DNA of 64,000 bases. Origin: a virus (lineage: Duplodnaviria > Heunggongvirae > Uroviricota > Caudoviricetes). The stretch lies in the IMG/VR virus record IMGVR_UViG_3300048574_000421; one strand, written 5' to 3'. Positions 1-64,000 of the stretch are shown here, piece after piece. Each line of letters opens with the position of its first letter. The stretch's first letter is position 1. A program made the translations under genes and the position numbers. The notes beneath the pieces were generated by a model. That model was given only the letters and a program-made list of their open reading frames with translations. It did not search any database and was not told the DNA's origin.

Positions 1-70
1 AGTCCCTTTGTTGCTTCAGCAAAAAGGGACTCAAACGTGAATGAAGTGTCTAATGAATCAATTGGCATAA

Positions 71-1060
71 TTAACTATGTTGTGCAACAATTTCAAAAAC
101 CATATCTTCAGTTGTTTTATATTTTGACATAGCAACTTTGACAAGTACTTTTATCATACTTGCTGTATAGAGTTCTTTAAGCTTAGGACTTTCTCTTAAT
201 TTCTCTCTACCAATTGCAATCCAATGTCGAACCATACGTTCAGTAAACGAAGGATCGACTTCTTTTTGTAGTTTTTCTGCAAGTTGATTGCTTGTCAACA
301 TATCAGCATTAGGATCGTCAGGATGATAATACATCATTAAAACTTTTTGTTCTCTTTCAGGAAGTTTTTTAATTTCATTCATAAAAACTTGCATAATCTG
401 TTTATTTCTTAAAACTTCATCTGGCAAAGGTTCATTGCTCTTAAGAGTGTCCATAAGAGTTATTGCATCACCACCTTTGTCGTCGCCACCAATTTCCTCA
501 GACATACTTTTTATTGTGTCAGAACCAAATAGCTTAAGAACTTCTAAAACTTTATCGACAGGCATCCTGATAATTTTAGCAAACTCTTCTAAATCTGCTT
601 TATTTTCATTTCCTTCGTCATCAACATTGTTAAATTCTGGCATTCTCTTGTTTTTTTCATAAAATGCTCGAAGAGCATTCTTAAATCTAATCTTGTACTT
701 GTTGATATCAGAAACAATTTCGCCTTTTCCCAAAAGATTTCTAATAGAATGTTTATTAACTTTTGTGTTAAAAGCTTTAGCTATATAGCCTACAATTTCG
801 CCTGCAGACTTTGGTGTGAGATCCATGAGAATTTCAAGAAAACTTGTTTCAATGTGGTGTCTTATTTCGTTTCTCTCTTTAGTATTTGAAGCAAGTTCAG
901 AAACAGACTTCATCTTTTTACCAATAAGACCACCAAAAGTCTCTCTTAAGTCTTCAAACGCTGTGTTTTTCTCTCTCCTTGAACTTTTAGAATCCTGCAA
1001 AATTTTCACTGCATTTACAAGATCTTCATTTTCGAGTTTTTTTGATTTTAACCAGAACAT
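71..1060 (-). CDS. sigma-70 family RNA polymerase sigma factor (FliA/SigF-like regions 3-4)
   Basis: Region 3.2-like 'DAITLMDTL' and region 4-like 'IKKLPEREQKVLMMYY...LTSNQLAEKL...TERMVRHWIAIGREKLR'. Confidence 0.7.
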   Translation of the reverse strand: MFWLKSKKLENEDLVNAVKILQDSKSSRREKNTAFEDLRETFGGLIGKKMKSVSELASNTKERNEIRHHIETSFLEILMDLTPKSAGEIVGYIAKAFNTKVNKHSIRNLLGKGEIVSDINKYKIRFKNALRAFYEKNKRMPEFNNVDDEGNENKADLEEFAKIIRMPVDKVLEVLKLFGSDTIKSMSEEIGGDDKGGDAITLMDTLKSNEPLPDEVLRNKQIMQVFMNEIKKLPEREQKVLMMYYHPDDPNADMLTSNQLAEKLQKEVDPSFTERMVRHWIAIGREKLRESPKLKELYTASMIKVLVKVAMSKYKTTEDMVFEIVAQHS

Positions 1061-1061
1061 C

Positions 1062-1316
1062 TTATGCTCCTTCTGTTTGTTTTGCTTTTCGTTTTTCTTT
1101 TCGTTTCTCTAAAATCCCTCTGCGCTTATCAGCATCTTCGCCAACTACACAATCAAGTAACCTATGTTCACTTCCTTTAACAACCCCTGAAAACATCGAC
1201 ATAAGTTTTTCAACTTCACCTTTACACTCAGGACATTCAGGAATTGGTGAACTTACATGCAAATAATCTTCAAATTTATGTTTGCATTTTTTACACAAAA
1301 ACTCATAAATAGGCAT
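1062..1316 (-). CDS. FmdB-family zinc-ribbon protein
   Basis: MPIYEFLCKKC...F...CPECKG..EKLMS signature. Confidence 0.8.
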   Translation of the reverse strand: MPIYEFLCKKCKHKFEDYLHVSSPIPECPECKGEVEKLMSMFSGVVKGSEHRLLDCVVGEDADKRRGILEKRKEKRKAKQTEGA

Positions 1317-1348
1317 AGACTACTCACTTTTTTAATTTCATTTAATTT

Positions 1349-1519
1349 TTAAACGTATACGCGTATCTTTTGACGCTCTTTGTAACGTTTTTTAATACAT
1401 TCAACACAAATGACTTCACCATACATCGTTTCAATTATTTCTCTTGACTTTTTATCTATAATCTCTACTTTAATACGTGCATAATCTTCTTTTTCTAGAT
1501 TGCAATTCGAGCAATGCAT
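1349..1519 (-). CDS. small CxxC...CxxC protein (56 aa, not in ORF track)
   Basis: Hand translation MHCSNCNLEK...VICVECIKKRYKERQKIRVYV*; fills the gap between the two FmdB genes. Confidence 0.5.
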   Translation of the reverse strand: MHCSNCNLEKEDYARIKVEIIDKKSREIIETMYGEVICVECIKKRYKERQKIRVYV

Positions 1520-1536
1520 CGTTTAATCCCTGTTAA

Positions 1537-1806
1537 TTATTTTATGTCAGACATTTTTGTCGTGCCTTCTCCAGATCTTTCTCTATCAATCATTTTCGTC
1601 TTCATTCTTGCATTCTTTTTAAGCATTTGATCTTTCAATTTGAAACTCTGACTTGGACCATCACATATAAAGTTTGTTGTTGGTGTAAAAATTTTCTCAC
1701 AAGTTCCTTTGCAAACTTCACAACTTACTTCTGGTGTAGATGCCATTGAATGAAATGCTTCCTGAATGTTCATACAAGATTTGCACTGGTATTCATACGT
1801 CGGCAT
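1537..1806 (-). CDS. FmdB-family zinc-ribbon protein
   Basis: MPTYEYQCKSC...CEVCKG..EKIF signature; RBS AGGGG upstream. Confidence 0.8.
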   Translation of the reverse strand: MPTYEYQCKSCMNIQEAFHSMASTPEVSCEVCKGTCEKIFTPTTNFICDGPSQSFKLKDQMLKKNARMKTKMIDRERSGEGTTKMSDIK

Positions 1807-1935
1807 ATATTAATCCCCTTTAATTTTAATTTAATTTGTTTGTACTACTAAATTATATCTTGTTTTCAAGACTCTTGTTCTTTAAGTTGCAAGAAAACAC
1901 AATATAGTCTCATAGCTTATTAGAAGAAGCGAGTA

Positions 1936-1950
1936 TAAAAACTATAGAAA
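1936..1950 (-). promoter_or_regulatory. recurrent intergenic motif TTTCTATAGTTTTTA (candidate phage promoter/operator), copy 1
   Basis: Exact or near copies at 7387, 17727, 20327, 31967 and 42271. Confidence 0.5.
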
Positions 1951-2023
1951 TGAGAAATAATCTAATCTAAAGATGAGTTTGTAGAAGCATTGTTTTGAAG
2001 TTAAAATCCAAATGTTTCTTGAA

Positions 2024-2275
2024 TTATTTGAGTGTTAAATATTTGTCGATTAGTTTATGAATTTTGCTGTTGAAAGTGAAGCCAAGTTGATGAAAGAAGA
2101 AATGTAAAAATTCGTGAAATAGAATAAATAAGTTTTGATCATTTCTTATATAGATAGTATTAGATGCAGGATGATAAGCAGCTCTGTCGCTTTCGACTAT
2201 CCATTGTGGTAGTTCTTTGCAAGTGACAATTTTGGGTAGTTTTATAAGTTTTAAAATATTTTTTCTTGATAACAT
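2024..2275 (-). CDS. small HExxH (zincin-like) protein
   Basis: 'AAYHPASNTIYI...LFHEFLH'. Confidence 0.4.
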   Translation of the reverse strand: MLSRKNILKLIKLPKIVTCKELPQWIVESDRAAYHPASNTIYIRNDQNLFILFHEFLHFFFHQLGFTFNSKIHKLIDKYLTLK

Positions 2276-3192
2276 AAAACAGACTTTAAAAAAGTGACAA
2301 CAAATTGTGAAATTCCAGGCGATGTTTGCTCACTATTACCTGCAATATTTAATGTTTTTATAGTATTACATTTTAACCAACTAACAAATTGTTTTTGTTG
2401 AAGCTCTAAATTTTTATTTATATCAACATCAAAATAAGGTTTATCATATTGTGTAATTGCTTTTAAAGTACATTTTTCGCCAGAAGAATCAAAGTTTGTA
2501 GCAAATCTAACTGTCCCATCAGACTCTTTTACGTTTTGAAAAGTTCTTGGTGGATAATAATATGAAGAATGCTCTTGCATTCCATACAAACTTTTAAACT
2601 CGTGTTTTCTTCCTTCTTGTGTTCTAAAACTTGCTGGCATCCAACCTCCTGTTTGTAATCCAAGAGATTTTGCTGCAATTAATCCAGCTTCATTAGCTCC
2701 TGTTTGTCCACCTGATATAATTTTCTCTACTTGAATTTTGTACCAGTCAATTGTACTTGGAATACTTTTTGTTTCTCTTGCATAATCTAATTTTACAATT
2801 AAATCAGGTCTATGAATTTTGACCATTTTGCCGATAAGTGTCGTATGACAAAAAAAATTCCCATCACGTTCAATTTGCTCTTTTGATGAAGAACTACTTG
2901 GGCACCAACAACAAAGTATGTATTGTTGATTTTTGTCTAAACTCTCAAGCCAAGCTTCTATAGTGTCCCAACGATCTGAATAACTTTCTCTTAAAACATT
3001 TATGTATTCATCGACAGAACTGTTACAATTTCCAAGTCTAATTCGAATTCCATTTATGTCTAAAGGAAATAAAAAATCTAGTTCTTTATATTTGCACCAT
3101 TCAGGCTTCCAGCAAGCAACACTAAACTTATTGTCTAGTTCGTATTTTTTTGCTTCAAAAAACGATGTAAGTAAAATATTGAATTCTAACAT
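2251..3192 (-). CDS. two-domain protein with C-terminal SLOG (putative molybdenum-carrier-like) domain
   Basis: 'KIISGGQTGANEAGL...GLQTGGWMP...YPPRTFQNVKESDGT...TLNIAGN'. Confidence 0.7.
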   Translation of the reverse strand: MLEFNILLTSFFEAKKYELDNKFSVACWKPEWCKYKELDFLFPLDINGIRIRLGNCNSSVDEYINVLRESYSDRWDTIEAWLESLDKNQQYILCCWCPSSSSSKEQIERDGNFFCHTTLIGKMVKIHRPDLIVKLDYARETKSIPSTIDWYKIQVEKIISGGQTGANEAGLIAAKSLGLQTGGWMPASFRTQEGRKHEFKSLYGMQEHSSYYYPPRTFQNVKESDGTVRFATNFDSSGEKCTLKAITQYDKPYFDVDINKNLELQQKQFVSWLKCNTIKTLNIAGNSEQTSPGISQFVVTFLKSVLCYQEKIF

Positions 3193-3205
3193 AGAACTTT
3201 ATATA

Positions 3206-3248
3206 CAAAAAGAGCTGACAAGAAATTTATTTGTCAGCTCTTTGTTTT
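3206..3248 (-). terminator. intrinsic terminator
   Basis: 13-bp inverted repeat AAAGAGCTGACAA/TTGTCAGCTCTTT with T-runs on both strands, right after the stop of 3247..3666. Confidence 0.75.
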
Positions 3249-3666
3249 AATTTATATGTTTATGAATCTGAATTACACGCTCTTGACCTAATGCTTTTTC
3301 TTTTGTGGGATGTCTACCCAATAATCTATCTTCATCATGTGTATATAAACACCATTGTTGCTCAGAATCAGGTCTTTCATCTTTATCTTTTTTAGGACAT
3401 CTTTTAATTATTGCTATTTTGCTAGAACTATCTATAGCATCACTATTCGTATTCAATCTAGAAACCAATTGACTTATAAAGGATGTCAAATCTAGATAAC
3501 TCGCGTTTTCTCTAAGTTTGAACTGTTTGATTAGTTCCTTAGACAGTTTTTTCTTTTTATAAAGAATTTCAGCATTTTGCTCTAACATGTCTTTGCCATT
3601 TTGAGCGTAATCGCGTCTTTCTTTTAAAGGTTCTAAGATTTGTGCAATAATTTTCTCTGTATTCAT
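3247..3666 (-). CDS. hypothetical protein
   Basis: ORF in tightly packed operon; N-terminal 'KIIAQILE' motif. Confidence 0.6.
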   Translation of the reverse strand: MNTEKIIAQILEPLKERRDYAQNGKDMLEQNAEILYKKKKLSKELIKQFKLRENASYLDLTSFISQLVSRLNTNSDAIDSSSKIAIIKRCPKKDKDERPDSEQQWCLYTHDEDRLLGRHPTKEKALGQERVIQIHKHIN

Positions 3667-3995
3667 CTTAAAACTTCAAACCTGAAATGTTTTTTTAAAA
3701 TCTCGTTTTTTAAATTATTTTCAAACTGTGTTGCTGTTGTTTTTAAACTTGGATTAATTCCAATTGTGAAAGTTATTATAGGCGGTTTAGCAGCAAAATT
3801 TGCAGGTAGTTTTTCTTCAATTGAAGCAAACCCTTTTGTTTGACGGATAGTTTCAAGCAAAATTTTTAAACTTTCAGCAGTCAAACCTAAGCTTATTGAC
3901 GTGCTAATCTCTTTAGTATTTTGACCAGGATCAGTTGGTAAAATAGCTTCTTTTAAAATTTCATTTGCTATTTTCTTGACTTGCTTCTGTTTCAT
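3663..3995 (-). CDS. hypothetical protein
   Basis: N-terminal 'KKIANEILKEA' motif; ATGA overlap with the next gene. Confidence 0.6.
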   Translation of the reverse strand: MKQKQVKKIANEILKEAILPTDPGQNTKEISTSISLGLTAESLKILLETIRQTKGFASIEEKLPANFAAKPPIITFTIGINPSLKTTATQFENNLKNEILKKHFRFEVLR

Positions 3996-4242
3996 TAACT
4001 TCTTCTACTTCTTCTTCTATTTGTTGATTATTTGATACTCTTTTTTTTATAGCAGCATGACCCAAACCTAAAGCTGAAAGCAAAAATCCAAAAATTGTTA
4101 CAGCTTTATAAAAATTTAACGCAAAGCCCTCAGGAAATCCATTAGGCCAAATAACCAACATACTTGGAACAAGAACAGACCAATAGAGAAGCGCAATTGT
4201 TCTTTTTTTGCCATTAAGAGTTTGCCAAAAACTTTTTAGCAT
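3961..4242 (-). CDS. holin-like two-TM membrane protein
   Basis: 'LNGKKRTIALL', two hydrophobic segments, charged tail; GGGGG RBS; about 0.7 kb from the endolysin. Confidence 0.5.
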   Translation of the reverse strand: MLKSFWQTLNGKKRTIALLYWSVLVPSMLVIWPNGFPEGFALNFYKAVTIFGFLLSALGLGHAAIKKRVSNNQQIEEEVEEVNETEASQENSK

Positions 4243-4260
4243 AAGTACCCCCTCCAGATC

Positions 4261-4518
4261 TTATCGACTTTTGTATTTCCAAACTGAGTAATTATACTCA
4301 GTCTTCATGGTTGTAGGAAATAATTTAAAAATTTCTTTGATTTTATCTGCTGATAAACCAGCTTCTTGTGCATAAAAAAGCGTGTCATGAAGTCTAGAAA
4401 GTTGTTGTTCTGTGTGATCTTCAGGAGGACTTTGATCTGTTGTGCCCATGGGTTTATCTGGCACACCTTCTTTAATACTTGTTTTTAAAATTTTATCAGC
4501 AACTGCTTGCACATTCAT
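4261..4518 (-). CDS. hypothetical protein
   Basis: N-terminal 'AVADKILKTS' motif. Confidence 0.55.
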   Translation of the reverse strand: MNVQAVADKILKTSIKEGVPDKPMGTTDQSPPEDHTEQQLSRLHDTLFYAQEAGLSADKIKEIFKLFPTTMKTEYNYSVWKYKSR

Positions 4519-4964
4519 TATGATTCCTCCGTTGTTTCACCATCAAACTCTTCATCATCTTCTAAAGCATCTTTTTTTGTTTTATGAATTGTCTTATCTT
4601 TATGATGAGGTGGTGAATATATACTATACATTTTTAAATCTTCTTTACCAGTATTTACTATGTTGTGTGTTGCACCTGCAGGAACTACTACAGCTGATCC
4701 ATTTTTTAAAGCATAAGAAGCACCATTAATTATTGCTTTACCTGAACCAGAATCAACTCTAAAAAATTGATCAACATCATGTACTTCTTCGCCAATATCT
4801 TCACCAGATTTTAACGACATCAAAACAAGTTGACAATTTTCAGCTGTATAAAGGACTTTTCTAAAATTCGTATTATCTACTGTATTTTTTTCAATATCAG
4901 TAACAAATCCTTTTGCTTTTGATTCCTTAAATAAATTGCTAAAAACATTTGACTCGTATCTCAT
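4518..4964 (-). CDS. cupin domain protein
   Basis: 'NTNFRKVLYT...QLVLMSL...IGEEVH..DQFFRV..G.G...VVVPAGATHNIVNTG...YSPPHH'; start moved to the ATG at 4964 (AAGGA RBS). Confidence 0.85.
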   Translation of the reverse strand: MRYESNVFSNLFKESKAKGFVTDIEKNTVDNTNFRKVLYTAENCQLVLMSLKSGEDIGEEVHDVDQFFRVDSGSGKAIINGASYALKNGSAVVVPAGATHNIVNTGKEDLKMYSIYSPPHHKDKTIHKTKKDALEDDEEFDGETTEES

Positions 4965-4974
4965 TTTTATTTCC

Positions 4975-5463
4975 TTATACAACTTCAGAATCTTCAAAAT
5001 GTGGATAATCCTTGAAATTTTTCCAAGAACCTCCCCAAACAAGACCAACACTTTCTCCAATTTTACCAGCTTCAAAATAATCGCATATTTCGTTTTGGTT
5101 TACATTAACTTTCAAATCCCAAGTTGCTTTTCCATCTTTTGTGATAGCTATATCGAAAGCTCTTGATTTGTCGTTTTCTGTAACACTATCATCTAAATCT
5201 ATTAAATGTTTACTTTTTAACGTTGATGTCACTTTATTTTGTGCTTCAGAAGCAGAAATTGGAGCAAGACCAGCAATTTTTCTGATAATATTTACTCTAT
5301 CTGGAGGTTGACGACCTTGCGCATACAACGCTTGCTGTTCTTTCACTGTTCTTGCTGTACATGTAACAACAAAAGGTATCTTAGCAGCGTCCATCTTTTC
5401 TTTAAAAAGAGCAAATTTCTTCTGCATTGACAATGTTAAATCTTCTATTTTTCTTGATGCCAT
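4975..5463 (-). CDS. M15 family L-Ala-D-Glu peptidase (endolysin)
   Basis: 'RTVKEQQALYAQGR...SKH...AFDI...GLVWGGSWKNFKDYPHFE'. Confidence 0.85.
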   Translation of the reverse strand: MASRKIEDLTLSMQKKFALFKEKMDAAKIPFVVTCTARTVKEQQALYAQGRQPPDRVNIIRKIAGLAPISASEAQNKVTSTLKSKHLIDLDDSVTENDKSRAFDIAITKDGKATWDLKVNVNQNEICDYFEAGKIGESVGLVWGGSWKNFKDYPHFEDSEVV

Positions 5464-5465
5464 AG

Positions 5466-6893
5466 TTATGCTACCTGATAAGAATCAATTGACACGCCTT
5501 CATTTTTCTGAAATTGCTTTTGTATTTTATTACTATCTGCTTTAGAATTAAGTTGTTGGAGAGCAAGCAATGCATCTTCCCAATATATCCCTTTGTCAAT
5601 CAAAGTTTTAAGTTCACTAACAAGTTTGTCATAGTCTGTAGAATTTCTTGTTTTTACAAGTTTTTTTATTTCTTCTCGATTCAAAGCAATAATTTGACTT
5701 GCAACTTTCTTAATGTTATTGTTTAAAACAGATGCAGTTTTGATTTGTGCTTTTTCCATAAAATGTTTTTGTACTGAAGCTTTAATTTCGATTGTCGTTT
5801 GACCAGGAAAGAAATTTTCACGAATAATTTCGCATGCTTCTTTTAAACAATCAATAGTTTCTTTGTTTTCGTTTGTTGCAAGAATTTTAGCAGTATTTAC
5901 AGTTTCAACAACATGAGAACCAGTAAAATCTTTTGAAAGGGAAATAATATCATCATCAACATTCTTACTCAGATGTTTAAAATACATCATTTTTAAATTT
6001 TCAGCATTTGGTAGACCAATTTCAATTCTTCTATCAAAACGACAAGGTCTTGAAGATAAAGCAGAATCAAGCATCTCGATTTTGTTCGTAGAAGCCATAA
6101 CTACAAGTGGTTCTCCAAATTTTCTCATACCATCAAGATTTGTAAGGAGATCACCAAGTTGATTTGATGCTGTAAAATTATCTCTATTACCACTCATAAA
6201 ATCTATATCTTCAAAAGCTAGAACTGTTGGTCCAAGATAAGCAAGAAACTCAAATAATTTGCTTACAGCCATATATCTAAAAGATTCAGCTGTAACATAA
6301 ATTCTACTTACATTTTTCTTATCAAGATCATTAAAAACAGCTTTAACTATCGATGTTTTACCTGTTCCAGGAGGACCATACATAACAAGTCCTCGCTTAT
6401 TTACTCCTGAAGCAGCAAATTTTGAATTTCCTAGAAAATCAGAAGTATTTAAACGAATATCTTTTTTTGCTTTTTCAGAAAGAACTACATCGTCCCAAGA
6501 TACTTTAGGAACATCTTTAAAAAACATAGTTTCTTTCTCAGAATACAAACATTTTCCTCTATACTGGTTTTTCTTAACCATATCCATTTCAAAATTATCA
6601 ATCCATTGTTTTGCTTCTTCACGTGATTGAGCAAAACAATTTACATTGAAACTTCCATATTGCATATAAGCAGTTATAATTTTGTTATCATAAACAGCTG
6701 AAATATTTTCAATTGCAGGCATTGTCTCATACACATCAATTTGCAAATCGTCAACAGCAGGTTTTTTTCCAAAATCTACGCTTGTAGCAATTTTTGGAGC
6801 TTGCTCTTTTATCAAATTTGTTAATGTATACTTTGCTATTGGAACTAGTAAACCATCATATGCTCGTGATACTGCTGTGAGTCCAAGAATCAT
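5466..6893 (-). CDS. AAA+ ATPase
   Basis: Walker A GPPGTGKT, Walker B FEDID, SRH 'STNK..LDSAL.RPCRFDR'. Confidence 0.9.
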   Translation of the reverse strand: MILGLTAVSRAYDGLLVPIAKYTLTNLIKEQAPKIATSVDFGKKPAVDDLQIDVYETMPAIENISAVYDNKIITAYMQYGSFNVNCFAQSREEAKQWIDNFEMDMVKKNQYRGKCLYSEKETMFFKDVPKVSWDDVVLSEKAKKDIRLNTSDFLGNSKFAASGVNKRGLVMYGPPGTGKTSIVKAVFNDLDKKNVSRIYVTAESFRYMAVSKLFEFLAYLGPTVLAFEDIDFMSGNRDNFTASNQLGDLLTNLDGMRKFGEPLVVMASTNKIEMLDSALSSRPCRFDRRIEIGLPNAENLKMMYFKHLSKNVDDDIISLSKDFTGSHVVETVNTAKILATNENKETIDCLKEACEIIRENFFPGQTTIEIKASVQKHFMEKAQIKTASVLNNNIKKVASQIIALNREEIKKLVKTRNSTDYDKLVSELKTLIDKGIYWEDALLALQQLNSKADSNKIQKQFQKNEGVSIDSYQVA

Positions 6894-6922
6894 AAGTCAA
6901 ACTCCTATTTTAGTTAATTTAT

Positions 6923-7312
6923 TTACGGCGCAGATATAACATCATGTCTATCAAGTTTTTCTTCAACAGGTTGTTTCTTTAACTTCAAATTTGTTATGTG
7001 ATGTTCTTCAATTGGAAAAGCTTTTATTCTTTTTAAAACATCTATTACTTTCTGTTCACTTTTAGCATCTGATCTAATTTCGAGTTCAAGTAAGTTTTTA
7101 CCTTTAAATGTTGGAAATTCTTCATCATTTATATCGTAAACTCTTAACTCGACAACAAGTTTGCTTAAATGACGTTTTAATTCATCAAGTTTTGATTCGT
7201 CAATTCCCCAAGAACCAAGATCTTTAGGGTATTTTGTTGAACCTAAATGAATACTAGGGTCAATAGATGCAGCTGTTTTTAAAAGAATATCAGCCATTTC
7301 TTTTGAATTCAT
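6923..7312 (-). CDS. hypothetical protein
   Basis: GGAG RBS; N-terminal 'EMADILLKTA' motif. Confidence 0.6.
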   Translation of the reverse strand: MNSKEMADILLKTAASIDPSIHLGSTKYPKDLGSWGIDESKLDELKRHLSKLVVELRVYDINDEEFPTFKGKNLLELEIRSDAKSEQKVIDVLKRIKAFPIEEHHITNLKLKKQPVEEKLDRHDVISAP

Positions 7313-7386
7313 ATTTTCTCCCGTGTGTGCACAATAAAAAACTTTTACTCAATATATAAAAGTTTAGTATGTAAAATATTTCGAAA

Positions 7387-7401
7387 TAAAAACTATAGAA
7401 A
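7387..7401 (-). promoter_or_regulatory. motif TTTCTATAGTTTTTA, copy 2
   Basis: Exact copy in the intergenic gap upstream of 6923..7312. Confidence 0.5.
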
Positions 7402-7415
7402 AAATCTATCTTAAA

Positions 7416-7805
7416 TTAAGAACTTGAGTCTAACTCATCTAAGATTTTTTTAAGATCATACTTTGGTTTTAGTTTGTATTTGTGATGTGTTTCGTCATAT
7501 TCAAGAAGGGGATGTGGTGATGTTGTATCGACAAACATTTTTATAAAATTTTCACCACCTCGAAGCAAGTCATCTCTGCTTATTGTTTTTGCAGGATTTT
7601 TAATATGATATTTCCCAACTTGACCAAAGTCAGGCAACTCTATAGTGGGTTTATCGTCACTTGTCAAGTCTTTAAGAATTTCTTTTTTTTCTTTGGGCTC
7701 AAGAAACTCAAAATATAAATCAGCGCCACCTTTCTCTTTTAAAAGAACATGTGGCATTGCTTCTTTAAGAATTTCATCGACAATTTTATGCAACTTTAAA
7801 TTCAC
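7416..7805 (-). CDS. hypothetical protein
   Basis: GTG start with GGAG RBS; N-terminal 'KIVDEILKEA' motif. Confidence 0.6.
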   Translation of the reverse strand: MNLKLHKIVDEILKEAMPHVLLKEKGGADLYFEFLEPKEKKEILKDLTSDDKPTIELPDFGQVGKYHIKNPAKTISRDDLLRGGENFIKMFVDTTSPHPLLEYDETHHKYKLKPKYDLKKILDELDSSS

Positions 7806-7848
7806 GTTATTCTCCCATTTAATAAAGAATAACGTGAGAATAAAAACA

Positions 7849-8004
7849 TTATAAAACTTGAAATTCTTCTAATTGAACATGTACTGGTTGCAAACAGTTT
7901 ACCTTTTCCCAACACTCAAACGAGCAAAAACCATCATCAGCGTCAGTATCTTCAACGTGATACGTTTTATTACAATCAGGATTTGAGCATTTTGATTGAG
8001 ACAT
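7849..8004 (-). CDS. small Cys-rich protein (51 aa, not in ORF track)
   Basis: MSQSKCSNPDCNK...FCSFECW...; AAGGAG RBS. Confidence 0.55.
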   Translation of the reverse strand: MSQSKCSNPDCNKTYHVEDTDADDGFCSFECWEKVNCLQPVHVQLEEFQVL

Positions 8005-8031
8005 GTTTACTCCTTGTTAAAGTTTGTATTT

Positions 8032-11000
8032 TCAACCGCATCCTGAATAGTCAGCGCAATCAATGCACTTGAAACATCCAGCCTGCATTACTACTCTACC
8101 ACCACATTGCGGACATTTTAAACCTTTTAATTCAATACCATCACTTAATGTTTGTGATAAAAACTTTCTAACTGCTGTTAATAATGTAGAAATATTATCT
8201 CCATCAATTCCCATAAGAGAAACAAGAATATCTTCTCTTGGAATATTATGTCGCAAACACAACGATATCATTCTACCAAGTCTGTTGTGAGGATAGTCAA
8301 TATTTGCTTTACCAACTGTCTCTTTTACAATTTCATCAGAGACACCACAAGATAAAGCAAGTTTAGTTAAATTACGAGATGCTTTGTTACAAACTTTAAG
8401 TTCTTCGCCACCATATTGAGAATTCGTATAAATCCAGATACAAATAGGAAATTCTTTACGAGAATCTTCAGGCAAATAAGAGAAATGCAAATAAAACTTC
8501 TTGCCTTCTCTCTTAATTATATGAGTATCACCATTTATAAAAACATCAGGAAGTTTAATATCTTTTGCAATAATTTCTCGTTTTTCAGCTTTACCTATGT
8601 CTGATAAAACAGATTCCATAGAGCCTTCTCTATAAGTAGTAAAACCATTAAGGCCTAACTTCCAAGCTTTCAAATAAAGCTGTTTAAAATCTTCAAACGG
8701 ATATTCATTTGGAAGGTTTGCTGTTTTACTAGTACTTTGATTATTATAAAACTGAACTACAGCTTGAATTGCAAGATGGTCATCAATATTCAAATCTTTA
8801 GTAGTAATTAAATATTTAGAATGATCTTGTTCTGGAAAATTATCAAGTAACCATTGGTAACCATAATCTCTAACAATATTTATTTTACACAAACCTCGGT
8901 TATGAGGTTCATAGTAATATTCATAGTCACCAAATCTCCCTCTCCAATATTCATAATCTTTTTCTTTATAATGTTTAAGAATTTGTTTAACATTATCTTG
9001 ACTCAAATCTTCTGGCCATGTTTGACAAACAACTTTCCTCTCATACTCGATTAAATAAACAGGCTCAATCCCGTTACTTGTAACATCAGATAAAATAGAA
9101 CTATTACCAAGAGGTGGTACTGTTGTTGTTTTTGCATTTCTTGCACCATATTTTTTTAACAATTCGCGTGTTTCATCTGTTATTCTAGAAGAATTAAAAA
9201 ATTCTGTTGCTTCAAATTGTTCTTTTATATATGCTCCAAAAACACCCTTTTCTTTTGCAAGTAATGCTGATGTTTGCCAAGTAAGGTTTTCTTTCAATTG
9301 ACAGATTTTTTTTGCAAATTCTACAGCTTCTTTACTGTTGTAAGGGATTCTTAACATCATCAACGCTGAACCAAGTCCATTAATACCCATACCTATTTGA
9401 CGTAGATTGTCTATAACCCATTGATAACTTGGAAGTGGTGCATAAGTCAAATCATTAACGTTGTCTAACATTCTTGTAAAAATTCTAATATCTTCAATAT
9501 ACTCGTCAAAATCAAAATAAGTAGTTCCATCAGTTTTAATTCTGACATATTGTGTTAAATTCAAAGAACCAAGGAGACAAACAGTCCCTATACTTGCAAT
9601 ACCAGGAACTTCCCCACAATTATTAACACATATTCCACTACTTCTTAAGAATTTATCGTCATTCCAAGAAGTAAGAACGATATAATTGTGATTGTCATCA
9701 ACGGTTATATTGTAAACGTCTTCGTAACCATGAAACTCTACTTTCTTGACTTTATGATTGAAAAATGCTTCTGTTTCAAGTAAATTAGAAAATTCAGTAT
9801 AATTGCTACAATTAAATTCTTTTTGTCTAAATTTTTGCGGATATGGTAAGTTATTTGATTTACAAAATCCAAATAATTCTTGTCTTTTAGGTTTTCTTCC
9901 TATGCTTCTAGTAAAACCTACAAAATGCGATAAAAGCTCTTTTGATGTTATTTCATATGCTCTACCATTTTTTAAGCCTGATGTAGCTTTACTCATATTT
10001 TCACGATATTTCTGCTTATCTCGTAATCTATACATAGGATTGTTTTTACCAGATATATCGTGAAAACTTTGATGTTCTTGCTTTGTACACTTGACAAGGA
10101 ACTCAGGTCTATCATCTAAAGAATTAAAATTACTATGATGAATTCTATCGTCTTTAGTTATCTCTATATCTGGATTAAAAAATTCAAATATTAATCTGTA
10201 TTGTCTTCTACTTAATCTTAAACCATTTGAGCGTTTTTTGTTTGAAGTATAAGAAATTTGACGATAACCATTACTTTCATGTGAATTAAAAGGAAGAAGA
10301 CTTTCTCCTGGTTTTAAGTTTTTTAACTCGACATCACCCTTATATCTTGTAGGTATTTTATGGTCGGGTGTTGCAATAAAAACTGAATCATCATCGAGTG
10401 TAAGCTTCCAAACTTCTCTTTGTTCACCAGTAATTCTTGGGTTTCTACCCATCTTAATTTCAACTTTATCTGTGAGTTTATTTCTTGAATAAACTGGTAA
10501 ATCTTTTCCTTCTTGCGCCAATTGCTTGATTGACACGCCATTTCTGCCATCAGCTGTAGCAATAATTGAACTACCTATTATGCAAGGGTTTGTCGCTGTT
10601 ACTCGACCAAGATAAGCAATAGGATTGTTCCTCATCATATTGTCAGCAAATAAAACACCAGGTTCAGCTCTATCATAACACGATAGCATTATCAAGTCGT
10701 AAAGTTCTCTTGCTTTTATTCTCTTGAAAACTTTTCCATTAAAACTTTGTTCAAAAAAATCATCATTCTCTACAGCTTTCAAGAAATCATCAGTTAAAAC
10801 AACAGAAATATTGAATTTTGTAAGTTCACCAGAAGTTTGTTTTGCTCTAACAAATTCTTCACAGTCAGGATGTGTAACGCTTAAAGCAGCAAGCATTGCT
10901 CCTTTTCGTATTGCATTTTTTATAACTGTTTTTGCTTCTTGAAATTTATCGTCGCCTAAATAATTTTTGATTTTATCTACATAACCATCAGCATCACCTT

Positions 11001-11547
11001 GAACAATACATTGCGAAACGGCATCCCATATTTTCATATAAGCAACAACGCCAGGGTGCTTGATACCAGTTCCTTTTATAATAGAACTTCGAGGCCTAAT
11101 AAAATCAAAACTTAATCCGTAACCACCTTCTGATGCAAGTGTTTTTGCTTGCTCTACAATAGTCAAAAATATGTTTATTAAATCATCAGGGGTATCATCA
11201 GTTTCATATTCAATTGGAAACTTGATTAAGCCATTGTCAGTTTCACGCTTGTATGAGACTTTAGCATTACTAATGGGAGCAGCAACAAAACAATTTAACA
11301 ATGTTGCTTTCTCGAAAATTGTACCTACGTTAGCAGTTATTCTACCACCAGTTGTACATTTAAGACCTACAGGTTCGTTTTCAATAGTACGAACTAAAGT
11401 GTTAAAAAACTTATCTACCCAATCTTCAGGTTTTTTTTCAACAGAAGCAAGTGCTTGAGCAACTCTAAAAAAAGTTTCTTTAGGTGTTTCATTGTTATAT
11501 CTGTATTTTGATGTCCAGATTTCTCTAGCAAGTTCAGTTTTGAACAT
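8032..11547 (-). CDS. nrdJ: class II (B12-dependent) ribonucleotide reductase, intein-containing, with C-terminal TSCPD-like and Zn-ribbon domains
   Basis: GGRI, NCFV, GGYG, 'AEPGVLF', NP|CGE catalytic motif split by the intein, TTVPP.G..S, GIEP, SKTAN, G.TTYREG, C-terminal CPQC...CFKCIDC..SGC. Confidence 0.9.
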   Translation of the reverse strand: MFKTELAREIWTSKYRYNNETPKETFFRVAQALASVEKKPEDWVDKFFNTLVRTIENEPVGLKCTTGGRITANVGTIFEKATLLNCFVAAPISNAKVSYKRETDNGLIKFPIEYETDDTPDDLINIFLTIVEQAKTLASEGGYGLSFDFIRPRSSIIKGTGIKHPGVVAYMKIWDAVSQCIVQGDADGYVDKIKNYLGDDKFQEAKTVIKNAIRKGAMLAALSVTHPDCEEFVRAKQTSGELTKFNISVVLTDDFLKAVENDDFFEQSFNGKVFKRIKARELYDLIMLSCYDRAEPGVLFADNMMRNNPIAYLGRVTATNPCIIGSSIIATADGRNGVSIKQLAQEGKDLPVYSRNKLTDKVEIKMGRNPRITGEQREVWKLTLDDDSVFIATPDHKIPTRYKGDVELKNLKPGESLLPFNSHESNGYRQISYTSNKKRSNGLRLSRRQYRLIFEFFNPDIEITKDDRIHHSNFNSLDDRPEFLVKCTKQEHQSFHDISGKNNPMYRLRDKQKYRENMSKATSGLKNGRAYEITSKELLSHFVGFTRSIGRKPKRQELFGFCKSNNLPYPQKFRQKEFNCSNYTEFSNLLETEAFFNHKVKKVEFHGYEDVYNITVDDNHNYIVLTSWNDDKFLRSSGICVNNCGEVPGIASIGTVCLLGSLNLTQYVRIKTDGTTYFDFDEYIEDIRIFTRMLDNVNDLTYAPLPSYQWVIDNLRQIGMGINGLGSALMMLRIPYNSKEAVEFAKKICQLKENLTWQTSALLAKEKGVFGAYIKEQFEATEFFNSSRITDETRELLKKYGARNAKTTTVPPLGNSSILSDVTSNGIEPVYLIEYERKVVCQTWPEDLSQDNVKQILKHYKEKDYEYWRGRFGDYEYYYEPHNRGLCKINIVRDYGYQWLLDNFPEQDHSKYLITTKDLNIDDHLAIQAVVQFYNNQSTSKTANLPNEYPFEDFKQLYLKAWKLGLNGFTTYREGSMESVLSDIGKAEKREIIAKDIKLPDVFINGDTHIIKREGKKFYLHFSYLPEDSRKEFPICIWIYTNSQYGGEELKVCNKASRNLTKLALSCGVSDEIVKETVGKANIDYPHNRLGRMISLCLRHNIPREDILVSLMGIDGDNISTLLTAVRKFLSQTLSDGIELKGLKCPQCGGRVVMQAGCFKCIDCADYSGCG
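9619..10584 (-). mobile_element. intein (322 aa) with HNH-like endonuclease in NrdJ
   Basis: Starts 'CIIGSSIIATADG', block B 'ATPDHKI', HNH-like 'IHHSNFNSLDDRPEFL', ends 'VYNITVDDNHNY...ICVNN' before CGE. Confidence 0.9.
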
Positions 11548-11566
11548 GATTAGTTTTTCCTTAGCG

Positions 11567-11749
11567 TTAATAGCGTTCAAATTCTTTTATGTGAGTGGAG
11601 AGTAATTCCGAAGTAAAAATTAATGCTTGAAGCTCTTTGTTAGTGAACTTAAATCGTTCTACTTTTTCATTAGAACCTTCAATGATATTTCCAATATGTT
11701 CTAATGCATTAATGAAATCTTGTTTTTTTTCTAAAAGTTTGTCATTCAT
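11567..11749 (-). CDS. hypothetical protein
   Basis: 60-aa ORF in operon context. Confidence 0.45.
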   Translation of the reverse strand: MNDKLLEKKQDFINALEHIGNIIEGSNEKVERFKFTNKELQALIFTSELLSTHIKEFERY

Positions 11750-11901
11750 GATAAAGATTCTTCGTGTATGTTTAATATATCTTTATGCTCATAACCACAG
11801 TTTAAACAAATAGAGACTTTCAATACTTTTTGAAAGTCTCCTTCAACATTTTTTGTATCGACTTTAATTTTTGAAGAACCGCATTTTGCACATGTTTTCA
11901 T
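11746..11901 (-). CDS. small Zn-ribbon protein (not in ORF track)
   Basis: MKTCAKCGS...CLNCGYEH...; AAGGAG RBS; ATGA overlap with the next ORF. Confidence 0.55.
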   Translation of the reverse strand: MKTCAKCGSSKIKVDTKNVEGDFQKVLKVSICLNCGYEHKDILNIHEESLS

Positions 11902-12036
11902 TTTTTAATCTCCTTTAATATTTCTATAAAAAGGAGCAATAAAAACACTAAAAAAACAAGTCTTTTGTTTATCAAAAGTAATAAGAAAAGAGAACTACGT
12001 TATGTCTGGAAGTGAATATTAGAAGCTAAAAGAAGA

Positions 12037-12612
12037 TTAATCTACATCAATTCCTTGCTCAACAAGTTTTTTTGCAGCTAAAAATTCTTGCGGATTATAA
12101 CCTTTGAGTTTCTCTAACCAATTCTCGTTATCTGGCAGTTTTTGCATTATTGTATATAATTCATCAAAACTAATAGGCATAAAACTATTGTTATCTACAC
12201 CTACGTCATAAGATTTTCCCAAAGATGCTAATTCACCATGTGAGTGTCCATAACAATGCCAAGAATTAAAATGTGATTTTTCCCAAACGCGCATTGCAAA
12301 ATGACAAAGAACTATAGTAGTTTTTTCTATTACAATAGTTTTCATCTTATGAACACTACTAAATCCTGTTAAATCACCTTTGTCGTGATTCCCTTCAATC
12401 AGAATAATGTTCCCGTTTAATCTTCTTAAATAAATCAAAGGGTTCTTAAAGGAGAAATCTCCAAGGTGATAGACTGTGTCTGTCTTACTCACAACAGAAT
12501 TCCAATTTTTTATTATTGTCTCATCCATTTCATCGACAGAAGCAAAAGGACGGTTACAATATCTAATTATATTATCATGACCAAGATGTGTATCAGCTGT
12601 AAAAAAAAACAT
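12037..12612 (-). CDS. calcineurin-like metallophosphoesterase
   Basis: DTHLGH, GDF, GNHD, H, GHSH, DVGVD motifs. Confidence 0.9.
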   Translation of the reverse strand: MFFFTADTHLGHDNIIRYCNRPFASVDEMDETIIKNWNSVVSKTDTVYHLGDFSFKNPLIYLRRLNGNIILIEGNHDKGDLTGFSSVHKMKTIVIEKTTIVLCHFAMRVWEKSHFNSWHCYGHSHGELASLGKSYDVGVDNNSFMPISFDELYTIMQKLPDNENWLEKLKGYNPQEFLAAKKLVEQGIDVD

Positions 12613-12627
12613 AAAACCTCATAAAAA

Positions 12628-15315
12628 TTATTTTAAAGCACTTCTATTATCTACTAGAACTTTATTATACAAAAATTCACCTAAAACTTCTTCAGCTATA
12701 CGAGGTCGTCTTTTAAAATCTGAAATTGTTTTTATTCCTTCTTCAAATAACTTACGTACTCTTACACCACCAATACCTTTTAAAAGACAAAGCTCTGTTT
12801 GCTCGTTTGTTATTTCATATTCAATTCTTAATTGTAATCTATTCCAAAACTCAAACTTGTTCCAATGTGAATACATTTTATCGATCATTTCTAGAGCTGA
12901 ACACATTCTTTCTGAATCGAATTTCACTTGTCTTTTTTGATGTTCAGCAATTTCCTCTGAAAAAGAAAGGCATCCGTGAAATAAAACACCAATTGATGCA
13001 CAAGCTTCTGATATAACTAAATTCCTGTTTCGACATGATGTAACAAATCCTTTAACAAGATCTTGCATATCGCGTCCAGCAAAATTGTCACTATTATCAG
13101 GAATATTTGACAATGCCCAACTTATCGAATAGTCGTCAAGTCTATCCTCAGCAAACAATCTATTAAAATTAAAATACCATCCAGCAATAGTATATGGGCT
13201 ATAGTATAAATAAGCAGCAACTTTCCCGAGTTTAGTTACACTATACTTGTTTGCTATTTTCTCTATAACTTTTATTTTTTCAAGTTTTGTAAGAAGCTCT
13301 TCAGCGTCAACTCGATCTAAATAATTAGATTGAAAAGCAGCAAGACTTCTATTATACCATTCCATTAAAGTAGTAATATCATAAACTTCACCTTCAGAAA
13401 TCTCTGAAATTATGTGAAAAGCAAGCACATTTGGATCGTTCATTGTAGACATAATGGGTGGAATATTTTGACACCAATTTTTATACCGCGTAAATTTTGT
13501 TTGAGGAAGAAGAACATGAGCATCACCTCTTGGGTCTAAACCAACACGCCCAGCTCTTCCAACCATTTGTTTTATGTCTAAAGGTTCAACTTCACTTATA
13601 CCTCTATGCACTCCTACTACAATACATCTTCTTGCAGGCAAATTTATTCCCCAAGCAAGCGTAGATGTTGCAACTATAATTCTTACACCATCTTTTTCTT
13701 TAAAAGCATTAGGAATTCTAACTCTATCTTCAAGAGTGAGTTCTGAACTGTGAAGTTCTACTTTCTCGTTCATTTGTTTAAGCTTATTAAAAATGACTTT
13801 GCCCATATTTTTTGAATGGACAAACACAATAAATTTATCTTCTTTGAATTGCTGCGTAATTTCTACAGCTCTATTTACTTTATTTGTTTCAACAGCTTGA
13901 TATTTTCCATAATCATCATATTGCTCATAATGAATATCTAAAATACAAGGCCTGTAGTTAGAATTTATAAGTTCAGATTTTTTTCCATTTAAACTAGAAA
14001 GCCATCTTGAAAGTTCATCGACATTTTGCATTGTTGCTGATAAAAAAACAATTCTACAAGAAGGATTTTGTTTTGTAAAACGCATTATAGCACTTTCAGC
14101 TTTATCACCTCTACCTTTAATGCATAAAAGGTGTGCTTCATCTTGAACTATAGTTCCTGCTTCTAAAAGCCAACTATTCGATTCAATTGTTATACGACGT
14201 GTTCTGCTATCTAGCATTTCTGTCGTCATAATTATTATATTTGCATCATTAAGTTCTTTAACTCTTTCTTCAGTTAATTGATAGTCTCCTGTAACAATGC
14301 TTATGTTTAGTTTACTCCAATCATGTTTTGGATCAGTCCAATCTTGATATTTTTCTTGAGAAACAGCTTTTAAAGGTGATAGAAAAATAGCTTTTCTACC
14401 ATTCGCAATAGAATCAGACATAAACATTTCTGCAACAGTTGTTTTTCCTGCTGAAGTAGATGCTGCAACTACGCAATTAACATCCTTATTGTAATATTGA
14501 AAAACTTCAGATTGTACTGGATTAAAATTTTCAAATTTGAATTTCATGTGCGGGAAACTTGAAGTTTTCACTATCTCAATTTGTTTAGTTGGTGCTGCCG
14601 GTGCTTCAGCTTCTTTTTTTTGTTGTTCTTTTTTTACTTGAGGCATTTCAAATTCAAGTTTAAGTTGTGGTTCGTCTTCAATTCCTTGGCCATAAATCTC
14701 AACATCTCTTACTTCACGAACACCTTTGCACCCTGTTTTGAAAAAATTAGAACACCCATAAAATTCACCTTTTCTACCTGAGCGTTTTTGCATCAATGCA
14801 TCACATTCAGGACAATGAACAATTTCATTTTGTGATTCAGAAGTTAAAGCTGTTTTTGAATGAAATTCGCCAAACAAATTCATTGTAGATTTGCAAGTAG
14901 GATATGAAAGACAACCATAAAATGGTCCCTTTGTACCTTCTCTTAAAACCATTGCACTATTGCATGTCTTACATATTTCTATTTTTTTGACTTCTTGTTT
15001 AAGTTCATCAAGTTTTTCTTTAAGACGTTCTCTCCAATTTGTCATTCTGTGAGTTCTTTTTGCTTTGTCAATTGTTTTTTGACTTATAAAATCAACAAGA
15101 ACACATCTTATAGCATCTTCACCAATCAATCTTGAAGAATTTACGAATTTATCTATTGATGAATAAATTCGAATATTGATAGTAGGTTTTTCTGTAGGAA
15201 TCTCATATATAAGTTCATTTGCATTTTGCTGTTCAAAAACTGTAGGAACTTTTGATGAATATGAAGTAAGAAAACTTTCAAAATCTTTTATTGAAATCGT
15301 CACAAATTCAGACAT
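12628..15315 (-). CDS. Ski2/Hel308-like SF2 helicase with N-terminal topoisomerase-type C4 zinc fingers
   Basis: TSAGKT, PLKA, DEAH, LSAT, TSTLAWGINLP, QMVGRAGR, C-terminal HhH 'LKGIGGVR'; two CxxC..M..R.G..G.FYGC..C repeats. Confidence 0.85.
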   Translation of the reverse strand: MSEFVTISIKDFESFLTSYSSKVPTVFEQQNANELIYEIPTEKPTINIRIYSSIDKFVNSSRLIGEDAIRCVLVDFISQKTIDKAKRTHRMTNWRERLKEKLDELKQEVKKIEICKTCNSAMVLREGTKGPFYGCLSYPTCKSTMNLFGEFHSKTALTSESQNEIVHCPECDALMQKRSGRKGEFYGCSNFFKTGCKGVREVRDVEIYGQGIEDEPQLKLEFEMPQVKKEQQKKEAEAPAAPTKQIEIVKTSSFPHMKFKFENFNPVQSEVFQYYNKDVNCVVAASTSAGKTTVAEMFMSDSIANGRKAIFLSPLKAVSQEKYQDWTDPKHDWSKLNISIVTGDYQLTEERVKELNDANIIIMTTEMLDSRTRRITIESNSWLLEAGTIVQDEAHLLCIKGRGDKAESAIMRFTKQNPSCRIVFLSATMQNVDELSRWLSSLNGKKSELINSNYRPCILDIHYEQYDDYGKYQAVETNKVNRAVEITQQFKEDKFIVFVHSKNMGKVIFNKLKQMNEKVELHSSELTLEDRVRIPNAFKEKDGVRIIVATSTLAWGINLPARRCIVVGVHRGISEVEPLDIKQMVGRAGRVGLDPRGDAHVLLPQTKFTRYKNWCQNIPPIMSTMNDPNVLAFHIISEISEGEVYDITTLMEWYNRSLAAFQSNYLDRVDAEELLTKLEKIKVIEKIANKYSVTKLGKVAAYLYYSPYTIAGWYFNFNRLFAEDRLDDYSISWALSNIPDNSDNFAGRDMQDLVKGFVTSCRNRNLVISEACASIGVLFHGCLSFSEEIAEHQKRQVKFDSERMCSALEMIDKMYSHWNKFEFWNRLQLRIEYEITNEQTELCLLKGIGGVRVRKLFEEGIKTISDFKRRPRIAEEVLGEFLYNKVLVDNRSALK

Positions 15316-15370
15316 AATATTTCTCCTTGAGGTATTATATCTTAAAAACTGTCTAATAAAGCCAATTATA

Positions 15371-15406
15371 AAAACAAAAAAGGGCTTAGATATTCATCTA
15401 AACCCT
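15371..15406 (-). terminator. intrinsic terminator
   Basis: AGGGTTTAGAT-GAAT-ATCTAAGCCCT followed by TTTTTGTTTT on the minus strand. Confidence 0.7.
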
Positions 15407-15427
15407 ATAAACTTTATTTTGAGAAAA

Positions 15428-15955
15428 TTAATTTTGTTCTTTTTCCTGTTTTTCTTTCTCGAGTGTGCCTTGCGTACCAAAAGTATTATACAATCTACGT
15501 TCAGTAGTTAAAAGACGTTTGAATGCAGGTATACCATTGACAACACCAAAGTTTAAAATCTCTTTTAAAAGTTTTACAGCTGGGTATCTATCAACAGCAG
15601 TATATCTCATCAAAATTCTTTTAAGATCCATAATTGTTTGAGCAACATCTTTAGGGACTACCTGTTCGTCTTTTTTTCCTTGTTCAAGAGTAAGTAAAAT
15701 TGCATTTCTTGCTTTTTTCAATCTTGGATTATCAAAAAGCGGATTTAATTTTGCAAAAATTTTATCATTACCCTTAGGTTGTAAAAATTTCCTAATGAAT
15801 GTTACATAAGCTTGAATTTCTTTTCCTATTCTCTTCTTTTCTTTATCATCAATAAGAATTTCATCTTTTGGATCTTGTTCTGGATTCTCAACTTCAGCTA
15901 CAAGTTGTCTTGCAGTTTTTTTGATTTCATTCGCAAACAAAAATAAATCATTCAT
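15428..15955 (-). CDS. hypothetical protein
   Basis: AAGGAG RBS; N-terminal 'FANEIKKTA' motif. Confidence 0.6.
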   Translation of the reverse strand: MNDLFLFANEIKKTARQLVAEVENPEQDPKDEILIDDKEKKRIGKEIQAYVTFIRKFLQPKGNDKIFAKLNPLFDNPRLKKARNAILLTLEQGKKDEQVVPKDVAQTIMDLKRILMRYTAVDRYPAVKLLKEILNFGVVNGIPAFKRLLTTERRLYNTFGTQGTLEKEKQEKEQN

Positions 15956-16214
15956 GTATTATCTCCTTTGAAATTTTCTCATACTCAATTAAAATTTTTT
16001 CTTGAATTGTTTTTCTAAACTCTGTATTAAGGGGATGAACTAAATCTTTGAATTTCTCTCCAGATCGTTTAGAAGGCATTGCTACAAAAATACCTTTTAC
16101 TCCATCTAAAACTTTAATCCCGTGAATGACAAGCATGTCATCAAAAGTTATGCTTACAAAAGCTTTGACTTTTTTGTCATTAGAAGGAGAGACACGTACT
16201 TCAGTTATTTCCAT
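15948..16214 (-). CDS. spoVG: SpoVG family protein
   Basis: 'MEITEVRV...KAFVSITFDD..VIHGIKV.DG..GIFVAMPSKR...FKDLVHPLNTEFR'. Confidence 0.9.
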   Translation of the reverse strand: MEITEVRVSPSNDKKVKAFVSITFDDMLVIHGIKVLDGVKGIFVAMPSKRSGEKFKDLVHPLNTEFRKTIQEKILIEYEKISKEIIHE

Positions 16215-16247
16215 AACCAAGAGTGTTTAAATAAATACTTTAGAAAA

Positions 16248-16778
16248 CTAGATACTAAAACCTGTAATAAGAGTTTCGCCCGTATGTTTGTTAATACGAT
16301 ACTCTCGTTTGTAGATAGGTAGTGAAAAAAGCTTTGAACCTCGTTCTGTGAGATAAATAACTTCTTGATTACTTGAACCTTTCCATTGAGATTCACATTT
16401 CTTGTCAATGTCAAAAGGTCCTGAACAAAGAAAGTCAATAGAAGACAAGATATCTTTATATTTTGTTGATATTATGTCATATGAATAACCTGAGCATAAA
16501 AAAATATCTTTATATGCAAAAACTCTTTTTGTTAGCTCTAAAACAGAATCAAATTGGTCTAAAGGTTCACCACCAGTAATTGTCAAACTAAGATCTGATT
16601 TTATGATTTGTGATGCAAGAGAATCTATATCTTGAAGATATCCAGCAGAAAAATCCCAAGTATCAATATTTATGCAGTTTTTGCAATGAATACTACAGCC
16701 CTGTACCCATACAGTAAAACGTTCACCAGGACCTTGGACTTTACTTTTCTCAATAATATGGTTTAATCTTAAATTCAT
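16248..16778 (-). CDS. radical SAM / NrdG-like 4Fe-4S protein
   Basis: 'GPGERFTVWVQGCSIHCKNC', 'TITGGEPLDQ', 'WKGSSNQ'. Confidence 0.8.
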   Translation of the reverse strand: MNLRLNHIIEKSKVQGPGERFTVWVQGCSIHCKNCINIDTWDFSAGYLQDIDSLASQIIKSDLSLTITGGEPLDQFDSVLELTKRVFAYKDIFLCSGYSYDIISTKYKDILSSIDFLCSGPFDIDKKCESQWKGSSNQEVIYLTERGSKLFSLPIYKREYRINKHTGETLITGFSI

Positions 16779-17075
16779 TTACTCTAAAAAACTATCAACT
16801 ATTTTTATTATCTCTTCAATTAATTCTTTTTTCTTCATTGTTTTTGTAAAATCTTTTTCAGAAGTTTTTGTTCCTGGCAAAACAGATTTTACAACTTCAT
16901 AATTACTTTTCTTTTTCCAAACATCGAGAGTCATTGAACTATTTGATAAAGAAAAACATGGTTCTTCGATATGGCTAGATTTAGAAGATAAAATTTGTTC
17001 AGCAATAAAAGATTCAAAATCAGAATCATTCATTGCATGAAGTTCTTCTGCGATTTTCTTTATGTTTTTTTTCAT
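16779..17075 (-). CDS. hypothetical protein
   Basis: N-terminal 'IKKIAEEL' motif; overlapping operon context. Confidence 0.5.
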   Translation of the reverse strand: MKKNIKKIAEELHAMNDSDFESFIAEQILSSKSSHIEEPCFSLSNSSMTLDVWKKKSNYEVVKSVLPGTKTSEKDFTKTMKKKELIEEIIKIVDSFLE

Positions 17076-17452
17076 ATTTTTTCAACTTTACTTAAAGGCA
17101 CTTCATCCATAACAGAAATTGCATTTGACTGAACATGTGCTTCAACATTAGCTAAAGTCTGATCTGGTAAAATTACATCAAACCAAACTTTCACTCTATC
17201 TTCTGTTCTGTCAGGTATGATTTCTTTAACGACTCCTTCAGAATTCATAGCCAATGCGCCATAAGTTTCTATTAACCTAACCCTATCATTAACTGCTATT
17301 TCTATATCATAAATATAATCTGATGAATCAATATTTAAACAAACAGGTTGGTCGAGGACAGTAAATTGAATTGTGCCTCGACCATCAGACTCAATGACAA
17401 GTTTAGCAGAATTTACGAGTATAGAAATCGGGTCGTTTAAAAGAACATTCAT
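17072..17452 (-). CDS. hypothetical protein
   Basis: ORF with ATGA overlaps. Confidence 0.5.
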   Translation of the reverse strand: MNVLLNDPISILVNSAKLVIESDGRGTIQFTVLDQPVCLNIDSSDYIYDIEIAVNDRVRLIETYGALAMNSEGVVKEIIPDRTEDRVKVWFDVILPDQTLANVEAHVQSNAISVMDEVPLSKVEKI

Positions 17453-17676
17453 CTCCTTGAACCAGGTCTTCTTTCACCATCAGCAATGCTCAGGTTCTTT
17501 TCTCTCTGACCACCAATAACACCCATATTGTAAGTGAAAACCATATTCACAGTTTCAACAATATGTCCAGGTGTCAACGGTACACTCGTTAAGCGACCAC
17601 CCTGGTCGTTAATTTCGTACAGATCTTTTGGTGTTGCTACTCCTGCATCAAACATGATTTTTTGTTTAATACCCAT
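17449..17676 (-). CDS. hypothetical protein
   Basis: Strong AAGGAGG RBS. Confidence 0.55.
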   Translation of the reverse strand: MGIKQKIMFDAGVATPKDLYEINDQGGRLTSVPLTPGHIVETVNMVFTYNMGVIGGQREKNLSIADGERRPGSRR

Positions 17677-17726
17677 TTTATTCCTCCTTAAAGTTTTTTT
17701 GTCAAGACTTTTAAAGAAGATATAGA

Positions 17727-17741
17727 TAAAAACTATAGAAA
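17727..17741 (-). promoter_or_regulatory. motif TTTCTATAGTTTTTA, copy 3
   Basis: Exact copy about 50 nt upstream of the 17676 start. Confidence 0.5.
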
Positions 17742-18452
17742 ATTACTTTCTTTTGTAACTAAATCTATAAGAACTTTCATGTTTCCTGTTTTTATATTTT
17801 TCAAAAATCTTTTTTCTTTCTCTAAACGCTCTTCTGATTTTAACCAAATCTTATCTAAAATAATAAAATCATTATGTTTTAAAAAAGAAACCATACCAAT
17901 ATTTGTACAATCATGTTCTATAACATAACATAAAAGTTTTGCATTGTCTTTTTTACATTCATAAAATAAATGTTTTTTAGAAACAAAAAACTCTTGATTG
18001 CAAAACTTAAAAGACTTAATTCCTGCACCATTGATTTTCACTTCTTCATTAGATAAATTTCTTGAAATATCAATTGCTTGCATTATAAAAAAGTCGTAAA
18101 TGTTTCTGTTAAATTCTATTTCATTTGAGATTTTGATTAGACGCATACTTTCTAAAATAGAACTGCAATGCGTACAAGAACATAAATGCGTTAAAACAAG
18201 GTCTTTTTGATACTGAGGCATATAATCTAATTGTTTTTCTTTATTATCTGAATCAACAATTAGCATTTCTAAATATGGTTTTGTTATGTGTTTGTGCTCA
18301 AAAATATTTGAAATTAGCTCAGATTTACTTGCACATACTGGACAAACAAAAACAAACGTTTGTATATCTTCAAACCAAAAATTATCATCGACATTGTATA
18401 TAGATAAAGGTAAATCACATTGTTTGCATTTCATCTTTACCCCGAATACCAT
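17733..18452 (-). CDS. hypothetical Cys-rich protein
   Basis: CxxC...CxxC and HxxxCxxC motifs; likely start at 18434 (MKCKQC). Confidence 0.5.
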   Translation of the reverse strand: MVFGVKMKCKQCDLPLSIYNVDDNFWFEDIQTFVFVCPVCASKSELISNIFEHKHITKPYLEMLIVDSDNKEKQLDYMPQYQKDLVLTHLCSCTHCSSILESMRLIKISNEIEFNRNIYDFFIMQAIDISRNLSNEEVKINGAGIKSFKFCNQEFFVSKKHLFYECKKDNAKLLCYVIEHDCTNIGMVSFLKHNDFIILDKIWLKSEERLEKEKRFLKNIKTGNMKVLIDLVTKESNFL

Positions 18453-19128
18453 ATTTTTTACTGAGAGAATCTTTTACATTTTTTGCTTCACTCGTTGTTG
18501 TTTTTTGAAATTCAATCAATGAAACAGGTCTTCTTTCTTTGGGTCTTGTGTGACTCGAACCGCAACCTTGATTATGATATTTTATTGCTTTTTCTATGTT
18601 TGATGTTGCACCAACATAGAATGTCTCGTCTTTACACTTTAAAACAAAAACAAAAAAGTCATTTTCAGAGAAACAATCGCTAGACATTACATTACTTATT
18701 GTATTTTGTTCTATTGAAGGTGTAATTACTTCTGAGTTTTGAATTGTTTCTGGCATTAAAGGTAGTTGTTGAATAGTTTCAACTTCTGAAGTTTGTTGTA
18801 TTGTTACTAAAGTAGAAACTTGTTCAAGAGGTTTTGTGTCTAATTCTGTCTGTTGTGAGACAGGTATAGTTGTAGGTGTAGTAATACCAACATCTTGGAA
18901 AATTGAAACAAACTCAGTTTCTTTTGTTTGCGAATTGTTTTTTGCTAAACCATGAAGTTCAGCTTGAATTCCTAAAATTTTCGCACATTTCGAGCAAAGA
19001 AAAGTAGTGTTATTCACTTTAAGAATAGAGTTACCTATATCGTTTTGTTTGTATGCTTCTTGACATCCCCTTGTACAATAAACATATTTCTTTATTTGAT
19101 CACCGTCTCTATAAAAATATTTTCTCAT
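18415..19128 (-). CDS. protein with C-terminal GIY-YIG nuclease domain
   Basis: 'FVFVLKCKDETFYVGATSNIEKAIKYHNQGCGSSHTR..RRPV'; low-complexity linker; ATGA overlap at 19125-19128. Confidence 0.7.
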   Translation of the reverse strand: MRKYFYRDGDQIKKYVYCTRGCQEAYKQNDIGNSILKVNNTTFLCSKCAKILGIQAELHGLAKNNSQTKETEFVSIFQDVGITTPTTIPVSQQTELDTKPLEQVSTLVTIQQTSEVETIQQLPLMPETIQNSEVITPSIEQNTISNVMSSDCFSENDFFVFVLKCKDETFYVGATSNIEKAIKYHNQGCGSSHTRPKERRPVSLIEFQKTTTSEAKNVKDSLSKKYGIRGKDEMQTM

Positions 19129-20051
19129 AATTTGATTAATGTGGAAACTGAATTCCAAGCTTTCTGTTTAAGAAGTAATGCGCTCCCCCAAAATAAAGAC
19201 TCAAGATGGTTTGAGACTCTTTCTAAATTATCTTTACCTTTTGACAACCTTTCGTAATCTATAAAATTAACAATAGAATTGAACCATGCCCAAGCAGAAT
19301 CTGCTGATGATGGGAATGTAGTAATTTCTTTTTCGTATTGTGTTTTTATTTTTTCAAAAGTGTTTTTAGTTCTTGTAGAATCAAAACTGTAATTTTCAAA
19401 ACTATTTGAAAGAAATAAATCTACTTTTTTTGTGCTAAATTTCGATTTATATAAATTGTTCACTGCATCTTCAAATTTTTCATAAAAAATTTCTGATAAT
19501 TTAAAAATCTTTGAAGCTTCATCTATTCTTGTTTTGACATTTCCTACATGACGCATTTGAATTCCCTGTTCAACTCTTTTTCCGAAAGAAATATTCAATG
19601 CTGTCTCAGTTTTTGAACGTAAGGGAAAAAAATACGCTCTAATTGCACCTCTCCCATCATGAGCATTTGAAAATAAAATAAATTTTTGTATTGTATCGTT
19701 TGAAGGAAGTGAAATATCTTTGTTTAGTTTTAAAAGCAACCAAATTTTTTCACCTTTGCCTATATAACCAGCAGCATAAAATGTAGCATCACCTCGTTGA
19801 ACTATATGATCTAAAAACGAAAAAACTTGCGTATTTTGAATACTTTTATATGTTGATGTTACAATACCTAAAGGTTGATTTGTATCTTTTCTTACTATTG
19901 CAACTTTTCCGTCTATAACCTGACCATCTACAATTTGAATTTGTCGTGATTCGACTTCCCAAGAAAGATTTGCTTTTTGCATTGCTGCTAACGAAGTTTT
20001 TGTTGTTTTAGGAACAAAACTCCCAAAATTATACCAAATTTTTTTACTCAC
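19125..20051 (-). CDS. DUF932 family phage/plasmid protein
   Basis: 'ANLSWEV...AIVRKDT..PLGIV...Y..IQN...F...AG....GEKIW...NAHDG...RH.G...AWAWFNSI'. Confidence 0.75.
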   Translation of the reverse strand: MSKKIWYNFGSFVPKTTKTSLAAMQKANLSWEVESRQIQIVDGQVIDGKVAIVRKDTNQPLGIVTSTYKSIQNTQVFSFLDHIVQRGDATFYAAGYIGKGEKIWLLLKLNKDISLPSNDTIQKFILFSNAHDGRGAIRAYFFPLRSKTETALNISFGKRVEQGIQMRHVGNVKTRIDEASKIFKLSEIFYEKFEDAVNNLYKSKFSTKKVDLFLSNSFENYSFDSTRTKNTFEKIKTQYEKEITTFPSSADSAWAWFNSIVNFIDYERLSKGKDNLERVSNHLESLFWGSALLLKQKAWNSVSTLIKL

Positions 20052-20163
20052 TGTTGGTCCTTTTCTAACTATTTATATCTAAAACTATCTTTATATCGTA
20101 CTATTTTTTTAAACAACCAACAGATAATAAACGTACAACTAAAATACCAACAAGTGTTTTTTA

Positions 20164-20307
20164 TTATTCCCGAGATTCTTCGTCATCAAAATGTTCTTCA
20201 GAATCAAAACACAAACCATCTTCTGTTGTTCCAAACTTTTTTTCATCTTCATCGAAATCATCATCAAAAAGAAACTTATAAATATCATCTTCTTCTAACA
20301 TAAACAT
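20164..20307 (-). CDS. very acidic 47-aa protein (not in ORF track)
   Basis: MFMLEEDDIYKFLFDDDFDEDEKKFGTTEDGLCFDSEEHFDDEESRE*; TAAGGAGG RBS. Confidence 0.6.
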   Translation of the reverse strand: MFMLEEDDIYKFLFDDDFDEDEKKFGTTEDGLCFDSEEHFDDEESRE

Positions 20308-20430
20308 ACCTCCTTAAAAAAAAGATATAAAGTATAGAAAAATCTAGCCACTGATAGACAAAATTTTGCATTGTGTTTATTATTGTCTTAATTTAAAATT
20401 AATTGATATTAGATTTCATAAAGAGATAAA

Positions 20431-20712
20431 ATGACACAGATTAATAATGTAAAAGATATCAGTGTTTCTTCATTTAAAACATCTTGCTGCTTCACAGGCG
20501 CGCTCCTTGACGATTCTCTAGAGCAAAAGCTAATACCAATAAAAAAACGTTTAGTAAAACGAGCTTTACGTCAATATAAAACAATTTCAGCATGTACACC
20601 AATTTGCTTTCAAGTTTATGAACAAAAACTTTTGTTCTGGTTCAATAGCAACGAAACCACAAAAACTCTTTCTCAATCAATTAACGAATCTATCGCTATT
20701 TCGACTTATTAA
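20431..20712 (+). CDS. hypothetical protein
   Basis: ORF track, divergent cluster. Confidence 0.45.
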   Translation: MTQINNVKDISVSSFKTSCCFTGALLDDSLEQKLIPIKKRLVKRALRQYKTISACTPICFQVYEQKLLFWFNSNETTKTLSQSINESIAISTY

Positions 20713-20750
20713 AAATAGAAACTTGATTAAAAAAGTTTTAAAATTAAAAC

Positions 20751-21503
20751 ATGAAATGTACATCATGTAATTGGATAGGAAGTAGAGGCGAATTAGTCAT
20801 AGATAGACGTCTTGGTCAAAACTGTTTAGACGAGAATTTCTTTAAACTTACAAACTGGAACTGTTGTCCAAGATGTAATCGGACTTTAATAGTAAAAGAT
20901 TCACATAATGAAATAAGTTTAGCTTTCAACAATTCTGTGTTTTGTATTGACTCTCCCTTACACAATAAACCAACTCATATTCATTTATGCAGGATTTTAG
21001 ATTTTTCTGTCTCACCTTTTGGTATTTCGTTTTTAGGTTATAAAACACCTGCACATTTAGCACAAACTTTTAAACTAACTGTACTTTTAAACGGATTCGA
21101 AGATCATAAATTTGAATCTTTAATAATTTTAAAAATGCTTTATGAAGCTCATAAAAATAAATATCGTTGTGTAAGCAAAGACTATAATGGCTATAAATTG
21201 TTTGGAAATGAAGGAGGCATACCTTCAGGCATATATCCTTTTATAAAGTGCTCCTTTTGTGCAAGATACTATGAATACACAACAAATCAAAAAAATGGTT
21301 GGCCCTTATCTATTGCTGAAATAGAAAAAATCAAAACAAATAAAGTACGAAAACTTTTAGACTCTGTATCTCCTCGAAGTAATAACAAGTTTTCAATGTT
21401 GTTTGGTTCTAAAGAAATTGAAGAAGAACAAACAATTTGTTGTTGTAATGAAATCTCTAACACATTAGATTGTGCATTTCACAAACCTACAAAGTTACAA
21501 TAA
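20751..21503 (+). CDS. hypothetical Cys-rich protein
   Basis: 250-aa ORF with several CxxC. Confidence 0.5.
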   Translation: MKCTSCNWIGSRGELVIDRRLGQNCLDENFFKLTNWNCCPRCNRTLIVKDSHNEISLAFNNSVFCIDSPLHNKPTHIHLCRILDFSVSPFGISFLGYKTPAHLAQTFKLTVLLNGFEDHKFESLIILKMLYEAHKNKYRCVSKDYNGYKLFGNEGGIPSGIYPFIKCSFCARYYEYTTNQKNGWPLSIAEIEKIKTNKVRKLLDSVSPRSNNKFSMLFGSKEIEEEQTICCCNEISNTLDCAFHKPTKLQ

Positions 21504-21804
21504 AATGTCATCTACAATGTTATTTAAAAATATGAAGATAGGTCAATTATTCTATTGCTTTGGCGATGAAGTTCTAAATTATAACTATCCTAAAATTTGT
21601 TTGATGATCAAGCGCGATGAAAAAAGTGCTACAGAATTAGATGATCATTGGGAAAATCAATGTTTTGGTTGTTCTACATTAATGGATGAAAATGAAAAAT
21701 GTGATGTTTTTGATGAGAAAGATATTGAGAATATTGAAGAACATGATCTTATTAAGAAAAATATAGCTTCTTTGTATGCTAGATATCTAAAATTCAAAAC
21801 TTAA
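21472..21804 (+). CDS. hypothetical protein
   Basis: ORF track; true start probably a downstream ATG. Confidence 0.4.
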   Translation: MHFTNLQSYNKMSSTMLFKNMKIGQLFYCFGDEVLNYNYPKICLMIKRDEKSATELDDHWENQCFGCSTLMDENEKCDVFDEKDIENIEEHDLIKKNIASLYARYLKFKT

Positions 21805-21835
21805 CTATGATAACGAATTTTCTATCATAGTTAAG
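21800..21835. terminator. hairpin between convergent genes
   Basis: CTTAACTATGATA/TATCATAGTTAAG 13-bp inverted repeat. Confidence 0.6.
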
Positions 21836-21843
21836 CAATTGAA

Positions 21844-22725
21844 TCAGTACAAATTATTTTTCAAAGCATACTCATAAACATTCATATCCATATACTTCCT
21901 TATTTCAACATATTGTTCTTCAGTAAGTTTATGTTCTCTTACAAGATCGCGTAAATAGGTGGAAGAAATACACACAGGAGGATCATCAGGATCAAGGTAT
22001 CTATGAGGAGCTTGTAAACACCAGTCAGCTTTAAATTCTACAGCTTGACGCTTTACTACAACAAAAGGCACCATTTTTAGCAAATCTTCATAGTTTGACC
22101 ATTGCTCTATAGTATTTGCATTATCAAGACCAATAATCAAACTAAAAGAGTATTTATCTTTGAATTCTGCATCATTCATCAGTTTTTTCATAAAATGATA
22201 CGTTTCGCCTTGAAACTCATTTTTTATTTCATAATCAAAGATCTTAATGCGTGCATCAGCTTTTGCAGCAATCCTACACATCTCTAAACGATGCTGCGCA
22301 TCAGTAAGTTTTTTGCCATATAAATGCTGAAAACAAGGAGTAATCCATACTTCATCATAATCGCTGCTATGATTCAAAACAATTTTAGAAACACTAATAT
22401 GACCATTATGGATCATATCAAATGCTCCTCCATATATTGCAACTCTACGTTTTCTTCCAAGTGTATGGTATTGCTTTTTCCGTCTATTTATTTTTATTAG
22501 GGTCTCTTGAACGACTTCTTCTACAGTCCATCCATTTTCAGAACATGATTGAATCGCAGAACATAAAAGATCGCCTGTCTCTTCTTTCAAACCTCTGATA
22601 TCGACGCTTCTTGTAAGCTCAATGGCTTCATTAAGAATATCAGCATGTCTTTCACGTAATGAACTGTGTCCAAAAGCATCTACGAAAACATCGTTCACAC
22701 TCTTTTGAAGATCATTAGTATCCAT
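21844..22725 (-). CDS. nadD: MazG-like domain fused to nicotinate/nicotinamide mononucleotide adenylyltransferase
   Basis: N-term 'EAIEL...KEETGDLL' (MazG ExxE...EExGD); C-term 'YGGAFDMIHNGH', 'IIGLDN...W', 'ISSTYLR'. Confidence 0.8.
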   Translation of the reverse strand: MDTNDLQKSVNDVFVDAFGHSSLRERHADILNEAIELTRSVDIRGLKEETGDLLCSAIQSCSENGWTVEEVVQETLIKINRRKKQYHTLGRKRRVAIYGGAFDMIHNGHISVSKIVLNHSSDYDEVWITPCFQHLYGKKLTDAQHRLEMCRIAAKADARIKIFDYEIKNEFQGETYHFMKKLMNDAEFKDKYSFSLIIGLDNANTIEQWSNYEDLLKMVPFVVVKRQAVEFKADWCLQAPHRYLDPDDPPVCISSTYLRDLVREHKLTEEQYVEIRKYMDMNVYEYALKNNLY

Positions 22726-22734
22726 TTTACTTCC

Positions 22735-23163
22735 TTAGAGATTATGTTTAGAATTAACTAGACTGTCAAAGAATGAATTTAAGATAGACCAATCAGTTTC
22801 AGGCTCAAAACCCGCACGATCATCAAACAAAACATTAAAATAAAACTTCTTTGAAAAATCTCCAGTCTTATTACTTTTACACTCGGGATTTGCATTCAAA
22901 TGCTTAAAAACAATATCGTTTTGCAAACACCATGCAAAAAAAGGTGCAAGATCTTTTTCATAAGATGAAGTAAAAAGAATTAATGTAATATCTGGAATTT
23001 TTGAAAGCTTTTGCAAAACTTCTTTCGCAAAAGGGTAAACTTTAATCTCATTGCCTGTGTATCTTTCAATAACAGTTCCATGAAGATCGACAGCAAAATA
23101 AAGCATTTCCCAGTTTCGCTGTTTCTTTTCTTCGTACGCTGTCAAAACAGATTTTAATATCAT
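22735..23163 (-). CDS. HAD-superfamily-like protein
   Basis: 'AVDLHGTV...LILFTS...NANPE...KFYFNVLFDDRAGF'. Confidence 0.65.
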   Translation of the reverse strand: MILKSVLTAYEEKKQRNWEMLYFAVDLHGTVIERYTGNEIKVYPFAKEVLQKLSKIPDITLILFTSSYEKDLAPFFAWCLQNDIVFKHLNANPECKSNKTGDFSKKFYFNVLFDDRAGFEPETDWSILNSFFDSLVNSKHNL

Positions 23164-23170
23164 AACTTAC

Positions 23171-23584
23171 CTACGATTTTGTTGGCCAAACGTATTCTAA
23201 ATCTATAGACTCTGTCCAACCAAACTGCTTATAATAATCAAACTTCTTTCTTAGCAAATTACTACGATGAGAAGCATGAAAATTATCATCACCTAACCAT
23301 GATGGATAAATAACGCTCTCAACTTCATTAATTGCCATAGTATTATTGTATCCTCGTTCAATCCATTCTTGGATACAAACATTCATATACTCTTTTAGTG
23401 CTGCTTCGTAAGTCTCCCATTGAAGCACAACAGGATGATTCACCCAACCTCTTTTAATGTTTTGTTTTCTAGCTTCAAGAGCAATTAAAATTTGCTTACA
23501 TTCTACTCTTTGTTTACCTAAACGTCTATAATCTAAACATTTTGCTGATTTAACAAAATCAGAATAAGGTAAGAAAGTTTGCAT
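23171..23584 (-). CDS. pyrimidine-dimer DNA glycosylase-like (MSMEG_6728-type) protein
   Basis: 'MQTFLPY..F..SAKCLDYRRLGKQRVE...GW.NHP...W...HASHRSNLLRK...Y.WP'. Confidence 0.8.
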   Translation of the reverse strand: MQTFLPYSDFVKSAKCLDYRRLGKQRVECKQILIALEARKQNIKRGWVNHPVVLQWETYEAALKEYMNVCIQEWIERGYNNTMAINEVESVIYPSWLGDDNFHASHRSNLLRKKFDYYKQFGWTESIDLEYVWPTKS

Positions 23585-23657
23585 ATCTTAGTTTCTAAAG
23601 AAAAAACAAAACAAGCTAGACACAAAACATTGACATTTTTTCAAAACTAGTTTTTAG

Positions 23658-23909
23658 TTAACGTCTTGGAGAGTTTTCTCTTTCTCTAGCAGGAGTCACA
23701 GTGATGCTACGACCATTCATAGAAGTATTATTAGCAGACAATGCACTATCTGAATTAGCCATCTCAACAAAACCAAAACCGCGTGATCTTCCAGTGTCTC
23801 TGTCTTGAATAATTCTCACTGAAGCAACAGGGCCATACTTCTCAAAAAATGCTTTCAGTTCGTCTTCAGAAGTTTGAAACGGAAGATTACCTACATAAAG
23901 TTTACCCAC
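23658..23909 (-). CDS. RRM RNA-binding protein
   Basis: RNP2 'LYVGNL', RNP1 'RGFGFVEM'. Confidence 0.9.
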   Translation of the reverse strand: MGKLYVGNLPFQTSEDELKAFFEKYGPVASVRIIQDRDTGRSRGFGFVEMANSDSALSANNTSMNGRSITVTPARERENSPRR

Positions 23910-24043
23910 AAGAAACCTCCATATAAAAAAATAAAAACTCCAAACAATAGGAGTCGAGTTTTGTAATTATATATCTGCGCACGTGTTGTTTGATTTTTTT
24001 TATTGATGAAGCATACAATAATACTTGTATCGTCTTAAAAAAA

Positions 24044-24117
24044 TACCCTGGGAGAGAATTGAACTCCCAACAGCAAAATTAGAAATTTTGTACTCTATCC
24101 ATTTGAGTTACCAGGGC
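24044..24117 (-). tRNA. tRNA-Arg(UCU)
   Basis: GCCCTGG acceptor, CAAAA-TTTCTAA-TTTTG anticodon arm, GGGAG-TTCAATT-CTCTC T arm; no CCA. Confidence 0.9.
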
Positions 24118-24165
24118 AAGATATTGAATTATATTATTGTCTCTGCATTATTGTCACAATATGTA

Positions 24166-25215
24166 TCATGTAATTTCTTTGATAACTTTATGCTTATTAC
24201 TCCACAAACTATTCTGTTTCAAGACTGTAACAATTACTCTTTCATAAACATTACATCTTTTAGCAAGTTCTTCAATCGAGATAAAATATTTATGAAATTC
24301 TTTAATTATTTTATTTATTATTTGTTTGTTTCTTATTTTTGAACATGCTAAAGTGTGTCTTTTAAATGTCGATTCATTATGTAAAACTTTTCCACAAACA
24401 CAAGTCTTTCTAGTTATACATTCGTTTGGAAAATGCTTATTAAAAAATCTCTTGACAAAATGTTTTGTTTTCTTCCATTTTTTTGATAGTTTTAAACTAA
24501 TATTATCGCTACCTAAAAATAAACTTGCATCATTTAAGTATTTGTCTAATTTACTCTTAACTTTGCTTTCTTTAAATTTCAATTCTTTTAACTTTTTTTC
24601 TTGTTCAACTTTAAGACGTCTACATTGATACAAAGTATAATCTTCAACACAAATTTCAGTTTGTTTTGTATTAGACAAAATTTTTAAAATTTGTTTTATT
24701 CTTGTTTTAGGTGTTTTAATAAAATCTTTCCAAACTATACGTAATACTTTTACACCTTGTTTATTTATATACAAATCTTTTTTTGTATCGAAATTTTTTC
24801 TTTTTTCATGTTGTTTCCCATCAATTTCAACAGCTAGTTTTAATTTAAAAAAATAAAAATCAACACGATAAAAACTAAAAGGAAATTCTCTAAAAAAATC
24901 TTTATCTTTTTCATAACCATTATTAATTAAAATTTTTTCAAAAAACTCTTCAGCATAAGAAAATCTATTCCAACCCTTTGATCTTCCTATCATTATCTCA
25001 GATTGTGTTCTTTGAATGTCTTTAAGAATTTCATCAAGTTTTGCTTTTGTACACCATTTTTCTTTGTAAAGTTGTTTTTTTGTTGCTCCCTCAAGATATC
25101 TTTTTCTTACTTCATTTATTTTTATTTGCTCAATACAAGCTTTAAAATGTCTAGAATAACTTGATATGCGAATTTCTTTACCACATTTTTCACAATTTTT
25201 ATAATTCATAAGCAT
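24166..25215 (-). CDS. DUF559/Vsr-like free-standing endonuclease 1
   Basis: 'SYAEEFF...FREF...YRVDF...LAVEIDGKQH...D..KD......G.KVLRI.W'; N- and C-terminal Zn-finger-like motifs. Confidence 0.8.
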   Translation of the reverse strand: MLMNYKNCEKCGKEIRISSYSRHFKACIEQIKINEVRKRYLEGATKKQLYKEKWCTKAKLDEILKDIQRTQSEIMIGRSKGWNRFSYAEEFFEKILINNGYEKDKDFFREFPFSFYRVDFYFFKLKLAVEIDGKQHEKRKNFDTKKDLYINKQGVKVLRIVWKDFIKTPKTRIKQILKILSNTKQTEICVEDYTLYQCRRLKVEQEKKLKELKFKESKVKSKLDKYLNDASLFLGSDNISLKLSKKWKKTKHFVKRFFNKHFPNECITRKTCVCGKVLHNESTFKRHTLACSKIRNKQIINKIIKEFHKYFISIEELAKRCNVYERVIVTVLKQNSLWSNKHKVIKEIT

Positions 25216-25226
25216 CTTATTAAAAA

Positions 25227-25298
25227 TACTCCTGCCAGGAATTGAACCTGAATCTTGCGATTCGTAATCGCGTACTTTATCCTTTAAGCTACAGGAGC
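25227..25298 (-). tRNA. tRNA-Arg(ACG)
   Basis: GCTCCTG/CAGGAGT acceptor; loop TTACGAA; TCAGG-TTCAATT-CCTGG. Confidence 0.9.
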
Positions 25299-25303
25299 GA
25301 AAA

Positions 25304-25375
25304 AGCGGTAGAGCAGATTCGAACTGCTGACATCTTCTTTGGCAAAGAAGGATTCTACCTCTGAACTACTACCGC
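25304..25375 (-). tRNA. tRNA-Gly(GCC)
   Basis: GCGGTAG/CTACCGC, U73; CTTCT-TTGCCAA-AGAAG. Confidence 0.92.
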
Positions 25376-25674
25376 ATAACTTGTCGTTTTTCGTTTGCTA
25401 ATTTATTTACATACAAATCAACTGCATTGTGACCCAAAATTCTTTTTGATTCGAATTCATCATAATTTTGATCTGCAACTTCTATTAACCACGGATACGT
25501 TTTAATAATTTTCATTAAAATTAACAACTCAGGACTTGGATCTTCAGTACTTAATGAACCCATTTGAAGATCAAGTGCTCTTTCAACACTCGCTTGTGTA
25601 TATCCGTAATTTGCATTCAATTCAACTAAAAATTCTTCTATAAATGTCATATAAACTTTCATAAAAATAAGCAA
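25369..25674 (-). CDS. hypothetical protein between the two tRNA-Gly genes
   Basis: 101-aa ORF; its TAG stop lies inside the tRNA-Gly(GCC) acceptor strand. Confidence 0.5.
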   Translation of the reverse strand: MLIFMKVYMTFIEEFLVELNANYGYTQASVERALDLQMGSLSTEDPSPELLILMKIIKTYPWLIEVADQNYDEFESKRILGHNAVDLYVNKLANEKRQVMR

Positions 25675-25740
25675 CCGATCAGATTTGAACTGATGACTTC
25701 GCTTTGGAAGAGCAAGATGTTTCCACTACAACACGGTTGC
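25670..25740 (-). tRNA. tRNA-Gly(UCC)
   Basis: GCAACCG/CGGTTGC, U73; TTGCT-CTTCCAA-AGCGA; ATCAG-TTCAAAT-CTGAT. Confidence 0.88.
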
Positions 25741-26620
25741 AATAATATTCTTTCCAATCTAAACCTTGATATTTTTTACTTCCTGTTCTTTTTTTAATAT
25801 ATGTTTGTTTATCAATATCAGGGAAGTTTAAACGTAAAAATTTTCTGATACTAGTTCCAGATATTCCTAATTTATTTTTTGCTTCTTTAAGCCATCCTCG
25901 TTTAGACATATCAATAGTTTTAAGAATTTCTAATTTGTTTTTAATTTCTTCTTGTCTTTTATCTTCTTTTTGTTTTTTCTTAAAATTTTCTCGTTTAATT
26001 ATTTCATCTAACAAGTTTAATGTCTTCAATTGTGTTTTTGTCAACTTATTTATTTCTATTTCTTGTTCTTTTTCGTTTTTTAAAACTCTTAAAGTTTCTT
26101 CTAATATTTGTTTTGTATTATTGAATAACACTTTAAAAGAAATTCTTAACACCTTATAACCTAAAGATTTTAATAATTCGTCCTTAGATTTATCTGAAAT
26201 TTGTCTATTTTTATATTTATAATGTTGTTGTCCATCTATCTCAATTGCAAGTTTTAATTTTAAGAAAAAGAAATCAATTCTATATTTTGAAACTTGAAAC
26301 TCTCTAACATAATCAATATTTGTTTCAAACCCGTTATTTATCAAAAAATTTTCAAAAAACTCTTCTGCATAAGAACGATTTTTCCAGCCTTTACCTTTTG
26401 ACAATTTCATTGCTTCACTTGCTGTTCTAAATTTACCTTTTAATGCGTAACTTACAAGACTATAAGTGAAACCTTTTTCTACTATTTCTCTACTGCACAA
26501 GCCTTGGTCATAAAATAAACATATTTGTTCGCGCTCGTTTTGTGTTATGCACACATGATTTGAAAAACTTTGCTTTATAATAGTACGTAAACAACGAGAA
26601 CATGTTTGTGTTTTTGACAT
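25679..26620 (-). CDS. DUF559/Vsr-like free-standing endonuclease 2
   Basis: 'SYAEEFF...VREF...YRIDF...LAIEIDGQQH...D..KD..L..LGYKVLRI'; C-terminus translates through tRNA-Gly(UCC). Confidence 0.8.
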   Translation of the reverse strand: MSKTQTCSRCLRTIIKQSFSNHVCITQNEREQICLFYDQGLCSREIVEKGFTYSLVSYALKGKFRTASEAMKLSKGKGWKNRSYAEEFFENFLINNGFETNIDYVREFQVSKYRIDFFFLKLKLAIEIDGQQHYKYKNRQISDKSKDELLKSLGYKVLRISFKVLFNNTKQILEETLRVLKNEKEQEIEINKLTKTQLKTLNLLDEIIKRENFKKKQKEDKRQEEIKNKLEILKTIDMSKRGWLKEAKNKLGISGTSIRKFLRLNFPDIDKQTYIKKRTGSKKYQGLDWKEYYCNRVVVETSCSSKAKSSVQI

Positions 26621-26640
26621 AAATTACCAAATCAAAAAAA

Positions 26641-26730
26641 TGGCTGACAGGGAGGGACTTGAACCCCCACAGAGTTTCACCTCGTACGCCACATTAACAG
26701 TGTGGTCACTTGCCATTAGTGTACCTGTCA
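26641..26730 (-). tRNA. tRNA-Asn(GUU) with long variable arm, CCA encoded
   Basis: TGACAGG/CCTGTCA-G-CCA; CCACA-CTGTTAA-TGTGG; 20-nt variable region. Confidence 0.85.
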
Positions 26731-26747
26731 GTAAAAGAATATTTAAA

Positions 26748-26819
26748 CGGAACATAGGGGAATTGAACCCCTGTCGTCAGATTGACAGTCTGGCATCCTA
26801 ACCACTAGACGAATGCTCC
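26748..26819 (-). tRNA. tRNA-Asp(GUC)
   Basis: GGAGCAT/ATGTTCC-G; loop CTGTCAA. Confidence 0.92.
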
Positions 26820-26827
26820 ATATTTTT

Positions 26828-26900
26828 CAGATAGAAAGGGATTTGAACCCCTAATCAACTGGTTAACAGCCAGTCCGCTTGCCAATTTGCGTACCTATCT
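26828..26900 (-). tRNA. tRNA-Asn(GUU)
   Basis: AGATAGG/TCTATCT-G; ACTGG-CTGTTAA-CCAGT. Confidence 0.88.
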
Positions 26901-26918
26901 ATAATTCAAAGAACTAAA

Positions 26919-26991
26919 TGGAGCCAGAGAGGCTTGAACTCTCAACCCCTGGCTTGCAAAGCCAGTGCTCTTCCAATTGAGCTATGGTCCC
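26919..26991 (-). tRNA. tRNA-Ala(UGC)
   Basis: GGG.../...TCC-A with G3:U70; CTGGC-TTTGCAA-GCCAG. Confidence 0.92.
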
Positions 26992-27001
26992 AAAATTTTT
27001 T

Positions 27002-27259
27002 CTAATCTAATTCTGAAAAACTATCGTTATGTTTTCTTTCTTGCAAAGATAAACCATAAACTTTTCTTTGATTACCGCACATAATACAAGAACAAAGTTT
27101 AGTTGTATTTCGTCTTTTTCTTGACGCCATCAACAAACGTTCTTCTCTTTCTTTCGGATCTTTTTCAAAATAAAATCCATTCCAATAACGATAACCTCGT
27201 TTTTTGCCTTTGGTATCTCCAACGACAAAACGTTCTAACCGATTTCTCGGATGTGACAT
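27002..27259 (-). CDS. small basic protein with CSCxxC motif
   Basis: TAAGGAG RBS; 'TTKLCSCIMCGNQRK'. Confidence 0.6.
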   Translation of the reverse strand: MSHPRNRLERFVVGDTKGKKRGYRYWNGFYFEKDPKEREERLLMASRKRRNTTKLCSCIMCGNQRKVYGLSLQERKHNDSFSELD

Positions 27260-27291
27260 AATGACTCCTTACTGCATCCTCTGGTGGGATG

Positions 27292-27309
27292 CTATTGTTT
27301 GGATGCCAT
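27292..27309 (-). CDS. minigene MASKQ*
   Basis: AAGGAGG RBS, ATG GCA TCC AAA CAA TAG, then hairpin GCATCC/GGATGC before the next RBS. Confidence 0.4.
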   Translation of the reverse strand: MASKQ

Positions 27310-27332
27310 TATATCCTCCTTTGTTAAATTAA

Positions 27333-27414
27333 TAGGAACGGCGGGATTTGAACCCACATTTACAACATACCAGTTACGATTATCCACCTTATAAGAGTGG
27401 CTCGGTACATTCCT
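27333..27414 (-). tRNA. non-canonical tRNA-Ile(UAU)-like RNA (relocated D-arm)
   Basis: AGGAATG/CGTTCCT-A acceptor; CCACT-CTTATAA-GGTGG; GTGGG-TTCAAAT-CCCGC; D-loop-like AACTGGT lies after the anticodon arm. Confidence 0.7.
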
Positions 27415-27420
27415 GTAAAA

Positions 27421-27497
27421 TCTTCTCGATTGGAGTTGAACCAATATGTCACCAATTACCCTTTCTACACCGTATCAGAGTGAGGGGATACGAGAAG
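27421..27497 (-). tRNA. non-canonical tRNA-Ile(GAU)-like RNA (relocated D-arm)
   Basis: CTTCTCG/CGAGAAG-A; CACT-CTGATAC-GGTG; ATTGG-TTCAACT-CCAAT; D-loop-like AATTGGT lies after the anticodon arm. Confidence 0.7.
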
Positions 27498-28484
27498 TTG
27501 TTTGCTATAATAAGTTTTCCAGTCGCAATTTTGATATTTCTTAACACTTGTTCTTGGTTTGAAATATGTTTGTTTGTCAATTTCAGGAAAATTCAATCGT
27601 AAAAACCTTCTTATATAAGTACGCGATACTTTAAGTTTTTTTGATAAACTAGTTATCCAACCCCTTTTAGTAATATCTGAATTTTCTAAAATCATTTGGA
27701 GTTTCTTTTTTATTGTTTCTTCTTTTAGTTTTTTAATTATTTGTTTTTCTTTTAACTTCTGTTCTTGATCTTGTTTTTCTTTAATTTTTTTGAATTTATA
27801 ATATTCAATTACACATTCAGAAAAATTATATAATTTAGGTTGTAAATCAAAACTATCAAGATATTCTAAAAATTGTTTTTCAATTTGTTCAAATTCATTT
27901 TTTAATTTAAACCCAGGAATTCTAAAAACTTTCCAACCTAATTTTATCAGTTTTTCATTTCTTTTGATATCAATTTGTTTTTGACGCTCACAAAAAATGT
28001 GTTGTGAACCATCAATTTCTACATCAAGTTTTATATTTAAGAATGCAAAATCTAAATAATAAGGAAAAATGCTATATTCTCTTATTATATCGAATTTTTC
28101 AGAAAGACTGTTTCTTTCAATGATATCTGAAAATATCTTTTCAATATAAGTTTGTTTATTTCTTCGCCATTCGTTTGTACGTTGCATTGACATATATTTT
28201 TTTCTGCCATCACGTATTCTTTGTCTTGTTTGTTCTGAAACTTTTCTTGAGTTCTTATGATAAAAAATCTTCATTTGTTGTGATAAACTTCTCTTATTGT
28301 TTTTTATCAAGTACTCTACTGTAGATTTATTGTAGCCCATCTTAATTATTTTACCTGCACTCAATAAATCTTCATAGTATAATTTTAAAATTTCTTTATT
28401 TTCTTGCTCATTGCATTTTTTAATATGATGTGCATAGTTAGATTTTGTTTTAAAAACTTTTCCACAAATTTTGCAATTCCACAT
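27465..28484 (-). CDS. DUF559/Vsr-like free-standing endonuclease 3
   Basis: N-term C2H2-like 'CKICGKVF...HH..KC'; 'REY...YYLDFAF...LDVEIDGSQH...D..RN..L..LGWKVFRI'; ATG at 28484 with AAGGAG RBS; C-terminus reads into the Ile(GAU)-like RNA. Confidence 0.8.
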   Translation of the reverse strand: MWNCKICGKVFKTKSNYAHHIKKCNEQENKEILKLYYEDLLSAGKIIKMGYNKSTVEYLIKNNKRSLSQQMKIFYHKNSRKVSEQTRQRIRDGRKKYMSMQRTNEWRRNKQTYIEKIFSDIIERNSLSEKFDIIREYSIFPYYLDFAFLNIKLDVEIDGSQHIFCERQKQIDIKRNEKLIKLGWKVFRIPGFKLKNEFEQIEKQFLEYLDSFDLQPKLYNFSECVIEYYKFKKIKEKQDQEQKLKEKQIIKKLKEETIKKKLQMILENSDITKRGWITSLSKKLKVSRTYIRRFLRLNFPEIDKQTYFKPRTSVKKYQNCDWKTYYSKQLLVSPHSDTV

Positions 28485-28549
28485 TTGAACTCCTTTAGTA
28501 GCGTCAGACAAGCACTCTAATCTAGCTTATTGATAAAAGGAGTACAAAT
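28483..28549 (-). promoter_or_regulatory. RBS-sequestering hairpin of endonuclease 3
   Basis: ATTTGTACTCCTTT pairs with AAAGGAGTTCAAAT(G), covering the RBS and start codon. Confidence 0.55.
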
Positions 28550-28567
28550 AGTTTTCAAAACACTAAA

Positions 28568-28579
28568 TTTCAAAGAGCA
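28568..28579 (-). promoter_or_regulatory. boxA-like antitermination site
   Basis: TGCTCTTTGAAA; similar AGTTCTTTGAAT at 26904-26915 and AGCTCTTTTAAA at 28770-28781. Confidence 0.45.
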
Positions 28580-28605
28580 AAATTCAAGCATAATAAACTT
28601 GAAAA

Positions 28606-28677
28606 TACTCCTACCGAGAATCGAACTCGGATGCCAACAGTGAAAATGTTGTGACTTAGCCATTGGTCTATAGGAGC
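28606..28677 (-). tRNA. tRNA-Glu(UUC)
   Basis: GCTCCTA/TAGGAGT; CAACA-TTTTCAC-TGTTG. Confidence 0.92.
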
Positions 28678-28692
28678 AATTTTATTTTAAAA

Positions 28693-28765
28693 AGCCCAGG
28701 ACAGGGATCGAACCCGCGACATCTACATTACAAGTGTAGCGCTCTACCAACTGAGCTACCTGGGC
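28693..28765 (-). tRNA. tRNA-Thr(UGU)
   Basis: GCCCAGG/CCTGGGC; CTACA-CTTGTAA-TGTAG. Confidence 0.95.
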
Positions 28766-28781
28766 AAAATTTAAAAGAGCT

Positions 28782-28816
28782 AAAAAGAAACGGACCCTGA
28801 ATTTCTTCAAGGTCCG
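28782..28816 (-). terminator. attenuator terminator upstream of the tRNA array
   Basis: CGGACCTTGAA-GAAA-TTCAGGGTCCG-TTTCTTTTT. Confidence 0.85.
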
Positions 28817-28851
28817 CATCCTAAATTTTATTTTTATATTAGGATGCGGAC
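28812..28851 (-). promoter_or_regulatory. antiterminator hairpin
   Basis: Perfect 13-bp GTCCGCATCCTAA/TTAGGATGCGGAC; its 3' strand overlaps the terminator 5' strand (CGGAC). Confidence 0.8.
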
Positions 28852-28852
28852 A

Positions 28853-28930
28853 TTACCCTCCTGTTTCGTCATTACCGTTTATGGTAATACGATTTTCGCG
28901 GGCTCTGTTTGCTATCCTTGTTGTTTTCAT
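28853..28930 (-). CDS. leader peptide MKTTRIANRARENRITINGNDETGG
   Basis: 25-aa ORF; residues 3-25 are only T, R, I, A, N, E, G, D, the amino acids of the downstream tRNAs; its stop is 1 nt before the antiterminator. Confidence 0.8.
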   Translation of the reverse strand: MKTTRIANRARENRITINGNDETGG

Positions 28931-28936
28931 GTTTTT

Positions 28937-28965
28937 AATATAACAAATAAAAATGTAAATGTAAA
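28937..28965 (-). promoter_or_regulatory. sigma70-type promoter giving a leaderless transcript
   Basis: TTTACA-17 nt-(TG n)TATATT-6 nt-ATG; no SD before the leader ATG. Confidence 0.65.
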
Positions 28966-28986
28966 GGTTTTTTTATAAAAAATATT

Positions 28987-29196
28987 ATGACATTTACAAA
29001 ACAACTTGATGAAGCAAAATTTTGTATTGAAACAATGAAAACAATCGGTACTTTTCAAAACCATAAAATTGGAATTGTTAATATAGGAAAAGATACGTTA
29101 ACTTTAATAAATGGAAGAGTTTGTCTTTATAGAGAAGATGGTAATACACTGACAACAGAATATGCTCATAGTAAAAAAAGATTGAAGAGAATTTAA
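28987..29196 (+). CDS. hypothetical protein, possibly frameshifted
   Basis: The -1 frame after the A7 run near 29173 stays open for about 38 more codons. Confidence 0.35.
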   Translation: MTFTKQLDEAKFCIETMKTIGTFQNHKIGIVNIGKDTLTLINGRVCLYREDGNTLTTEYAHSKKRLKRI

Positions 29197-29714
29197 GAAA
29201 AAACAATTTACTGACAACATATTCTACTTGCGTTTGTGTACCTAAGAAACATATAATTCCTTTTCGTTCGAAATACGAAAAAATATTTGGCTGAAAAACA
29301 TAAAGAATCGATTTATATAATAAGGAAACAAATAAAAATGTTTGGCAATAAACTTAAAAACATTCGATATTCACTCAAAATTCAGCAAGGAGGTGTTTAA
29401 AACTCAAAAAAGCATTTAGATCTTTCTATGTTGACTGTCAAAGCAGTAGCATTATAGTACATTAGTTAGTGAAAAAAACAAAAGTTTGTGTTTGTACTGA
29501 GAAAGTTCTAAACAATATCTCACCTAAAATTACTGCTTTCTGATTTGAATATCAAATTCAAATCAAACTACAACTTTGCACTTGTTATCTAAGACTAAGG
29601 TCTGAAAAACACAAGTCTCCTGTAGTTACAAAGCGGGTCCGTTATACTGAGGAAAAAATCGGTATAAAGATGTACTCGTTGTGTAATGTTTAACTACAAA
29701 AAAGGAGACTTAGA

Positions 29715-30026
29715 ATGAACTTCAAACGTACATATTCTGGTGAATTGACATTGTCTGTTTCAGAAAACAATGCTGGTGTAATTATTGAAATTAGCAAACA
29801 AAAAACAGTAGTTGGATGTATTCAAAAAAGAAAATGGACTTGGTGCCAAAAAACTCAAATTTGCAACATAAAAGAGTTAATGTCAACTGGTCCAGTGAAG
29901 CTGCAAGAGTTATATCATGTTATGAGTGCAAATAATGAATCGAAAAAAGCAAGTATTCGAGGATCGATCTATCATAACTTAGATCAATTCCAAAAAGTGA
30001 ATCGTGGTTGCTGGCGGTTGAAGTAA
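29715..30026 (+). CDS. hypothetical protein (wHTH-like C-terminus)
   Basis: AAGGAG RBS; 'LQELY...ASIRGSIY...FQKV.RGCW.L'. Confidence 0.5.
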   Translation: MNFKRTYSGELTLSVSENNAGVIIEISKQKTVVGCIQKRKWTWCQKTQICNIKELMSTGPVKLQELYHVMSANNESKKASIRGSIYHNLDQFQKVNRGCWRLK

Positions 30027-30030
30027 AACG

Positions 30031-30055
30031 AGTCGAGAGCGTTATGCTCTCGACT
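30031..30055. terminator. hairpin between convergent genes
   Basis: AGTCGAGAGC/GCTCTCGACT. Confidence 0.65.
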
Positions 30056-31099
30056 TTATAATAATCTATTAGTTTTGATTATTTTGTAAAGAATTTCGAC
30101 AAATTCTGTATCAAATTCAATAGATCTTCCTTCAAATAAAACTTGTAAAGCAAATTCTATACTTTGTGCTTTTCTATAGGGTCTGTTTGAGACTAAAGAA
30201 TCGAATGTGTCAGCAACAGCAAGAATTCTTGCACCTGTAGGTATTGCTTTTTCTTTTAGTTTATGCGGATAACCTTTTCCATTCCATCTTTCATGATGAT
30301 GTAAAACATAGTCGCTGATCTTACCTACATTATCGACAGGTTTAATTATTTTATAAGACAGTTCAGAGTGTTTTTTGATTAATTCGTATTCTTCATCTGT
30401 AAGTTTGTCTTTTTTAAAAAGAATCTCGTCTTTAACACCAATTTTGCCTATATCATGTAAACGTCCAGCTATAGCAACGTCTTCAATAAATGCTTCATCA
30501 TCAGTGTATTCTAAACAAATTTTCTCAGAAAGTTCGCCGACTTTTTCAGAATGATTTTTTGTATACTCATCTCTTTGTTCTAAAGCATTTGTTAAAGAAG
30601 TAAGCGTATTGAAAAAAATCTTATCTCTTTCTTTTTGAATTACAACAATTTTTGCTCTTAAATTCTCAGCTAAATGTGAATTTCTTCTTAAATTTTTTGT
30701 GTTTCTAGAAGCTTGTAACAATAATAAACCCAATGTTGTTAATTGAAAAGGTTTATTTAAGAATGCATATATATTCTTTTTTATAATTGTTGTGATAAAT
30801 TCATCTGTATTAAAACCTGTCATTAAAATAATAGTAAGCTCTGGATCGATTTTATTAGCTTCATCTACAAAATCAAAACCTGTACACCCATCATCAAGAA
30901 AAATGTCGCAAATAACTACATCAAACTGGTGACTTTCTACAAGGTTTATAGCTTTAGTTAGATTTTCAGCTGTAAAACAATATCCACCATGATTTTCTAT
31001 AAAAGTTTTAAGAAGATCAAGTTGTATATTATCATCATCAACAACAAGAACTGTCAAGTTCATTAAAATAGATGTGTGTTGTATATCTATAATGTTCAT
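30056..31099 (-). CDS. response regulator receiver + HD-GYP phosphodiesterase (RpfG-like)
   Basis: REC 'VLVVDDD...D...IILMTG...KPF'; 'YT..HS..V...LHDIGKIG...HHHERWNGKGYP...ARILAVADTFD...RPYR'. Confidence 0.9.
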   Translation of the reverse strand: MNIIDIQHTSILMNLTVLVVDDDNIQLDLLKTFIENHGGYCFTAENLTKAINLVESHQFDVVICDIFLDDGCTGFDFVDEANKIDPELTIILMTGFNTDEFITTIIKKNIYAFLNKPFQLTTLGLLLLQASRNTKNLRRNSHLAENLRAKIVVIQKERDKIFFNTLTSLTNALEQRDEYTKNHSEKVGELSEKICLEYTDDEAFIEDVAIAGRLHDIGKIGVKDEILFKKDKLTDEEYELIKKHSELSYKIIKPVDNVGKISDYVLHHHERWNGKGYPHKLKEKAIPTGARILAVADTFDSLVSNRPYRKAQSIEFALQVLFEGRSIEFDTEFVEILYKIIKTNRLL

Positions 31100-31247
31100 T
31101 ATTTTACCTTTAAACTTGACAATGCATATTGAATCAAAATACACTTATACCCTTGTTTATATTATACCAACGCGTATTAAAAATAATGACAACAAAAAAA
31201 ATTTTTAAAAAAAATATCACTTTTGCTAACTTTGATATATATTTCTC

Positions 31248-31393
31248 TAGAACAATGCTCTTTTAACAGTGATTGCTTACATTACTTTATAGCTCAGTTG
31301 GTTAGAGCGACCGCCTTAAAAGCAGTAAGTCTCAGGTTCGAATCCTGAAAAAGTAGCCAAAATCTAGCATTTACAACTCAGAGTATTGTTCTA
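31248..31393 (+). ncRNA. Y-RNA-like unit 1 (encloses a complete tRNA-like module at 31283-31359, anticodon UAA, GCCA end)
   Basis: 14-bp terminal stem TAGAACAATGCTCT/AGAGTATTGTTCTA; scaffold motifs TTTAAC, GCTTACAT, AGCA, AACTC. Confidence 0.7.
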
Positions 31394-31415
31394 ATTTTAA
31401 TAACATGAAAATTAT

Positions 31416-31568
31416 TAAAACTGCTCTTTAACAACAGGTGCTTACACATGGTTTAAGTTAGTCCGAAAGACTAATGAAGACGTTCGAATCGTCTATTCCC
31501 CGTTAAGGAAATTTAAGTTTCTTTAACGGGGAATAAAAAGTTCAGCACGTGAAACTCGAGCAGTTTTA
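31416..31568 (+). ncRNA. Y-RNA-like unit 2 (D-loop, hairpin, T-arm, long closed stem)
   Basis: Terminal stem TAAAACTGCTC/GAGCAGTTTTA; same scaffold motifs; AGACG-TTCGAAT-CGTCT T-arm. Confidence 0.65.
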
Positions 31569-31582
31569 TTTTTTGAAATAAT

Positions 31583-31713
31583 CAAGTGTTCTTTAACTTT
31601 AAATGCTTACATGCTTTTTAGCTCAATGGTCGAGCAATTATTTGGGTATAATGGGTTCTTGGTTCAAGTCCAAGGGAAGCGACAAAAAATAGCATTTTGA
31701 ACTCGAACACTTG
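31583..31713 (+). ncRNA. Y-RNA-like unit 3 (degenerate tRNA-like module, Pro(UGG)-like loop)
   Basis: Terminal stem CAAGTGTTC/GAACACTTG; GCTC/GAGC D-arm; CTTGG-TTCAAGT-CCAAG T-arm. Confidence 0.65.
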
Positions 31714-31730
31714 TTTTTTATAAAGGAAAT

Positions 31731-31881
31731 AAAGTCGTGTCTTTTAACGCTGAAAGCATACATTTTTTTCGTCAGTTCAAATCTGACTATCTCCTCGGTG
31801 AGGGGATATGGCCGAGCGGTTTAAGGCAACCAACTGCTAATTGGAACACAAAAATAGCTCTCAAAACTCAGACATGACTTT
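31731..31881 (+). ncRNA. Y-RNA-like unit 4 (circularly permuted tRNA-Ser(GCU)-like module)
   Basis: Terminal stem AAAGTCGTGTCT/AGACATGACTTT; order is T-arm, loop-closed acceptor, D-arm, anticodon arm. Confidence 0.7.
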
Positions 31882-31907
31882 TTAGTTAAATAGTTTGGTG
31901 GTAAGTT

Positions 31908-31940
31908 AAAGGGGCTCAGTTAAAGAGCCCCTTTTTGTTT
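31908..31940 (+). terminator. intrinsic terminator after the ncRNA cluster
   Basis: AAAGGGGCTC-agttaaa-GAGCCCCTTTTTGTTT. Confidence 0.85.
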
Positions 31941-32011
31941 AAATTTTATTTTGTATCTTGTAATTAAAAAACTATAGAAATAAAACATAATTCTAATGAA
32001 AGGAATGAACT

Positions 32012-32266
32012 ATGTCAATTATCCATGTAGCATACGGTGGAAGAAATGAAGATCTTGAGTTTGACGATGTATTTCGTGAAGACAGACTTCATTCTCTGGG
32101 TATGACGACAAAACCTTTGTCACAATCAACAAATCCCGAAACAGTGAAGCGTGCACTTGCAATTCACTATGATGTAAGTTATGACGAGTTTGACTCGCAT
32201 TTTGTTGAAGTCAATCCAAACGGGAACATTACAGTACGTCCCAATGCAAAATGGGGAAGAGGCTAA
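32012..32266 (+). CDS. putative ubiquitin-like (beta-grasp) small protein
   Basis: 84 aa; N-terminal beta-hairpin, helix, C-terminal strand 'GNITVRPNAKWGRG' ending in Gly; in an operon with JAB and ThiF. Confidence 0.6.
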   Translation: MSIIHVAYGGRNEDLEFDDVFREDRLHSLGMTTKPLSQSTNPETVKRALAIHYDVSYDEFDSHFVEVNPNGNITVRPNAKWGRG

Positions 32267-32267
32267 A

Positions 32268-33818
32268 ATGGCAACAACACAAAAAACAGAAGAAGATGTA
32301 CGTGTTAAAATCTTGAATTCGTTTATGACATGTCCTCATAGAGACACAAACGAATTAAAGGTTATACATGCTGAAATGAGAGAAAAAGATCCTGTTTTTT
32401 ACGCACATCTTGCTGCATGGTATAAAAAGAATGGTGAACTTCGTGATCATAACGAAGTTTTTACTGCAATGCTTTTAACAGATCCTTATTTACAGAACCG
32501 TGAAACAGGTATTGCTCTTTTTCAACAGCAAGCTCCCTTTATGAAAGCAAAAATTATTGGTTTCATAAAAGGTAAAAAAATTATTCTAAGAGAGAAAACA
32601 GGTAAGAAAACTCAACGAGGAAAGAAACTCGTCGATGACATTAAAAACACTGAGAAAAAAGTAGGTCTTGAAAAATCAATTCCAGGTCTTTTGAAAACAG
32701 AGATCACAAAATATCTCAGATGGCTTGAAGCTGATAATGAACGTTTTGATACTGTCGCCTTGAAAAATTTTAAAGAGTTAAAATCTCTTTATGCAGGAAA
32801 GGGCACACAAGTAAAACCAAGTCCAAGAGCGCAAGCTATTCTTTTTGATGAAAAAATTCCTGAAGATAGTAAGCTTTCTGTTTTCAAAAAAATAACTAAT
32901 GCAAAGACTCCTGAAGAGGCTGCACTTCTTATTGTTGAAAATAAAATACCTTACACTATCGCGATAGGTTTAATTGAAAAAATTACGCCTTCAATTCTTA
33001 TTGCTTTAGTTAATAGTATGTCATCACAGGAAATTATTAACAACATTGCATCTTTACAAGAAAAAGGAGCAATGGACAATCCTGGTCTGAAGAAACTCAT
33101 CACAGATAAACTTGAGACAGCAAAAACTGCAAAAAATGTTACAGCTCTAAAATCAAAAAGAGCAAAAGCAACAGGAAGAGTTACTGATGAAGCTGTTGTA
33201 AAACAACTCGACGAAATTGCTGACAAACAAATTAAAAAATCAGGAACAATTAAAAGTTCTACAGCAATTCTTGTCGATAAATCAGGTTCTTTAGCTGTCG
33301 CAATTGAAGCAGGAAAACAAATTGCAGCTGCAATTTCAGGTACAATGGAAGCTGATCTTCATGTTATTGCTTATGATACTATTGCTAGATCTATTAAAGC
33401 AAAAGATAATACTCTTACAGCATGGGAAGAAGCATTTAAACCAATTAAGTCTGATGGAGGAACATCAGCAGGTTGTGCCCTTGAATTTATGTTGAGATAT
33501 AAATTGTTTGCTGAACAACTTATTATTGTCACTGATGAAGAAGACAGACATACTCCAAAGTTCTACGACATTTTTCCGAAATATGTTGAAGAAATGAAAG
33601 TTACTCCACATATTGTTATCGTCAGAGTTGGTAATGTTAATCCTATTTTAAGTACTGAACTTAAAGCAAAAGGAATTGCTTTCGATATTCATGAGCCTAA
33701 AGGAAGTGATTACTATGGAATTCCAGGACTTATTCCTTTGATTTCAAGAAAATCAAAACTTGACTTGGTTTATGAAATTATGGACTTTCCATTACCAAAA
33801 AGAAAGTCATATGTCTGA
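32268..33818 (+). CDS. TROVE/Ro60-like helical domain + vWA protein
   Basis: 'DPVFYAHLAAWY...RDH' Ro-like N-terminus; vWA MIDAS 'LVDKSGS', 'GGTS', 'IVTDE'; start at the ATG at 32268, right after the Ubl stop. Confidence 0.65.
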   Translation: MATTQKTEEDVRVKILNSFMTCPHRDTNELKVIHAEMREKDPVFYAHLAAWYKKNGELRDHNEVFTAMLLTDPYLQNRETGIALFQQQAPFMKAKIIGFIKGKKIILREKTGKKTQRGKKLVDDIKNTEKKVGLEKSIPGLLKTEITKYLRWLEADNERFDTVALKNFKELKSLYAGKGTQVKPSPRAQAILFDEKIPEDSKLSVFKKITNAKTPEEAALLIVENKIPYTIAIGLIEKITPSILIALVNSMSSQEIINNIASLQEKGAMDNPGLKKLITDKLETAKTAKNVTALKSKRAKATGRVTDEAVVKQLDEIADKQIKKSGTIKSSTAILVDKSGSLAVAIEAGKQIAAAISGTMEADLHVIAYDTIARSIKAKDNTLTAWEEAFKPIKSDGGTSAGCALEFMLRYKLFAEQLIIVTDEEDRHTPKFYDIFPKYVEEMKVTPHIVIVRVGNVNPILSTELKAKGIAFDIHEPKGSDYYGIPGLIPLISRKSKLDLVYEIMDFPLPKRKSYV

Positions 33819-34656
33819 TGTTTTAAATCTAATCAAACAAATGGGAGAGAAAGAAGCAGCAATGAGCAATTTTATCTCTCCCGTTTTTTTCAATGAATTT
33901 GTTACTACAAAACTTGATGGTGTAGTTTACAAATTCAAAATTTCACAAAAAACTCCTGGTTGGTATAAAGTAAAGCCAATCAACACAAAACAAGCAAAAA
34001 CTGTTTGTAATGCTGAACTTCACGAAATTGATGATTACTTAAAAAGACTTGCAAAAATTCGTTTGATTTTTGTAATGAGAAAAGATAATGTTTTTTTAGC
34101 TATACCTGAAAAAAACAATAATCTAAATCTTCCTATAGATCAATTAATCTCTGTTTTTTTATTTGATGATACTGTTCTTGATTTTGACAAAGTTATTTGT
34201 CGTTTTGATGGTGCAAATTTTTGGTATCATCAAAACGATCCTTCAAGCGATCCTTCAAAATCTATGTATTTGAGAGAGCAATTACATAAAGTAACTGACC
34301 CTAAAAAAATTACTTTTCTGGGTTTAACAACAGAAGAAAAAATTGCTTATACTTTAAGAGTAACTATAGACAAAAGTCTTATTATTGATAGAAAAAAAGA
34401 ATCATTAAAAAATGATGTTGAACATGCAGGTGGTAAATTCATAGATTTTATAGAAAAAAATGATCATTTTAGCGTGACATATACTGTAGATGGTGATTCA
34501 TACACAAGCAATGTAAGTAAAAACGAAACACACAGCGTAATAACAGCAGGAATTTGTTTGTCTGGTGAAGATAGAAAATACGATTTAAAAAGTTTGATTA
34601 CCGTAATGAGAGAGGGTCAACGTGAGCGGAGAATTTATAGAACACATAACGTTTAA
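33811..34656 (+). CDS. conserved hypothetical protein, candidate E2-like (GICLSG)
   Basis: C-terminal 'VITAGICLSGEDRKYDLKSLI'; positioned between the vWA and JAB genes. Confidence 0.45.
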   Translation: MSDVLNLIKQMGEKEAAMSNFISPVFFNEFVTTKLDGVVYKFKISQKTPGWYKVKPINTKQAKTVCNAELHEIDDYLKRLAKIRLIFVMRKDNVFLAIPEKNNNLNLPIDQLISVFLFDDTVLDFDKVICRFDGANFWYHQNDPSSDPSKSMYLREQLHKVTDPKKITFLGLTTEEKIAYTLRVTIDKSLIIDRKKESLKNDVEHAGGKFIDFIEKNDHFSVTYTVDGDSYTSNVSKNETHSVITAGICLSGEDRKYDLKSLITVMREGQRERRIYRTHNV

Positions 34657-35038
34657 AGAACGTTGTTGGATTGTTTATGGTTTTTGGATTGGTCCTTTTG
34701 TCATAGGTAGATTGAAATATCTTTCTGAAGGAGAAACTTGTTCAGTAAATTTTGATTGGCAAAAAGGTCTTTCAAAATATGTTCTTGGCTGGTTTCATAC
34801 ACATCCAGAAAGTGTTTCTCTTAGTCCAAGCAACGAAGATATAAAAACTATGAAATCTTGGGTTAGAACTTTAGAACGACCTTTGATTTGTGGCATCATG
34901 TATGACAATAAAAAACTGAAGAGAGACTTTCTTTGGAGAAATTGTTATTTGTTTAAACGTTGGCCCGATAAAAAAATTTACTATCAACCAATTATGAAAG
35001 ATAAGCTTTTTAAAAACTTCTACATCGGAAAATTATGA
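34622..35038 (+). CDS. JAB/MPN metallo-isopeptidase
   Basis: E near the N-terminus and 'LGWFHTHP......PS.ED' (HxH-x7-S-xx-D) JAMM motif. Confidence 0.8.
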   Translation: MSGEFIEHITFKERCWIVYGFWIGPFVIGRLKYLSEGETCSVNFDWQKGLSKYVLGWFHTHPESVSLSPSNEDIKTMKSWVRTLERPLICGIMYDNKKLKRDFLWRNCYLFKRWPDKKIYYQPIMKDKLFKNFYIGKL

Positions 35039-35670
35039 AAACTTTAAAGCATGAAGAACTTTATAGATCAGCTGATCTAATGACAAAAATGGCAAATCTT
35101 GACATTGTTATGTGTGGAATTGGAGCAATTGGCTCAAATCTTGTCGAGAATCTTGTACGTCAAGGTTTTAAAAAAATCACTGCAATTGATTTTGATAGAA
35201 TTGAAGAACATAACAGACATACACAAATCTGGTATGCTCGAGATGTTGGTCAGTTAAAAGCAACAATGCTTAAAAACAGAATATTCGACATAATGAATAT
35301 TCCTATTGAAGTTGTGCCCAAAAAATTAGAAGAAGCAAATTCAAAAAAAATACTCAACACTCAGGGAGTTGTAATTGATGGATTTGACAATGTTGCAAGT
35401 AGAAAATTTGTTACTGAGTATTGCTCTATATACAAAACAAACTGCTTACATATTGGATTATTTAAAGATTATGCTGAAATAATATGGAATGAAAGATACA
35501 GAGTTCCTGACGATACTAAAAATATAGATGTTTGTGAATATCCTTTAGCGAGAAATATCATTTTATTGGCTGTTGCTGTAGCGACAGAGATATTAATAAC
35601 ATATTTAGAAAAAAAAGAAAAACAGAACTGCATTATAACATTAAAAGATCTGAAAATCACGAGGATATAA
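35035..35670 (+). CDS. ThiF/E1-like adenylyltransferase
   Basis: 'GIGAIGS', 'IDFDRIEEHNRHTQ', K, 'IDGFDN..SR', Cys in 'DVCEYP'. Confidence 0.85.
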   Translation: MKTLKHEELYRSADLMTKMANLDIVMCGIGAIGSNLVENLVRQGFKKITAIDFDRIEEHNRHTQIWYARDVGQLKATMLKNRIFDIMNIPIEVVPKKLEEANSKKILNTQGVVIDGFDNVASRKFVTEYCSIYKTNCLHIGLFKDYAEIIWNERYRVPDDTKNIDVCEYPLARNIILLAVAVATEILITYLEKKEKQNCIITLKDLKITRI

Positions 35671-36161
35671 TGGAAGAACTTTGGTTTACAATGCTTATCG
35701 GTATCCCAGGTTGTGGCAAAAGCACATATATAAGTCTTCAACCAAAATCAAAATTTGGTAGCATCATTTGTCCTGACTCAATAAGACGATCTCTCACAGG
35801 AGATATTTCAGATCAAAGCCAAAATCAACTTGTTTGGCAGATTGCTCAATATACCACGAAATGGGCGCTTATAAATTTGTTGTCTGTTACTGTAGATGCA
35901 GTCAATACTGATACATATTTAAGAAGAGATTTTTTACAAAAACTGAAAAATTCAGGCGTTTATGGAGGATTTAAAAAGCGTGCAATTGTTTTCGAAATAG
36001 ATCCAGATGAAGCAATTAAGCGTGTTGAAAAAAGGTTTAACAGACCTCCTGTACCACCTGAAAGAATCTACAAAATGTACGGAGAGTTTTTATATACAAA
36101 AAAAGTCTTACATGAAGAAGAATGGGATTCTATCCAGTTTATAGGAGAAAAAAATGGCTGA
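35670..36161 (+). CDS. AAA_33 polynucleotide kinase-like P-loop protein
   Basis: 'LIGIPGCGKST...ICPDSIRR...VDAVN...R...R..R..PVP'. Confidence 0.8.
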   Translation: MEELWFTMLIGIPGCGKSTYISLQPKSKFGSIICPDSIRRSLTGDISDQSQNQLVWQIAQYTTKWALINLLSVTVDAVNTDTYLRRDFLQKLKNSGVYGGFKKRAIVFEIDPDEAIKRVEKRFNRPPVPPERIYKMYGEFLYTKKVLHEEEWDSIQFIGEKNG

Positions 36162-37566
36162 AAAACTCTTAAAATCAAGAAAAGTAGCATCACATCAAAA
36201 CGACGGTTTTGTAAAAACTTTAAAACATAAAGTTTTGTTTTGTGGAAATCCTGAAGGCAATAATAACAAGTTCTACTCAATAGAGCTTCAAGTAAATCCC
36301 AAAGACGAACATCGTCTTTTTACTCATTATGGCCGTCTCGGAAAAACAGATGTTTATGAAGTTCGTGATGAATATCTTGGGAAGACTCTTGATTTTACTA
36401 CAGCCGATCGTGAATTCGAAGTTATCCTTGCAAGTAAACTCAAAGGAAAGAAAAAAGAAAGTGAACTTGGAGGAACACGCGAAGAAAAATACGAACTTGT
36501 CGAAACATTCGCTCCGACTGTTGGTTCTGTAAACGTCAGAGGAAAAAACGCTATTATCCAAGTCACAACTATTGCAAAAGACGTAGTTAGTTCATATTCT
36601 GACCCTGAAGTTTCGAGAATCATACGTCAAATCGTCGATGAAAATATACATAATATCTCTTCAATGACTTCTTTGAAACTCACTTCAAACGGATTTGAAA
36701 CACCACTTGGTCCTGTAACTAAAGAGCATGTGCAACGAGCTAGAGAACCTTTAATGGCTCTTAAAAAAATAATGATCAATGACGAAATCAACCCTGATAC
36801 ACAAATAACACGTGATTATAACGCAAAATATTTCTCTTTGATACCTCATTCTTTCGGTCACAAAATAACTCAAGAAGATTGGATTTTAACTGCTGCAAAA
36901 CTTGCTGAAGAACTTGAACTTCTTGACAACCTTGAATCTGCAGTCCAAATGGGTGCTGCTCTACAGAATGCATCAAAACAAAAACAAGCAATTGGTACAG
37001 ACATTGAAGTTCTTACTGATTCGGTAGAGTTCAATAGAATTGCAAAATATATTACAGACTCAAAAGCAGGTAACCATAGAGGTTCTGATGTTTGGAATTG
37101 GAAACCCAAAAACATCTATAAAATCAAAATTCCTACAGAACGTACTCGTTATGAAAAAACCGAAAAACAATTTGGCAACAAACATGAACTTTTTCATGGC
37201 TCAAAAAACAGTAACATTTTAAGTATCCTTAAAGGTGGTCTGATTATTCCCGCAGTAAATGCTGGTTTTGTAACAGGTAGAATGTTTGGTGATGGCCTTT
37301 ATTTTGCAAATAACTCAACAAAATCACTGAATTACTCTACAGGATTTTGGGGAGGCAAAGCAAACAAATACACAAATTCTTTTTTGTTTTTAGCAAATGT
37401 TAACATGGGAAAAACATTTGTTTCTCATGATCCAAGATATTCAGGTGCTCCTCATGGCTATGACTCTATTCATGCTCAAAAAGGAAGATCACTCCATAAC
37501 GATGAATTTATTGTTTTCAAACTACAACAAGCGACTTTAACATATTTGGTCGAAATGTCAAAATAA
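36154..37566 (+). CDS. PARP-like ADP-ribosyltransferase (WGR + regulatory + catalytic domains)
   Basis: WGR 'NNNKFY.I...YGRLG...KLKG..Y'; 'YFSLIPH'; catalytic 'LFHGS...GRMFGDGLYFA...KS.NY...DEFIVF' (H-Y-E). Confidence 0.9.
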   Translation: MAEKLLKSRKVASHQNDGFVKTLKHKVLFCGNPEGNNNKFYSIELQVNPKDEHRLFTHYGRLGKTDVYEVRDEYLGKTLDFTTADREFEVILASKLKGKKKESELGGTREEKYELVETFAPTVGSVNVRGKNAIIQVTTIAKDVVSSYSDPEVSRIIRQIVDENIHNISSMTSLKLTSNGFETPLGPVTKEHVQRAREPLMALKKIMINDEINPDTQITRDYNAKYFSLIPHSFGHKITQEDWILTAAKLAEELELLDNLESAVQMGAALQNASKQKQAIGTDIEVLTDSVEFNRIAKYITDSKAGNHRGSDVWNWKPKNIYKIKIPTERTRYEKTEKQFGNKHELFHGSKNSNILSILKGGLIIPAVNAGFVTGRMFGDGLYFANNSTKSLNYSTGFWGGKANKYTNSFLFLANVNMGKTFVSHDPRYSGAPHGYDSIHAQKGRSLHNDEFIVFKLQQATLTYLVEMSK

Positions 37567-37576
37567 AGGAGTTTTT

Positions 37577-38167
37577 ATGTCATCAACAATTATTCAAGCT
37601 CAGTTTGAAAAGTTTGTTGCAGCTGATGCTATGTTTACGTCAGTTGACATCGGGAATGCTATCAAAGAAAACGGTACATGGATCAAAAACAGCGATGTTT
37701 CAATCTGGCTCCGAAATAATGCACTTACAATTGCTTCCAATTATTGTTCAACATTAATAAGCGTCTTGAATAATACGCAGAAAACTTTCCTTTATCATCC
37801 TGCTGGCACAAATCCCGATGATTATCAAACCAGAGATCAAGCTGCACTTCCGCCAAATCCGAATATGAAATCTGTGACAGTGTCGACATGTCCTGCATCG
37901 TGTCCTGCAAGTACAACAGTCAAAACAAAACTCAGGTCTGATAGTAGAGCAAGACTTCGAATTCCTGCAATACTTGTTCGTCAACTTGGATTAAATCCTG
38001 GCGATATCGTTGATTTCTCAAAAATCCTTTTTCACAAACAACCTGATAATGACCTTATTGTTTACAAAGATGGCAGAATATCGTTCTCCCGCAATTGTCT
38101 CAGTTTTGGTGATGGTCCTGTTCTTGCTTTCATCGAAAATGGTTGTTTGAACTTTGAAAAACCATGA
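37577..38167 (+). CDS. hypothetical protein with AbrB-like C-terminal segment
   Basis: 'DSRARLRIPAILVRQLGLNPGDIV'. Confidence 0.5.
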   Translation: MSSTIIQAQFEKFVAADAMFTSVDIGNAIKENGTWIKNSDVSIWLRNNALTIASNYCSTLISVLNNTQKTFLYHPAGTNPDDYQTRDQAALPPNPNMKSVTVSTCPASCPASTTVKTKLRSDSRARLRIPAILVRQLGLNPGDIVDFSKILFHKQPDNDLIVYKDGRISFSRNCLSFGDGPVLAFIENGCLNFEKP

Positions 38168-38868
38168 AACAATTTGAATTCTTATATAACAACCAGACTG
38201 TCAAAATATGGTTGTATGAAGACGATGATTCAATAAGTGTTTCTGTTCAAAAAAACAAAACGTTTTATGAATCAGAAATACTTGAATTCCTTTTAAAAAA
38301 CTTTCCCATACATGAAGTTATTTTTGACGTAGGTGCAAATATTGGGAATCATACTTTGTTTTTTTCAAAGTACTTATCATACAACCATATACATAGTTTC
38401 GAACCTCATCATTTAAATTTTCAAATTCTTCAAAAAAACACTGAAGACTTAAAGAATTGTTCAATATATCCTCTTGCTTTAAGTGACTACATAGGTTCAT
38501 GTTCGTTGACTACAGAAACATATACAAAAGTTCAACTTAGACGAAACTTACCTCCTATGTTTTTTAAAAATATGGGTATGTTTGGTATAAAATCGAAAAC
38601 AGGCGATATACCTGTAAAAACAATAGATTCATTAAGAACTGAAACTCAAAAAATCACTTTGTTAAAAATAGATGTCGAAGAACATGAAATAGAAGTGCTT
38701 TCTGGTGCTTATAAAACTATAACACAAGATAAACCTGTACTTATTATAGAAGCACATGAAAGTAAAAGAGAACAATACAACAAGTTTCTTTTAGAAAAAT
38801 TCAATTATAAATGTATGAAATTTTGGTATATACAAGATACAGGAATTTATGTCTATGCAAAAAATTAG
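38164..38868 (+). CDS. FkbM family methyltransferase
   Basis: 'FDVGANIGNHT...SFEP...LKIDVEEHE..VL.GA...P.LIIE'. Confidence 0.85.
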   Translation: MKQFEFLYNNQTVKIWLYEDDDSISVSVQKNKTFYESEILEFLLKNFPIHEVIFDVGANIGNHTLFFSKYLSYNHIHSFEPHHLNFQILQKNTEDLKNCSIYPLALSDYIGSCSLTTETYTKVQLRRNLPPMFFKNMGMFGIKSKTGDIPVKTIDSLRTETQKITLLKIDVEEHEIEVLSGAYKTITQDKPVLIIEAHESKREQYNKFLLEKFNYKCMKFWYIQDTGIYVYAKN

Positions 38869-39508
38869 TGTTTTAGAAAATCAAGATGTTTCATATCTTG
38901 ACAATATTTTGTTTGAAAACAACCTTCTAAAAGTCGTTTCATCAGAATGTTTATCAAAAATACCACAAATACACCTTACTTTGTTTGGTCATAAAAAAGG
39001 TATTTATTGTTTTCCTACTCTTGAACTTGCTGACTGGCTTACGCAAAACTTTGATATAAACAACATGATCGAGATAGGTTCAGGAAATGGTGCACTTGCA
39101 AGACATTTAAAAATACCAGCAACAGACTCAAAACTTATGCAAGATAGTGCTATCAGCGCTTTGTATACTTTAATGGGTCAACCTATTACAAAATATCCTG
39201 ATGATGTAATTAAACTTGATGCTATTAAAGCTATCGAGAAATACAAACCCAAAACGGTTCTTGGTTGTTGGGTGACACATAAATATTCAGAAGATGAACC
39301 TGATAGAGAAGGTAACATGTTTGGTGTTGATGAGACTTGGGTCCTCAAACATGTCGATCAATACATCATTGTTGGAAATGAAAATGTCCATAATAAAAAG
39401 AAAATTCTCGAAATACCTCACCAAGAACACAAATTCTCTTGGTTGTTTAGTAGATCACAACAACCTACCAAGAACATCATCTATGTTTGGGATAAGGATT
39501 ATATATGA
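38849..39508 (+). CDS. class I SAM methyltransferase-like protein
   Basis: 'IEIGSGNGALARHL...ATDS'. Confidence 0.55.
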   Translation: MSMQKISVLENQDVSYLDNILFENNLLKVVSSECLSKIPQIHLTLFGHKKGIYCFPTLELADWLTQNFDINNMIEIGSGNGALARHLKIPATDSKLMQDSAISALYTLMGQPITKYPDDVIKLDAIKAIEKYKPKTVLGCWVTHKYSEDEPDREGNMFGVDETWVLKHVDQYIIVGNENVHNKKKILEIPHQEHKFSWLFSRSQQPTKNIIYVWDKDYI

Positions 39509-40287
39509 ACATATCTCGCGGATATGCTAAACGCTGTTCTAGAGGTAGATTTTGGCATTTCGTACAGAATTTTTGGGTATGTCATGGTGGAACAAGCTAC
39601 GATGATGAATGGTATGCTACACCTGGGAGATTTTATGCTGATTTATCTCAAAAAAGTGTGTTTAAAACATGTTTCCCATATCACTTAGAACTTACAAAAA
39701 TAAACTCTAAACAATATAGTGTAAGTATACAACTTACGTTTAATCATCAACAAAGTTTTTATGTCTGTACTTCTTCAAAAGTAAATTCTAAAAAAGAAGC
39801 TATGCGAAAAGCTTTACAACTTATAAAACAATTTGAAAAAAGTGAAAAATGTAAAGAAGTTTGGAGAGATCTTCTTCATGATATTCCTATAGTCAATTCA
39901 GATGGTGTATGGGTAGCAACTACTATCATAGGTTGTCCAAGTCAAACACTTACAACAAGAACATTTATGCATTCAGAACATAAATTAGGTTATGGGATTT
40001 TTTATTGTCTAGAAAGACATATGAAAGAGTGGCGTTGGAAAAAATATGATCTTTCTTATATGGGATATTGCTCATCCAGTTGTGAAAACGTACCTTTTGA
40101 AATATGGCAAGCTATTTTAGGTTTTAATCCTATTATTGATGAAGTGATTAAAAAATCTGAAGAGTTTAATTGTTTAACGTTTGAAAACGAACTTAATATA
40201 GAAAAAGCTGAATATCACATGCAATGTTTTTACGAATCTCAAATGAATGGATTTCTTGAACAAAAAGACCTTGTAGAATTTGTCTAA
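39505..40287 (+). CDS. hypothetical protein
   Basis: 260-aa ORF, ATGA overlap. Confidence 0.55.
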   Translation: MNISRGYAKRCSRGRFWHFVQNFWVCHGGTSYDDEWYATPGRFYADLSQKSVFKTCFPYHLELTKINSKQYSVSIQLTFNHQQSFYVCTSSKVNSKKEAMRKALQLIKQFEKSEKCKEVWRDLLHDIPIVNSDGVWVATTIIGCPSQTLTTRTFMHSEHKLGYGIFYCLERHMKEWRWKKYDLSYMGYCSSSCENVPFEIWQAILGFNPIIDEVIKKSEEFNCLTFENELNIEKAEYHMQCFYESQMNGFLEQKDLVEFV

Positions 40288-40308
40288 ACATTAGAAAGAG
40301 AAATTACT

Positions 40309-40551
40309 ATGTTTCTTGCTGTTAAAAACGATTCAAAAACAGTTTGGGTAAATGGTCCATCAAAATTGTTTGCAAGGTTCTGTCCTATATCGCAAGAATA
40401 TTTAAAAGATGCAACTTCACTTGATCAAGATACTTTACTTCACCCGCAAAAGCCTACAAAACAAAATTGGGTTAATTTTTGTAATGAAGTTCAAAAAAGA
40501 TTTAACTTTCCTATTCCCAAAAAATTCACTCCCAAATATTTGGCAGATTAA
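40309..40551 (+). CDS. hypothetical protein
   Basis: ORF track. Confidence 0.45.
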   Translation: MFLAVKNDSKTVWVNGPSKLFARFCPISQEYLKDATSLDQDTLLHPQKPTKQNWVNFCNEVQKRFNFPIPKKFTPKYLAD

Positions 40552-40588
40552 AAACGTTCTCTCGAAATAGTTCTTACAAGGAGGAATT

Positions 40589-40804
40589 ATGACACGAGAA
40601 CGCATAGAAATTTTCTTTTTAAAAGCTTATTTGATTGCCATTGTAAGTAGACTTGTGATTCTTGAATGGTCTTTTTTACTTTGGTATTTAATCACAGATT
40701 TTAAAACTGAAAACACAGTAAAGCGCATTAAAGCAAACTCGCACTGTCCTTGGACAGTTATGGGAATGTTCTTAAGATTTAAACTTGGAGAACAAGTAAT
40801 TTAA
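40589..40804 (+). CDS. hypothetical protein
   Basis: AAGGAGG RBS. Confidence 0.5.
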   Translation: MTRERIEIFFLKAYLIAIVSRLVILEWSFLLWYLITDFKTENTVKRIKANSHCPWTVMGMFLRFKLGEQVI

Positions 40805-40855
40805 TTTTGGCAATTTATTTTTGTTCAGGCGTTATAGTTTAAAAAGGAGAACATT

Positions 40856-41323
40856 ATGAATATTATTACAGCAGGAATGCCCGAACTTTGTAGTTCAACG
40901 ATCGAAAAATTGCACATGAATAAAGCTGTTTACGAACACAATTTTGAACAGATCATTGGTATGGCTCGATCCGGCGAACTTGAAAAACTTTGTATATTCA
41001 TTGATGTTTGGAACGTTTATGGTAAAAGCTTTAATAGTATGAGAGGCCAGGGTGCTGCTGAAAAAATTCACGAAATAAATCCTGATATTCCAATTTTAAT
41101 TTGGGATGGCAGAGAGTATATTTCAGACGATCCTGATGTAGTAGTTCCCCCTGCATTTCAAGTAACAGGTACACCCCGCGACATCAAAAACGCAAATGAA
41201 CTTTATCTAGATTTTGAACATTATAGTGATGAACAGATAGATGAAATTACAGAGAAGTTTTTTGCTGAAGAACTCTCTTTTAAAGATATTCCCCAGCATT
41301 CATGTATCGATTTTATACTGTAA
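40856..41323 (+). CDS. hypothetical protein
   Basis: AAGGAG RBS. Confidence 0.55.
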   Translation: MNIITAGMPELCSSTIEKLHMNKAVYEHNFEQIIGMARSGELEKLCIFIDVWNVYGKSFNSMRGQGAAEKIHEINPDIPILIWDGREYISDDPDVVVPPAFQVTGTPRDIKNANELYLDFEHYSDEQIDEITEKFFAEELSFKDIPQHSCIDFIL

Positions 41324-41927
41324 CAGGTTCAGGCGTTTTAGGAGCAATTGTCCAAACATTGTTTCTTAACACTAATTTAATTTTTTTATCAGTAGCATCG
41401 TCAATTGCTTCTCTCATTTTCTGTATTTCAACAGGTTTAGAATTACTTGGTAAATATCTTGCCAAAAAAGGCGCAATTCTTTTTATAAAAATTGTATAAT
41501 CTTCATTTGCTTTTTCCCAAGTATCTTTTATGTTTCTGACAAGACCTGATTCATTTGAGCTAACTTTTTCTTTTAAAGTTGTTTCATGAACTACATGACT
41601 GATAATAAGTTCATCTATAGAACAATCTGAAAGTTCAGCAATTTTCTTCATAGCTTCATTAGAAGTAATAACTCCCAGTTCTGAACCTTTTAAAGCTATA
41701 TCAGCAATATATTTAAGCATCCATTTTTTATTGTTTTTTAGTTCATCAATTTTTGCCACAACTTTGTCAAGATAATCTTGACTTACATTTACGCCATTTT
41801 CTTTAGAGCTTTTAATTAATTCAATAATTTCTTCTGGTTTCATTTTGTCAAGATTTTGAATTATTGAAATAATGAAAGAAGTGAAAGATTTATGCTTTTT
41901 ACTAAGATCAACACTTAAAATATCCAT
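41313..41927 (-). CDS. hypothetical protein
   Basis: AAGGAG RBS, 204 aa. Confidence 0.55.
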   Translation of the reverse strand: MDILSVDLSKKHKSFTSFIISIIQNLDKMKPEEIIELIKSSKENGVNVSQDYLDKVVAKIDELKNNKKWMLKYIADIALKGSELGVITSNEAMKKIAELSDCSIDELIISHVVHETTLKEKVSSNESGLVRNIKDTWEKANEDYTIFIKRIAPFLARYLPSNSKPVEIQKMREAIDDATDKKIKLVLRNNVWTIAPKTPEPVTV

Positions 41928-41942
41928 TATAATCTCCTTTTA

Positions 41943-42266
41943 TTATTCATTATTTTTTGTCATTTGAGAATGAATCAATCTGTTTTTCACCTCAGAATCT
42001 TTTGACGATCCAAAATAGAAAGAAAAAACTTGTGAAATTACAGCTGAAAGTACGCCAAGAATATAAATCGCAATATCTTTTTTTGTCTGATCAAGAGGAA
42101 AATAGATTAAAACAAAAAATAAACCAAATGCAAGAAATAAGGCAGATAAAGCTAAAAGCGAAGCAATATGTTTTGTCAACCATGGAGCTGAATGTAAAGA
42201 CATGTACTCTTTAGTCTTTGGGTCGTCATTTGCGTCATATTTTTTCTCTTGCATGTAAGAGTACAA
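41943..42266 (-). CDS. holin-like two-TM protein
   Basis: Two TM segments followed by 'SFYFGSS'. Confidence 0.5.
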   Translation of the reverse strand: MYSYMQEKKYDANDDPKTKEYMSLHSAPWLTKHIASLLALSALFLAFGLFFVLIYFPLDQTKKDIAIYILGVLSAVISQVFSFYFGSSKDSEVKNRLIHSQMTKNNE

Positions 42267-42760
42267 GATATAAAATCTATAGAAAAACAGTTAAGCAGAT
42301 TTTTTCTTTTTTCTTTGTTCAATTTCTTGATTAAGTTTTTCTTGTCTCAAAGCTTTTTTATCAGCTTGAGCTTGACTTTTATAGTAACTACATGCTTCAG
42401 TATTTTTGGGTTGTTTTCCTATGATATCTAAAATACCACACCCAATATGTCTGACGCAATTTGTTATTTGACAATCTTTCATTTATCGTCCTCAATTGTT
42501 TTTATCAATTCGCCTACTGAGTCCCATCCTGCTTCAAAAACATCAATGTAATCGCTTTTAGGACACCCAGAAACAGTAGCACATATTTTTCTAGCAAACA
42601 ATTCAGCTTTAGGTTTTGATAAAGATTTTAATGCAATACAATTGGCAGCATCAACTAATGCTCTCGATTTGGGACATATCATCATTTCCATGTCTTTACC
42701 TTTGCTGTTATACTTCTTTATGATAAGTATATCGTTAGTTTTATTAGCAACTACCCCAAA

Positions 42761-43096
42761 TTATAAAATCTCTAGAACTTTTATAATCTGTTTCGCTCCA
42801 TCTCTAAATGCTAAATTCATTAAAGTTAAAATATTATTAGCAAGGTCTTCATTGTCAAGTGTCACAATTACAACTCTATCTGAATTAGAACGTATCTTAA
42901 ACTCACCTGCCTCTTCTAAAATAGAAAATTCAGGTTCAATTATCATCCTATCCCATTTTGATTTAAGACTTGCTCTTAATTTGTTATGTTCAGTTAAACT
43001 AGCAACTATTTTTGAATACTCAGTTATTTCTTGCTGTTTGTATTCAACTCCGTCAATTTTTTTTTCTGTTATGTAATTAATTTTTGCGTTTAGCAT
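42761..43096 (-). CDS. hypothetical protein
   Basis: ORF track, operon context. Confidence 0.45.
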   Translation of the reverse strand: MLNAKINYITEKKIDGVEYKQQEITEYSKIVASLTEHNKLRASLKSKWDRMIIEPEFSILEEAGEFKIRSNSDRVVIVTLDNEDLANNILTLMNLAFRDGAKQIIKVLEIL

Positions 43097-43550
43097 TTAA
43101 AAACCTAAATTTTGCTTTAGTGTCAACTTTCTCTTGTTTTTCTTCGTCTTTGAAATATTCTGGATGCTCTTCTTTAATTCTAGCTACAAACTTTTTTGCA
43201 TAATAAATCAGTAACATTGTCGACAAACAGTAAATACAACAAATCGTAAAAAACCACCAACATCCCACAACACCAAAACATATTGCTATGATACATGAAA
43301 CTATCAATTGGTTTTTTGATATTTTTGTCGACAGCTTTTTAACTCCTTCACCAGAATCAGTTATTTTATAAGTTTTACTTGAAAAAGCAACAATAAAAAA
43401 AATTGATGCAAAAGCAATAAAAAACGCTAAAATAGCAGTGAAAACAAAGTAAATTTTGATGAAGTTTTGCACAAATACGTTTTGAAAGCCAGAAACTTTA
43501 CAATAAATTACAAACAAATCACATAATAACGTAATAAAAAAAATTTTCAT
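43077..43550 (-). CDS. membrane protein
   Basis: Several hydrophobic segments. Confidence 0.5.
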   Translation of the reverse strand: MKIFFITLLCDLFVIYCKVSGFQNVFVQNFIKIYFVFTAILAFFIAFASIFFIVAFSSKTYKITDSGEGVKKLSTKISKNQLIVSCIIAICFGVVGCWWFFTICCIYCLSTMLLIYYAKKFVARIKEEHPEYFKDEEKQEKVDTKAKFRFLNAKRKN

Positions 43551-43876
43551 ATATCGCTTTCACTATTAGAACAAGTGTGAGCTGTAACTTTACCTTTATT
43601 GGGTTTATTCCAACAATTTATTATTGTAATAGCACGTTGCATACCTAATTGTATACCTCTCGCCAAAGCATTAGAAATAACTAGATTTTTGGGCGAATCA
43701 TTAGTTATTTGTGGTGGCTTAGGTAACTCTTGCATATCTTTCCAAAGATATATTGCGATTTCTTCTTTTAAACGTGGCGGTATTTGCATGCTTCCTCCCT
43801 TTGTTTTTTTTATAATATTACAAAATTTTGAAAACAAATAAAAACAAAACTTGTCTAAATGAACTGTTTCATGCAT
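43547..43876 (-). CDS. hypothetical protein
   Basis: Likely start MQIPPR with GGAGG RBS. Confidence 0.4.
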   Translation of the reverse strand: MHETVHLDKFCFYLFSKFCNIIKKTKGGSMQIPPRLKEEIAIYLWKDMQELPKPPQITNDSPKNLVISNALARGIQLGMQRAITIINCWNKPNKGKVTAHTCSNSESDI

Positions 43877-43972
43877 GAAACACTTGTTTGTTAAAAAGTA
43901 GAGTAATTACAACGTAAACTTTATATAATGTTTTAACAATGTTAAGGAAAAATAAAATGAAAAGGAGAAACT

Positions 43973-44416
43973 ATGTCAGTTAAATTCTATCGACCTAAAG
44001 AACCTTTTGGTGAATTTTCTAACTTTGCATATTTTGAAATAATACTTGATGGTTTTACTTGGAAAACAAATGAACATTATTTTCAAGCGCAAAAATATAT
44101 AAATACAGTACGTTTTGAAATGATAGCAAATGCTAAAACTCCAAGAGAAGCAGCAGACTTAGGAAGAGACAGATCTTTGCCTTTAAGACAAGACTGGGAA
44201 TTAATAAAAGATGACGTAATGAGAAAATGTGTTTTTGAAAAATTCAACACACACTTGCGTCTAAAAGCTCTTCTATTATCTACAGGAACTGAAGAAATAA
44301 TAGAAGACTCTCCTGTAGATTACTATTGGGGTGTAGGTAAAAATGGTACTGGAAAAAATATGCTCGGGAAAATTTTAATGGAAGCTCGAGATAAATTCGA
44401 GAATGATATAAAATAA
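43973..44416 (+). CDS. NADAR (YbiA-like) family hydrolase
   Basis: 'FSNF...W.T.EHYFQAQK...P.EA..LGR...R.DW...M...KF..H..L...LL.TG...E.SP.D.YWG...GKN.LG.ILM..R'. Confidence 0.92.
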   Translation: MSVKFYRPKEPFGEFSNFAYFEIILDGFTWKTNEHYFQAQKYINTVRFEMIANAKTPREAADLGRDRSLPLRQDWELIKDDVMRKCVFEKFNTHLRLKALLLSTGTEEIIEDSPVDYYWGVGKNGTGKNMLGKILMEARDKFENDIK

Positions 44417-44612
44417 GGGGAAATCAAATGAGAAACTTAAAGTTAAATCAAACTTTAGAATCATTAAGCAACAAAGGCGAAATGTTTGGCTACAATTTTA
44501 AAAATTCTATTAAAAAAGCAAGTTGGAAACTCATTAGCTTTATTGCTTTAATAATGGGCGGTGCAGTAGTTCTTGTAATAAGTTTCATTTTGGGTTTAAA
44601 CAGAATAAAAAA

Positions 44613-44888
44613 ATGACTAATACAAAAATCAATTACATTGCAAATAAAACTGTTGATATTGAAAACAAGATCAAACAAGATTTATTTGTTGAAAAAGTTA
44701 AAGTAAGTACAACAGGCGAATTCCTTTCATCTATTGTTATACCTGCAACTGAGAAAGATATAGAAGAGTTTAAAAACAAACCTTGTAATCATTCATTACA
44801 TGTTGACAAACTTGTCTATGATTTACCAGGTTGGCCTTATGACTCAAGATATTGTGGCATTTGCAATGCGTCTCTTGGTATTATATGA
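44613..44888 (+). CDS. hypothetical protein
   Basis: C.H...CxxC motif. Confidence 0.45.
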   Translation: MTNTKINYIANKTVDIENKIKQDLFVEKVKVSTTGEFLSSIVIPATEKDIEEFKNKPCNHSLHVDKLVYDLPGWPYDSRYCGICNASLGII

Positions 44889-45535
44889 ATAAATTTTCTT
44901 TTATTGCTAATGAACCAACTGTAATAGACTATCAAGAATTGACAAATAAAATAAAAACAAATTTGTCTAAATATTTACATGATTATTCGAATTTGTGTAA
45001 TTTTATTCTTTCTAAAGATGCTATTATATTTGGTGGTGCTGTTAGAGACTCTATTGCTGAACTTGAAATACATGATATAGATATTCTTGTCTTACCGAAC
45101 TCTTGTAAAACTATTGTGAATATGCTTAAAGCCTCAGGTTTCAAATATATTGATAAATTCAACATGGATATTGCAACAATGTATTCAGGTTCATTAATCA
45201 ATCTCCCTTTAACTTTTTATAGAGATGATGCTTTTATTCAATTAATAAGACCCAGAACTAAAATAAACAATAAAGAAACATTAATCGACATTGCAAAAAA
45301 TGTAGATTTATCTTGTTGTGGTGTTTTTCTTGATTCAGATTCACTACATGAAACTTTCCCAAAAGCAATAGAACATTGTCAAAAAAAAATTTTTAGAGTT
45401 CTAGACCAGAATAAATTATATAATGCACAACGCTGTTTAAATAGAATTACAAAATTGACAGAACGTGGCTGGTCACAAATTGAAAAGGAGAAATATTATG
45501 AAAGACGCAATGAAAGTAAAAATCAAAATTCTTGA
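44885..45535 (+). CDS. Pol-beta-superfamily nucleotidyltransferase (CCA/polyA-polymerase-head-like)
   Basis: 'IFGGAVRDSI.....DIDI' and downstream 'VDLSCC'. Confidence 0.6.
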   Translation: MNKFSFIANEPTVIDYQELTNKIKTNLSKYLHDYSNLCNFILSKDAIIFGGAVRDSIAELEIHDIDILVLPNSCKTIVNMLKASGFKYIDKFNMDIATMYSGSLINLPLTFYRDDAFIQLIRPRTKINNKETLIDIAKNVDLSCCGVFLDSDSLHETFPKAIEHCQKKIFRVLDQNKLYNAQRCLNRITKLTERGWSQIEKEKYYERRNESKNQNS

Positions 45536-45962
45536 GAATGGTAAGGGACTTCCTATTCCCAAAAAAGCAACAGATTATGCAGCTTGTGTTGATGTATATT
45601 CAACAATAGATACTAAACTTTCTTCAGGCGAAACAAAACTTATACCTTGTGGATTTTGTATTGAAGTACCTATTGGATATGAAGTTCAAGTGAGACCTCG
45701 TAGTGGTTTAGCATTAAAAAACAATATAATGATTCTTAATACTCCAGGTACTATTGATGCTGACTACAGGGGTGAAGTTGGCGTTATTTTACATAATGCT
45801 TCGCAAACACCAGAGTATTCTTTTGCAATTAAAAGAGGCGATAGAATAGCTCAAATAGCGTTAAGAGAAACTATCGATTTTGAGTTTGAAATTGCAGAAG
45901 AACTTTCAAGTACAGACAGAGGCGCAGGCGGTTTCGGTCATACAGGAGTAAGTACTAAATGA
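45498..45962 (+). CDS. dut: trimeric dUTPase
   Basis: 'QVRPRSGLA', 'GTIDADYRGE', 'GDRIAQ', 'RGAGGFGHTG'. Confidence 0.95.
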   Translation: MKDAMKVKIKILENGKGLPIPKKATDYAACVDVYSTIDTKLSSGETKLIPCGFCIEVPIGYEVQVRPRSGLALKNNIMILNTPGTIDADYRGEVGVILHNASQTPEYSFAIKRGDRIAQIALRETIDFEFEIAEELSSTDRGAGGFGHTGVSTK

Positions 45963-47311
45963 ACATTACAGGTCTTGCAATTTGTCCCCCACCTGGAACT
46001 ATCAAAAATGCTTTTGTAACACCTGAATTACTAGCAAGTTGCCTTGCGCGTTATTCAAGATCTAATAAAGGCATTGATTCGATTCTTCAATCAATTGATT
46101 GGAACGATCCTGATAAATCTGTAGATTCAATTTTCAAATTTGTCGATTATGGTCATGCATCAATCTCTGGGATGACCGGTGGAATAGCAATGGTTGTTGA
46201 TAATTGTTCGATGTTTCTAGCATATAAGGTCTTTGAACTTGCTCAGCTGTGCGATGGCCAAGAATCTAGCACACGATATATCAAACTTGATTCATCAAAC
46301 CTTTGTGATCCTGATGAAATAGGTATTCCTTCAGAACTGAAGTCAGAGTGGCAATCTTTTACAGATTTATCTTTTACTATTTATCAAGAACTGTATGAAA
46401 CTTTAGATAAAAAAGCACAAGAAAATCCTTCAATTATTAGATACCCATCAGGTGCTAATGAAAAAGTAAAAGAACGTATCAGAAAAAACTATGCTCTTGA
46501 TAGATCACGTTACTTTATTCCTTTTGCAACAAAAACAAATGCAGCTTATATCATGACAGCAAGAGTATGGGCTGATGTTATCAAACAACTTGATTCACTA
46601 CCACATCCCGAAACAAAAACTTGTGCTACACTTTTACGTGAAGAACTTAAAAAATTTGTTCCTCGTCTAATCAAACATAGTTTTGCTGACAATGCATCTA
46701 TTGCTCAAGCACAATTATCATATGCATACGCTACTGATTTTATTACTATAAATGATGTTTGTACAGACAACATTCCTGACCAAACATATTTGTCACTTGA
46801 GAAAAGTCAACCTCTGTTTCTTAGCGCTACACAAACTTGTAGTGATGCTTTCGCTGGTAAAAATAATCGATACAGTACTGTAGGATCAACAGTCAAAAGA
46901 TGTATGGTGCGTGCAGCATGGAACAATATGGCTATCGCAGAATTGCGCGATCTTAATCGTCATAGAAGCGGTTTTCGTTTCAGTCCATTGACGCCAGTTG
47001 GATTTTATTGTCCTACAGAAGTTTCGCATCCCAGAATGAACGAACTTCTTGCAATGAAAAAATCTATTATTGAAAAAACTGTTGCTTCTGAAACATCTTC
47101 ATCTTTTATTTATTGCTTCTTATTGGGAACACAAGTACCATTTGAACATTCAACTCATTTAGACAAATTCATCTATGAGATTGAGTTACGTACTGGTATG
47201 GGCGCGCATTTTCGTTATGCCGAACATCTAAGTTCAGCATATGAAGAATTGATAAAAATAGAACCTGCTTTAAAACAATTTGTTAATATAGGCACAGCTG
47301 AACCAGAATAA
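45959..47311 (+). CDS. thyX: FAD-dependent thymidylate synthase, duplicated-domain type
   Basis: 'ARYSRS...YGHASI...QESSTRY...D..RY..P...N' and 'RDLNRHR'. Confidence 0.7.
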   Translation: MNITGLAICPPPGTIKNAFVTPELLASCLARYSRSNKGIDSILQSIDWNDPDKSVDSIFKFVDYGHASISGMTGGIAMVVDNCSMFLAYKVFELAQLCDGQESSTRYIKLDSSNLCDPDEIGIPSELKSEWQSFTDLSFTIYQELYETLDKKAQENPSIIRYPSGANEKVKERIRKNYALDRSRYFIPFATKTNAAYIMTARVWADVIKQLDSLPHPETKTCATLLREELKKFVPRLIKHSFADNASIAQAQLSYAYATDFITINDVCTDNIPDQTYLSLEKSQPLFLSATQTCSDAFAGKNNRYSTVGSTVKRCMVRAAWNNMAIAELRDLNRHRSGFRFSPLTPVGFYCPTEVSHPRMNELLAMKKSIIEKTVASETSSSFIYCFLLGTQVPFEHSTHLDKFIYEIELRTGMGAHFRYAEHLSSAYEELIKIEPALKQFVNIGTAEPE

Positions 47312-47325
47312 ACTGAAAGGAAATC

Positions 47326-47691
47326 ATGGAGCAAAATCTTTATTATTATAAAGCTTTAGTCAAAGAAGTAAAAGATGCAGATACAATAGTACTTGATATT
47401 GACTGCGGGTTTGATATTTGGTTAAAAAACACACCATGTCGATTGTCGAGAATTGATGCATTTGAAATAAAACTTAGTTCAACGACAACAGCTGAAATGA
47501 AGCAAAAAGGCCTTCAAGGAAAAGAATTTGTAAAAAATTTAATCAACGGAAAAGACGTTATTATAAAAACTACTTTAGATAAAGAAAAGTTTGGTAGAGT
47601 TTTATGTGAAGTCTTTTATAATGCAGAAAAATGGGTTAATCTTAACGATGAACTTGTTACAAAAGGTTTCGCAATCTATAAACAGTACTAA
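47326..47691 (+). CDS. thermonuclease (SNase) family protein
   Basis: 'VKDADTI..DID.GF...RL..IDA.E...KFGRVL...LN.ELV.KG.A'. Confidence 0.85.
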   Translation: MEQNLYYYKALVKEVKDADTIVLDIDCGFDIWLKNTPCRLSRIDAFEIKLSSTTTAEMKQKGLQGKEFVKNLINGKDVIIKTTLDKEKFGRVLCEVFYNAEKWVNLNDELVTKGFAIYKQY

Positions 47692-47697
47692 AGGTGA

Positions 47698-48009
47698 ATG
47701 ATGACTTTAAACGAACATATCAAAAATGAACGATTAAAAAAGGGTGTTACGCAAGAAGATCTTGCAGAACAATTACATCTTACTCAAGGTTATATTTCAC
47801 AAATTGAAGTAGGCGAGAAGAAGCCTTGTGCTGCAACAGTATTAAAAATTGAAGAAATTTTAGGTCTAGAACATGGTTCAATTTGGAATGTTCATAATAT
47901 TGTAATGGATCATATTACTGAGACTATAAAAATCCTAACACCTGTTGAATTAAACGAAGTTGACGACTATTTAAGATATTTGATGTTTAAAAGAAATAAC
48001 GAACAATAA
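47698..48009 (+). CDS. XRE-family HTH regulator
   Basis: 'IK.ER...G.TQEDLAE.L......ISQIE.G.K.P'. Confidence 0.85.
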   Translation: MMTLNEHIKNERLKKGVTQEDLAEQLHLTQGYISQIEVGEKKPCAATVLKIEEILGLEHGSIWNVHNIVMDHITETIKILTPVELNEVDDYLRYLMFKRNNEQ

Positions 48010-48073
48010 AAATTTGCTGCTTCATGGCATAACTCAATCTCACAAACGTTATTGATTACGTCATTACAATTTT

Positions 48074-48595
48074 TTGTTTGGAGATGTTATGAGTTGTATA
48101 TTTGAACGATCATGGTGGGAAGATGAACAGGGAGACACACCTGAAGCTTTTACTGTCATTACAGTTGAAGATGTAACTTCTGGAAAATATCGACCCAAGC
48201 AGAAAACTGATTTAGATTTTGCTATAAATCATTTGACTGATATAAAACAGAAATATGTTTTCACTATTTTCCCTGATATTGTTAAAGGAGCAAATATGCC
48301 AATTGATTTACAATCGACTTTTGAGAAATTCGAAAAAGAATATATGAAATTTGACCGTATCGAAAATCCACCTTCATATCATCCTGACTTGTGTGCTTTC
48401 CTATTGCTTGAAAAACTTGTCCCATCAAATTTACAAAAACTCGATATTGTTTCTGCTGCAGAGCATGACAAAATCTGGCTCAGCGTAAATGGTGATGATT
48501 TTGCAAATGTAGCATCTGAAAATGACGTATTATATCTTGTCCGTTGTGGAATACAATACGATTCTGACGGCAATTGCTTTTGTATGAATACTTAA
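48074..48595 (+). CDS. hypothetical protein
   Basis: ORF track; an internal RBS suggests an alternative start. Confidence 0.4.
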   Translation: MFGDVMSCIFERSWWEDEQGDTPEAFTVITVEDVTSGKYRPKQKTDLDFAINHLTDIKQKYVFTIFPDIVKGANMPIDLQSTFEKFEKEYMKFDRIENPPSYHPDLCAFLLLEKLVPSNLQKLDIVSAAEHDKIWLSVNGDDFANVASENDVLYLVRCGIQYDSDGNCFCMNT

Positions 48596-48607
48596 TTGGA
48601 GAATCTC

Positions 48608-51001
48608 ATGTTTGACTTAAAAGGAAAATATGGTTCAGCTCACGTAATGATTGATTATGTCGAAGAAGCTTGTATGTCGCAAATACTTGGTTTTCTTAAT
48701 CATCCAGTCTTTACTAATCAGATAGCTATAATGCCTGATACACATGCAGGAAAAGGAAGTGTTGTTGGATTTACAATGCCAATGACAGAAAAAATCATTC
48801 CTAATGTAATAGGCGTAGATATAGGATGTTTCATTGACAAAACAGAAGTCCAACTTGCTGATAATAGAAAATTAAATTTTTTAGAATTGATTAAAGAACA
48901 AGAAGAGGGAAAAGAAAATTTTTGTTTCGCTAAAGATCAAACAGGAAATATTGTAATAACAAAAATTTTGTCTGTGTTTTTTACAAAAATAGTTGACAAA
49001 CTTGTGAAGATAGTACTAGATAATGACGAAGTGATATACAGTACTGAAGAACAAATTTTTTTCTTATTAGATAACAACGAAATTCAAGCGCAAAATTTGA
49101 ATATTGAACAATCATTATTTCCTCTTTACCTTAAAAAAGCAAAAGAAGTAGACAATATTTCAAAAAACTCTAAATATCTAAAAGAGACAGAATACTTTGT
49201 AGTTTATAATCCAAACACAAAAAAATACGATTATGTCCATTGTCTTGCTGATGATTATAATACAAGAAGGAAAACTCAAAACAACTTAAAAATATTTGTT
49301 CGACATCATAAAGATTTTAACAAATTCAATAACAACCCAACAAATATTGAAAGGGTCTCTTGGCGCCAACATTGGAAGATTCATTCGCAGCATGCTTCAA
49401 TTCAAAATAAACAAGGAAAATCTGGTTGGAAAGTGTCTTGGACAAGGCACTTAGAAAGATTCAGGAGAATGTCTTCTGAAAAAATGAAAAAATTAAGTCA
49501 AAATCCAGATTTTCAAAAAATTAGAAATAAAGCATCTGCAAAAACCTTTGAAAACTTTTGTAAAACAGAAAAATTTAAAGAACAATCGAAACATGCAGGA
49601 AAAAGAGGTAAAAAATATCTTTGCGCATATAACAAATCAAAAACAGGTATCGAAAAGTCAACAGAAGTAGGAAATCGCGTTTATGAATGTCCAGTTTGTA
49701 ACAAAATCTTAATTGGTCCTTTTGCAGTAAACTCGCATAAGAAAATGCACCCAGATCTTACTTTTCAAGAGTTCAAATTAACCAAAAATCATAAAATAAA
49801 ATCAATCGAAATATTAAATTGTGAACCTACAAAAGTGTACTGTTTAAAAGTTGAAGAACATAGTAATTTTGCATTAGCTGCAGGAGTCTTTGTTCATAAC
49901 TGTGGAATGAGCTCACTTAACATTGGTTCAGCATTACCAATTTCTTATCAAGAACTTGATCATAAGATAAGACAAAGAATTCCTTTTGGGTTTGACACAA
50001 ATGAAAGATCTGTCATTGATTTTGCAAAAGAATTCCCATGGAAAAAGGTAAATGCAACAGCTCAAAATTTTGCTCTTTCTTATCAAAGAAAATTTAATTC
50101 AAGTATTACACTTCCACGCTTTGACTTTAATTGGTTTGAGAAAAAATGCGACATAATTGGTTGTGATCTCGGGAGAGCTATAAAAAGTCTTTGTTCGCTT
50201 GGTGGTGGTAACCATTTTATTGAACTTGGTTTGTCGACAAAAAATGAATATTGGCTTACTATTCACACTGGTTCACGTAACTTAGGAAAATGTATTTGTG
50301 AATATTGGCAAGATATTGCAATCAAAAAACTTAAAAGAGGAAATAAAGAAGATCGTCAATCGCAAATTGAAAAACTTAAAAATACTCTAAAAGGAAAAGA
50401 ACTTTTTGAAGCTATAAAGCAAGTCAAAGAAAAAGAGCCTTTAGTTTTAAACTTTTCTGACGATTTGTGCTACCTTGAAGGACAAGATGCGCAACAGTAT
50501 TTGTTTGACATGATTTTTTCTCAAATTTATGCACAAGTCAATAGACAGTTGATTTCAAAAAAGATCGTAGAAATTTTGAATGTTCCTGTTATTGATTCAA
50601 TAGAAACAGTTCACAATTTTATAGATTTTGAAGATTTCATTATCAGAAAAGGATCAATTCGTTCTTACGAAAACGAGCGTATGATTATTCCTTTTAATAT
50701 GCGTGACGGAATTCTTGTTTGTACAGGAAAATCAAATCCTGAATGGAATTTTTCTGCACCACATGGTGCAGGACGTCTCTTATCAAGATCACAAGCAAAG
50801 AAAAAATTAGATATGAATGAGTTTTCAAAACAAATGTCGGCAATTTTTTCTACATCAGTTAATATGTCAACTCTTGATGAAGCGCCTGATGCTTACAAAA
50901 ACCCAAAAATAATCGAGGAAGCAATCGAGCCTACAGCTTTGATAATTGAAAGATTAGTGCCTGTCATGAACATGAAAGATTCAAAAGGTACTGACGATTA
51001 A
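48608..51001 (+). CDS. rtcB: RtcB RNA ligase, intein-containing
   Basis: MPDTHAG, VDIG|CGM, GGGNHF.E, HTGSR, HN, RKG, SAPHGAGR, DEAP.AYK. Confidence 0.92.
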   Translation: MFDLKGKYGSAHVMIDYVEEACMSQILGFLNHPVFTNQIAIMPDTHAGKGSVVGFTMPMTEKIIPNVIGVDIGCFIDKTEVQLADNRKLNFLELIKEQEEGKENFCFAKDQTGNIVITKILSVFFTKIVDKLVKIVLDNDEVIYSTEEQIFFLLDNNEIQAQNLNIEQSLFPLYLKKAKEVDNISKNSKYLKETEYFVVYNPNTKKYDYVHCLADDYNTRRKTQNNLKIFVRHHKDFNKFNNNPTNIERVSWRQHWKIHSQHASIQNKQGKSGWKVSWTRHLERFRRMSSEKMKKLSQNPDFQKIRNKASAKTFENFCKTEKFKEQSKHAGKRGKKYLCAYNKSKTGIEKSTEVGNRVYECPVCNKILIGPFAVNSHKKMHPDLTFQEFKLTKNHKIKSIEILNCEPTKVYCLKVEEHSNFALAAGVFVHNCGMSSLNIGSALPISYQELDHKIRQRIPFGFDTNERSVIDFAKEFPWKKVNATAQNFALSYQRKFNSSITLPRFDFNWFEKKCDIIGCDLGRAIKSLCSLGGGNHFIELGLSTKNEYWLTIHTGSRNLGKCICEYWQDIAIKKLKRGNKEDRQSQIEKLKNTLKGKELFEAIKQVKEKEPLVLNFSDDLCYLEGQDAQQYLFDMIFSQIYAQVNRQLISKKIVEILNVPVIDSIETVHNFIDFEDFIIRKGSIRSYENERMIIPFNMRDGILVCTGKSNPEWNFSAPHGAGRLLSRSQAKKKLDMNEFSKQMSAIFSTSVNMSTLDEAPDAYKNPKIIEEAIEPTALIIERLVPVMNMKDSKGTDD
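48827..49900 (+). mobile_element. intein (358 aa) with HNH-like endonuclease in RtcB
   Basis: Starts 'CFIDKTEVQLAD', HNH 'VRHHKDFNKFNNNPTNI', ends 'VYCLKVEEHSNFAL.AGVFVHN' before CGM. Confidence 0.92.
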
Positions 51002-51010
51002 CTCTAAACA

Positions 51011-51043
51011 AACTCTGGCTGTTAGGTTATTACAGCCAGAGTT
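51011..51043. terminator. hairpin between convergent genes
   Basis: AACTCTGGCTGT/ACAGCCAGAGTT. Confidence 0.65.
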
Positions 51044-51063
51044 AAGAAAACGTATTTGAGAAA

Positions 51064-51720
51064 TTATTTTACTTCTACTTTTGTTTTTCCATCTTGTGTA
51101 GCATACGGACCTGAGCCTTTAGCAATTTCACCTCTAGACTCAAGGGTTTTTCTAAAACTTACACCTGCACCTGCTGCACCACCAAGCATATCACCTAAAA
51201 GTTCTTGTGAGCCATCGGTATAAGTTATCAATCTTGCTTCATTACCAAATTCATCATTCATGTCTTCAGTATTTTTTACGATTTTTTCATAACCTGTAGG
51301 TGCTTTATCTGTCGTATAGCCCATTGCTCTTTGAAACAAACGTTTGCTAAATGCATCATTTTGTTTTTTCGACATTTCCATGACAACAGCAAAAGTCTTT
51401 GGATCAGTTTTTTGCAATTTTCTAAGATCTTTTGCTTCATAAGTTTTCTGACCAAAAGGTGTCTGTATAGTAATTGGTTCATTTTCAGCTTGTACTGCAC
51501 TGATAAAACCTGCAGCTATGAGTGCAGCTAAAGCAGCAAGTTGTCTAACTTTAGGTTTAACGCCTGCTTCATGAATGTTTGCATTAAGATACTTCTTGAC
51601 GATCTCGGTCATTTGATCAGGTGTCAAATTAATGTCAAGTTCTTTCGCCAAAAGTTTGGGAGAGTATTTTTTCTTGGCTTCTTTTATTACGCAACCAATA
51701 ATATTTTCATAATTTTGCAT
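51064..51720 (-). CDS. hypothetical protein
   Basis: TAAGGAG RBS; N-terminal 'IIGCVIKEA' motif; one hydrophobic segment. Confidence 0.55.
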   Translation of the reverse strand: MQNYENIIGCVIKEAKKKYSPKLLAKELDINLTPDQMTEIVKKYLNANIHEAGVKPKVRQLAALAALIAAGFISAVQAENEPITIQTPFGQKTYEAKDLRKLQKTDPKTFAVVMEMSKKQNDAFSKRLFQRAMGYTTDKAPTGYEKIVKNTEDMNDEFGNEARLITYTDGSQELLGDMLGGAAGAGVSFRKTLESRGEIAKGSGPYATQDGKTKVEVK

Positions 51721-51852
51721 TTTTGCTCCTTATCAAAGTTTTTAATTTGCGTTCGTAAACTCAAGTATTATAAAAACAAGTCAAAAAATATGTGGCAGAA
51801 ATTGAAAATAACACGATATGTTGTACTATCAAACCACCTCAAAGGAGTTATT

Positions 51853-52317
51853 ATGCGAAGTCTTTTTATTGTATTCATGATTTCTTTCTATGCTAATGCA
51901 AACATGTTTGACAACTATGACTCTTATGTGGCTGACGAAACTGACTCTTCTATGAGTTCTGCATACACAGGTCCATTAGTTGCAACAGGTGGTGCAATTG
52001 CAGGCGTTAATTACATAAAAAATATGGCACCTCAAGTAATTGGTTCTATTGAATCAAACAGAATAATCTTAAAAGACTCAATTGATGAAATTTATTCGTT
52101 TAAAACTTTAACTTATTTTCAAGTAACAAAAGGTATTGACACTTTTTATGTAATAAAAATAGAAGCTGATAGAAATCATGAAAAATATGATATCTTTATA
52201 GAACTTAAAGATGGTCCTAATTATGATAGAACTTTGAATATCTACAAAAACGGAAAACCCTACACATTGATTCTTTGGAAAGAACAAGCTCGTCTAAGAG
52301 CCAACAAAGAAATCTGA
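51853..52317 (+). CDS. putative secreted protein
   Basis: AAGGAG RBS; signal-peptide-like MRSLFIVFMISFYANA. Confidence 0.5.
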   Translation: MRSLFIVFMISFYANANMFDNYDSYVADETDSSMSSAYTGPLVATGGAIAGVNYIKNMAPQVIGSIESNRIILKDSIDEIYSFKTLTYFQVTKGIDTFYVIKIEADRNHEKYDIFIELKDGPNYDRTLNIYKNGKPYTLILWKEQARLRANKEI

Positions 52318-52339
52318 TAGGACTGACACGGAGAATATT

Positions 52340-54196
52340 ATGAAATTTAGTTTTGGCGAACCTTACGGCAGTAATAGTGTAAAAGTCGATGCTAAAGATC
52401 TTTGTCACGCTATCAAAATTTTTAAAGTTTCAGAACTATTCCCAGAAAAATGTGTAGACTCTACATTTTACACAAACTCAGAAGGCTCTTTCACAAGACA
52501 GTACGACAGCAGACTAAGTCGATACAACTACAATTTCAATACATCTAACCCTATAATTTTTATTTACAGAAAAAAAGAAAACTCAGAAGAATGGGAAAAA
52601 ATTAGCGAGATTGATTTAAAAAGTTGTGTTGAAGTAAACTTTTCAGAAATCACACCTCAAAGAAATTTGTTATCCAACGTAAGTCTTCCTGAAGACGAAG
52701 ATCTTTTAGTGAATAACAGTGATCAAAATGAAGATACAACACTTCCTGTAGTTGTTAGTGCACAAGTACTTTCCAATGTCACAAGCAAGATTGAACTAAG
52801 ACAAAAGCACGATGAAATAGCGATTCGTAAAGCTGAACTTGAAGCTATGGTCCAGCAAATGAATGCTGCAATGAACGTAATAAAAGAAGAACTAAGACAA
52901 AAACAAAAAATAGTATTTGTTTTAGAAACATATCTAGGAATGCATGAAGAAGTCGTCCAAATAGCTGATGGCGATCCAGCTCCTGAAGGAACACCTTTAT
53001 CACTTTTTCAACAAAAATTATACATGGATGAAGAAATAGGAATTTGGGATGATATAGATGGCCAAGGTATTGATTGTCAAGACATTGAACAATTTGACGA
53101 ATGGATAGCAAAACACTACAAAATTTTTGCTCATAAACCATTATCAATAGTAGCATGGCAAGTCCGTAGAAAAGAAAAAGACTACGGTGATGATGCATGG
53201 GCTAATATTCAATTTGGTGTTTGGAATAAAGCTACTTACTTCTTAATAAGAAATGGTTCACGTCTCTATCGTATTTGGAGTAATATTCGAATTGATGATC
53301 GTTTGTTTCCTGCTAAAGATGAATACATAAAACTCATTCAAGACAAATCAAGATATGACGTTAAGAGCGAACTGCAAATAAAACACGAGAATTATCTTTA
53401 TGGCTTGATAGCTATACAAGGAATTATTGAAAGAACAGACATTCTTGGTAGCTGGTTTAGAAATAACAAAGTCAACCTTTTTAACATAAGAGACAATGAC
53501 GATAAATATATACAGTTTGTACGTGATTCTGAAACTGAATTCTGGATCGGTGATGGTCGTCTTGAATGGAAAGATTTCTTAAAAAAGAATCGTGAAACAA
53601 TCAAACTTGGTACAAGAGTTTGTATATGTGCTGAAAAAAATTACTTCTCATTGTCTGGTAAAGATAGTGATTCTTGGAGGTGTTCACCTTTTCGTCCAAG
53701 CAAAACTCCCAATAGAAACTTTTGTTATATAGTAGAAGCTTTTAAAGGAGAATCTAAAAACTTTTTTCCACATGCTACTTCTATTTTAATCAGATATTCT
53801 CCTGGCGATACTCTATGGGATCCTGAAACTTTTGAAGAAAAACAAAGAAAAAAACGTGTTCCTTGGTTTTTATATTCAGATGAAGTAATTAATTTTGACG
53901 AAATCACTTTTGAAGAAGCTGACTATTATATGAAAAGTAGACTTGAACGTAAAAACTATCTAAGGATACTTCCAACATTACATTGGGTTAGACAAATAAA
54001 GCAAAAAGAAAAGTCTTTAGAAGATGAATTTATAAAAATGTTAGCAGGACAACTTAATTGGGAACTTAATGTTGAAAACATATCGAAAATACAACAAACT
54101 ATTACTTGGTGGAAACTTAAGAACAAATGGAAAAGAGCAATTACAGTTAATGAAGCTGTTGCGACAAGAATGATTCTTAAGAAATTAAATTCTTAG
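52340..54196 (+). CDS. large hypothetical protein with coiled coil
   Basis: 618 aa, GGAG RBS. Confidence 0.65.
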   Translation: MKFSFGEPYGSNSVKVDAKDLCHAIKIFKVSELFPEKCVDSTFYTNSEGSFTRQYDSRLSRYNYNFNTSNPIIFIYRKKENSEEWEKISEIDLKSCVEVNFSEITPQRNLLSNVSLPEDEDLLVNNSDQNEDTTLPVVVSAQVLSNVTSKIELRQKHDEIAIRKAELEAMVQQMNAAMNVIKEELRQKQKIVFVLETYLGMHEEVVQIADGDPAPEGTPLSLFQQKLYMDEEIGIWDDIDGQGIDCQDIEQFDEWIAKHYKIFAHKPLSIVAWQVRRKEKDYGDDAWANIQFGVWNKATYFLIRNGSRLYRIWSNIRIDDRLFPAKDEYIKLIQDKSRYDVKSELQIKHENYLYGLIAIQGIIERTDILGSWFRNNKVNLFNIRDNDDKYIQFVRDSETEFWIGDGRLEWKDFLKKNRETIKLGTRVCICAEKNYFSLSGKDSDSWRCSPFRPSKTPNRNFCYIVEAFKGESKNFFPHATSILIRYSPGDTLWDPETFEEKQRKKRVPWFLYSDEVINFDEITFEEADYYMKSRLERKNYLRILPTLHWVRQIKQKEKSLEDEFIKMLAGQLNWELNVENISKIQQTITWWKLKNKWKRAITVNEAVATRMILKKLNS

Positions 54197-54401
54197 GTGT
54201 TCGTTCATTAGTGATGAATTTGTTCCAGTTCATTCTTTCTTTATCCCTAATTTTTAATGCTTTAGTTAAAAAAACTTTGATCATTGCTTCTTGATCGCTA
54301 AAATTCAAGTTTTTATAGAATTTGATACGCTTTTCTAAATCTTCTACAATAAGATCGCAAACATCTAATCTAGCTAATAAAATTGACTCTTTGCTTTTCA
54401 T
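54177..54401 (-). CDS. hypothetical protein
   Basis: ORF track. Confidence 0.35.
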   Translation of the reverse strand: MKSKESILLARLDVCDLIVEDLEKRIKFYKNLNFSDQEAMIKVFLTKALKIRDKERMNWNKFITNERTPKNLIS

Positions 54402-54518
54402 AATTTAGATTTTAAGTTTAGTGTCGTTTCTGATCAGTTTGTGTTTGACTAGCAAACTTTATGATTACCTACTATAAAACTATATGGATGCGTCTTCAAA
54501 TACGCTTAACAAACAATC

Positions 54519-55556
54519 TCAATCACCAAACCATTTTTCGTGTAAGTCCCAATATTCATCTGTTCTCATAAAATCTACAAGGCTCTCATTAAGAGTTTCT
54601 CTATAAGGACTATTCTGTTGCAATGCAAAACCATAATATTGTCTATCAAACATATCTCCCACAATTTTGCATTTTTTCTTTCCCGAGTTTTTCACAAAAT
54701 ATTTCAAAGTTGGCATATCAAAAACAACAGCATCGATTTTTCCAAGAATAAGTTGTTTATATGAATCATCAATTCTTGTTTCTGCTATTGCTTGACAATT
54801 AATTGATTTAAGAAAAGTCTCAGCTGTAGTTTCTTTTTCTGTCGAGACTTTTTTATCTTCAAGATCTTCAACAGAAAAAATAGCTGATTCAACTTTTTCG
54901 CTTTGAAGTGCAGTATTCATAGATGCAACAATGTACGGAAAGATAAATCCGATCCCGACTAGCATAACAATCATTGTGACCAATTTACCTATTGGTGTTT
55001 GTGGCGTTTTATCGCCATAACCTACTGTTGTAATTGTAGTAATGGCCCAATAAATACCATCAGATACGCCTTTAAGTAAACCTTTACTAAACAATTTTCC
55101 ACGTTCTAATACCCAAATTAAAATAGCACTAAACAAAAGAAATGCTGCAAATAAGTAAATTGGCATTTTCATTTGATTAAAATATTTTAACAATACATTA
55201 ACCATATTAACATCTGAGTCTTTGTTTACGCAAATACTTAAGCCAGAATTCAAATAGGGATGAGTAAAATCAAACTTTGCTTCTCTTTCGCCTGTAATTG
55301 TTATACCAGCAATTGCAGCATCATAAGTTCTTTTTTCAACACCTTCAATGATTGAAGGAAAACTTTCGCCAATTTCAAATTTAACATCTAATTTCGATCT
55401 TTTTGCGATCTCTTCAAACACTTCAATATCAAATCCAGTAGGTTTTACTCCATTTTTTATAATAACACAAGGAGGAAAATCATACACAGCTACTTTTAAA
55501 GTGTCAGAAGAGACAGAAAACGAAACAATACACAACAATGTAAAAACCTTCAACAT
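54519..55556 (-). CDS. GluR0-like ligand-gated K+ channel (SBP_bac_3 + pore)
   Basis: Signal peptide, 'GFDIE...ITITGERE..FDFT.PY', TM1, K+ filter 'TTVGYGD', TM2, 'YGFAL...S..R..LN..L'. Confidence 0.88.
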   Translation of the reverse strand: MLKVFTLLCIVSFSVSSDTLKVAVYDFPPCVIIKNGVKPTGFDIEVFEEIAKRSKLDVKFEIGESFPSIIEGVEKRTYDAAIAGITITGEREAKFDFTHPYLNSGLSICVNKDSDVNMVNVLLKYFNQMKMPIYLFAAFLLFSAILIWVLERGKLFSKGLLKGVSDGIYWAITTITTVGYGDKTPQTPIGKLVTMIVMLVGIGFIFPYIVASMNTALQSEKVESAIFSVEDLEDKKVSTEKETTAETFLKSINCQAIAETRIDDSYKQLILGKIDAVVFDMPTLKYFVKNSGKKKCKIVGDMFDRQYYGFALQQNSPYRETLNESLVDFMRTDEYWDLHEKWFGD

Positions 55557-55572
55557 TCTCTGTCCCTTTCAA

Positions 55573-56376
55573 TTATGCAGCTTTTGTCTCTTTTTTGTTA
55601 ATGAGCATGAAGTTTTGTAGTTCTTTTGCAGCTTTGTCAACTCCCCACAAATCATAATCAAGACGATTAATCATATCTACAGGATCAACTCCCAACAAAG
55701 CAAAAGAATACAATATCGCAGGCATTATTGTACCAACGTCTTTTATGTAAAACTCAATTTCGTTTTGACCATAAAAGTTCTTCTTGATGTCTTCTTCCAT
55801 AACACCTGTCGACATAAAACGTGCAGCACACCATGCGACATGATTACCATGGAGAATATGTCTCATTTGAGGTGAATTTGCGTTTTCAATAGCTTTAATG
55901 AGGAATTCAACGATATCTTTTTCTGTAAAAAGCATATCAGAAGAACTTAAAAATGAAGTAATACTTTTTGCTAAAGACAACGAAGGTAATTCATTATCTT
56001 TTCGAGTCTTTTCAGGTAACTCTTCATAAAGTCTAAACAAAGGGTTGAAAACTTTGTCAGAAGGTTTTGATTTTGCTGAAATGCCAAGTTCCAACATTGC
56101 TTCTGGCGATAAATCTTTCACAAAAACAGGATTTTTTTCATCACCCGTGAATGTATAGTCTCCCATAGGACTGCTAGCATAAGAAATTCTTAATGTACTT
56201 CCTACAGGAAAGAAACCTTGGAAAGGGTGTGTAGGATTTACTCTTAATTCTTCACATCCTTTGTACCAAAGATCATGTGTAAGTTTTGCAGGAATATGAA
56301 TGTTTTCAATCAAGAAAAAATAAAAAGCATTACCACTTCCAGGAATACTCGTCGCTTTTTCAATTGGGTATCTCAT
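55573..56376 (-). CDS. hypothetical protein, possible RyR-like repeats
   Basis: 'THDLW...NPLF..YEELPEKTRKDN' and 'NHVAW.A.R'. Confidence 0.4.
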   Translation of the reverse strand: MRYPIEKATSIPGSGNAFYFFLIENIHIPAKLTHDLWYKGCEELRVNPTHPFQGFFPVGSTLRISYASSPMGDYTFTGDEKNPVFVKDLSPEAMLELGISAKSKPSDKVFNPLFRLYEELPEKTRKDNELPSLSLAKSITSFLSSSDMLFTEKDIVEFLIKAIENANSPQMRHILHGNHVAWCAARFMSTGVMEEDIKKNFYGQNEIEFYIKDVGTIMPAILYSFALLGVDPVDMINRLDYDLWGVDKAAKELQNFMLINKKETKAA

Positions 56377-56395
56377 CGTTATCTCTTTTCTTCAT

Positions 56396-56428
56396 AAAAG
56401 AAGCGCACGACTTTTCAACCGTGCGCTT
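56396..56428 (-). terminator. intrinsic terminator after pspA
   Basis: AAGCGCACG/CGTGCGCTT plus CTTTT. Confidence 0.55.
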
Positions 56429-56442
56429 ATCTCAATTATTTA

Positions 56443-57117
56443 TTATTGTTGTTGCTGTTGTTTCAATTTTGCTAATCTTGAAGAAGCTCCCGAAGCACCA
56501 AGAGCTTTTCGAGTTTGTTCTTCAAGACTTTCAGACGCTGTTGATTCTTTCATCGTCTGACTCTTAATCAAACGTTTTTTCGCTTCTTCCTGACGTTGTT
56601 TAAATGTTGCCAAAGCAGATGTACCAGAACCACTAGAAATTTGCGCTAATTTCTCGTTTGCAGCGGCAGCATCAGTCATTGCTTTCAATGTAACTAAATC
56701 AGTTTCAACTTGCTGTAGACTTGACTCCAAATCTCTACGTGTGTTCATCTGTTCTGCAAGGAGTTTTTCCTGTACATCAATAGCAATTTTAAGACTTTCG
56801 ACTTGTCTTTCGAGACCTTCAGCAGCTTCTAAATGTTGTTGTGAAAGTGTAGGATTAACAGTCTCAAGAGCTAATGCATCAGCATCATGCTTCTTTATTT
56901 GAGCTTCATAAGAATCTTTTTTGTCTTTTAAAACTGCAATTTCACCTTTGATAGATCCGATATTTGATTTCACGCTTTCAACATCGGATTTCAATTTTGC
57001 AATATCCTGTTTTCCAAAATCGACAGCATTTTCAGATGCTATTTTATCTGCTTCGTTCTGAGCAGCAGCATCAACTTTTCTGCCCCAATTTGCAAACAGA
57101 CTTTTTAAACCACCCAT
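56443..57117 (-). CDS. pspA: PspA/IM30 family protein
   Basis: N-terminal amphipathic 'MGGLKSLF', long coiled coil, C-terminal 'SRLAKLK'. Confidence 0.75.
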   Translation of the reverse strand: MGGLKSLFANWGRKVDAAAQNEADKIASENAVDFGKQDIAKLKSDVESVKSNIGSIKGEIAVLKDKKDSYEAQIKKHDADALALETVNPTLSQQHLEAAEGLERQVESLKIAIDVQEKLLAEQMNTRRDLESSLQQVETDLVTLKAMTDAAAANEKLAQISSGSGTSALATFKQRQEEAKKRLIKSQTMKESTASESLEEQTRKALGASGASSRLAKLKQQQQQ

Positions 57118-57131
57118 TTTACATTACCTCC

Positions 57132-57533
57132 CTATACAATAGTTGAAAGTTTTTCAGTACCTTGCTTGACCATAATAAGTACCCAGGCCAAAGCAGCTTC
57201 AAGTTCGTTTTTATCGAGATTCTCAAACTCGAGATTCTCTTTAAAATAAATCTTTTTACCATCAGATGTAAACTTACCATGAACTGCAGTGTGATTCAGC
57301 TCAATAAGTGTTTTGAACATAACATACTGAATCGATTCATCTTCAGGTACTTCACAAATTGTAGCTGAAATACAAACCAATGATTCTTCGACGTCAACTA
57401 TACATGACGTCTCTTCAAGACCATTTACTTCAAAAATGTCTTCTCGAAGTTTTTTGAACGAAACATCTTCGATATCACAAAGAAAATCTATGACTTTCCC
57501 TGCATTTTCGATTTCTTTCTGACTTGGACTCAT
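57132..57533 (-). CDS. YbjN/CesT-like chaperone-fold protein
   Basis: Acidic 133 aa, 'LIELNH..VHGKF...I.F.ENL..ENLD.NEL..AL'. Confidence 0.65.
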   Translation of the reverse strand: MSPSQKEIENAGKVIDFLCDIEDVSFKKLREDIFEVNGLEETSCIVDVEESLVCISATICEVPEDESIQYVMFKTLIELNHTAVHGKFTSDGKKIYFKENLEFENLDKNELEAALAWVLIMVKQGTEKLSTIV

Positions 57534-57544
57534 AATTAAACTCC

Positions 57545-58135
57545 TTATCTGTTAATTTTTAACGACTCTACATCTTCAACTCTGATGTCACAGCCATACC
57601 ATACTTCTATATAGCCTTTTACTTTGTTTCCTGTCCATTCAATGAAACAATGAGGATTACCTCGAGCTTCATCGTTAGTAAAATATTCAGCAAGAGTTTT
57701 TTGATCAGTTCCTTGCGTTTTTGTTGTTGTCGACTCAATGCCAAAGTTTGTGTCTCCTTGACGATCCCATGTAACATCAACTTCTCCGTCACTGAAATGT
57801 ATAGTTACTTCAAACCTGTCAATAAGATCATCAGCATCAGGGAAAAATAAAGGACTGAAATCTTCAGAAGGACCTTCAGTATTAAGATAAAAAACTCTTA
57901 AATCAAAATCATCACCAACATTTCTGACCAATAACATTATGTTATGTTCTTGATCAGGTTTTGGTTTGTATGTTGCAAGATAAGCAGTATAAGTAAAAAA
58001 CCCGCTTGGTTCTTTATACGTTCTAACTTCTGTAATGACAAAATCGACACTGATCTTACTATATTCAGTTTGTGTTTGAATATCAGACAACGTAATAATG
58101 TCTTTAACTTTAAAACCCAAAAAATCTTTCAACAT
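57545..58135 (-). CDS. DUF4178/YjfK-like protein
   Basis: 'KVKDIITL...V..Y...EY...IEW...E.WYG..I..EDV'; position in the pspA operon. Confidence 0.4.
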   Translation of the reverse strand: MLKDFLGFKVKDIITLSDIQTQTEYSKISVDFVITEVRTYKEPSGFFTYTAYLATYKPKPDQEHNIMLLVRNVGDDFDLRVFYLNTEGPSEDFSPLFFPDADDLIDRFEVTIHFSDGEVDVTWDRQGDTNFGIESTTTKTQGTDQKTLAEYFTNDEARGNPHCFIEWTGNKVKGYIEVWYGCDIRVEDVESLKINR

Positions 58136-58138
58136 AAT

Positions 58139-58909
58139 TTATTTCCTTAATGCAAAAATTACAAAACCTATAACTATCAAAACAATAATTATTCCTATAA
58201 TTGCTCCTATTGGTGATGCTTCTTGTACAGGTCTGCCATCATCTCTCCAACGACCATAACCATTATTTTGCAAAGCTGCATGATCAATCATCATATCTGT
58301 TACAGCTAGAGCAACAAAAGCATTTGTAATAGGACTATAATATCCATAACCATAACCTCCACCTGGGAAAGCACCATAAGATGTTGGTGCAGGATTATTG
58401 TTAATAATAACTGTTTTAGGCACATAAGAAGGTGTTGTTGTTGGTGGTGTTGCACTTGTAAAAGAATTAGATGATGCAAGTTTTTGACGATAAGCTTGTT
58501 CAGCTTCAGCTTTTGACTTATACTTCTTTACTGCTTCTTTATTGCTTTGCGCCATTGCCTTTGTTTTTTGTTTATCAAGCGAACTTGCTGAAACAGCTTT
58601 AGGTTTTGATGTTGTAGTCGAAGATGTAGATTTAAACGTACTGGGACTCGTTGACGAACGTGTTGATGTTAAAGTTGTCGAAGTTTTTGTGAAAGTTGTT
58701 GTAGGCTTTGATGGTGTTATAGTTTGTTTTGGAGTTGCTTGTCTTGAAACTGACGAGCTTCCTGACGAACTTCTGAAACTACTCCCGCTGCTTGAACGTG
58801 AACTGCTTGAACTAGATTTTGGAAAAACATTAGTAATGCTTATTCCTATTATTAAGAAAACACCCAACACAAAATGAATACTATTTCTTTTCATTTTGGT
58901 CCCTTTCAT
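58139..58909 (-). CDS. exported Ser/Thr-rich membrane-anchored protein
   Basis: Signal peptide, S/T low complexity, Gly/Tyr patch, C-terminal TM. Confidence 0.6.
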   Translation of the reverse strand: MKGTKMKRNSIHFVLGVFLIIGISITNVFPKSSSSSSRSSSGSSFRSSSGSSSVSRQATPKQTITPSKPTTTFTKTSTTLTSTRSSTSPSTFKSTSSTTTSKPKAVSASSLDKQKTKAMAQSNKEAVKKYKSKAEAEQAYRQKLASSNSFTSATPPTTTPSYVPKTVIINNNPAPTSYGAFPGGGYGYGYYSPITNAFVALAVTDMMIDHAALQNNGYGRWRDDGRPVQEASPIGAIIGIIIVLIVIGFVIFALRK

Positions 58910-59025
58910 TTAATTTTGTTTGTAAAAACATTCTTTAAATCATGCAACATAATTATATCAAATAAAAACACCAAAATTTTAACATTTTTTATTAAAACAA
59001 AGTGCCAATTTAATAAAATAATAAT

Positions 59026-59559
59026 ATGAAAAAATTTTATCTTCCAATATATTTCTTAATTGCAGTATGGTCAGTTTTTATCATTGATTTTTTTCTTCCT
59101 ATTAGATTAAATCAGTATGGAATTTATCCAAGACACGTAAATGGTTTAATAGGCATCCTTTTCTGCCCATTTTTACATGCAAACTTACATCATGTAATTT
59201 GCAATTCTTTACCTCTATTTGTTTTACTTTCTATTACCACTTATTTTTTTAGAAAAAACAATCTTACTATAGTTTTCTCGATTTCTATTTTAGGTGGTCT
59301 TTTAGTCTGGGTTTTTGGAAGAAGTTCTTATCATGTTGGTGCAAGTTTATTAGTTTTTGGTCTTGCAAGTTTCATTATATTTTTTGGAATTTTTGAAAAA
59401 AAGATTTTGCCCATTATCTTATCAATAATAGTTTTTTGTCTTTACGGGACTTCTTTACTCATTGGATTATTGCCTATTTTTCCTGGAGTTTCTTGGGAAG
59501 GTCATCTTTGTGGTTTGATTGCAGGCATAATAGTCGCAAAACAATTAGCAAAAAAATAA
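59026..59559 (+). CDS. rhomboid intramembrane serine protease
   Basis: 'GI.PR...GL.GI...PFLHA...H...N', 'HVGAS', 'SWEGHLCG'. Confidence 0.88.
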   Translation: MKKFYLPIYFLIAVWSVFIIDFFLPIRLNQYGIYPRHVNGLIGILFCPFLHANLHHVICNSLPLFVLLSITTYFFRKNNLTIVFSISILGGLLVWVFGRSSYHVGASLLVFGLASFIIFFGIFEKKILPIILSIIVFCLYGTSLLIGLLPIFPGVSWEGHLCGLIAGIIVAKQLAKK

Positions 59560-59627
59560 ACAATTTTAAAAACACTTGTTAATGTGTATATTTAAAATAA
59601 AAACATACACTTAACAAGATAATTTGA

Positions 59628-60407
59628 ATGTCAACTTCATTAGAAATCTACCTAAAAAAAATATCGAAATATCCTTTACTTGCAAAAGAAGAAGAACAAG
59701 AGCTTTCTATAAAAGCAAAAAAAGGCGATAAATCAGCAGAACAAAAACTTGTCACTTCTAACTTGAGACTTGTTGTTTCTATTGCAAAAAAATACCAATA
59801 CGCGATTGATATCCTTGATGCTATAAATCAGGGAAATATTGGTTTAATTCAAGCAGTACAAGGCTTTGACGAAACTAAAAATTTAAAATTTGGTACTTAC
59901 GCATCTTGGTGGATCAATAGAGCTATAACAAATTTTGTTTATTTTCATAATGACATTATAAAACAATCCTCAAGTTTTTTCAAACTCCAAAGACATATAA
60001 AAAACTTTCAATCAAAAACACAAATGTATCCAACAATAGAACAACTTTCTGAATTAACAAATATTGACAAAAAAGTTATTACAGCATCTTTAACATATTA
60101 TCAACAAACAGATTTAGATGCTATTGTAGATGAAGAAAGTGGTAATTCGTTCCATGAAATCATACCTGATATACAAGATACTTTTTCATTTGATCATGAA
60201 TTTATTTTATCGCACTCCTGTCTAAACCCAAAAGAAAAGAATGTTATAGTTTTAACATTTGGGTTTGATGAAGGTGGTTATTATAGAACACTAAAAGAAG
60301 TATCTGAAATTCTTAAAGTCAGTCATGAATGTGTCAGACAAACAAAAATAAATGCTCTTGCAAAAATAAGAAGGGCAATTATAAAGCATTATAACGATAT
60401 TTTTTAA
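59628..60407 (+). CDS. RpoD/RpoS-like sigma-70 factor
   Basis: 'YL..I..YPLL..EEE.EL...GD..A..KLV.SNLRLVVSIAKKY...GN.GL..AV..FD...KF.TYA.WWI...TL.EV...L.VS.E.VRQ'. Confidence 0.92.
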   Translation: MSTSLEIYLKKISKYPLLAKEEEQELSIKAKKGDKSAEQKLVTSNLRLVVSIAKKYQYAIDILDAINQGNIGLIQAVQGFDETKNLKFGTYASWWINRAITNFVYFHNDIIKQSSSFFKLQRHIKNFQSKTQMYPTIEQLSELTNIDKKVITASLTYYQQTDLDAIVDEESGNSFHEIIPDIQDTFSFDHEFILSHSCLNPKEKNVIVLTFGFDEGGYYRTLKEVSEILKVSHECVRQTKINALAKIRRAIIKHYNDIF

Positions 60408-60408
60408 A

Positions 60409-60795
60409 ATGGAACTTTACAAACAAGGCAAAATTAGGATTGTTTCAACACCAACAAACATTTCAGTTTATTGGTTACATTCTCCTATGCAATCAGGTTG
60501 TGTAGAAATATCATGCTTGGATAATAAAAACTGGTGGATTTCTAGAGCCTTCGTAAGTCCTAAATTTAGAAATCAAGGTGTAGGTTCTCACATTATGAAA
60601 CTTGCAATAGACGAAGTCAAAAAACACAAAGGAAAATTAATTCTTGTCACGCCTGGTGGTTATGAAGGGAATACTCAACGTCAATTTAATTTTTATGCAA
60701 AAAATGGTTTTTCAATTCCTGAAAAGAAACAACTTCCAATAAGTCTTGATTTAGATTTAGAGCATTTGGAGAGCATTATGATTTACGCTCTCTAA
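60409..60795 (+). CDS. GNAT acetyltransferase
   Basis: 'FVSPKFRNQGVGS..M...NFYAKNGF'. Confidence 0.8.
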   Translation: MELYKQGKIRIVSTPTNISVYWLHSPMQSGCVEISCLDNKNWWISRAFVSPKFRNQGVGSHIMKLAIDEVKKHKGKLILVTPGGYEGNTQRQFNFYAKNGFSIPEKKQLPISLDLDLEHLESIMIYAL

Positions 60796-61191
60796 AAGAA
60801 ACTGTTTTTTGACAAAAGCATTATTTGAACAAACTACATATTTTTCAAGTTTGGGCGACAATCCAATTAATGTAGTATAATAACTTTCCCATAATTCTAA
60901 TTTTTTACCAACATCATTTGTTTTTTCGATACAACTTAAAATTTCAAATGTTGTCCTGTAAACACTCGAAAAAATATAAAGAACTTTTATTTTTTCTCTA
61001 ATATCATTAATTGTTTTTTCGCTTAAATAGATTTTCGACGATAAATCTTCCAAAACCCACCCTAACCCGCACATTGAAACATTCATTAGAATATGTCTTG
61101 GAGGTATATCATGAGCAACACAAAAACATGATATTTCGTTCTCTACATCTTCCATGTTCCAACGAATTACTGCTTTGATATAAGAAATCAT
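60757..61191 (-). CDS. hypothetical protein
   Basis: ATGA overlap with the HD gene. Confidence 0.45.
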   Translation of the reverse strand: MISYIKAVIRWNMEDVENEISCFCVAHDIPPRHILMNVSMCGLGWVLEDLSSKIYLSEKTINDIREKIKVLYIFSSVYRTTFEILSCIEKTNDVGKKLELWESYYTTLIGLSPKLEKYVVCSNNAFVKKQFLLESVNHNALQML

Positions 61192-61817
61192 TTTTTGTAT
61201 ATTTGTTTTGATATTAAAAGAGCTGCATCGACAACTTCAAGGTCATTTGCATATTTTGTATAAAGCATTGTTTTTAAATCTTTGGTTGAAGCATCAGAAC
61301 CATCTTTTATTTTTGTTTTTCTAGTTGTAAAAGCATCTATAAAATCACAAATCGAAACTATAGTAGAAATTTCTAAAACTTTTTTTACTGTTGTAGGCGA
61401 CCAAGTTTTAGGAAAATCTTCAAGAGATACACCATAACCTGATGTATATAAGTTGTGGTGTAAACCTGCACACAAAGCTGTAAAAGCATGAAATTTCTTA
61501 AGAGCTTCAAATCCAACTCTTGAATGTTCTTTAATACGGGAGTACTCTTCAGATGTTACTTCGTGGCCATCAAACAAAGATGAAGGTAATAACATCTTGC
61601 CTATATCATGAAGTAAACCAGCAAAAAATGCAGCCTTTGTATCTTTCCTTAAACTTTTCGCTGTACTTTCGCAAAGTAACGCTACATTTTCAACATGTTT
61701 CTTTGTAGAGACATGATTAATTTCAGCAAAAGCAAGAAAAAGTCGTGCAGTATGTGCAAGATCTCCTGAGGGATTATATGCTTTTATTTTGTTTGCAACA
61801 ACAGTTGAGCATTTCAC
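61188..61817 (-). CDS. HD-domain (HD-GYP-like) phosphohydrolase
   Basis: 'H..NVA...AGLLHDIGK...IKEH...G...LHH...GYG...CDFIDA'; GTG start at 61817 with AAGGAG RBS. Confidence 0.8.
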   Translation of the reverse strand: MKCSTVVANKIKAYNPSGDLAHTARLFLAFAEINHVSTKKHVENVALLCESTAKSLRKDTKAAFFAGLLHDIGKMLLPSSLFDGHEVTSEEYSRIKEHSRVGFEALKKFHAFTALCAGLHHNLYTSGYGVSLEDFPKTWSPTTVKKVLEISTIVSICDFIDAFTTRKTKIKDGSDASTKDLKTMLYTKYANDLEVVDAALLISKQIYKK

Positions 61818-61836
61818 AAAAACTCCTTGAAAAAAA

Positions 61837-61907
61837 TGCCTCTGCACAGATTCGAACTGTGGTGGGTTGTTTTAGAGACAACTGCTTTACCGCTAAGCTA
61901 CAGAGAC
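61837..61907 (-). tRNA. amber suppressor tRNA (anticodon CUA)
   Basis: GTCTCTG/CAGAGGC-A; GCTT/AAGC D-arm; GTTGT-CTCTAAA-ACAAC; CACAG-TTCGAAT-CTGTG. Confidence 0.88.
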
Positions 61908-61912
61908 ATTTG

Positions 61913-62221
61913 TTAAATTGCAACTTTTAACGTACTGAAAACTTCACCAGAATCATAACAAGCAATAGCAGTCAACTGATTTTCAAGATCAGGTTCGTAA
62001 AATCTGCTAAAAATCTTGTTAGAACTTTCGAGTCTCGTCATATATTGTTTTAATTCAAGCAAATTTCTAGTACCAAGAAACACAATAGTACTATTATGCC
62101 ATTCATTAAACAATGTTGAGTACTCGATAGCAAATTGTGCAAGGGCATGAGCACCTTGCACAATTCTGTATGTTTCAGCAAGATCATTGCGCACTAAGAC
62201 ATACATCTTCTTTGTACGCAT
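61913..62221 (-). CDS. peptidyl-tRNA hydrolase type 2-like protein
   Basis: 'KMYVLVRNDL......QGAHA...W...TIV.L...FYEPDL..QLTAIA'. Confidence 0.7.
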   Translation of the reverse strand: MRTKKMYVLVRNDLAETYRIVQGAHALAQFAIEYSTLFNEWHNSTIVFLGTRNLLELKQYMTRLESSNKIFSRFYEPDLENQLTAIACYDSGEVFSTLKVAI

Positions 62222-62483
62222 TTTTGATCCCCTGAATAAGTTCCATATTCGGTTTATTATTTGCAGCAACGTTCTTTTCAATTTGTTCATAACTTCTTCC
62301 TCTGATAAGACTATAAGCTATATGGTGATGTCTGTAATTTTCTGCCATCTTTTTTATAGCATAAAACATTCCATTATCATAGCCACAATTTTTCTTTTGA
62401 TATGCTTTTAGTTTAGCTTTTAAAGTTCGAATTTCAGCAGCTTGTACTTTAAGATAATTTTTAAGTTCAGAAAGTTTTGACAT
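62184..62483 (-). CDS. basic hypothetical protein
   Basis: CAGGAG RBS before MSKLSELK; 'YRHHHIAYSLIRGRSYEQIE'. Confidence 0.6.
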   Translation of the reverse strand: MSKLSELKNYLKVQAAEIRTLKAKLKAYQKKNCGYDNGMFYAIKKMAENYRHHHIAYSLIRGRSYEQIEKNVAANNKPNMELIQGIKNAYKEDVCLSAQ

Positions 62484-62548
62484 TTTTGTCTCCTGTGTTG
62501 AGTTTAATAGAATCTGTTTAGAGTCATAACAGCTATCAACAGGAGATT

Positions 62549-62599
62549 TTATGGAGGTTTGAAAACTCTTATCTATGTGAAACCTGAAATCTATAACAT
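62549..62599 (-). promoter_or_regulatory. putative amber-containing leader ORF: M L (TAG) I S G F T (TAG) I R V F K P P TAA
   Basis: AAGGA RBS; ends next to CTCCTGTTGA, which pairs with the downstream RBS region TCAACACAGGAG. Confidence 0.4.
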
Positions 62600-62727
62600 T
62601 GTTCTTCCTTATCATGAACTTTTTTATAAATTTGTTATCCTTTTAAATATAATTAAAAAATTCGAAAAAGGAACAAAAAAATGATCGGGTCACTAAAACT
62701 ATTAAACTAAAAAGAATACAAATAACA

Positions 62728-62994
62728 ATGGCATCTATTCTCTCTGCAAACGTTATATCAAACACAATGATAAAATGCGTAAAATGTGGTTACTGTTGTA
62801 CTATAGGACCTTGTTTATTTGGTACATGGGATGAGCAAAAAAAACAATGTTCTTTTCTAACTGAAAAAAATGAATGCAGTAAATACACTGAAATAAACAA
62901 GTTACCAGGTAGTATTTTTTCACCTGCATTTGGCATGGGCTGCTCATCATCAATTGGTAACTTAAGAAGAACCGAAAAACTAAAAACACTATGA
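62728..62994 (+). CDS. CxxCxxCC (YkgJ-like Fe-S/Zn) protein
   Basis: 'CVKCGYCC...C...CSFL....C..Y'. Confidence 0.6.
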   Translation: MASILSANVISNTMIKCVKCGYCCTIGPCLFGTWDEQKKQCSFLTEKNECSKYTEINKLPGSIFSPAFGMGCSSSIGNLRRTEKLKTL

Positions 62995-63110
62995 AAGTAA
63001 AAAAATGTCCAGCATGCTCAGGTTCAGGATATTATGATAGTTTTGGTTCGCCTGTATGTTCTGCCTGCAATGGTCTTGGTGTTGCTCGTGGAAAGTTAAA
63101 CGTATATTAA
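62991..63110 (+). CDS. 39-aa DnaJ-type zinc-finger microprotein (not in ORF track)
   Basis: MKVKKCPACSGSGYYDSFGSPVCSACNGLG...: two CxxCxGxG repeats. Confidence 0.6.
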   Translation: MKVKKCPACSGSGYYDSFGSPVCSACNGLGVARGKLNVY

Positions 63111-63119
63111 TAAAATATT

Positions 63120-63674
63120 TTGACATTGAAAAGTGTAGAATTGAGAAAATTTATGAATCGTGGAAATAAAAAAATATCTTTAGATGCCAATAAACTTACT
63201 CAAATTAACGAATTAAAACAAGTTTTAGCTTCAAACAGAACACAAATTCGTCAACTTGAAGATGAATCAAACAAAACTGCAGAACTAATATTAGTTTTAG
63301 TCCTTTCAAATCCTGACATACTTAATGAACAATCTTGGTTAATTGATTCTAACAGTAATTGTCTTATTTCGCAAACAAATAAACATTGTTTCTTAACTGA
63401 AATACTGCAAACAGATTATCATCAAAGATACTCAACTACAATTTCAAATATTCCTATAGAGCTTTATTTTGATGACAACGATATTACAATCTATTTCACT
63501 TCAAACACACATTTCATAGACTTTGTGAAATCAATGAAATTAAAACTTAACTTAAATCCTTTAAAAGATACTATTAAGTCCCTAGAAACTTCTCTTAAAG
63601 AAGACAATTGTAGACTTGAAAAACTAAAAAACGAACTTAACGAACAAATAAAACTATACCCGGAGGAAATATGA
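63120..63674 (+). CDS. hypothetical coiled-coil protein
   Basis: ORF track. Confidence 0.5.
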   Translation: MTLKSVELRKFMNRGNKKISLDANKLTQINELKQVLASNRTQIRQLEDESNKTAELILVLVLSNPDILNEQSWLIDSNSNCLISQTNKHCFLTEILQTDYHQRYSTTISNIPIELYFDDNDITIYFTSNTHFIDFVKSMKLKLNLNPLKDTIKSLETSLKEDNCRLEKLKNELNEQIKLYPEEI

Positions 63675-64000
63675 ACTTTTCAATTCCACAAGGTGTTTTA
63701 AATTTATTGTCTTCTAGAGACTCAAAAGCTTCAGATGATTATAGTTTTTGTCTTTCTGGTGACATTAATCAAATGTCGATACAAAAAGAATTCTTAAAAA
63801 ACCAGAGATTTAATGTTGCGCAAAGCAATGTATATCCTGTCTTAAAGGAAGAAGATGTTCCTGCTGCATTAAAAGCGATTTTTGAATATAAAGTTCAAGG
63901 TTGGTGGCATTATAAAGAAAAATATGTTGAGTTAAAAATTTGTTCTAGTGAAGAATTCGATACTGAACTAGAAATATTATGCAAAAGGGAGTTTAACTAA
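63671..64000 (+). CDS. hypothetical protein
   Basis: GGAGG RBS, ATGA overlap. Confidence 0.5.
   Translation: MNFSIPQGVLNLLSSRDSKASDDYSFCLSGDINQMSIQKEFLKNQRFNVAQSNVYPVLKEEDVPAALKAIFEYKVQGWWHYKEKYVELKICSSEEFDTELEILCKREFN

Follow-up and report, generated by a model that had tools for sequence, protein, structure and literature searches.

How a phage regulates the supply of its own tRNAs is the question raised by the locus described here. Phage tRNA genes are usually explained by codon-usage compensation or by escape from tRNA-cleaving defences, and to our knowledge the control of their expression remains largely unknown. The locus lies in a stretch of 64,000 nt (hereafter the window) of a 119-kb virus record in IMG/VR, which is estimated to be 52% complete and whose tRNAs all fall within the window. 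A preliminary description, made from the sequence alone, had proposed that a short leader upstream of the tRNA array acts as a tRNA-sensing attenuator. Based on the analysis presented below, we consider it probable (roughly 0.8) that the element is a ribosome-mediated leader-peptide transcription attenuator that senses charged cognate tRNA and thereby gates a phage tRNA operon. This reading rests on the observed sequence anatomy, the codon-anticodon statistics, the alternative helices with their covariation, and the recurrence of the arrangement before five independent arrays.

The array contains 11 tRNAs on the minus strand, ten of them called by ARAGORN and the remaining, atypical one by Infernal, and not the 12 that had been counted before (Table 1). 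The tRNA-Ile-GAU of that count is merely a remnant, in which the 7-bp acceptor stem, the T arm and the CTGATAC loop are retained and the D arm is absent; a DUF559 endonuclease-like ORF adjoins it. In L023, a contig from activated sludge with a neighbouring gene that is 99% identical, 12 of 12 tRNAs are intact, in the order that the preliminary description had listed. The leader could also reveal array boundaries and atypical tRNAs, as its ATA codons back the identity of the odd UAU tRNA as an isoleucine tRNA.

Table 1. Positions in the window of the promoter, the leader, its RNA elements and the tRNA array.
Feature	Position	Strand	Remark
Sigma70-like promoter	28937-28965	-	-35 TTTACA 28965-28960, 17-nt spacer, extended -10 TGtTATATT 28945-28937
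Leader ORF	28930-28853	-	25 codons + TAA; peptide MKTTRIANRARENRITINGNDETGG
Region 1, codons 5-11, AGGAUAGCAAACAGAGCCCGC	28898-28918	-	pairs with region 2 in free RNA
Internal hairpin in leader ORF, CGUAUUACC-AUAAAC-GGUAAUGACG	28866-28892	-	predicted fold
Region 2, 5' arm of hairpin A, GTCCGCATCCTAA / RNA GUCCGCAUCCUAA	28851-28839	-	1 nt past the stop codon
Region 3, 3' arm of hairpin A, TTAGGATGCGGAC / RNA UUAGGAUGCGGAC	28824-28812	-	13/13 pairs with region 2
Intrinsic terminator (3:4), GCGGACCUUGAA-GAAA-UUCAGGGUCCGU, then UUCUUUUU	28817-28782	-	stem 28817-28790
Whole tRNA array	24043-28765	-	three DUF559 endonuclease-like ORFs and one 85-aa ORF interspersed
Thr-UGU	28765-28693	-	array tRNA 1
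Glu-UUC	28678-28605	-	array tRNA
Ile-GAU remnant	~27502-27421	-	not called by ARAGORN or Infernal
Ile-UAU, atypical, 82 nt	27414-27333	-	Infernal only
Ala-UGC	26992-26918	-	array tRNA
Asn-GUU	26901-26827	-	array tRNA
Asp-GUC	26820-26747	-	array tRNA
Asn-GUU, second copy	26730-26641	-	array tRNA
Gly-UCC	25740-25670	-	array tRNA
Gly-GCC	25375-25304	-	array tRNA
Arg-ACG	25298-25227	-	array tRNA
Arg-UCU	24118-24043	-	array tRNA

Upstream of the array, the anatomy drawn in the preliminary description, namely a promoter, a 25-codon ORF, a 13-bp stem, a GAAA-capped terminator and a gap of 16 nt before tRNA-Thr, is confirmed in every part. The -10 hexamer of the promoter (28942-28937) scores 10/12 in addition to the extended TG. 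Given that the A of the start codon (28930) is the seventh nucleotide past this hexamer, with 6 nt between them, the transcript probably begins at that very A. No Shine-Dalgarno sequence precedes the leader ORF in the window, and the attenuator model therefore requires leaderless initiation, which the spacing between promoter and ATG makes plausible. The ORF ends with a TAA codon at 28855-28853.

The RNA displays the complete 1:2, 2:3 and 3:4 layout that the ribosome-position logic claimed earlier demands, and compensatory changes in the orthologues support it. Region 1 acts as an anti-antiterminator, since it pairs with region 2 in the free RNA. Region 2 begins so close to the stop codon that a ribosome positioned there would cover about 9 of its 13 nt. 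The last 6 nt of region 3, GCGGAC, double as the base of the 5' arm of the terminator, whose stem comprises 12 pairs, 6 of them G-C, below a GAAA loop. The U-tract TTCTTTTT follows at 28789-28782, and tRNA-Thr begins 16 nt downstream (28765). From leader to terminator, the minimum free energy fold amounts to -52 kcal/mol (z = -7.4 against shuffles) and contains both 1:2 and 3:4. The predicted energies are -28.7 kcal/mol for the 1:2 domain, -22.0 kcal/mol for hairpin A and -19.8 kcal/mol for the terminator; helices of comparable energy are what such a switch would be expected to show. If hairpin A persists, the terminator drops to a 6-bp remnant of -5.2 kcal/mol that lies 6 nt from the U-tract. 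A further hairpin, internal to the leader ORF, is 95% paired across the orthologues, with A-U to G-U changes, and it may serve as an RNA polymerase pause hairpin, although this is an inference.

From these elements, the following mechanism can be proposed. Transcription would begin at or beside the ATG of the 25-codon leader, whose codons are those read by the downstream Thr, Arg, Ile, Ala, Asn, Glu, Gly and Asp tRNAs. When decoding is quick, the ribosome would reach the TAA and cover region 2, so that region 3 could pair with region 4; the resulting 3:4 terminator would halt RNA polymerase 16 nt short of tRNA-Thr. When a charged cognate tRNA is scarce, the ribosome would stall within the leader and mask region 1; hairpin A (2:3) would then form and sequester the GCGGAC base of the terminator, so that the polymerase would enter the array. 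RNA that remains untranslated would adopt the 1:2 and 3:4 fold and terminate. The outcome would be a demand-driven negative feedback on the phage tRNA supply, with the leader working as an OR-gate that takes eight amino acids as its inputs. Expression data are lacking, and the translation of the leader, the direction of the switch, the regulated read-through, the termination at the U-tract and the physiological trigger are all inferred. Host anticodon nucleases as the trigger are speculation and represent one possibility among several.

Folding the leader with and without a ribosome footprint, a check that had been put forward at the outset, bears this mechanism out only in part. A modelled ribosome at the stop codon yields the full terminator and one placed on codons 4-16 yields hairpin A, as predicted, but the equilibrium folds give a compromise structure. 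In the leader of the window and its orthologues (referred to as A-type), antiterminator and terminator overlap by just 6 nt, and at equilibrium a 9-bp hairpin A coexists with a 10-bp terminator without any clean on/off state; most of the terminator is kept at every modelled position of the ribosome. Given this coexistence, a switch in the A-type leader must be kinetic, as in trp, and it could be leaky according to these models. For want of a clean equilibrium switch, we relied on helix energies, on covariation and on folds of truncated transcripts, which are kinetic in style. The same small overlap of 2:3 and 3:4, together with the largely retained terminator and the heavy processing that tRNA precursors undergo in general, leaves room for a different output. 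The leader might be translated and might sense decoding, and yet act through RNase processing or stability, through Rho access, or with an inverted logic in which efficient translation favours read-through. We regard such an output as unlikely in view of the evidence from related leaders, which is given below.

The second line of evidence concerns the codons of the leader. The statement that every residue after Met-Lys is one of the eight amino acids carried by the array tRNAs (T, R, I, A, N, E, G and D) holds, in that 23 of the 24 post-start residues fall within this set, the sole outsider being the lysine of codon 2 (AAA); AAA is codon 2 in most related leaders as well. The chance estimate of about 1e-8 attached to it had assumed a background of 0.45 for the eight residues; with the frequency of 0.52 obtained from the codon usage of 59 long ORFs of the record, the binomial P is 3.6e-6. 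Using standard wobble, 20 of the 24 leader codons are readable by the array tRNAs compared to 9.9 expected. The complete 119-kb record has 618 ATG-initiated ORFs with lengths of 20-35 codons, among which the leader ORF ranks first (0.96), the runner-up reaching 0.74. Likewise, the claim that every anticodon of the array finds a codon in the leader stands for the tRNAs that could be detected (10 of 10 distinct anticodons), but its GAU tRNA is just the remnant mentioned above, and the ACC and GCC codons can be read by the UGU and UGC tRNAs of the array solely via extended wobble.

Relatives of the locus were sought in two ways. When IMG/VR was scanned with exact and degenerate patterns of the hairpin and the leader C-terminus, a single relative, G001 (424 kb, 98% complete), was matched, and a metagenome scan with the neighbouring response-regulator/HD-GYP gene provided the further contigs L023, L016, L007 and L019. 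A-type orthologues of the leader are present in L023, L016 and L007 and before array A of G001, where both the array and its leader (MKTIRIANRTRENRIAINGNDETGG) are orthologous to those of the window. Across the five A-type orthologues the reading frame is intact, and their amino acid replacements (T/I at codon 4, N/D at codon 8, A/T at codon 10 and T/I/A at codon 16) all remain within the array set and are accompanied by synonymous changes. Two modes of initiation appear to be preserved: in the window, L023 and L007 the -10 element is followed by 6-7 nt and then the ATG, a leaderless geometry, and in G001 and L016 an insert of 12 nt contains an AAGGAAA Shine-Dalgarno sequence. The kept frame, the changes confined to the set, the two start modes and the AAA at codon 2 speak for selection for translation, which is itself inferred from these sequence comparisons.

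The helices are conserved along with the frame. All 13 pairs of hairpin A (100%) are retained in all orthologues, with double changes from U-A to C-G and from C-G to U-A, and 96.7% of the cells of the 1:2 domain are paired in four orthologues. The terminator of L016 contains double changes from A-U to G-C and from A-U to U-A, as well as two one-sided changes. Also in L016, the shared segment reads ACGGGC instead of GCGGAC, and the two partners of its A-to-G position, in region 2 and in region 4, have each changed from T to C. The compensation of one region-3 base in both of its partners points to two competing helices, which counts against a leader that acts by some output other than alternative termination. 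It has to be noted that the observed covariation values were reached in 29 to 37 of 500 control shuffles; since the set is small (five close relatives), these counts are supportive and not conclusive.

The very strong folding (z = -7.4) and the high nucleotide conservation would also be expected of a structured RNA without coding function, for instance a riboswitch, a leader that binds tRNA in the manner of a T-box, or a processing signal, the frame and the composition being mere by-products of the structure. We give very little credence to this explanation. No Rfam family besides tRNA matches: only tRNA reached the gathering score in the window, and even at E <= 5 just tRNAs and chance matches were obtained, with no riboswitch or known leader. 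Furthermore, the codon-anticodon match is specific to the frame and recurs in leaders of unrelated sequence and structure, and the start signals are preserved in two ways, leaderless or with a Shine-Dalgarno sequence.

At the level of single tRNAs, the tracking between leader and array is imperfect, as the A-type leader stays unchanged while arrays lose or gain individual tRNAs. As far as the tools can detect, tRNA-Ala is missing from array A of G001 and from the rest of this 98%-complete genome, and the leader still retains two Ala codons, GCA and GCC. Similarly, neither Thr-UGU nor Ile-GAU was found by ARAGORN and Infernal in the L016 array, the leader of which retains Thr and Ile codons, and for the Glu-CUC tRNA present in the arrays of both G001 A and L016 the leader offers no GAG codon. 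Homing-endonuclease-like ORFs (DUF559 in the window, HNH in G001) lie among the tRNAs or separate the attenuator from the first of them, and they probably drive a tRNA turnover that is faster than the adaptation of the leader.

Leaders that share no sequence with the A type provide the strongest test of the tracking, and this test had been named beforehand as one that could refute the hypothesis. G001 contains three minus-strand tRNA arrays, each situated behind its own promoter, short ORF and terminator cassette. Array B comprises Pro-UGG, Gln-CUG, Pro-CGG, Pro-GGG, Arg-CCU and Gln-UUG, and its leader (MKIFFQQPQPQQPRNITWRGLLLK) offers an exact Watson-Crick codon for 6 of 6 anticodons, all six cognate codons lying in the run CAA CAG CCG CAA CCA CAA CAA CCC AGG. 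The geometry before this array is the same as in the window (TTTACA-17-TGTTATATT-6 nt-ATG), and a terminator follows the leader. Array C, with tRNAs for His, Tyr, Lys, Phe, Leu, Val, Trp, Ser, Met, Thr-CGU and Cys, totals 17 distinct anticodons; a 47-codon ORF covers 17 of 17 and is followed by a terminator. The more distant contig L019 harbors two arrays, each with its own leader, the first (MKLSITSQKLSLRLGAAMHRGLSLCSYFILRSTSAGRLRLNT) covering 15 of 15 anticodons of a Phe/Leu/Ser/His/Met/Tyr/Cys/Ile/Arg array and the second (MSNRTLRVKRVWQVIDRQDKRRDREGFI) 7 of 7 anticodons of a Lys/Arg/Val/Gln/Trp/Asp array. Simulated for each leader, the probability of full coverage ranges from 1e-3 to below 2.5e-6. 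In a 5 x 5 comparison of leaders with arrays, the true pairing gives 100% in every case and is the only one of 120 permutations to do so; the off-diagonal matches are at or below background. The expectation that homologous leaders should track the content of their arrays is thus fulfilled, with complete coverage in these four cases and a unique pairing.

The peptide of the A-type leader is conserved in five related contigs, and a functional product cannot be excluded. The short ORF could then encode a small peptide and precede a partly efficient terminator, the array being read through or otherwise promoted and the codon match having no regulatory meaning. This seems highly improbable to us, because four sequence-unrelated leaders each fit their own array and no other, A-type replacements are free so long as they remain within the tRNA set, and a single nucleotide separates the stop codon from a helix in competition with the terminator.

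The four non-A leaders (G001 B and C, L019 1 and 2), although unrelated in sequence, each have a terminator and an antiterminator that is borne by the leader itself. In all four, the complement of the terminator 5' arm sits in the last codons of the ORF, the complementary pairs being GGAGAGG/CCUCUCC, GGUGGAGC/GCUCCACC, CGGCGGGGC/GCCCCGCCG and CCGGGAGGGG/CCCCGCCCGG. When transcripts were modelled without the 3' arm of the terminator, the leader complement held the 5' arm, an outcome that is clear-cut in G001 B, G001 C, L019-1 and L019-2, and the 5' arm was freed only when the modelled ribosome occupied the last 8-10 codons or the stop. In all five independent cassettes, a G+C-rich hairpin is followed by a U-tract. 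Both observations, that is, the hairpin with its U-tract and a complement whose position means that it is disrupted only once a ribosome has come to the end of the ORF, argue against processing, Rho access or an inverted logic as the output of the leader, and we contend that transcription attenuation in response to charged tRNA remains the preferred reading.

Enterobacterial leaders that respond to more than one amino acid are known for thr (Thr/Ile) and ilvGMEDA (Ile/Leu/Val), in addition to trpL, hisL, leuL and pheL. The phage element is closest to the multivalent thr and ilvGMEDA leaders, with which it shares a promoter-proximal short ORF containing codons for more than one amino acid, 1:2/2:3/3:4 helices, a terminator before the first structural gene and a stop codon that lets the finishing ribosome block the antiterminator. 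When the defining features of this class are considered one by one, a short ORF just behind the promoter with a usable start is present, its translation being inferred, and so are the enrichment of the leader in codons that report on the controlled product and an intrinsic terminator that follows the leader and precedes the first controlled gene. An antiterminator exclusive of the terminator is also found, though the 6-nt overlap permits the compromise structure at equilibrium, and the blocking of the antiterminator at the stop codon together with the pairing of region 1 with region 2 is fulfilled in the models. The target genes do not conform, as biosynthesis or synthetase genes are replaced by 11-12 tRNAs and homing-endonuclease-like ORFs; the leader-peptide attenuators known to us all control genes for amino acid biosynthesis or synthetases. 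The control of tRNAs instead of biosynthetic enzymes is the new aspect, and it means that the product feeds back directly on the signal, the speed of decoding. The phage leader differs further in sampling eight amino acids (up to 11 in relatives) with about one codon per anticodon and no single-codon run, in its location in a phage and in its probably leaderless initiation.

Two other systems deserve comparison. The pheM leader attenuator controls pheST, the phenylalanyl-tRNA synthetase operon of E. coli. It resembles the phage element in that leader-peptide attenuation acts on a gene of the translation apparatus and not on a biosynthetic pathway, but it responds to one amino acid, acts on a protein-coding synthetase operon and belongs to a cell and not to a virus. 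T-box elements, which in Firmicutes control aminoacyl-tRNA synthetase and amino acid genes, recognise uncharged tRNA by direct binding through a specifier codon and the T-box sequence, and no translation is involved. Their switch between terminator and antiterminator likewise depends on the state of a particular tRNA, whereas the signal in the phage element is proposed to be a translated frame. A T-box riboswitch (RF00230) was rejected, with no covariance-model match at E <= 5 over positions 23800-29100.

That no attenuator of a phage tRNA array had been described was suggested in the preliminary description without access to the literature. A full-text literature search, in which few subscription journals were covered, likewise yielded no description of leader-peptide attenuation for tRNA genes. 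Among cultured phages, blastn of the region gave the tRNAs as the sole matches. A search with the divergent 69-aa neighbour gene gave no matches. In Xanthomonas phage XacN1, which produced 60 tRNA matches, no obvious cassette of promoter, leader and terminator was seen; its tRNAs are located a few nucleotides behind co-directional ORFs. A protein annotated as 'polymerase' by PHROGs gave tblastn matches to poly(ADP-ribose) polymerase-like genes and no close cultured relative. TAG recoding, prompted by a CUA suppressor tRNA, is not supported, as TAG read-through hardly lengthens the ORFs.

It can be speculated that the attenuators of the individual arrays constitute a modular audit of the host tRNA pool and serve in counter-defence, each block being switched on when its host tRNAs are destroyed or withheld. 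The triggers might then include anticodon nucleases, other tRNA-targeting defences and starvation responses, and the partition into blocks would mirror which host tRNAs tend to fail together. We put this forward as a tentative idea that is doubtful on present evidence.

If the attenuator reading is true, leader-peptide attenuation, which is among the oldest paradigms of bacterial regulation, would reach RNA genes and viruses, and its leaders would give synthetic biology a compact type of sensor that reads decoding capacity through several inputs. For the phages themselves, the arrangement would form a self-tuning supply circuit in which charged tRNA directly shuts off its own synthesis, and it would provide a testable handle on when giant phages need tRNAs.

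Among the tRNAs of the array, the window carries three ORFs resembling DUF559/Vsr-like endonucleases, one of which additionally contains a C2H2 zinc finger. No ORF of this type is found in the Glu-Ile interval of L023, an activated-sludge contig whose neighbouring gene is 99% identical, and in G001, the 424-kb relative, an HNH endonuclease ORF lies between the attenuator terminator and tRNA-Thr. The array has probably been reshuffled by these DUF559/Vsr-like and HNH ORFs acting as homing elements. Three tRNAs or remnants of the array, two for isoleucine and one for asparagine, are atypical in structure (Table).

Table. Positions of features in the window and in related or comparison phages
Feature	Location	Strand	Remarks
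DUF559/Vsr-like ORFs (3)	window 24166-25215, 25679-26620, 27465-28484	minus	interspersed with tRNAs
HNH endonuclease ORF	G001 (L003:9237-10043)		
tRNA-Ile(UAU)	window 27333-27414	minus	21-nt variable-region insert vs 74-nt L023 copy
Second tRNA-Asn	window 26641-26730	minus	90 nt
Ile-GAU remnant	window ~27421-27502	minus	no D arm; overlaps DUF559 ORF end
Gene divergent from leader promoter	window 28987-29400; G001 (L003:8683-9000)	plus (window)	69 aa (window), 105 aa (G001)
Receiver/HD-GYP gene	window 30056-31144	minus	
TCTTTAAC-N(2-12)-GCTTACA motif	window 31240-31760	plus	looser copies ~31249 and 31738
Odd tRNA	window 31612-31683	plus	'anticodon' called as 2 nt
Ribonucleotide reductase large subunit; RtcB	window 8032-11580; 48596-51001	minus; plus	intein-interrupted
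CUA-anticodon tRNA	window 61836-61908; G001:1278-1350	minus (window)	ARAGORN call 'Pyl'
XacN1 tRNAs	L088 28500-50500		roughly 30 per terminal repeat
Diverged A-like cassette	L008:1-112	minus	contig end; TTTACA-17-TATATT then MKSIRIIETVAGRCITNNGKGD...

In the window copy of the gene divergent from the leader promoter, the coding sequence shifts to a different frame at about 29205, so this copy is frameshifted or split. The phage also encodes a protein that joins a response-regulator receiver to an HD-GYP domain and is likely a c-di-GMP phosphodiesterase; it is conserved, at 51-99% identity, in some 17 metagenome contigs from this group of phages. The repeated plus-strand motif has two exact matches against 0.01 expected and may be a phage promoter or processing signal; its copies are located upstream of the plus-strand tRNA-Leu(UAA), of the odd tRNA and of hairpins between them.

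Elsewhere in the window, inteins interrupt the genes for the ribonucleotide reductase large subunit and the RNA ligase RtcB; the latter, found next to a large set of tRNAs, gives a hint of tRNA repair. An amber-suppressor-type tRNA is conserved in both the window phage and G001. Genome-wide recoding of TAG was also considered, of which there is no sign, since ORFs become hardly longer when TAG is read through.

In the cultured jumbo Xanthomonas phage XacN1, the tRNAs lie a few nucleotides downstream of co-directional ORFs and no obvious cassette of promoter, leader and terminator was seen within 28500-50500; the design is therefore not universal among tRNA-rich phages. The diverged A-like leader on contig L008 contains additional Ser, Val, Cys and Lys codons, which predict that tRNAs for these four amino acids are present in its array, situated past the contig end.

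What the first reader, a model, noticed from the sequence alone, without database searches (positions are those of the whole stretch)
31248..31881. Array of four Y-RNA-like ncRNAs: one shared scaffold, four differently arranged tRNA-mimic cargoes
Seen: four units of 131-153 nt share the layout [terminal stem 9-14 bp]-TTTAAC-Nx-GC(T/A)TACA(T/C)-[cargo]-A-rich linker-AGC-Nx-AACTC-[terminal stem]. The stem sequences differ but remain complementary, which is compensatory change. Cargoes: unit 1 is a full cloverleaf ending in GCCA; unit 2 is D-loop, hairpin, T-arm and a 17-bp closed stem; unit 3 is a degenerate cloverleaf; unit 4 is a circularly permuted tRNA. One terminator follows, then an operon with a TROVE/vWA protein. 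Established: bacterial Y RNAs (YrlA) lie next to Ro60/Rsr genes and combine a Ro-binding terminal stem with a tRNA-like domain. Inference: this is a divergent Y RNA class (I do not see the usual Ro-binding GGUCCGA-like strand) that presents several tRNA decoys or adaptors, for example baits for host anticodon nucleases.
Basis: partly seen in the sequence, partly recalled or inferred. Interest (0 to 1): 0.9.

Follow-up and report, generated by a model that had tools for sequence, protein, structure and literature searches.

The report
Handle-tagged tRNA-mimic RNAs beside Ro60-like gene
A huge phage carries four small RNA genes in a row that share one conserved two-helix "handle" and each display a differently wired tRNA look-alike, next to a hidden relative of the RNA-binding ring protein Ro60; the same RNA-protein pairing recurs in other huge phages and many bacteria and matches no family in Rfam 15.

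Summary
Four tandem units lie at 31248-31393, 31416-31568, 31583-31713 and 31731-31881 (+). All share a handle: terminal stem, loop UUUAAC, second stem ending in invariant G-C/C-G, junction UACAY, cargo, second-stem return, loop AACUC, terminal-stem return.

Reopening unit 4 in silico gives tRNA-Ser(GCU).

A covariance model built only from the window and its closest relative finds 36 units in 13 huge-phage loci. It also finds 144 matches in 58 of 79 bacterial loci. Nearly all lie upstream of, and on the same strand as, a homologue of the 516-aa protein at 32268-33818. The stems covary strongly: 89% of cells are paired, against 57% after shuffling.

That protein has no Pfam hit, but its predicted structure matches Ro60 over the full length. 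In the phage loci the conserved neighbours are a Gly-ended mini-Ubl, an OB/Cys protein, JAB and E1.

No Rfam Y RNA model matches, and the YrlA motif GNCGAA is absent. My reading is a new Y-RNA-like class that docks by its handle on the Ro60-like particle.

The anticodon-nuclease bait idea is not supported. Expression and binding are untested. This scan has noted the same system before on other DNA.

The parts
31219..31244 (+). Conserved upstream block, a candidate promoter with a TGn-TATATA extended -10-like element ending about 7 nt before unit 1
   Evidence: The 26 nt are identical in the window and in L001 while the flanks differ. The promoter reading is inference. The generic sigma-70 scan found nothing above chance.
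31248..31393 (+). Unit 1. Handle 5' half 31248-31282 (stem, UUUAACA, stem 2, UACAU). Cargo 31283-31359 is a full cloverleaf with anticodon UAA at 31317-31319, ending GCCA. Handle 3' half 31366-31393.
   Evidence: CM 127.9 bits, E 3e-27
31416..31568 (+). Unit 2. Handle 31416-31447 and 31544-31568. Cargo: D-loop-like 31448-31457, hairpin 31458-31474, T-arm 31479-31493, closed long stem 31494-31535. The tRNA is broken at the 7/8 junction and the acceptor end is capped.
   Evidence: z -7.7; 108 bits; I1, I4
31583..31713 (+). Unit 3. Handle 31583-31612 and 31691-31713. Cargo 31613-31683 is a degenerate cloverleaf with a 6-nt anticodon loop.
   Evidence: tRNA 40.6 bits; 115.4 bits
31731..31881 (+). 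Unit 4. Handle 31731-31763 and 31856-31881. Cargo is a circularly permuted tRNA-Ser(GCU): T-arm 31771-31787, closed acceptor 31788-31808, D-arm 31809-31828, anticodon arm 31830-31844. The handle takes the place of the long variable arm.
   Evidence: 109.4 bits; re-permuted sequence called tRNA-Ser
31908..31944 (+). Intrinsic terminator closing the RNA array
   Evidence: The same layout is seen in L001 and L003.
32012..32266 (+). 84-aa mini-Ubl candidate with a conserved (F/W)G followed by a 0-4 residue tail
   Evidence: No Pfam hit. The Ubl fold itself was not tested.
32268..33818 (+). Divergent Ro60 homologue (TROVE-like HEAT ring plus a vWA domain with DxSGS), carrying a Lys-rich beta-hairpin insert at residues 103-132
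   Evidence: Pfam none. Profile best PDB hit is phiLo Ro60, E 0.038. AF2 pLDDT 83.6. Foldseek top 13 are all Ro60, E 1e-11 to 8e-9, TM about 0.6.
33811..34656 (+). OB-fold protein whose C-terminal domain carries an invariant Cys (AGICLSG..D..FDL); possible E2-like carrier
   Evidence: OB Z 5-6; UEV/E2-variant Z 4.8, weak
34622..35038 (+). JAB/JAMM peptidase
   Evidence: below the Pfam cut-off; conserved in related loci
35035..35670 (+). ThiF-type E1
   Evidence: E 1.3e-26
35670..37566 (+). Polynucleotide-kinase-like P-loop protein and WGR-PARP. Lineage-specific additions, detected only in the window and L001 within the flanks held.

Best explanation
The four units are members of a widespread class of small RNAs that matches no Rfam 15 family. 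They are partnered with a very divergent Ro60 homologue and are functional counterparts of Y RNAs.

Each RNA has two modules:
- A conserved handle. It consists of a covarying terminal stem, an asymmetric internal loop (5' YYNAY, here UUUAAC; 3' RACUY, here AACUC), a second stem closed by invariant G-C/C-G, and a UACAY junction.
- A swappable cargo, usually a tRNA body. The handle is grafted onto it at the normal ends (units 1 and 3), at the 7/8 junction (unit 2) or in the variable arm (unit 4).

Proposed mechanism (inferred):
1. The array is transcribed as one RNA from the conserved block at 31219-31244 to the terminator at 31908.
2. It is cut in the AU-rich spacers.
3. Each handle docks on the Ro60-like/vWA ring, possibly helped by its Lys-rich hairpin or by the neighbouring OB-fold protein.
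4. The tRNA-shaped cargo, whose elbow (T-arm) is the most conserved part, then recruits or senses tRNA-binding factors for the particle. In the phage loci and in part of the bacterial loci that particle is encoded together with a Ubl/E1/JAB module.

Shown: the RNA family, its structure and its genomic linkage. Inferred: transcription, processing, binding and the role of the cargo.
For: (1) Motif and spacing are far above chance.

(2) 35 hand-anchored units in 11 phage loci share the layout, yet 34 of 35 terminal-stem 8-mers are distinct. Own-partner pairing is 7.3 of 8, against 3.3 of 8 with foreign partners.

(3) CM R1 was built from only 8 units. It finds 36 units at E<=0.002 in 13 of 14 phage loci. 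On that alignment 89.3% of cells pair, against 56.8% shuffled and 30-41% slid. There are 267 double-change cells against 84, with 0 of 500 shuffles as high.

(4) In whole phage records of 131-470 kb, every significant hit lies beside the Ro60-like gene, except one orphan unit.

(5) In 79 bacterial loci chosen only by the protein, R1 gives 144 hits in 58 loci, 141 of them upstream on the gene's strand. An independent regex-plus-pairing rule gives 188 upstream same-strand units, against 1 and 1 elsewhere.

(6) The protein has the Ro60 fold and a MIDAS DxSGS motif.

(7) Cargo helices are kept by compensatory change between the window and L001, in the closed acceptor of unit 4, the long hairpin of unit 2 and the anticodon stem of unit 1.

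(8) Precedent: bacterial and phage Ro60 genes have adjacent tRNA-like Y RNAs, several of them processed from one precursor (PMC4201824; PMC12135203).
Against: - There is no direct evidence that the RNAs are made, cut into units or bound by the protein.
- The handle has none of the known Ro-binding sequence (no GNCGAA, no Rfam Y RNA hit), so docking on the Ro60-like ring is by analogy only.
- The adjacent OB-fold protein could be the binder instead.
- In L008 and L129 the array is on the opposite strand, and one unit in the 424-kb relative lies 220 kb from the gene.
- 21 of 79 bacterial loci gave no hit. Many have short flanks or are planctomycetes.
- Unit 4's second stem is weak: 6 pairs with an internal mismatch.
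Confidence: 0.7

Rival explanations
1. Scaffolded tRNA precursors. The handle is only a processing and stability cassette, for example a T7-like RNase III site with an internal loop plus an RNase P leader. It releases working tRNAs or tRNA fragments and is not a protein-docking module.
For: Units 1 and 3 are cloverleaves. Unit 1 and several type-A cargoes elsewhere encode G-CCA followed by an A-rich linker, and a U or C sits at -1 before the tRNA. Two roughly 10-bp helices around an asymmetric loop resemble phage RNase III signals (own knowledge). M. smegmatis YrlA is itself cut by RNase P (PMC4201824).
Against: Half of the window's cargoes, and most bacterial ones, have no free acceptor end, or none at all (only 8 of 189 are called tRNA). 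The unit 3 anticodon loop is 6 nt. Anticodons are not conserved between orthologues. The 12 ordinary tRNAs of the same phage carry no handle. The handle occurs almost only next to the Ro60-like gene.
Confidence: 0.1
2. One reading: the cargoes are decoys that soak up host anticodon nucleases or other tRNA-targeting defence toxins during infection.
For: The phage also carries RtcB, a PNK-like kinase and many tRNAs, which is a tRNA-repair context. The anticodon triplet of unit 1 changed at all three positions against L001 while the loop frame is kept, which could be read as an arms race.
Against: A decoy should keep the targeted anticodon loop. Here the loops drift: UAA against AUU, a 1-nt deletion in a close relative, and a 6-nt loop in unit 3. 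Many cargoes have no anticodon arm. The cassette is chromosomal in at least 505 stretches of bacterial genomes, so its basic role is not anti-defence.
Confidence: 0.1
3. The conserved 5' loop is a boxA-type antitermination site (NusB/NusE), or the array is a cis-acting leader that controls the operon downstream.
For: Unit 2 has a 13/13 match to the E. coli rrn boxA consensus (recalled from memory) at 31422, and L001 has two 12/13 matches. An untranslated 640-nt transcript could need protection from Rho. A terminator separates the array from the operon.
Against: The other three units differ from boxA at 3-5 positions, and most units of the other phage loci at 4-7 of 13 (L007 has two at 2). Bacterial handles read CCUAAC or CCCAAC. 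BoxA does not explain the conserved 3' partner RACUY, the invariant GC/GC pairs, UACAY or the covarying stems. In cyanobacteria the units lie inside the operon, between the Ubl and Ro60-like genes.
Confidence: 0.03
4. The RNAs are substrates rather than partners. The Ubl/E1/JAB set would act as a sulfur-carrier relay (as in TtuB/TtuC or Urm1/Uba4) that modifies the T-loop or anticodon of the tRNA-like cargoes.
For: A Gly-ended mini-Ubl with a trimmed tail, a ThiF E1 and a JAB are also the parts list of sulfur-carrier systems (own knowledge). The T-arm is the best-kept cargo element.
Against: No PP-loop thiolase or rhodanese was seen in the conserved core. The conserved Cys protein looks OB/E2-like. 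This reading does not explain the Ro60-like ring.
Confidence: 0.05

Closest known systems
Bacterial and phage YrlA-type Y RNAs with Rsr/Ro60 (Chen et al. 2014, PMC4201824; Salmonella rsr-yrlBA-rtcBA; M. smegmatis YrlA/YrlB)
   Same: They are encoded next to a Ro60-fold gene. The 5' and 3' ends pair into a terminal stem. They carry a tRNA-like domain, and unit 4 even has the YrlA order of T-arm, capped acceptor and D-arm. Several RNAs come from one transcript. RtcB is present in the same genome.
   Different: There is no GNCGAA(N)G strand and no Rfam hit. The docking module is a different, two-helix handle with its own conserved loop and UACAY junction. One handle is grafted at three different points of the tRNA body, and some cargoes are not tRNA-like. 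Arrays reach 7 units. The partner protein is too divergent for Pfam TROVE, and in the phage loci it is encoded with Ubl/E1/JAB.
Thermus phage phiLo Ro60 with Yrl1/Yrl2 (PMC12135203; PDB 9KOP, 9L5Y)
   Same: A phage-encoded Ro60 with phage-encoded partner RNAs just upstream. It is the best structural and profile match of the window's protein.
   Different: The phiLo Yrls are stem-bulge-stem RNAs with the CGAA motif. They have no tRNA cargo and no shared handle of this type, and no Ubl module is reported. Protein identity is only about 15%.
Deinococcus Rsr-Yrn1-PNPase (RYPER)
   Same: It gives the concept that an RNA tethers a Ro60 ring to another RNA-handling factor through its non-docking module.
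   Different: The partner factor here is unknown. The Yrn1 helix resembles metazoan Y RNA, and this handle does not.
Bacterial Ubl conjugation operons (Bil; CBASS Cap2/Cap3)
   Same: A small Gly-ended Ubl, a ThiF-type E1, a JAB peptidase and a Cys-bearing carrier candidate lie in one operon.
   Different: Those systems, as I recall them, have no Ro60-like protein or RNA array. The E2 candidate here is an OB-fold fusion with only weak UEV-like similarity.

Membership tests
YrlA-type bacterial Y RNA | Encoded adjacent to a Ro60/Rsr gene | tested here: met
   The array ends 330 nt before a protein whose model matches Ro60 structures over the full length. The linkage is repeated in phage and bacterial loci.
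YrlA-type bacterial Y RNA | GNCGAA(N0-1)G motif in the 5' strand of the terminal stem (Chen 2014) | tested here: not met
   A regex finds none in any unit. The only GUCCGA is in a cargo hairpin loop of unit 2 (31461) and is not kept in L001.
YrlA-type bacterial Y RNA | Match to the Rfam Y RNA covariance models | tested here: not met
   cmscan of 31100-32000 at E<=10 gives tRNA and noise only. Five bacterial loci give tRNA only.
YrlA-type bacterial Y RNA | tRNA-like domain in the order T-arm, capped acceptor-like stem, D-arm | tested here: inconclusive
   Unit 4 has this order. Units 1-3 are wired differently.
YrlA-type bacterial Y RNA | Bound by Ro60 in vivo | not testable with these tools
   Needs RIP or EMSA.
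Functional tRNA genes | Cloverleaf with a free 7-bp acceptor end and a 7-nt anticodon loop, with the anticodon conserved among orthologues | tested here: not met
   Only units 1 and 3 are cloverleaves. The unit 3 loop is 6 nt. The unit 1 anticodon is UAA against AUU in L001, and a relative has a 1-nt deletion there.
Ro60/TROVE proteins (for 32268-33818) | Pfam TROVE sequence signature | tested here: not met
   No Pfam family at E<=0.01. phrog_850 'RNA-binding protein' E 1.5e-3. Profile against PDB gives phiLo TROVE protein at E 0.038.
Ro60/TROVE proteins (for 32268-33818) | HEAT-repeat ring plus C-terminal vWA domain with a MIDAS motif | tested here: met
   Foldseek ranks 1-13 are all Ro60 chains, 507-581 aligned columns, TM 0.54-0.64. 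D337, S339, G340 and S341 are invariant.
rrn-type boxA antiterminator | Conserved boxA sequence in every member | tested here: not met
   13/13 in unit 2 only. There are 3-5 mismatches in units 1, 3 and 4, and 4-7 in most other phage units.

The most novel reading that the evidence does not exclude
RNA-addressed protein tagging. The handle anchors each RNA on the Ro60-like/vWA ring. The tRNA-shaped cargo selects tRNA-binding proteins or damaged-tRNA complexes. The co-encoded Ubl, E1, Cys-carrier and JAB then tag or untag what the RNA has captured. Under this reading the system is a Y-RNA-guided ubiquitin-like pathway shared by bacteria and huge phages.
Probability: 0.15. Interest if true: 0.95.

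Novelty: new variant of a known kind. Interest (0 to 1): 0.8.

Why it matters
Y RNAs are known as partners of Ro60, but what their tRNA-like part does is still open. This class has a portable docking handle with interchangeable cargoes, and the tRNA body is attached at three different points. That gives a natural series of variants for asking what the tRNA mimic is for.

The class also marks a large hidden branch of Ro60-like proteins in cyanobacteria, planctomycetes, Chloroflexota and huge phages that Pfam does not detect in the window's copy.

It links an RNA-surveillance particle to ubiquitin-like chemistry. My searches of the open-access library found no paper describing that link.

Several cassette-bearing cyanobacteria are cultured strains, so the predictions can be tested at the bench.

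Tried and rejected
- Rfam at the gathering threshold and at E<=10: no family other than tRNA, the rest below threshold.
- blastn of 31100-34000 against GenBank phages: only short tRNA-like hits and no relative.
- Exact-pattern scan of IMG/VR with 14 specified bases: mostly single chance hits. Only the L001 contig had four, so it is not informative on association.
- Sequencing runs: no RNA holder is listed. Runs labelled metatranscriptomic carry 23-39-kb contigs and so behave as DNA. One cDNA-labelled run has two exact 151-nt contigs on 31314-31591 only. This is not usable as evidence of expression.
- Sequence profile of the OB/Cys protein against PDB: nothing meaningful.
- E2 membership of the OB/Cys protein: only a UEV match at Z 4.8, which is inconclusive.
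- ARAGORN on unit 4 re-permuted with the handle kept as a very long variable arm: no call. With a short join it is called tRNA-Ser.
- UAA/GAN internal-loop motif as the identity of the handle loop: a resemblance from memory only, with variants (CAA, CGA, UGA). Not tested.
- Burroughs & Aravind 2016 (PMC5062991) could not be read.

Full report
WHAT IS THERE. The window is AT-rich DNA of an uncultured huge phage. It is part of a 119-kb IMG/VR record, and identical copies of its Ro60-like protein lie on a 427-kb contig. Between a response-regulator/HD gene on the minus strand (30056-31144) and a plus-strand operon lie four tandem units: 31248-31393, 31416-31568, 31583-31713 and 31731-31881.

The shared 5' signature TTTAAC-N7-GCWTACAY occurs four times in 64 kb against 0.13 expected, at 165/165/151-nt spacing. 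Each unit reads as follows:
- terminal stem (9-14 bp)
- UUUAAC(N)
- second stem of about 8-9 bp ending in G-C and C-G
- UACAY
- cargo
- A-rich linker
- return strand of the second stem
- AACUC
- return strand of the terminal stem

The terminal-stem sequences of the four units differ, and each pairs best, or equal best, with its own partner. A single intrinsic terminator follows at 31908-31934. A 26-nt block just upstream (31219-31244) is identical in the closest relative and may be the promoter; this is inference.

CARGOES.
- Unit 1 is a cloverleaf (Rfam tRNA 58.6 bits, anticodon UAA) ending in GCCA.
- Unit 3 is a weaker cloverleaf (40.6 bits) with a 6-nt anticodon loop.
- Unit 2 has a D-loop-like stretch, a hairpin, a T-arm and a capped stem of about 19 bp (z -7.7). 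It is a tRNA body opened at the 7/8 junction with its acceptor end closed.
- Unit 4 has a T-arm, a capped 9-bp acceptor, a Ser-type D-arm and an anticodon arm (GCU). When I opened the cap and joined the anticodon arm to the T-arm in silico, ARAGORN called tRNA-Ser(GCU) in 120 of 140 joins. The handle therefore replaces the long variable arm.

One handle is thus grafted at three different places on a tRNA body.

IS IT A FAMILY? The protein at 32268-33818 has hundreds of homologues. Fourteen IMG/VR loci from contigs of 26-470 kb were fetched. By anchoring on GCNUACAY and RACUY I found 35 units in 11 of them with the same layout. Their stems were almost all different: 34 of 35 distinct 8-mers. 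They paired with their own partner at 7.3 of 8 positions, against 3.3 of 8 with foreign partners.

A covariance model built from only the eight units of the window and L001 finds 36 units at E<=0.002 in 13 loci. On that alignment:
- 89.3% of cells form pairs, against 56.8% after shuffling and 30-41% after sliding the partner.
- 20 of 21 pairs show double changes.
- There are 267 double-change cells against 84 expected, and 0 of 500 shuffles reach this.
- Invariant or nearly invariant parts are the two GC pairs, UACAY, the A and Y of the 5' loop, and ACU of the 3' loop.

Cargo types recur across phages:
- full cloverleaf with NCCA
- tRNA without an acceptor stem
- the unit-2 type
- the unit-4 type
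- plain hairpins

Between the window and L001 (74% protein identity), cargo helices are kept by compensatory change.

LINKAGE. In whole phage records of 424, 131, 467 and 470 kb, all significant matches lie beside the homologous gene. The one exception is an orphan unit in the 424-kb genome. A fifth record of 205 kb gave no match at that threshold. The window's own record has just the four units.

A lead from earlier notes of this scan said the cassette is also bacterial, and I tested it. 505 stretches in one-genome-per-species bacterial contigs encode a 40-45% identical protein. They include cyanobacteria, Planctomycetota, Chloroflexota and Acidobacteriota, among them complete chromosomes. 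In the best 79 loci the phage-derived model gives 144 matches in 58 loci, 141 of them upstream on the gene's strand. An independent regex-plus-pairing rule gives 188 upstream same-strand units against 1 and 1 elsewhere, with 1-6 units per locus. 114 of the 189 cargoes carry a T-loop motif, but only 8 are complete tRNAs.

THE PROTEIN AND ITS NEIGHBOURS. Pfam finds nothing in the 516-aa protein, and a family profile only grazes the Thermus phage phiLo TROVE protein (E 0.038). The AlphaFold model (pLDDT 83.6) nevertheless matches phiLo, Xenopus, human and Deinococcus Ro60 over the full length (E 1e-11 to 8e-9, TM about 0.6). The vWA MIDAS residues are invariant. A Lys-rich beta-hairpin (residues 103-132) looks like an insertion and could grip RNA; this is inference.

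By tblastn the conserved core in the phage loci is array, mini-Ubl, Ro60-like, OB/Cys protein, JAB, E1. The PNK-like kinase and PARP are detected only in the window and L001.
- The Ubl candidates end in (F/W)G plus 0-4 residues, as in precursors trimmed by a JAB peptidase.
- The 281-aa protein has OB folds (Z 5-6) and a C-terminal domain with an invariant Cys that weakly resembles a UEV/E2-variant (Z 4.8). This is not decisive.
- An intein-bearing RtcB lies 15 kb downstream, echoing the Salmonella rsr-yrlBA-rtcBA theme.

WHAT IT IS NOT.
- No Rfam Y RNA model matches even at E<=10.
- The YrlA motif GNCGAA(N)G is absent.
- The units are not ordinary tRNA genes. Two have no free acceptor end. The unit 3 loop is 6 nt. 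The unit 1 anticodon is UAA here, AUU in L001, and has a 1-nt deletion in a roughly 93% relative. The phage's ordinary tRNAs lack the handle.
This is lineage-specific: the other units differ at 3-5 positions and most other phage units at 4-7, and bacterial handles read CCUAAC.
- The anticodon-nuclease bait idea gets no support from the drifting loops or from the bacterial chromosomal distribution.

HOW IT PROBABLY WORKS. By analogy with Ro60-Y RNA particles (PMC4201824, PMC12135203), I propose that the array is made as one transcript and cut in the AU-rich spacers. Each handle then docks on the Ro60-like ring or its OB-fold neighbour. The tRNA-shaped cargo, whose elbow is the best-kept part, connects the particle to tRNA-binding factors or to damaged tRNAs. 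In the phage loci and in part of the bacterial loci, the particle is encoded together with a Ubl/E1/JAB module.

The family, its structure and its linkage are shown. Transcription, processing, binding and the role of the cargo are inferred. I put 0.7 on the core claim that these are trans-acting partner RNAs of the Ro60-like particle.

NOVELTY. Searches of the open-access literature found Y RNAs, phage Ro60 and jumbo-phage TROVE proteins, but nothing on this handle, on arrays of this kind or on a Ro60-Ubl link. Earlier notes of this scan describe the same system on other genomes. I treated them as leads and re-tested the ones I used. I file the finding as a new variant of a known kind: it works like a Y RNA but fails the sequence and model definition of the YrlA family.

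Noticed in passing
window 48596-51001 (+): An 801-aa RtcB RNA ligase interrupted by an intein (Pfam RtcB 9e-53, Intein_splicing 1e-13). This is an RNA-repair enzyme in the same genome as the Ro60-like cassette.
   Followed up: partly
window 43973-44416 (+) and 36154-37566 (+): A NADAR-domain protein (5e-37) lies about 6 kb from the WGR-PARP gene. Together they could be a writer/eraser pair for ADP-ribosylation.
   Followed up: no
window 61836-61908 (-): A tRNA with anticodon CUA (amber suppressor; ARAGORN labels it 'Pyl'), 63.4 bits on the Rfam tRNA model. The phage may read TAG as sense late in infection.
   Followed up: no
L042:3234-3416 (-) = 424-kb relative, about 220 kb from its Ro60-like gene: An orphan handle-bearing unit (58.8 bits, E 2e-12) with T-arm-first cargo, far from the cassette. 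Units can be dispersed.
   Followed up: partly
window 31422-31434: A 13/13 match to the E. coli rrn boxA consensus spans the terminal stem and loop of unit 2. L001 has two 12/13 matches. Other lineages lack it.
   Followed up: yes
window 31458-31474: The first hairpin of unit 2 carries GUCCGAA in its loop, the 7-mer of the conserved metazoan Y RNA strand. L001 has only CCGAAG there and L003 has none, so it is probably chance.
   Followed up: partly
window 32574-32663 (residues 103-132 of the Ro60-like protein): A long Lys-rich beta-hairpin conserved in the family; it looks like an insertion in the Ro60 ring.
   Followed up: no
window 30056-31144 (-): A response-regulator receiver fused to an HD_5/HD-GYP-type domain is encoded divergently from the array. 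It is not conserved in related loci.
   Followed up: partly
L143, L187 and other cyanobacterial loci: In cyanobacteria the units lie between the mini-Ubl gene and the Ro60-like gene, inside the operon, rather than in front of it behind their own terminator.
   Followed up: partly
window 27333-27414 (-): A low-scoring tRNA-model hit (35.8 bits) that ARAGORN does not call, inside the ordinary tRNA block.
   Followed up: no
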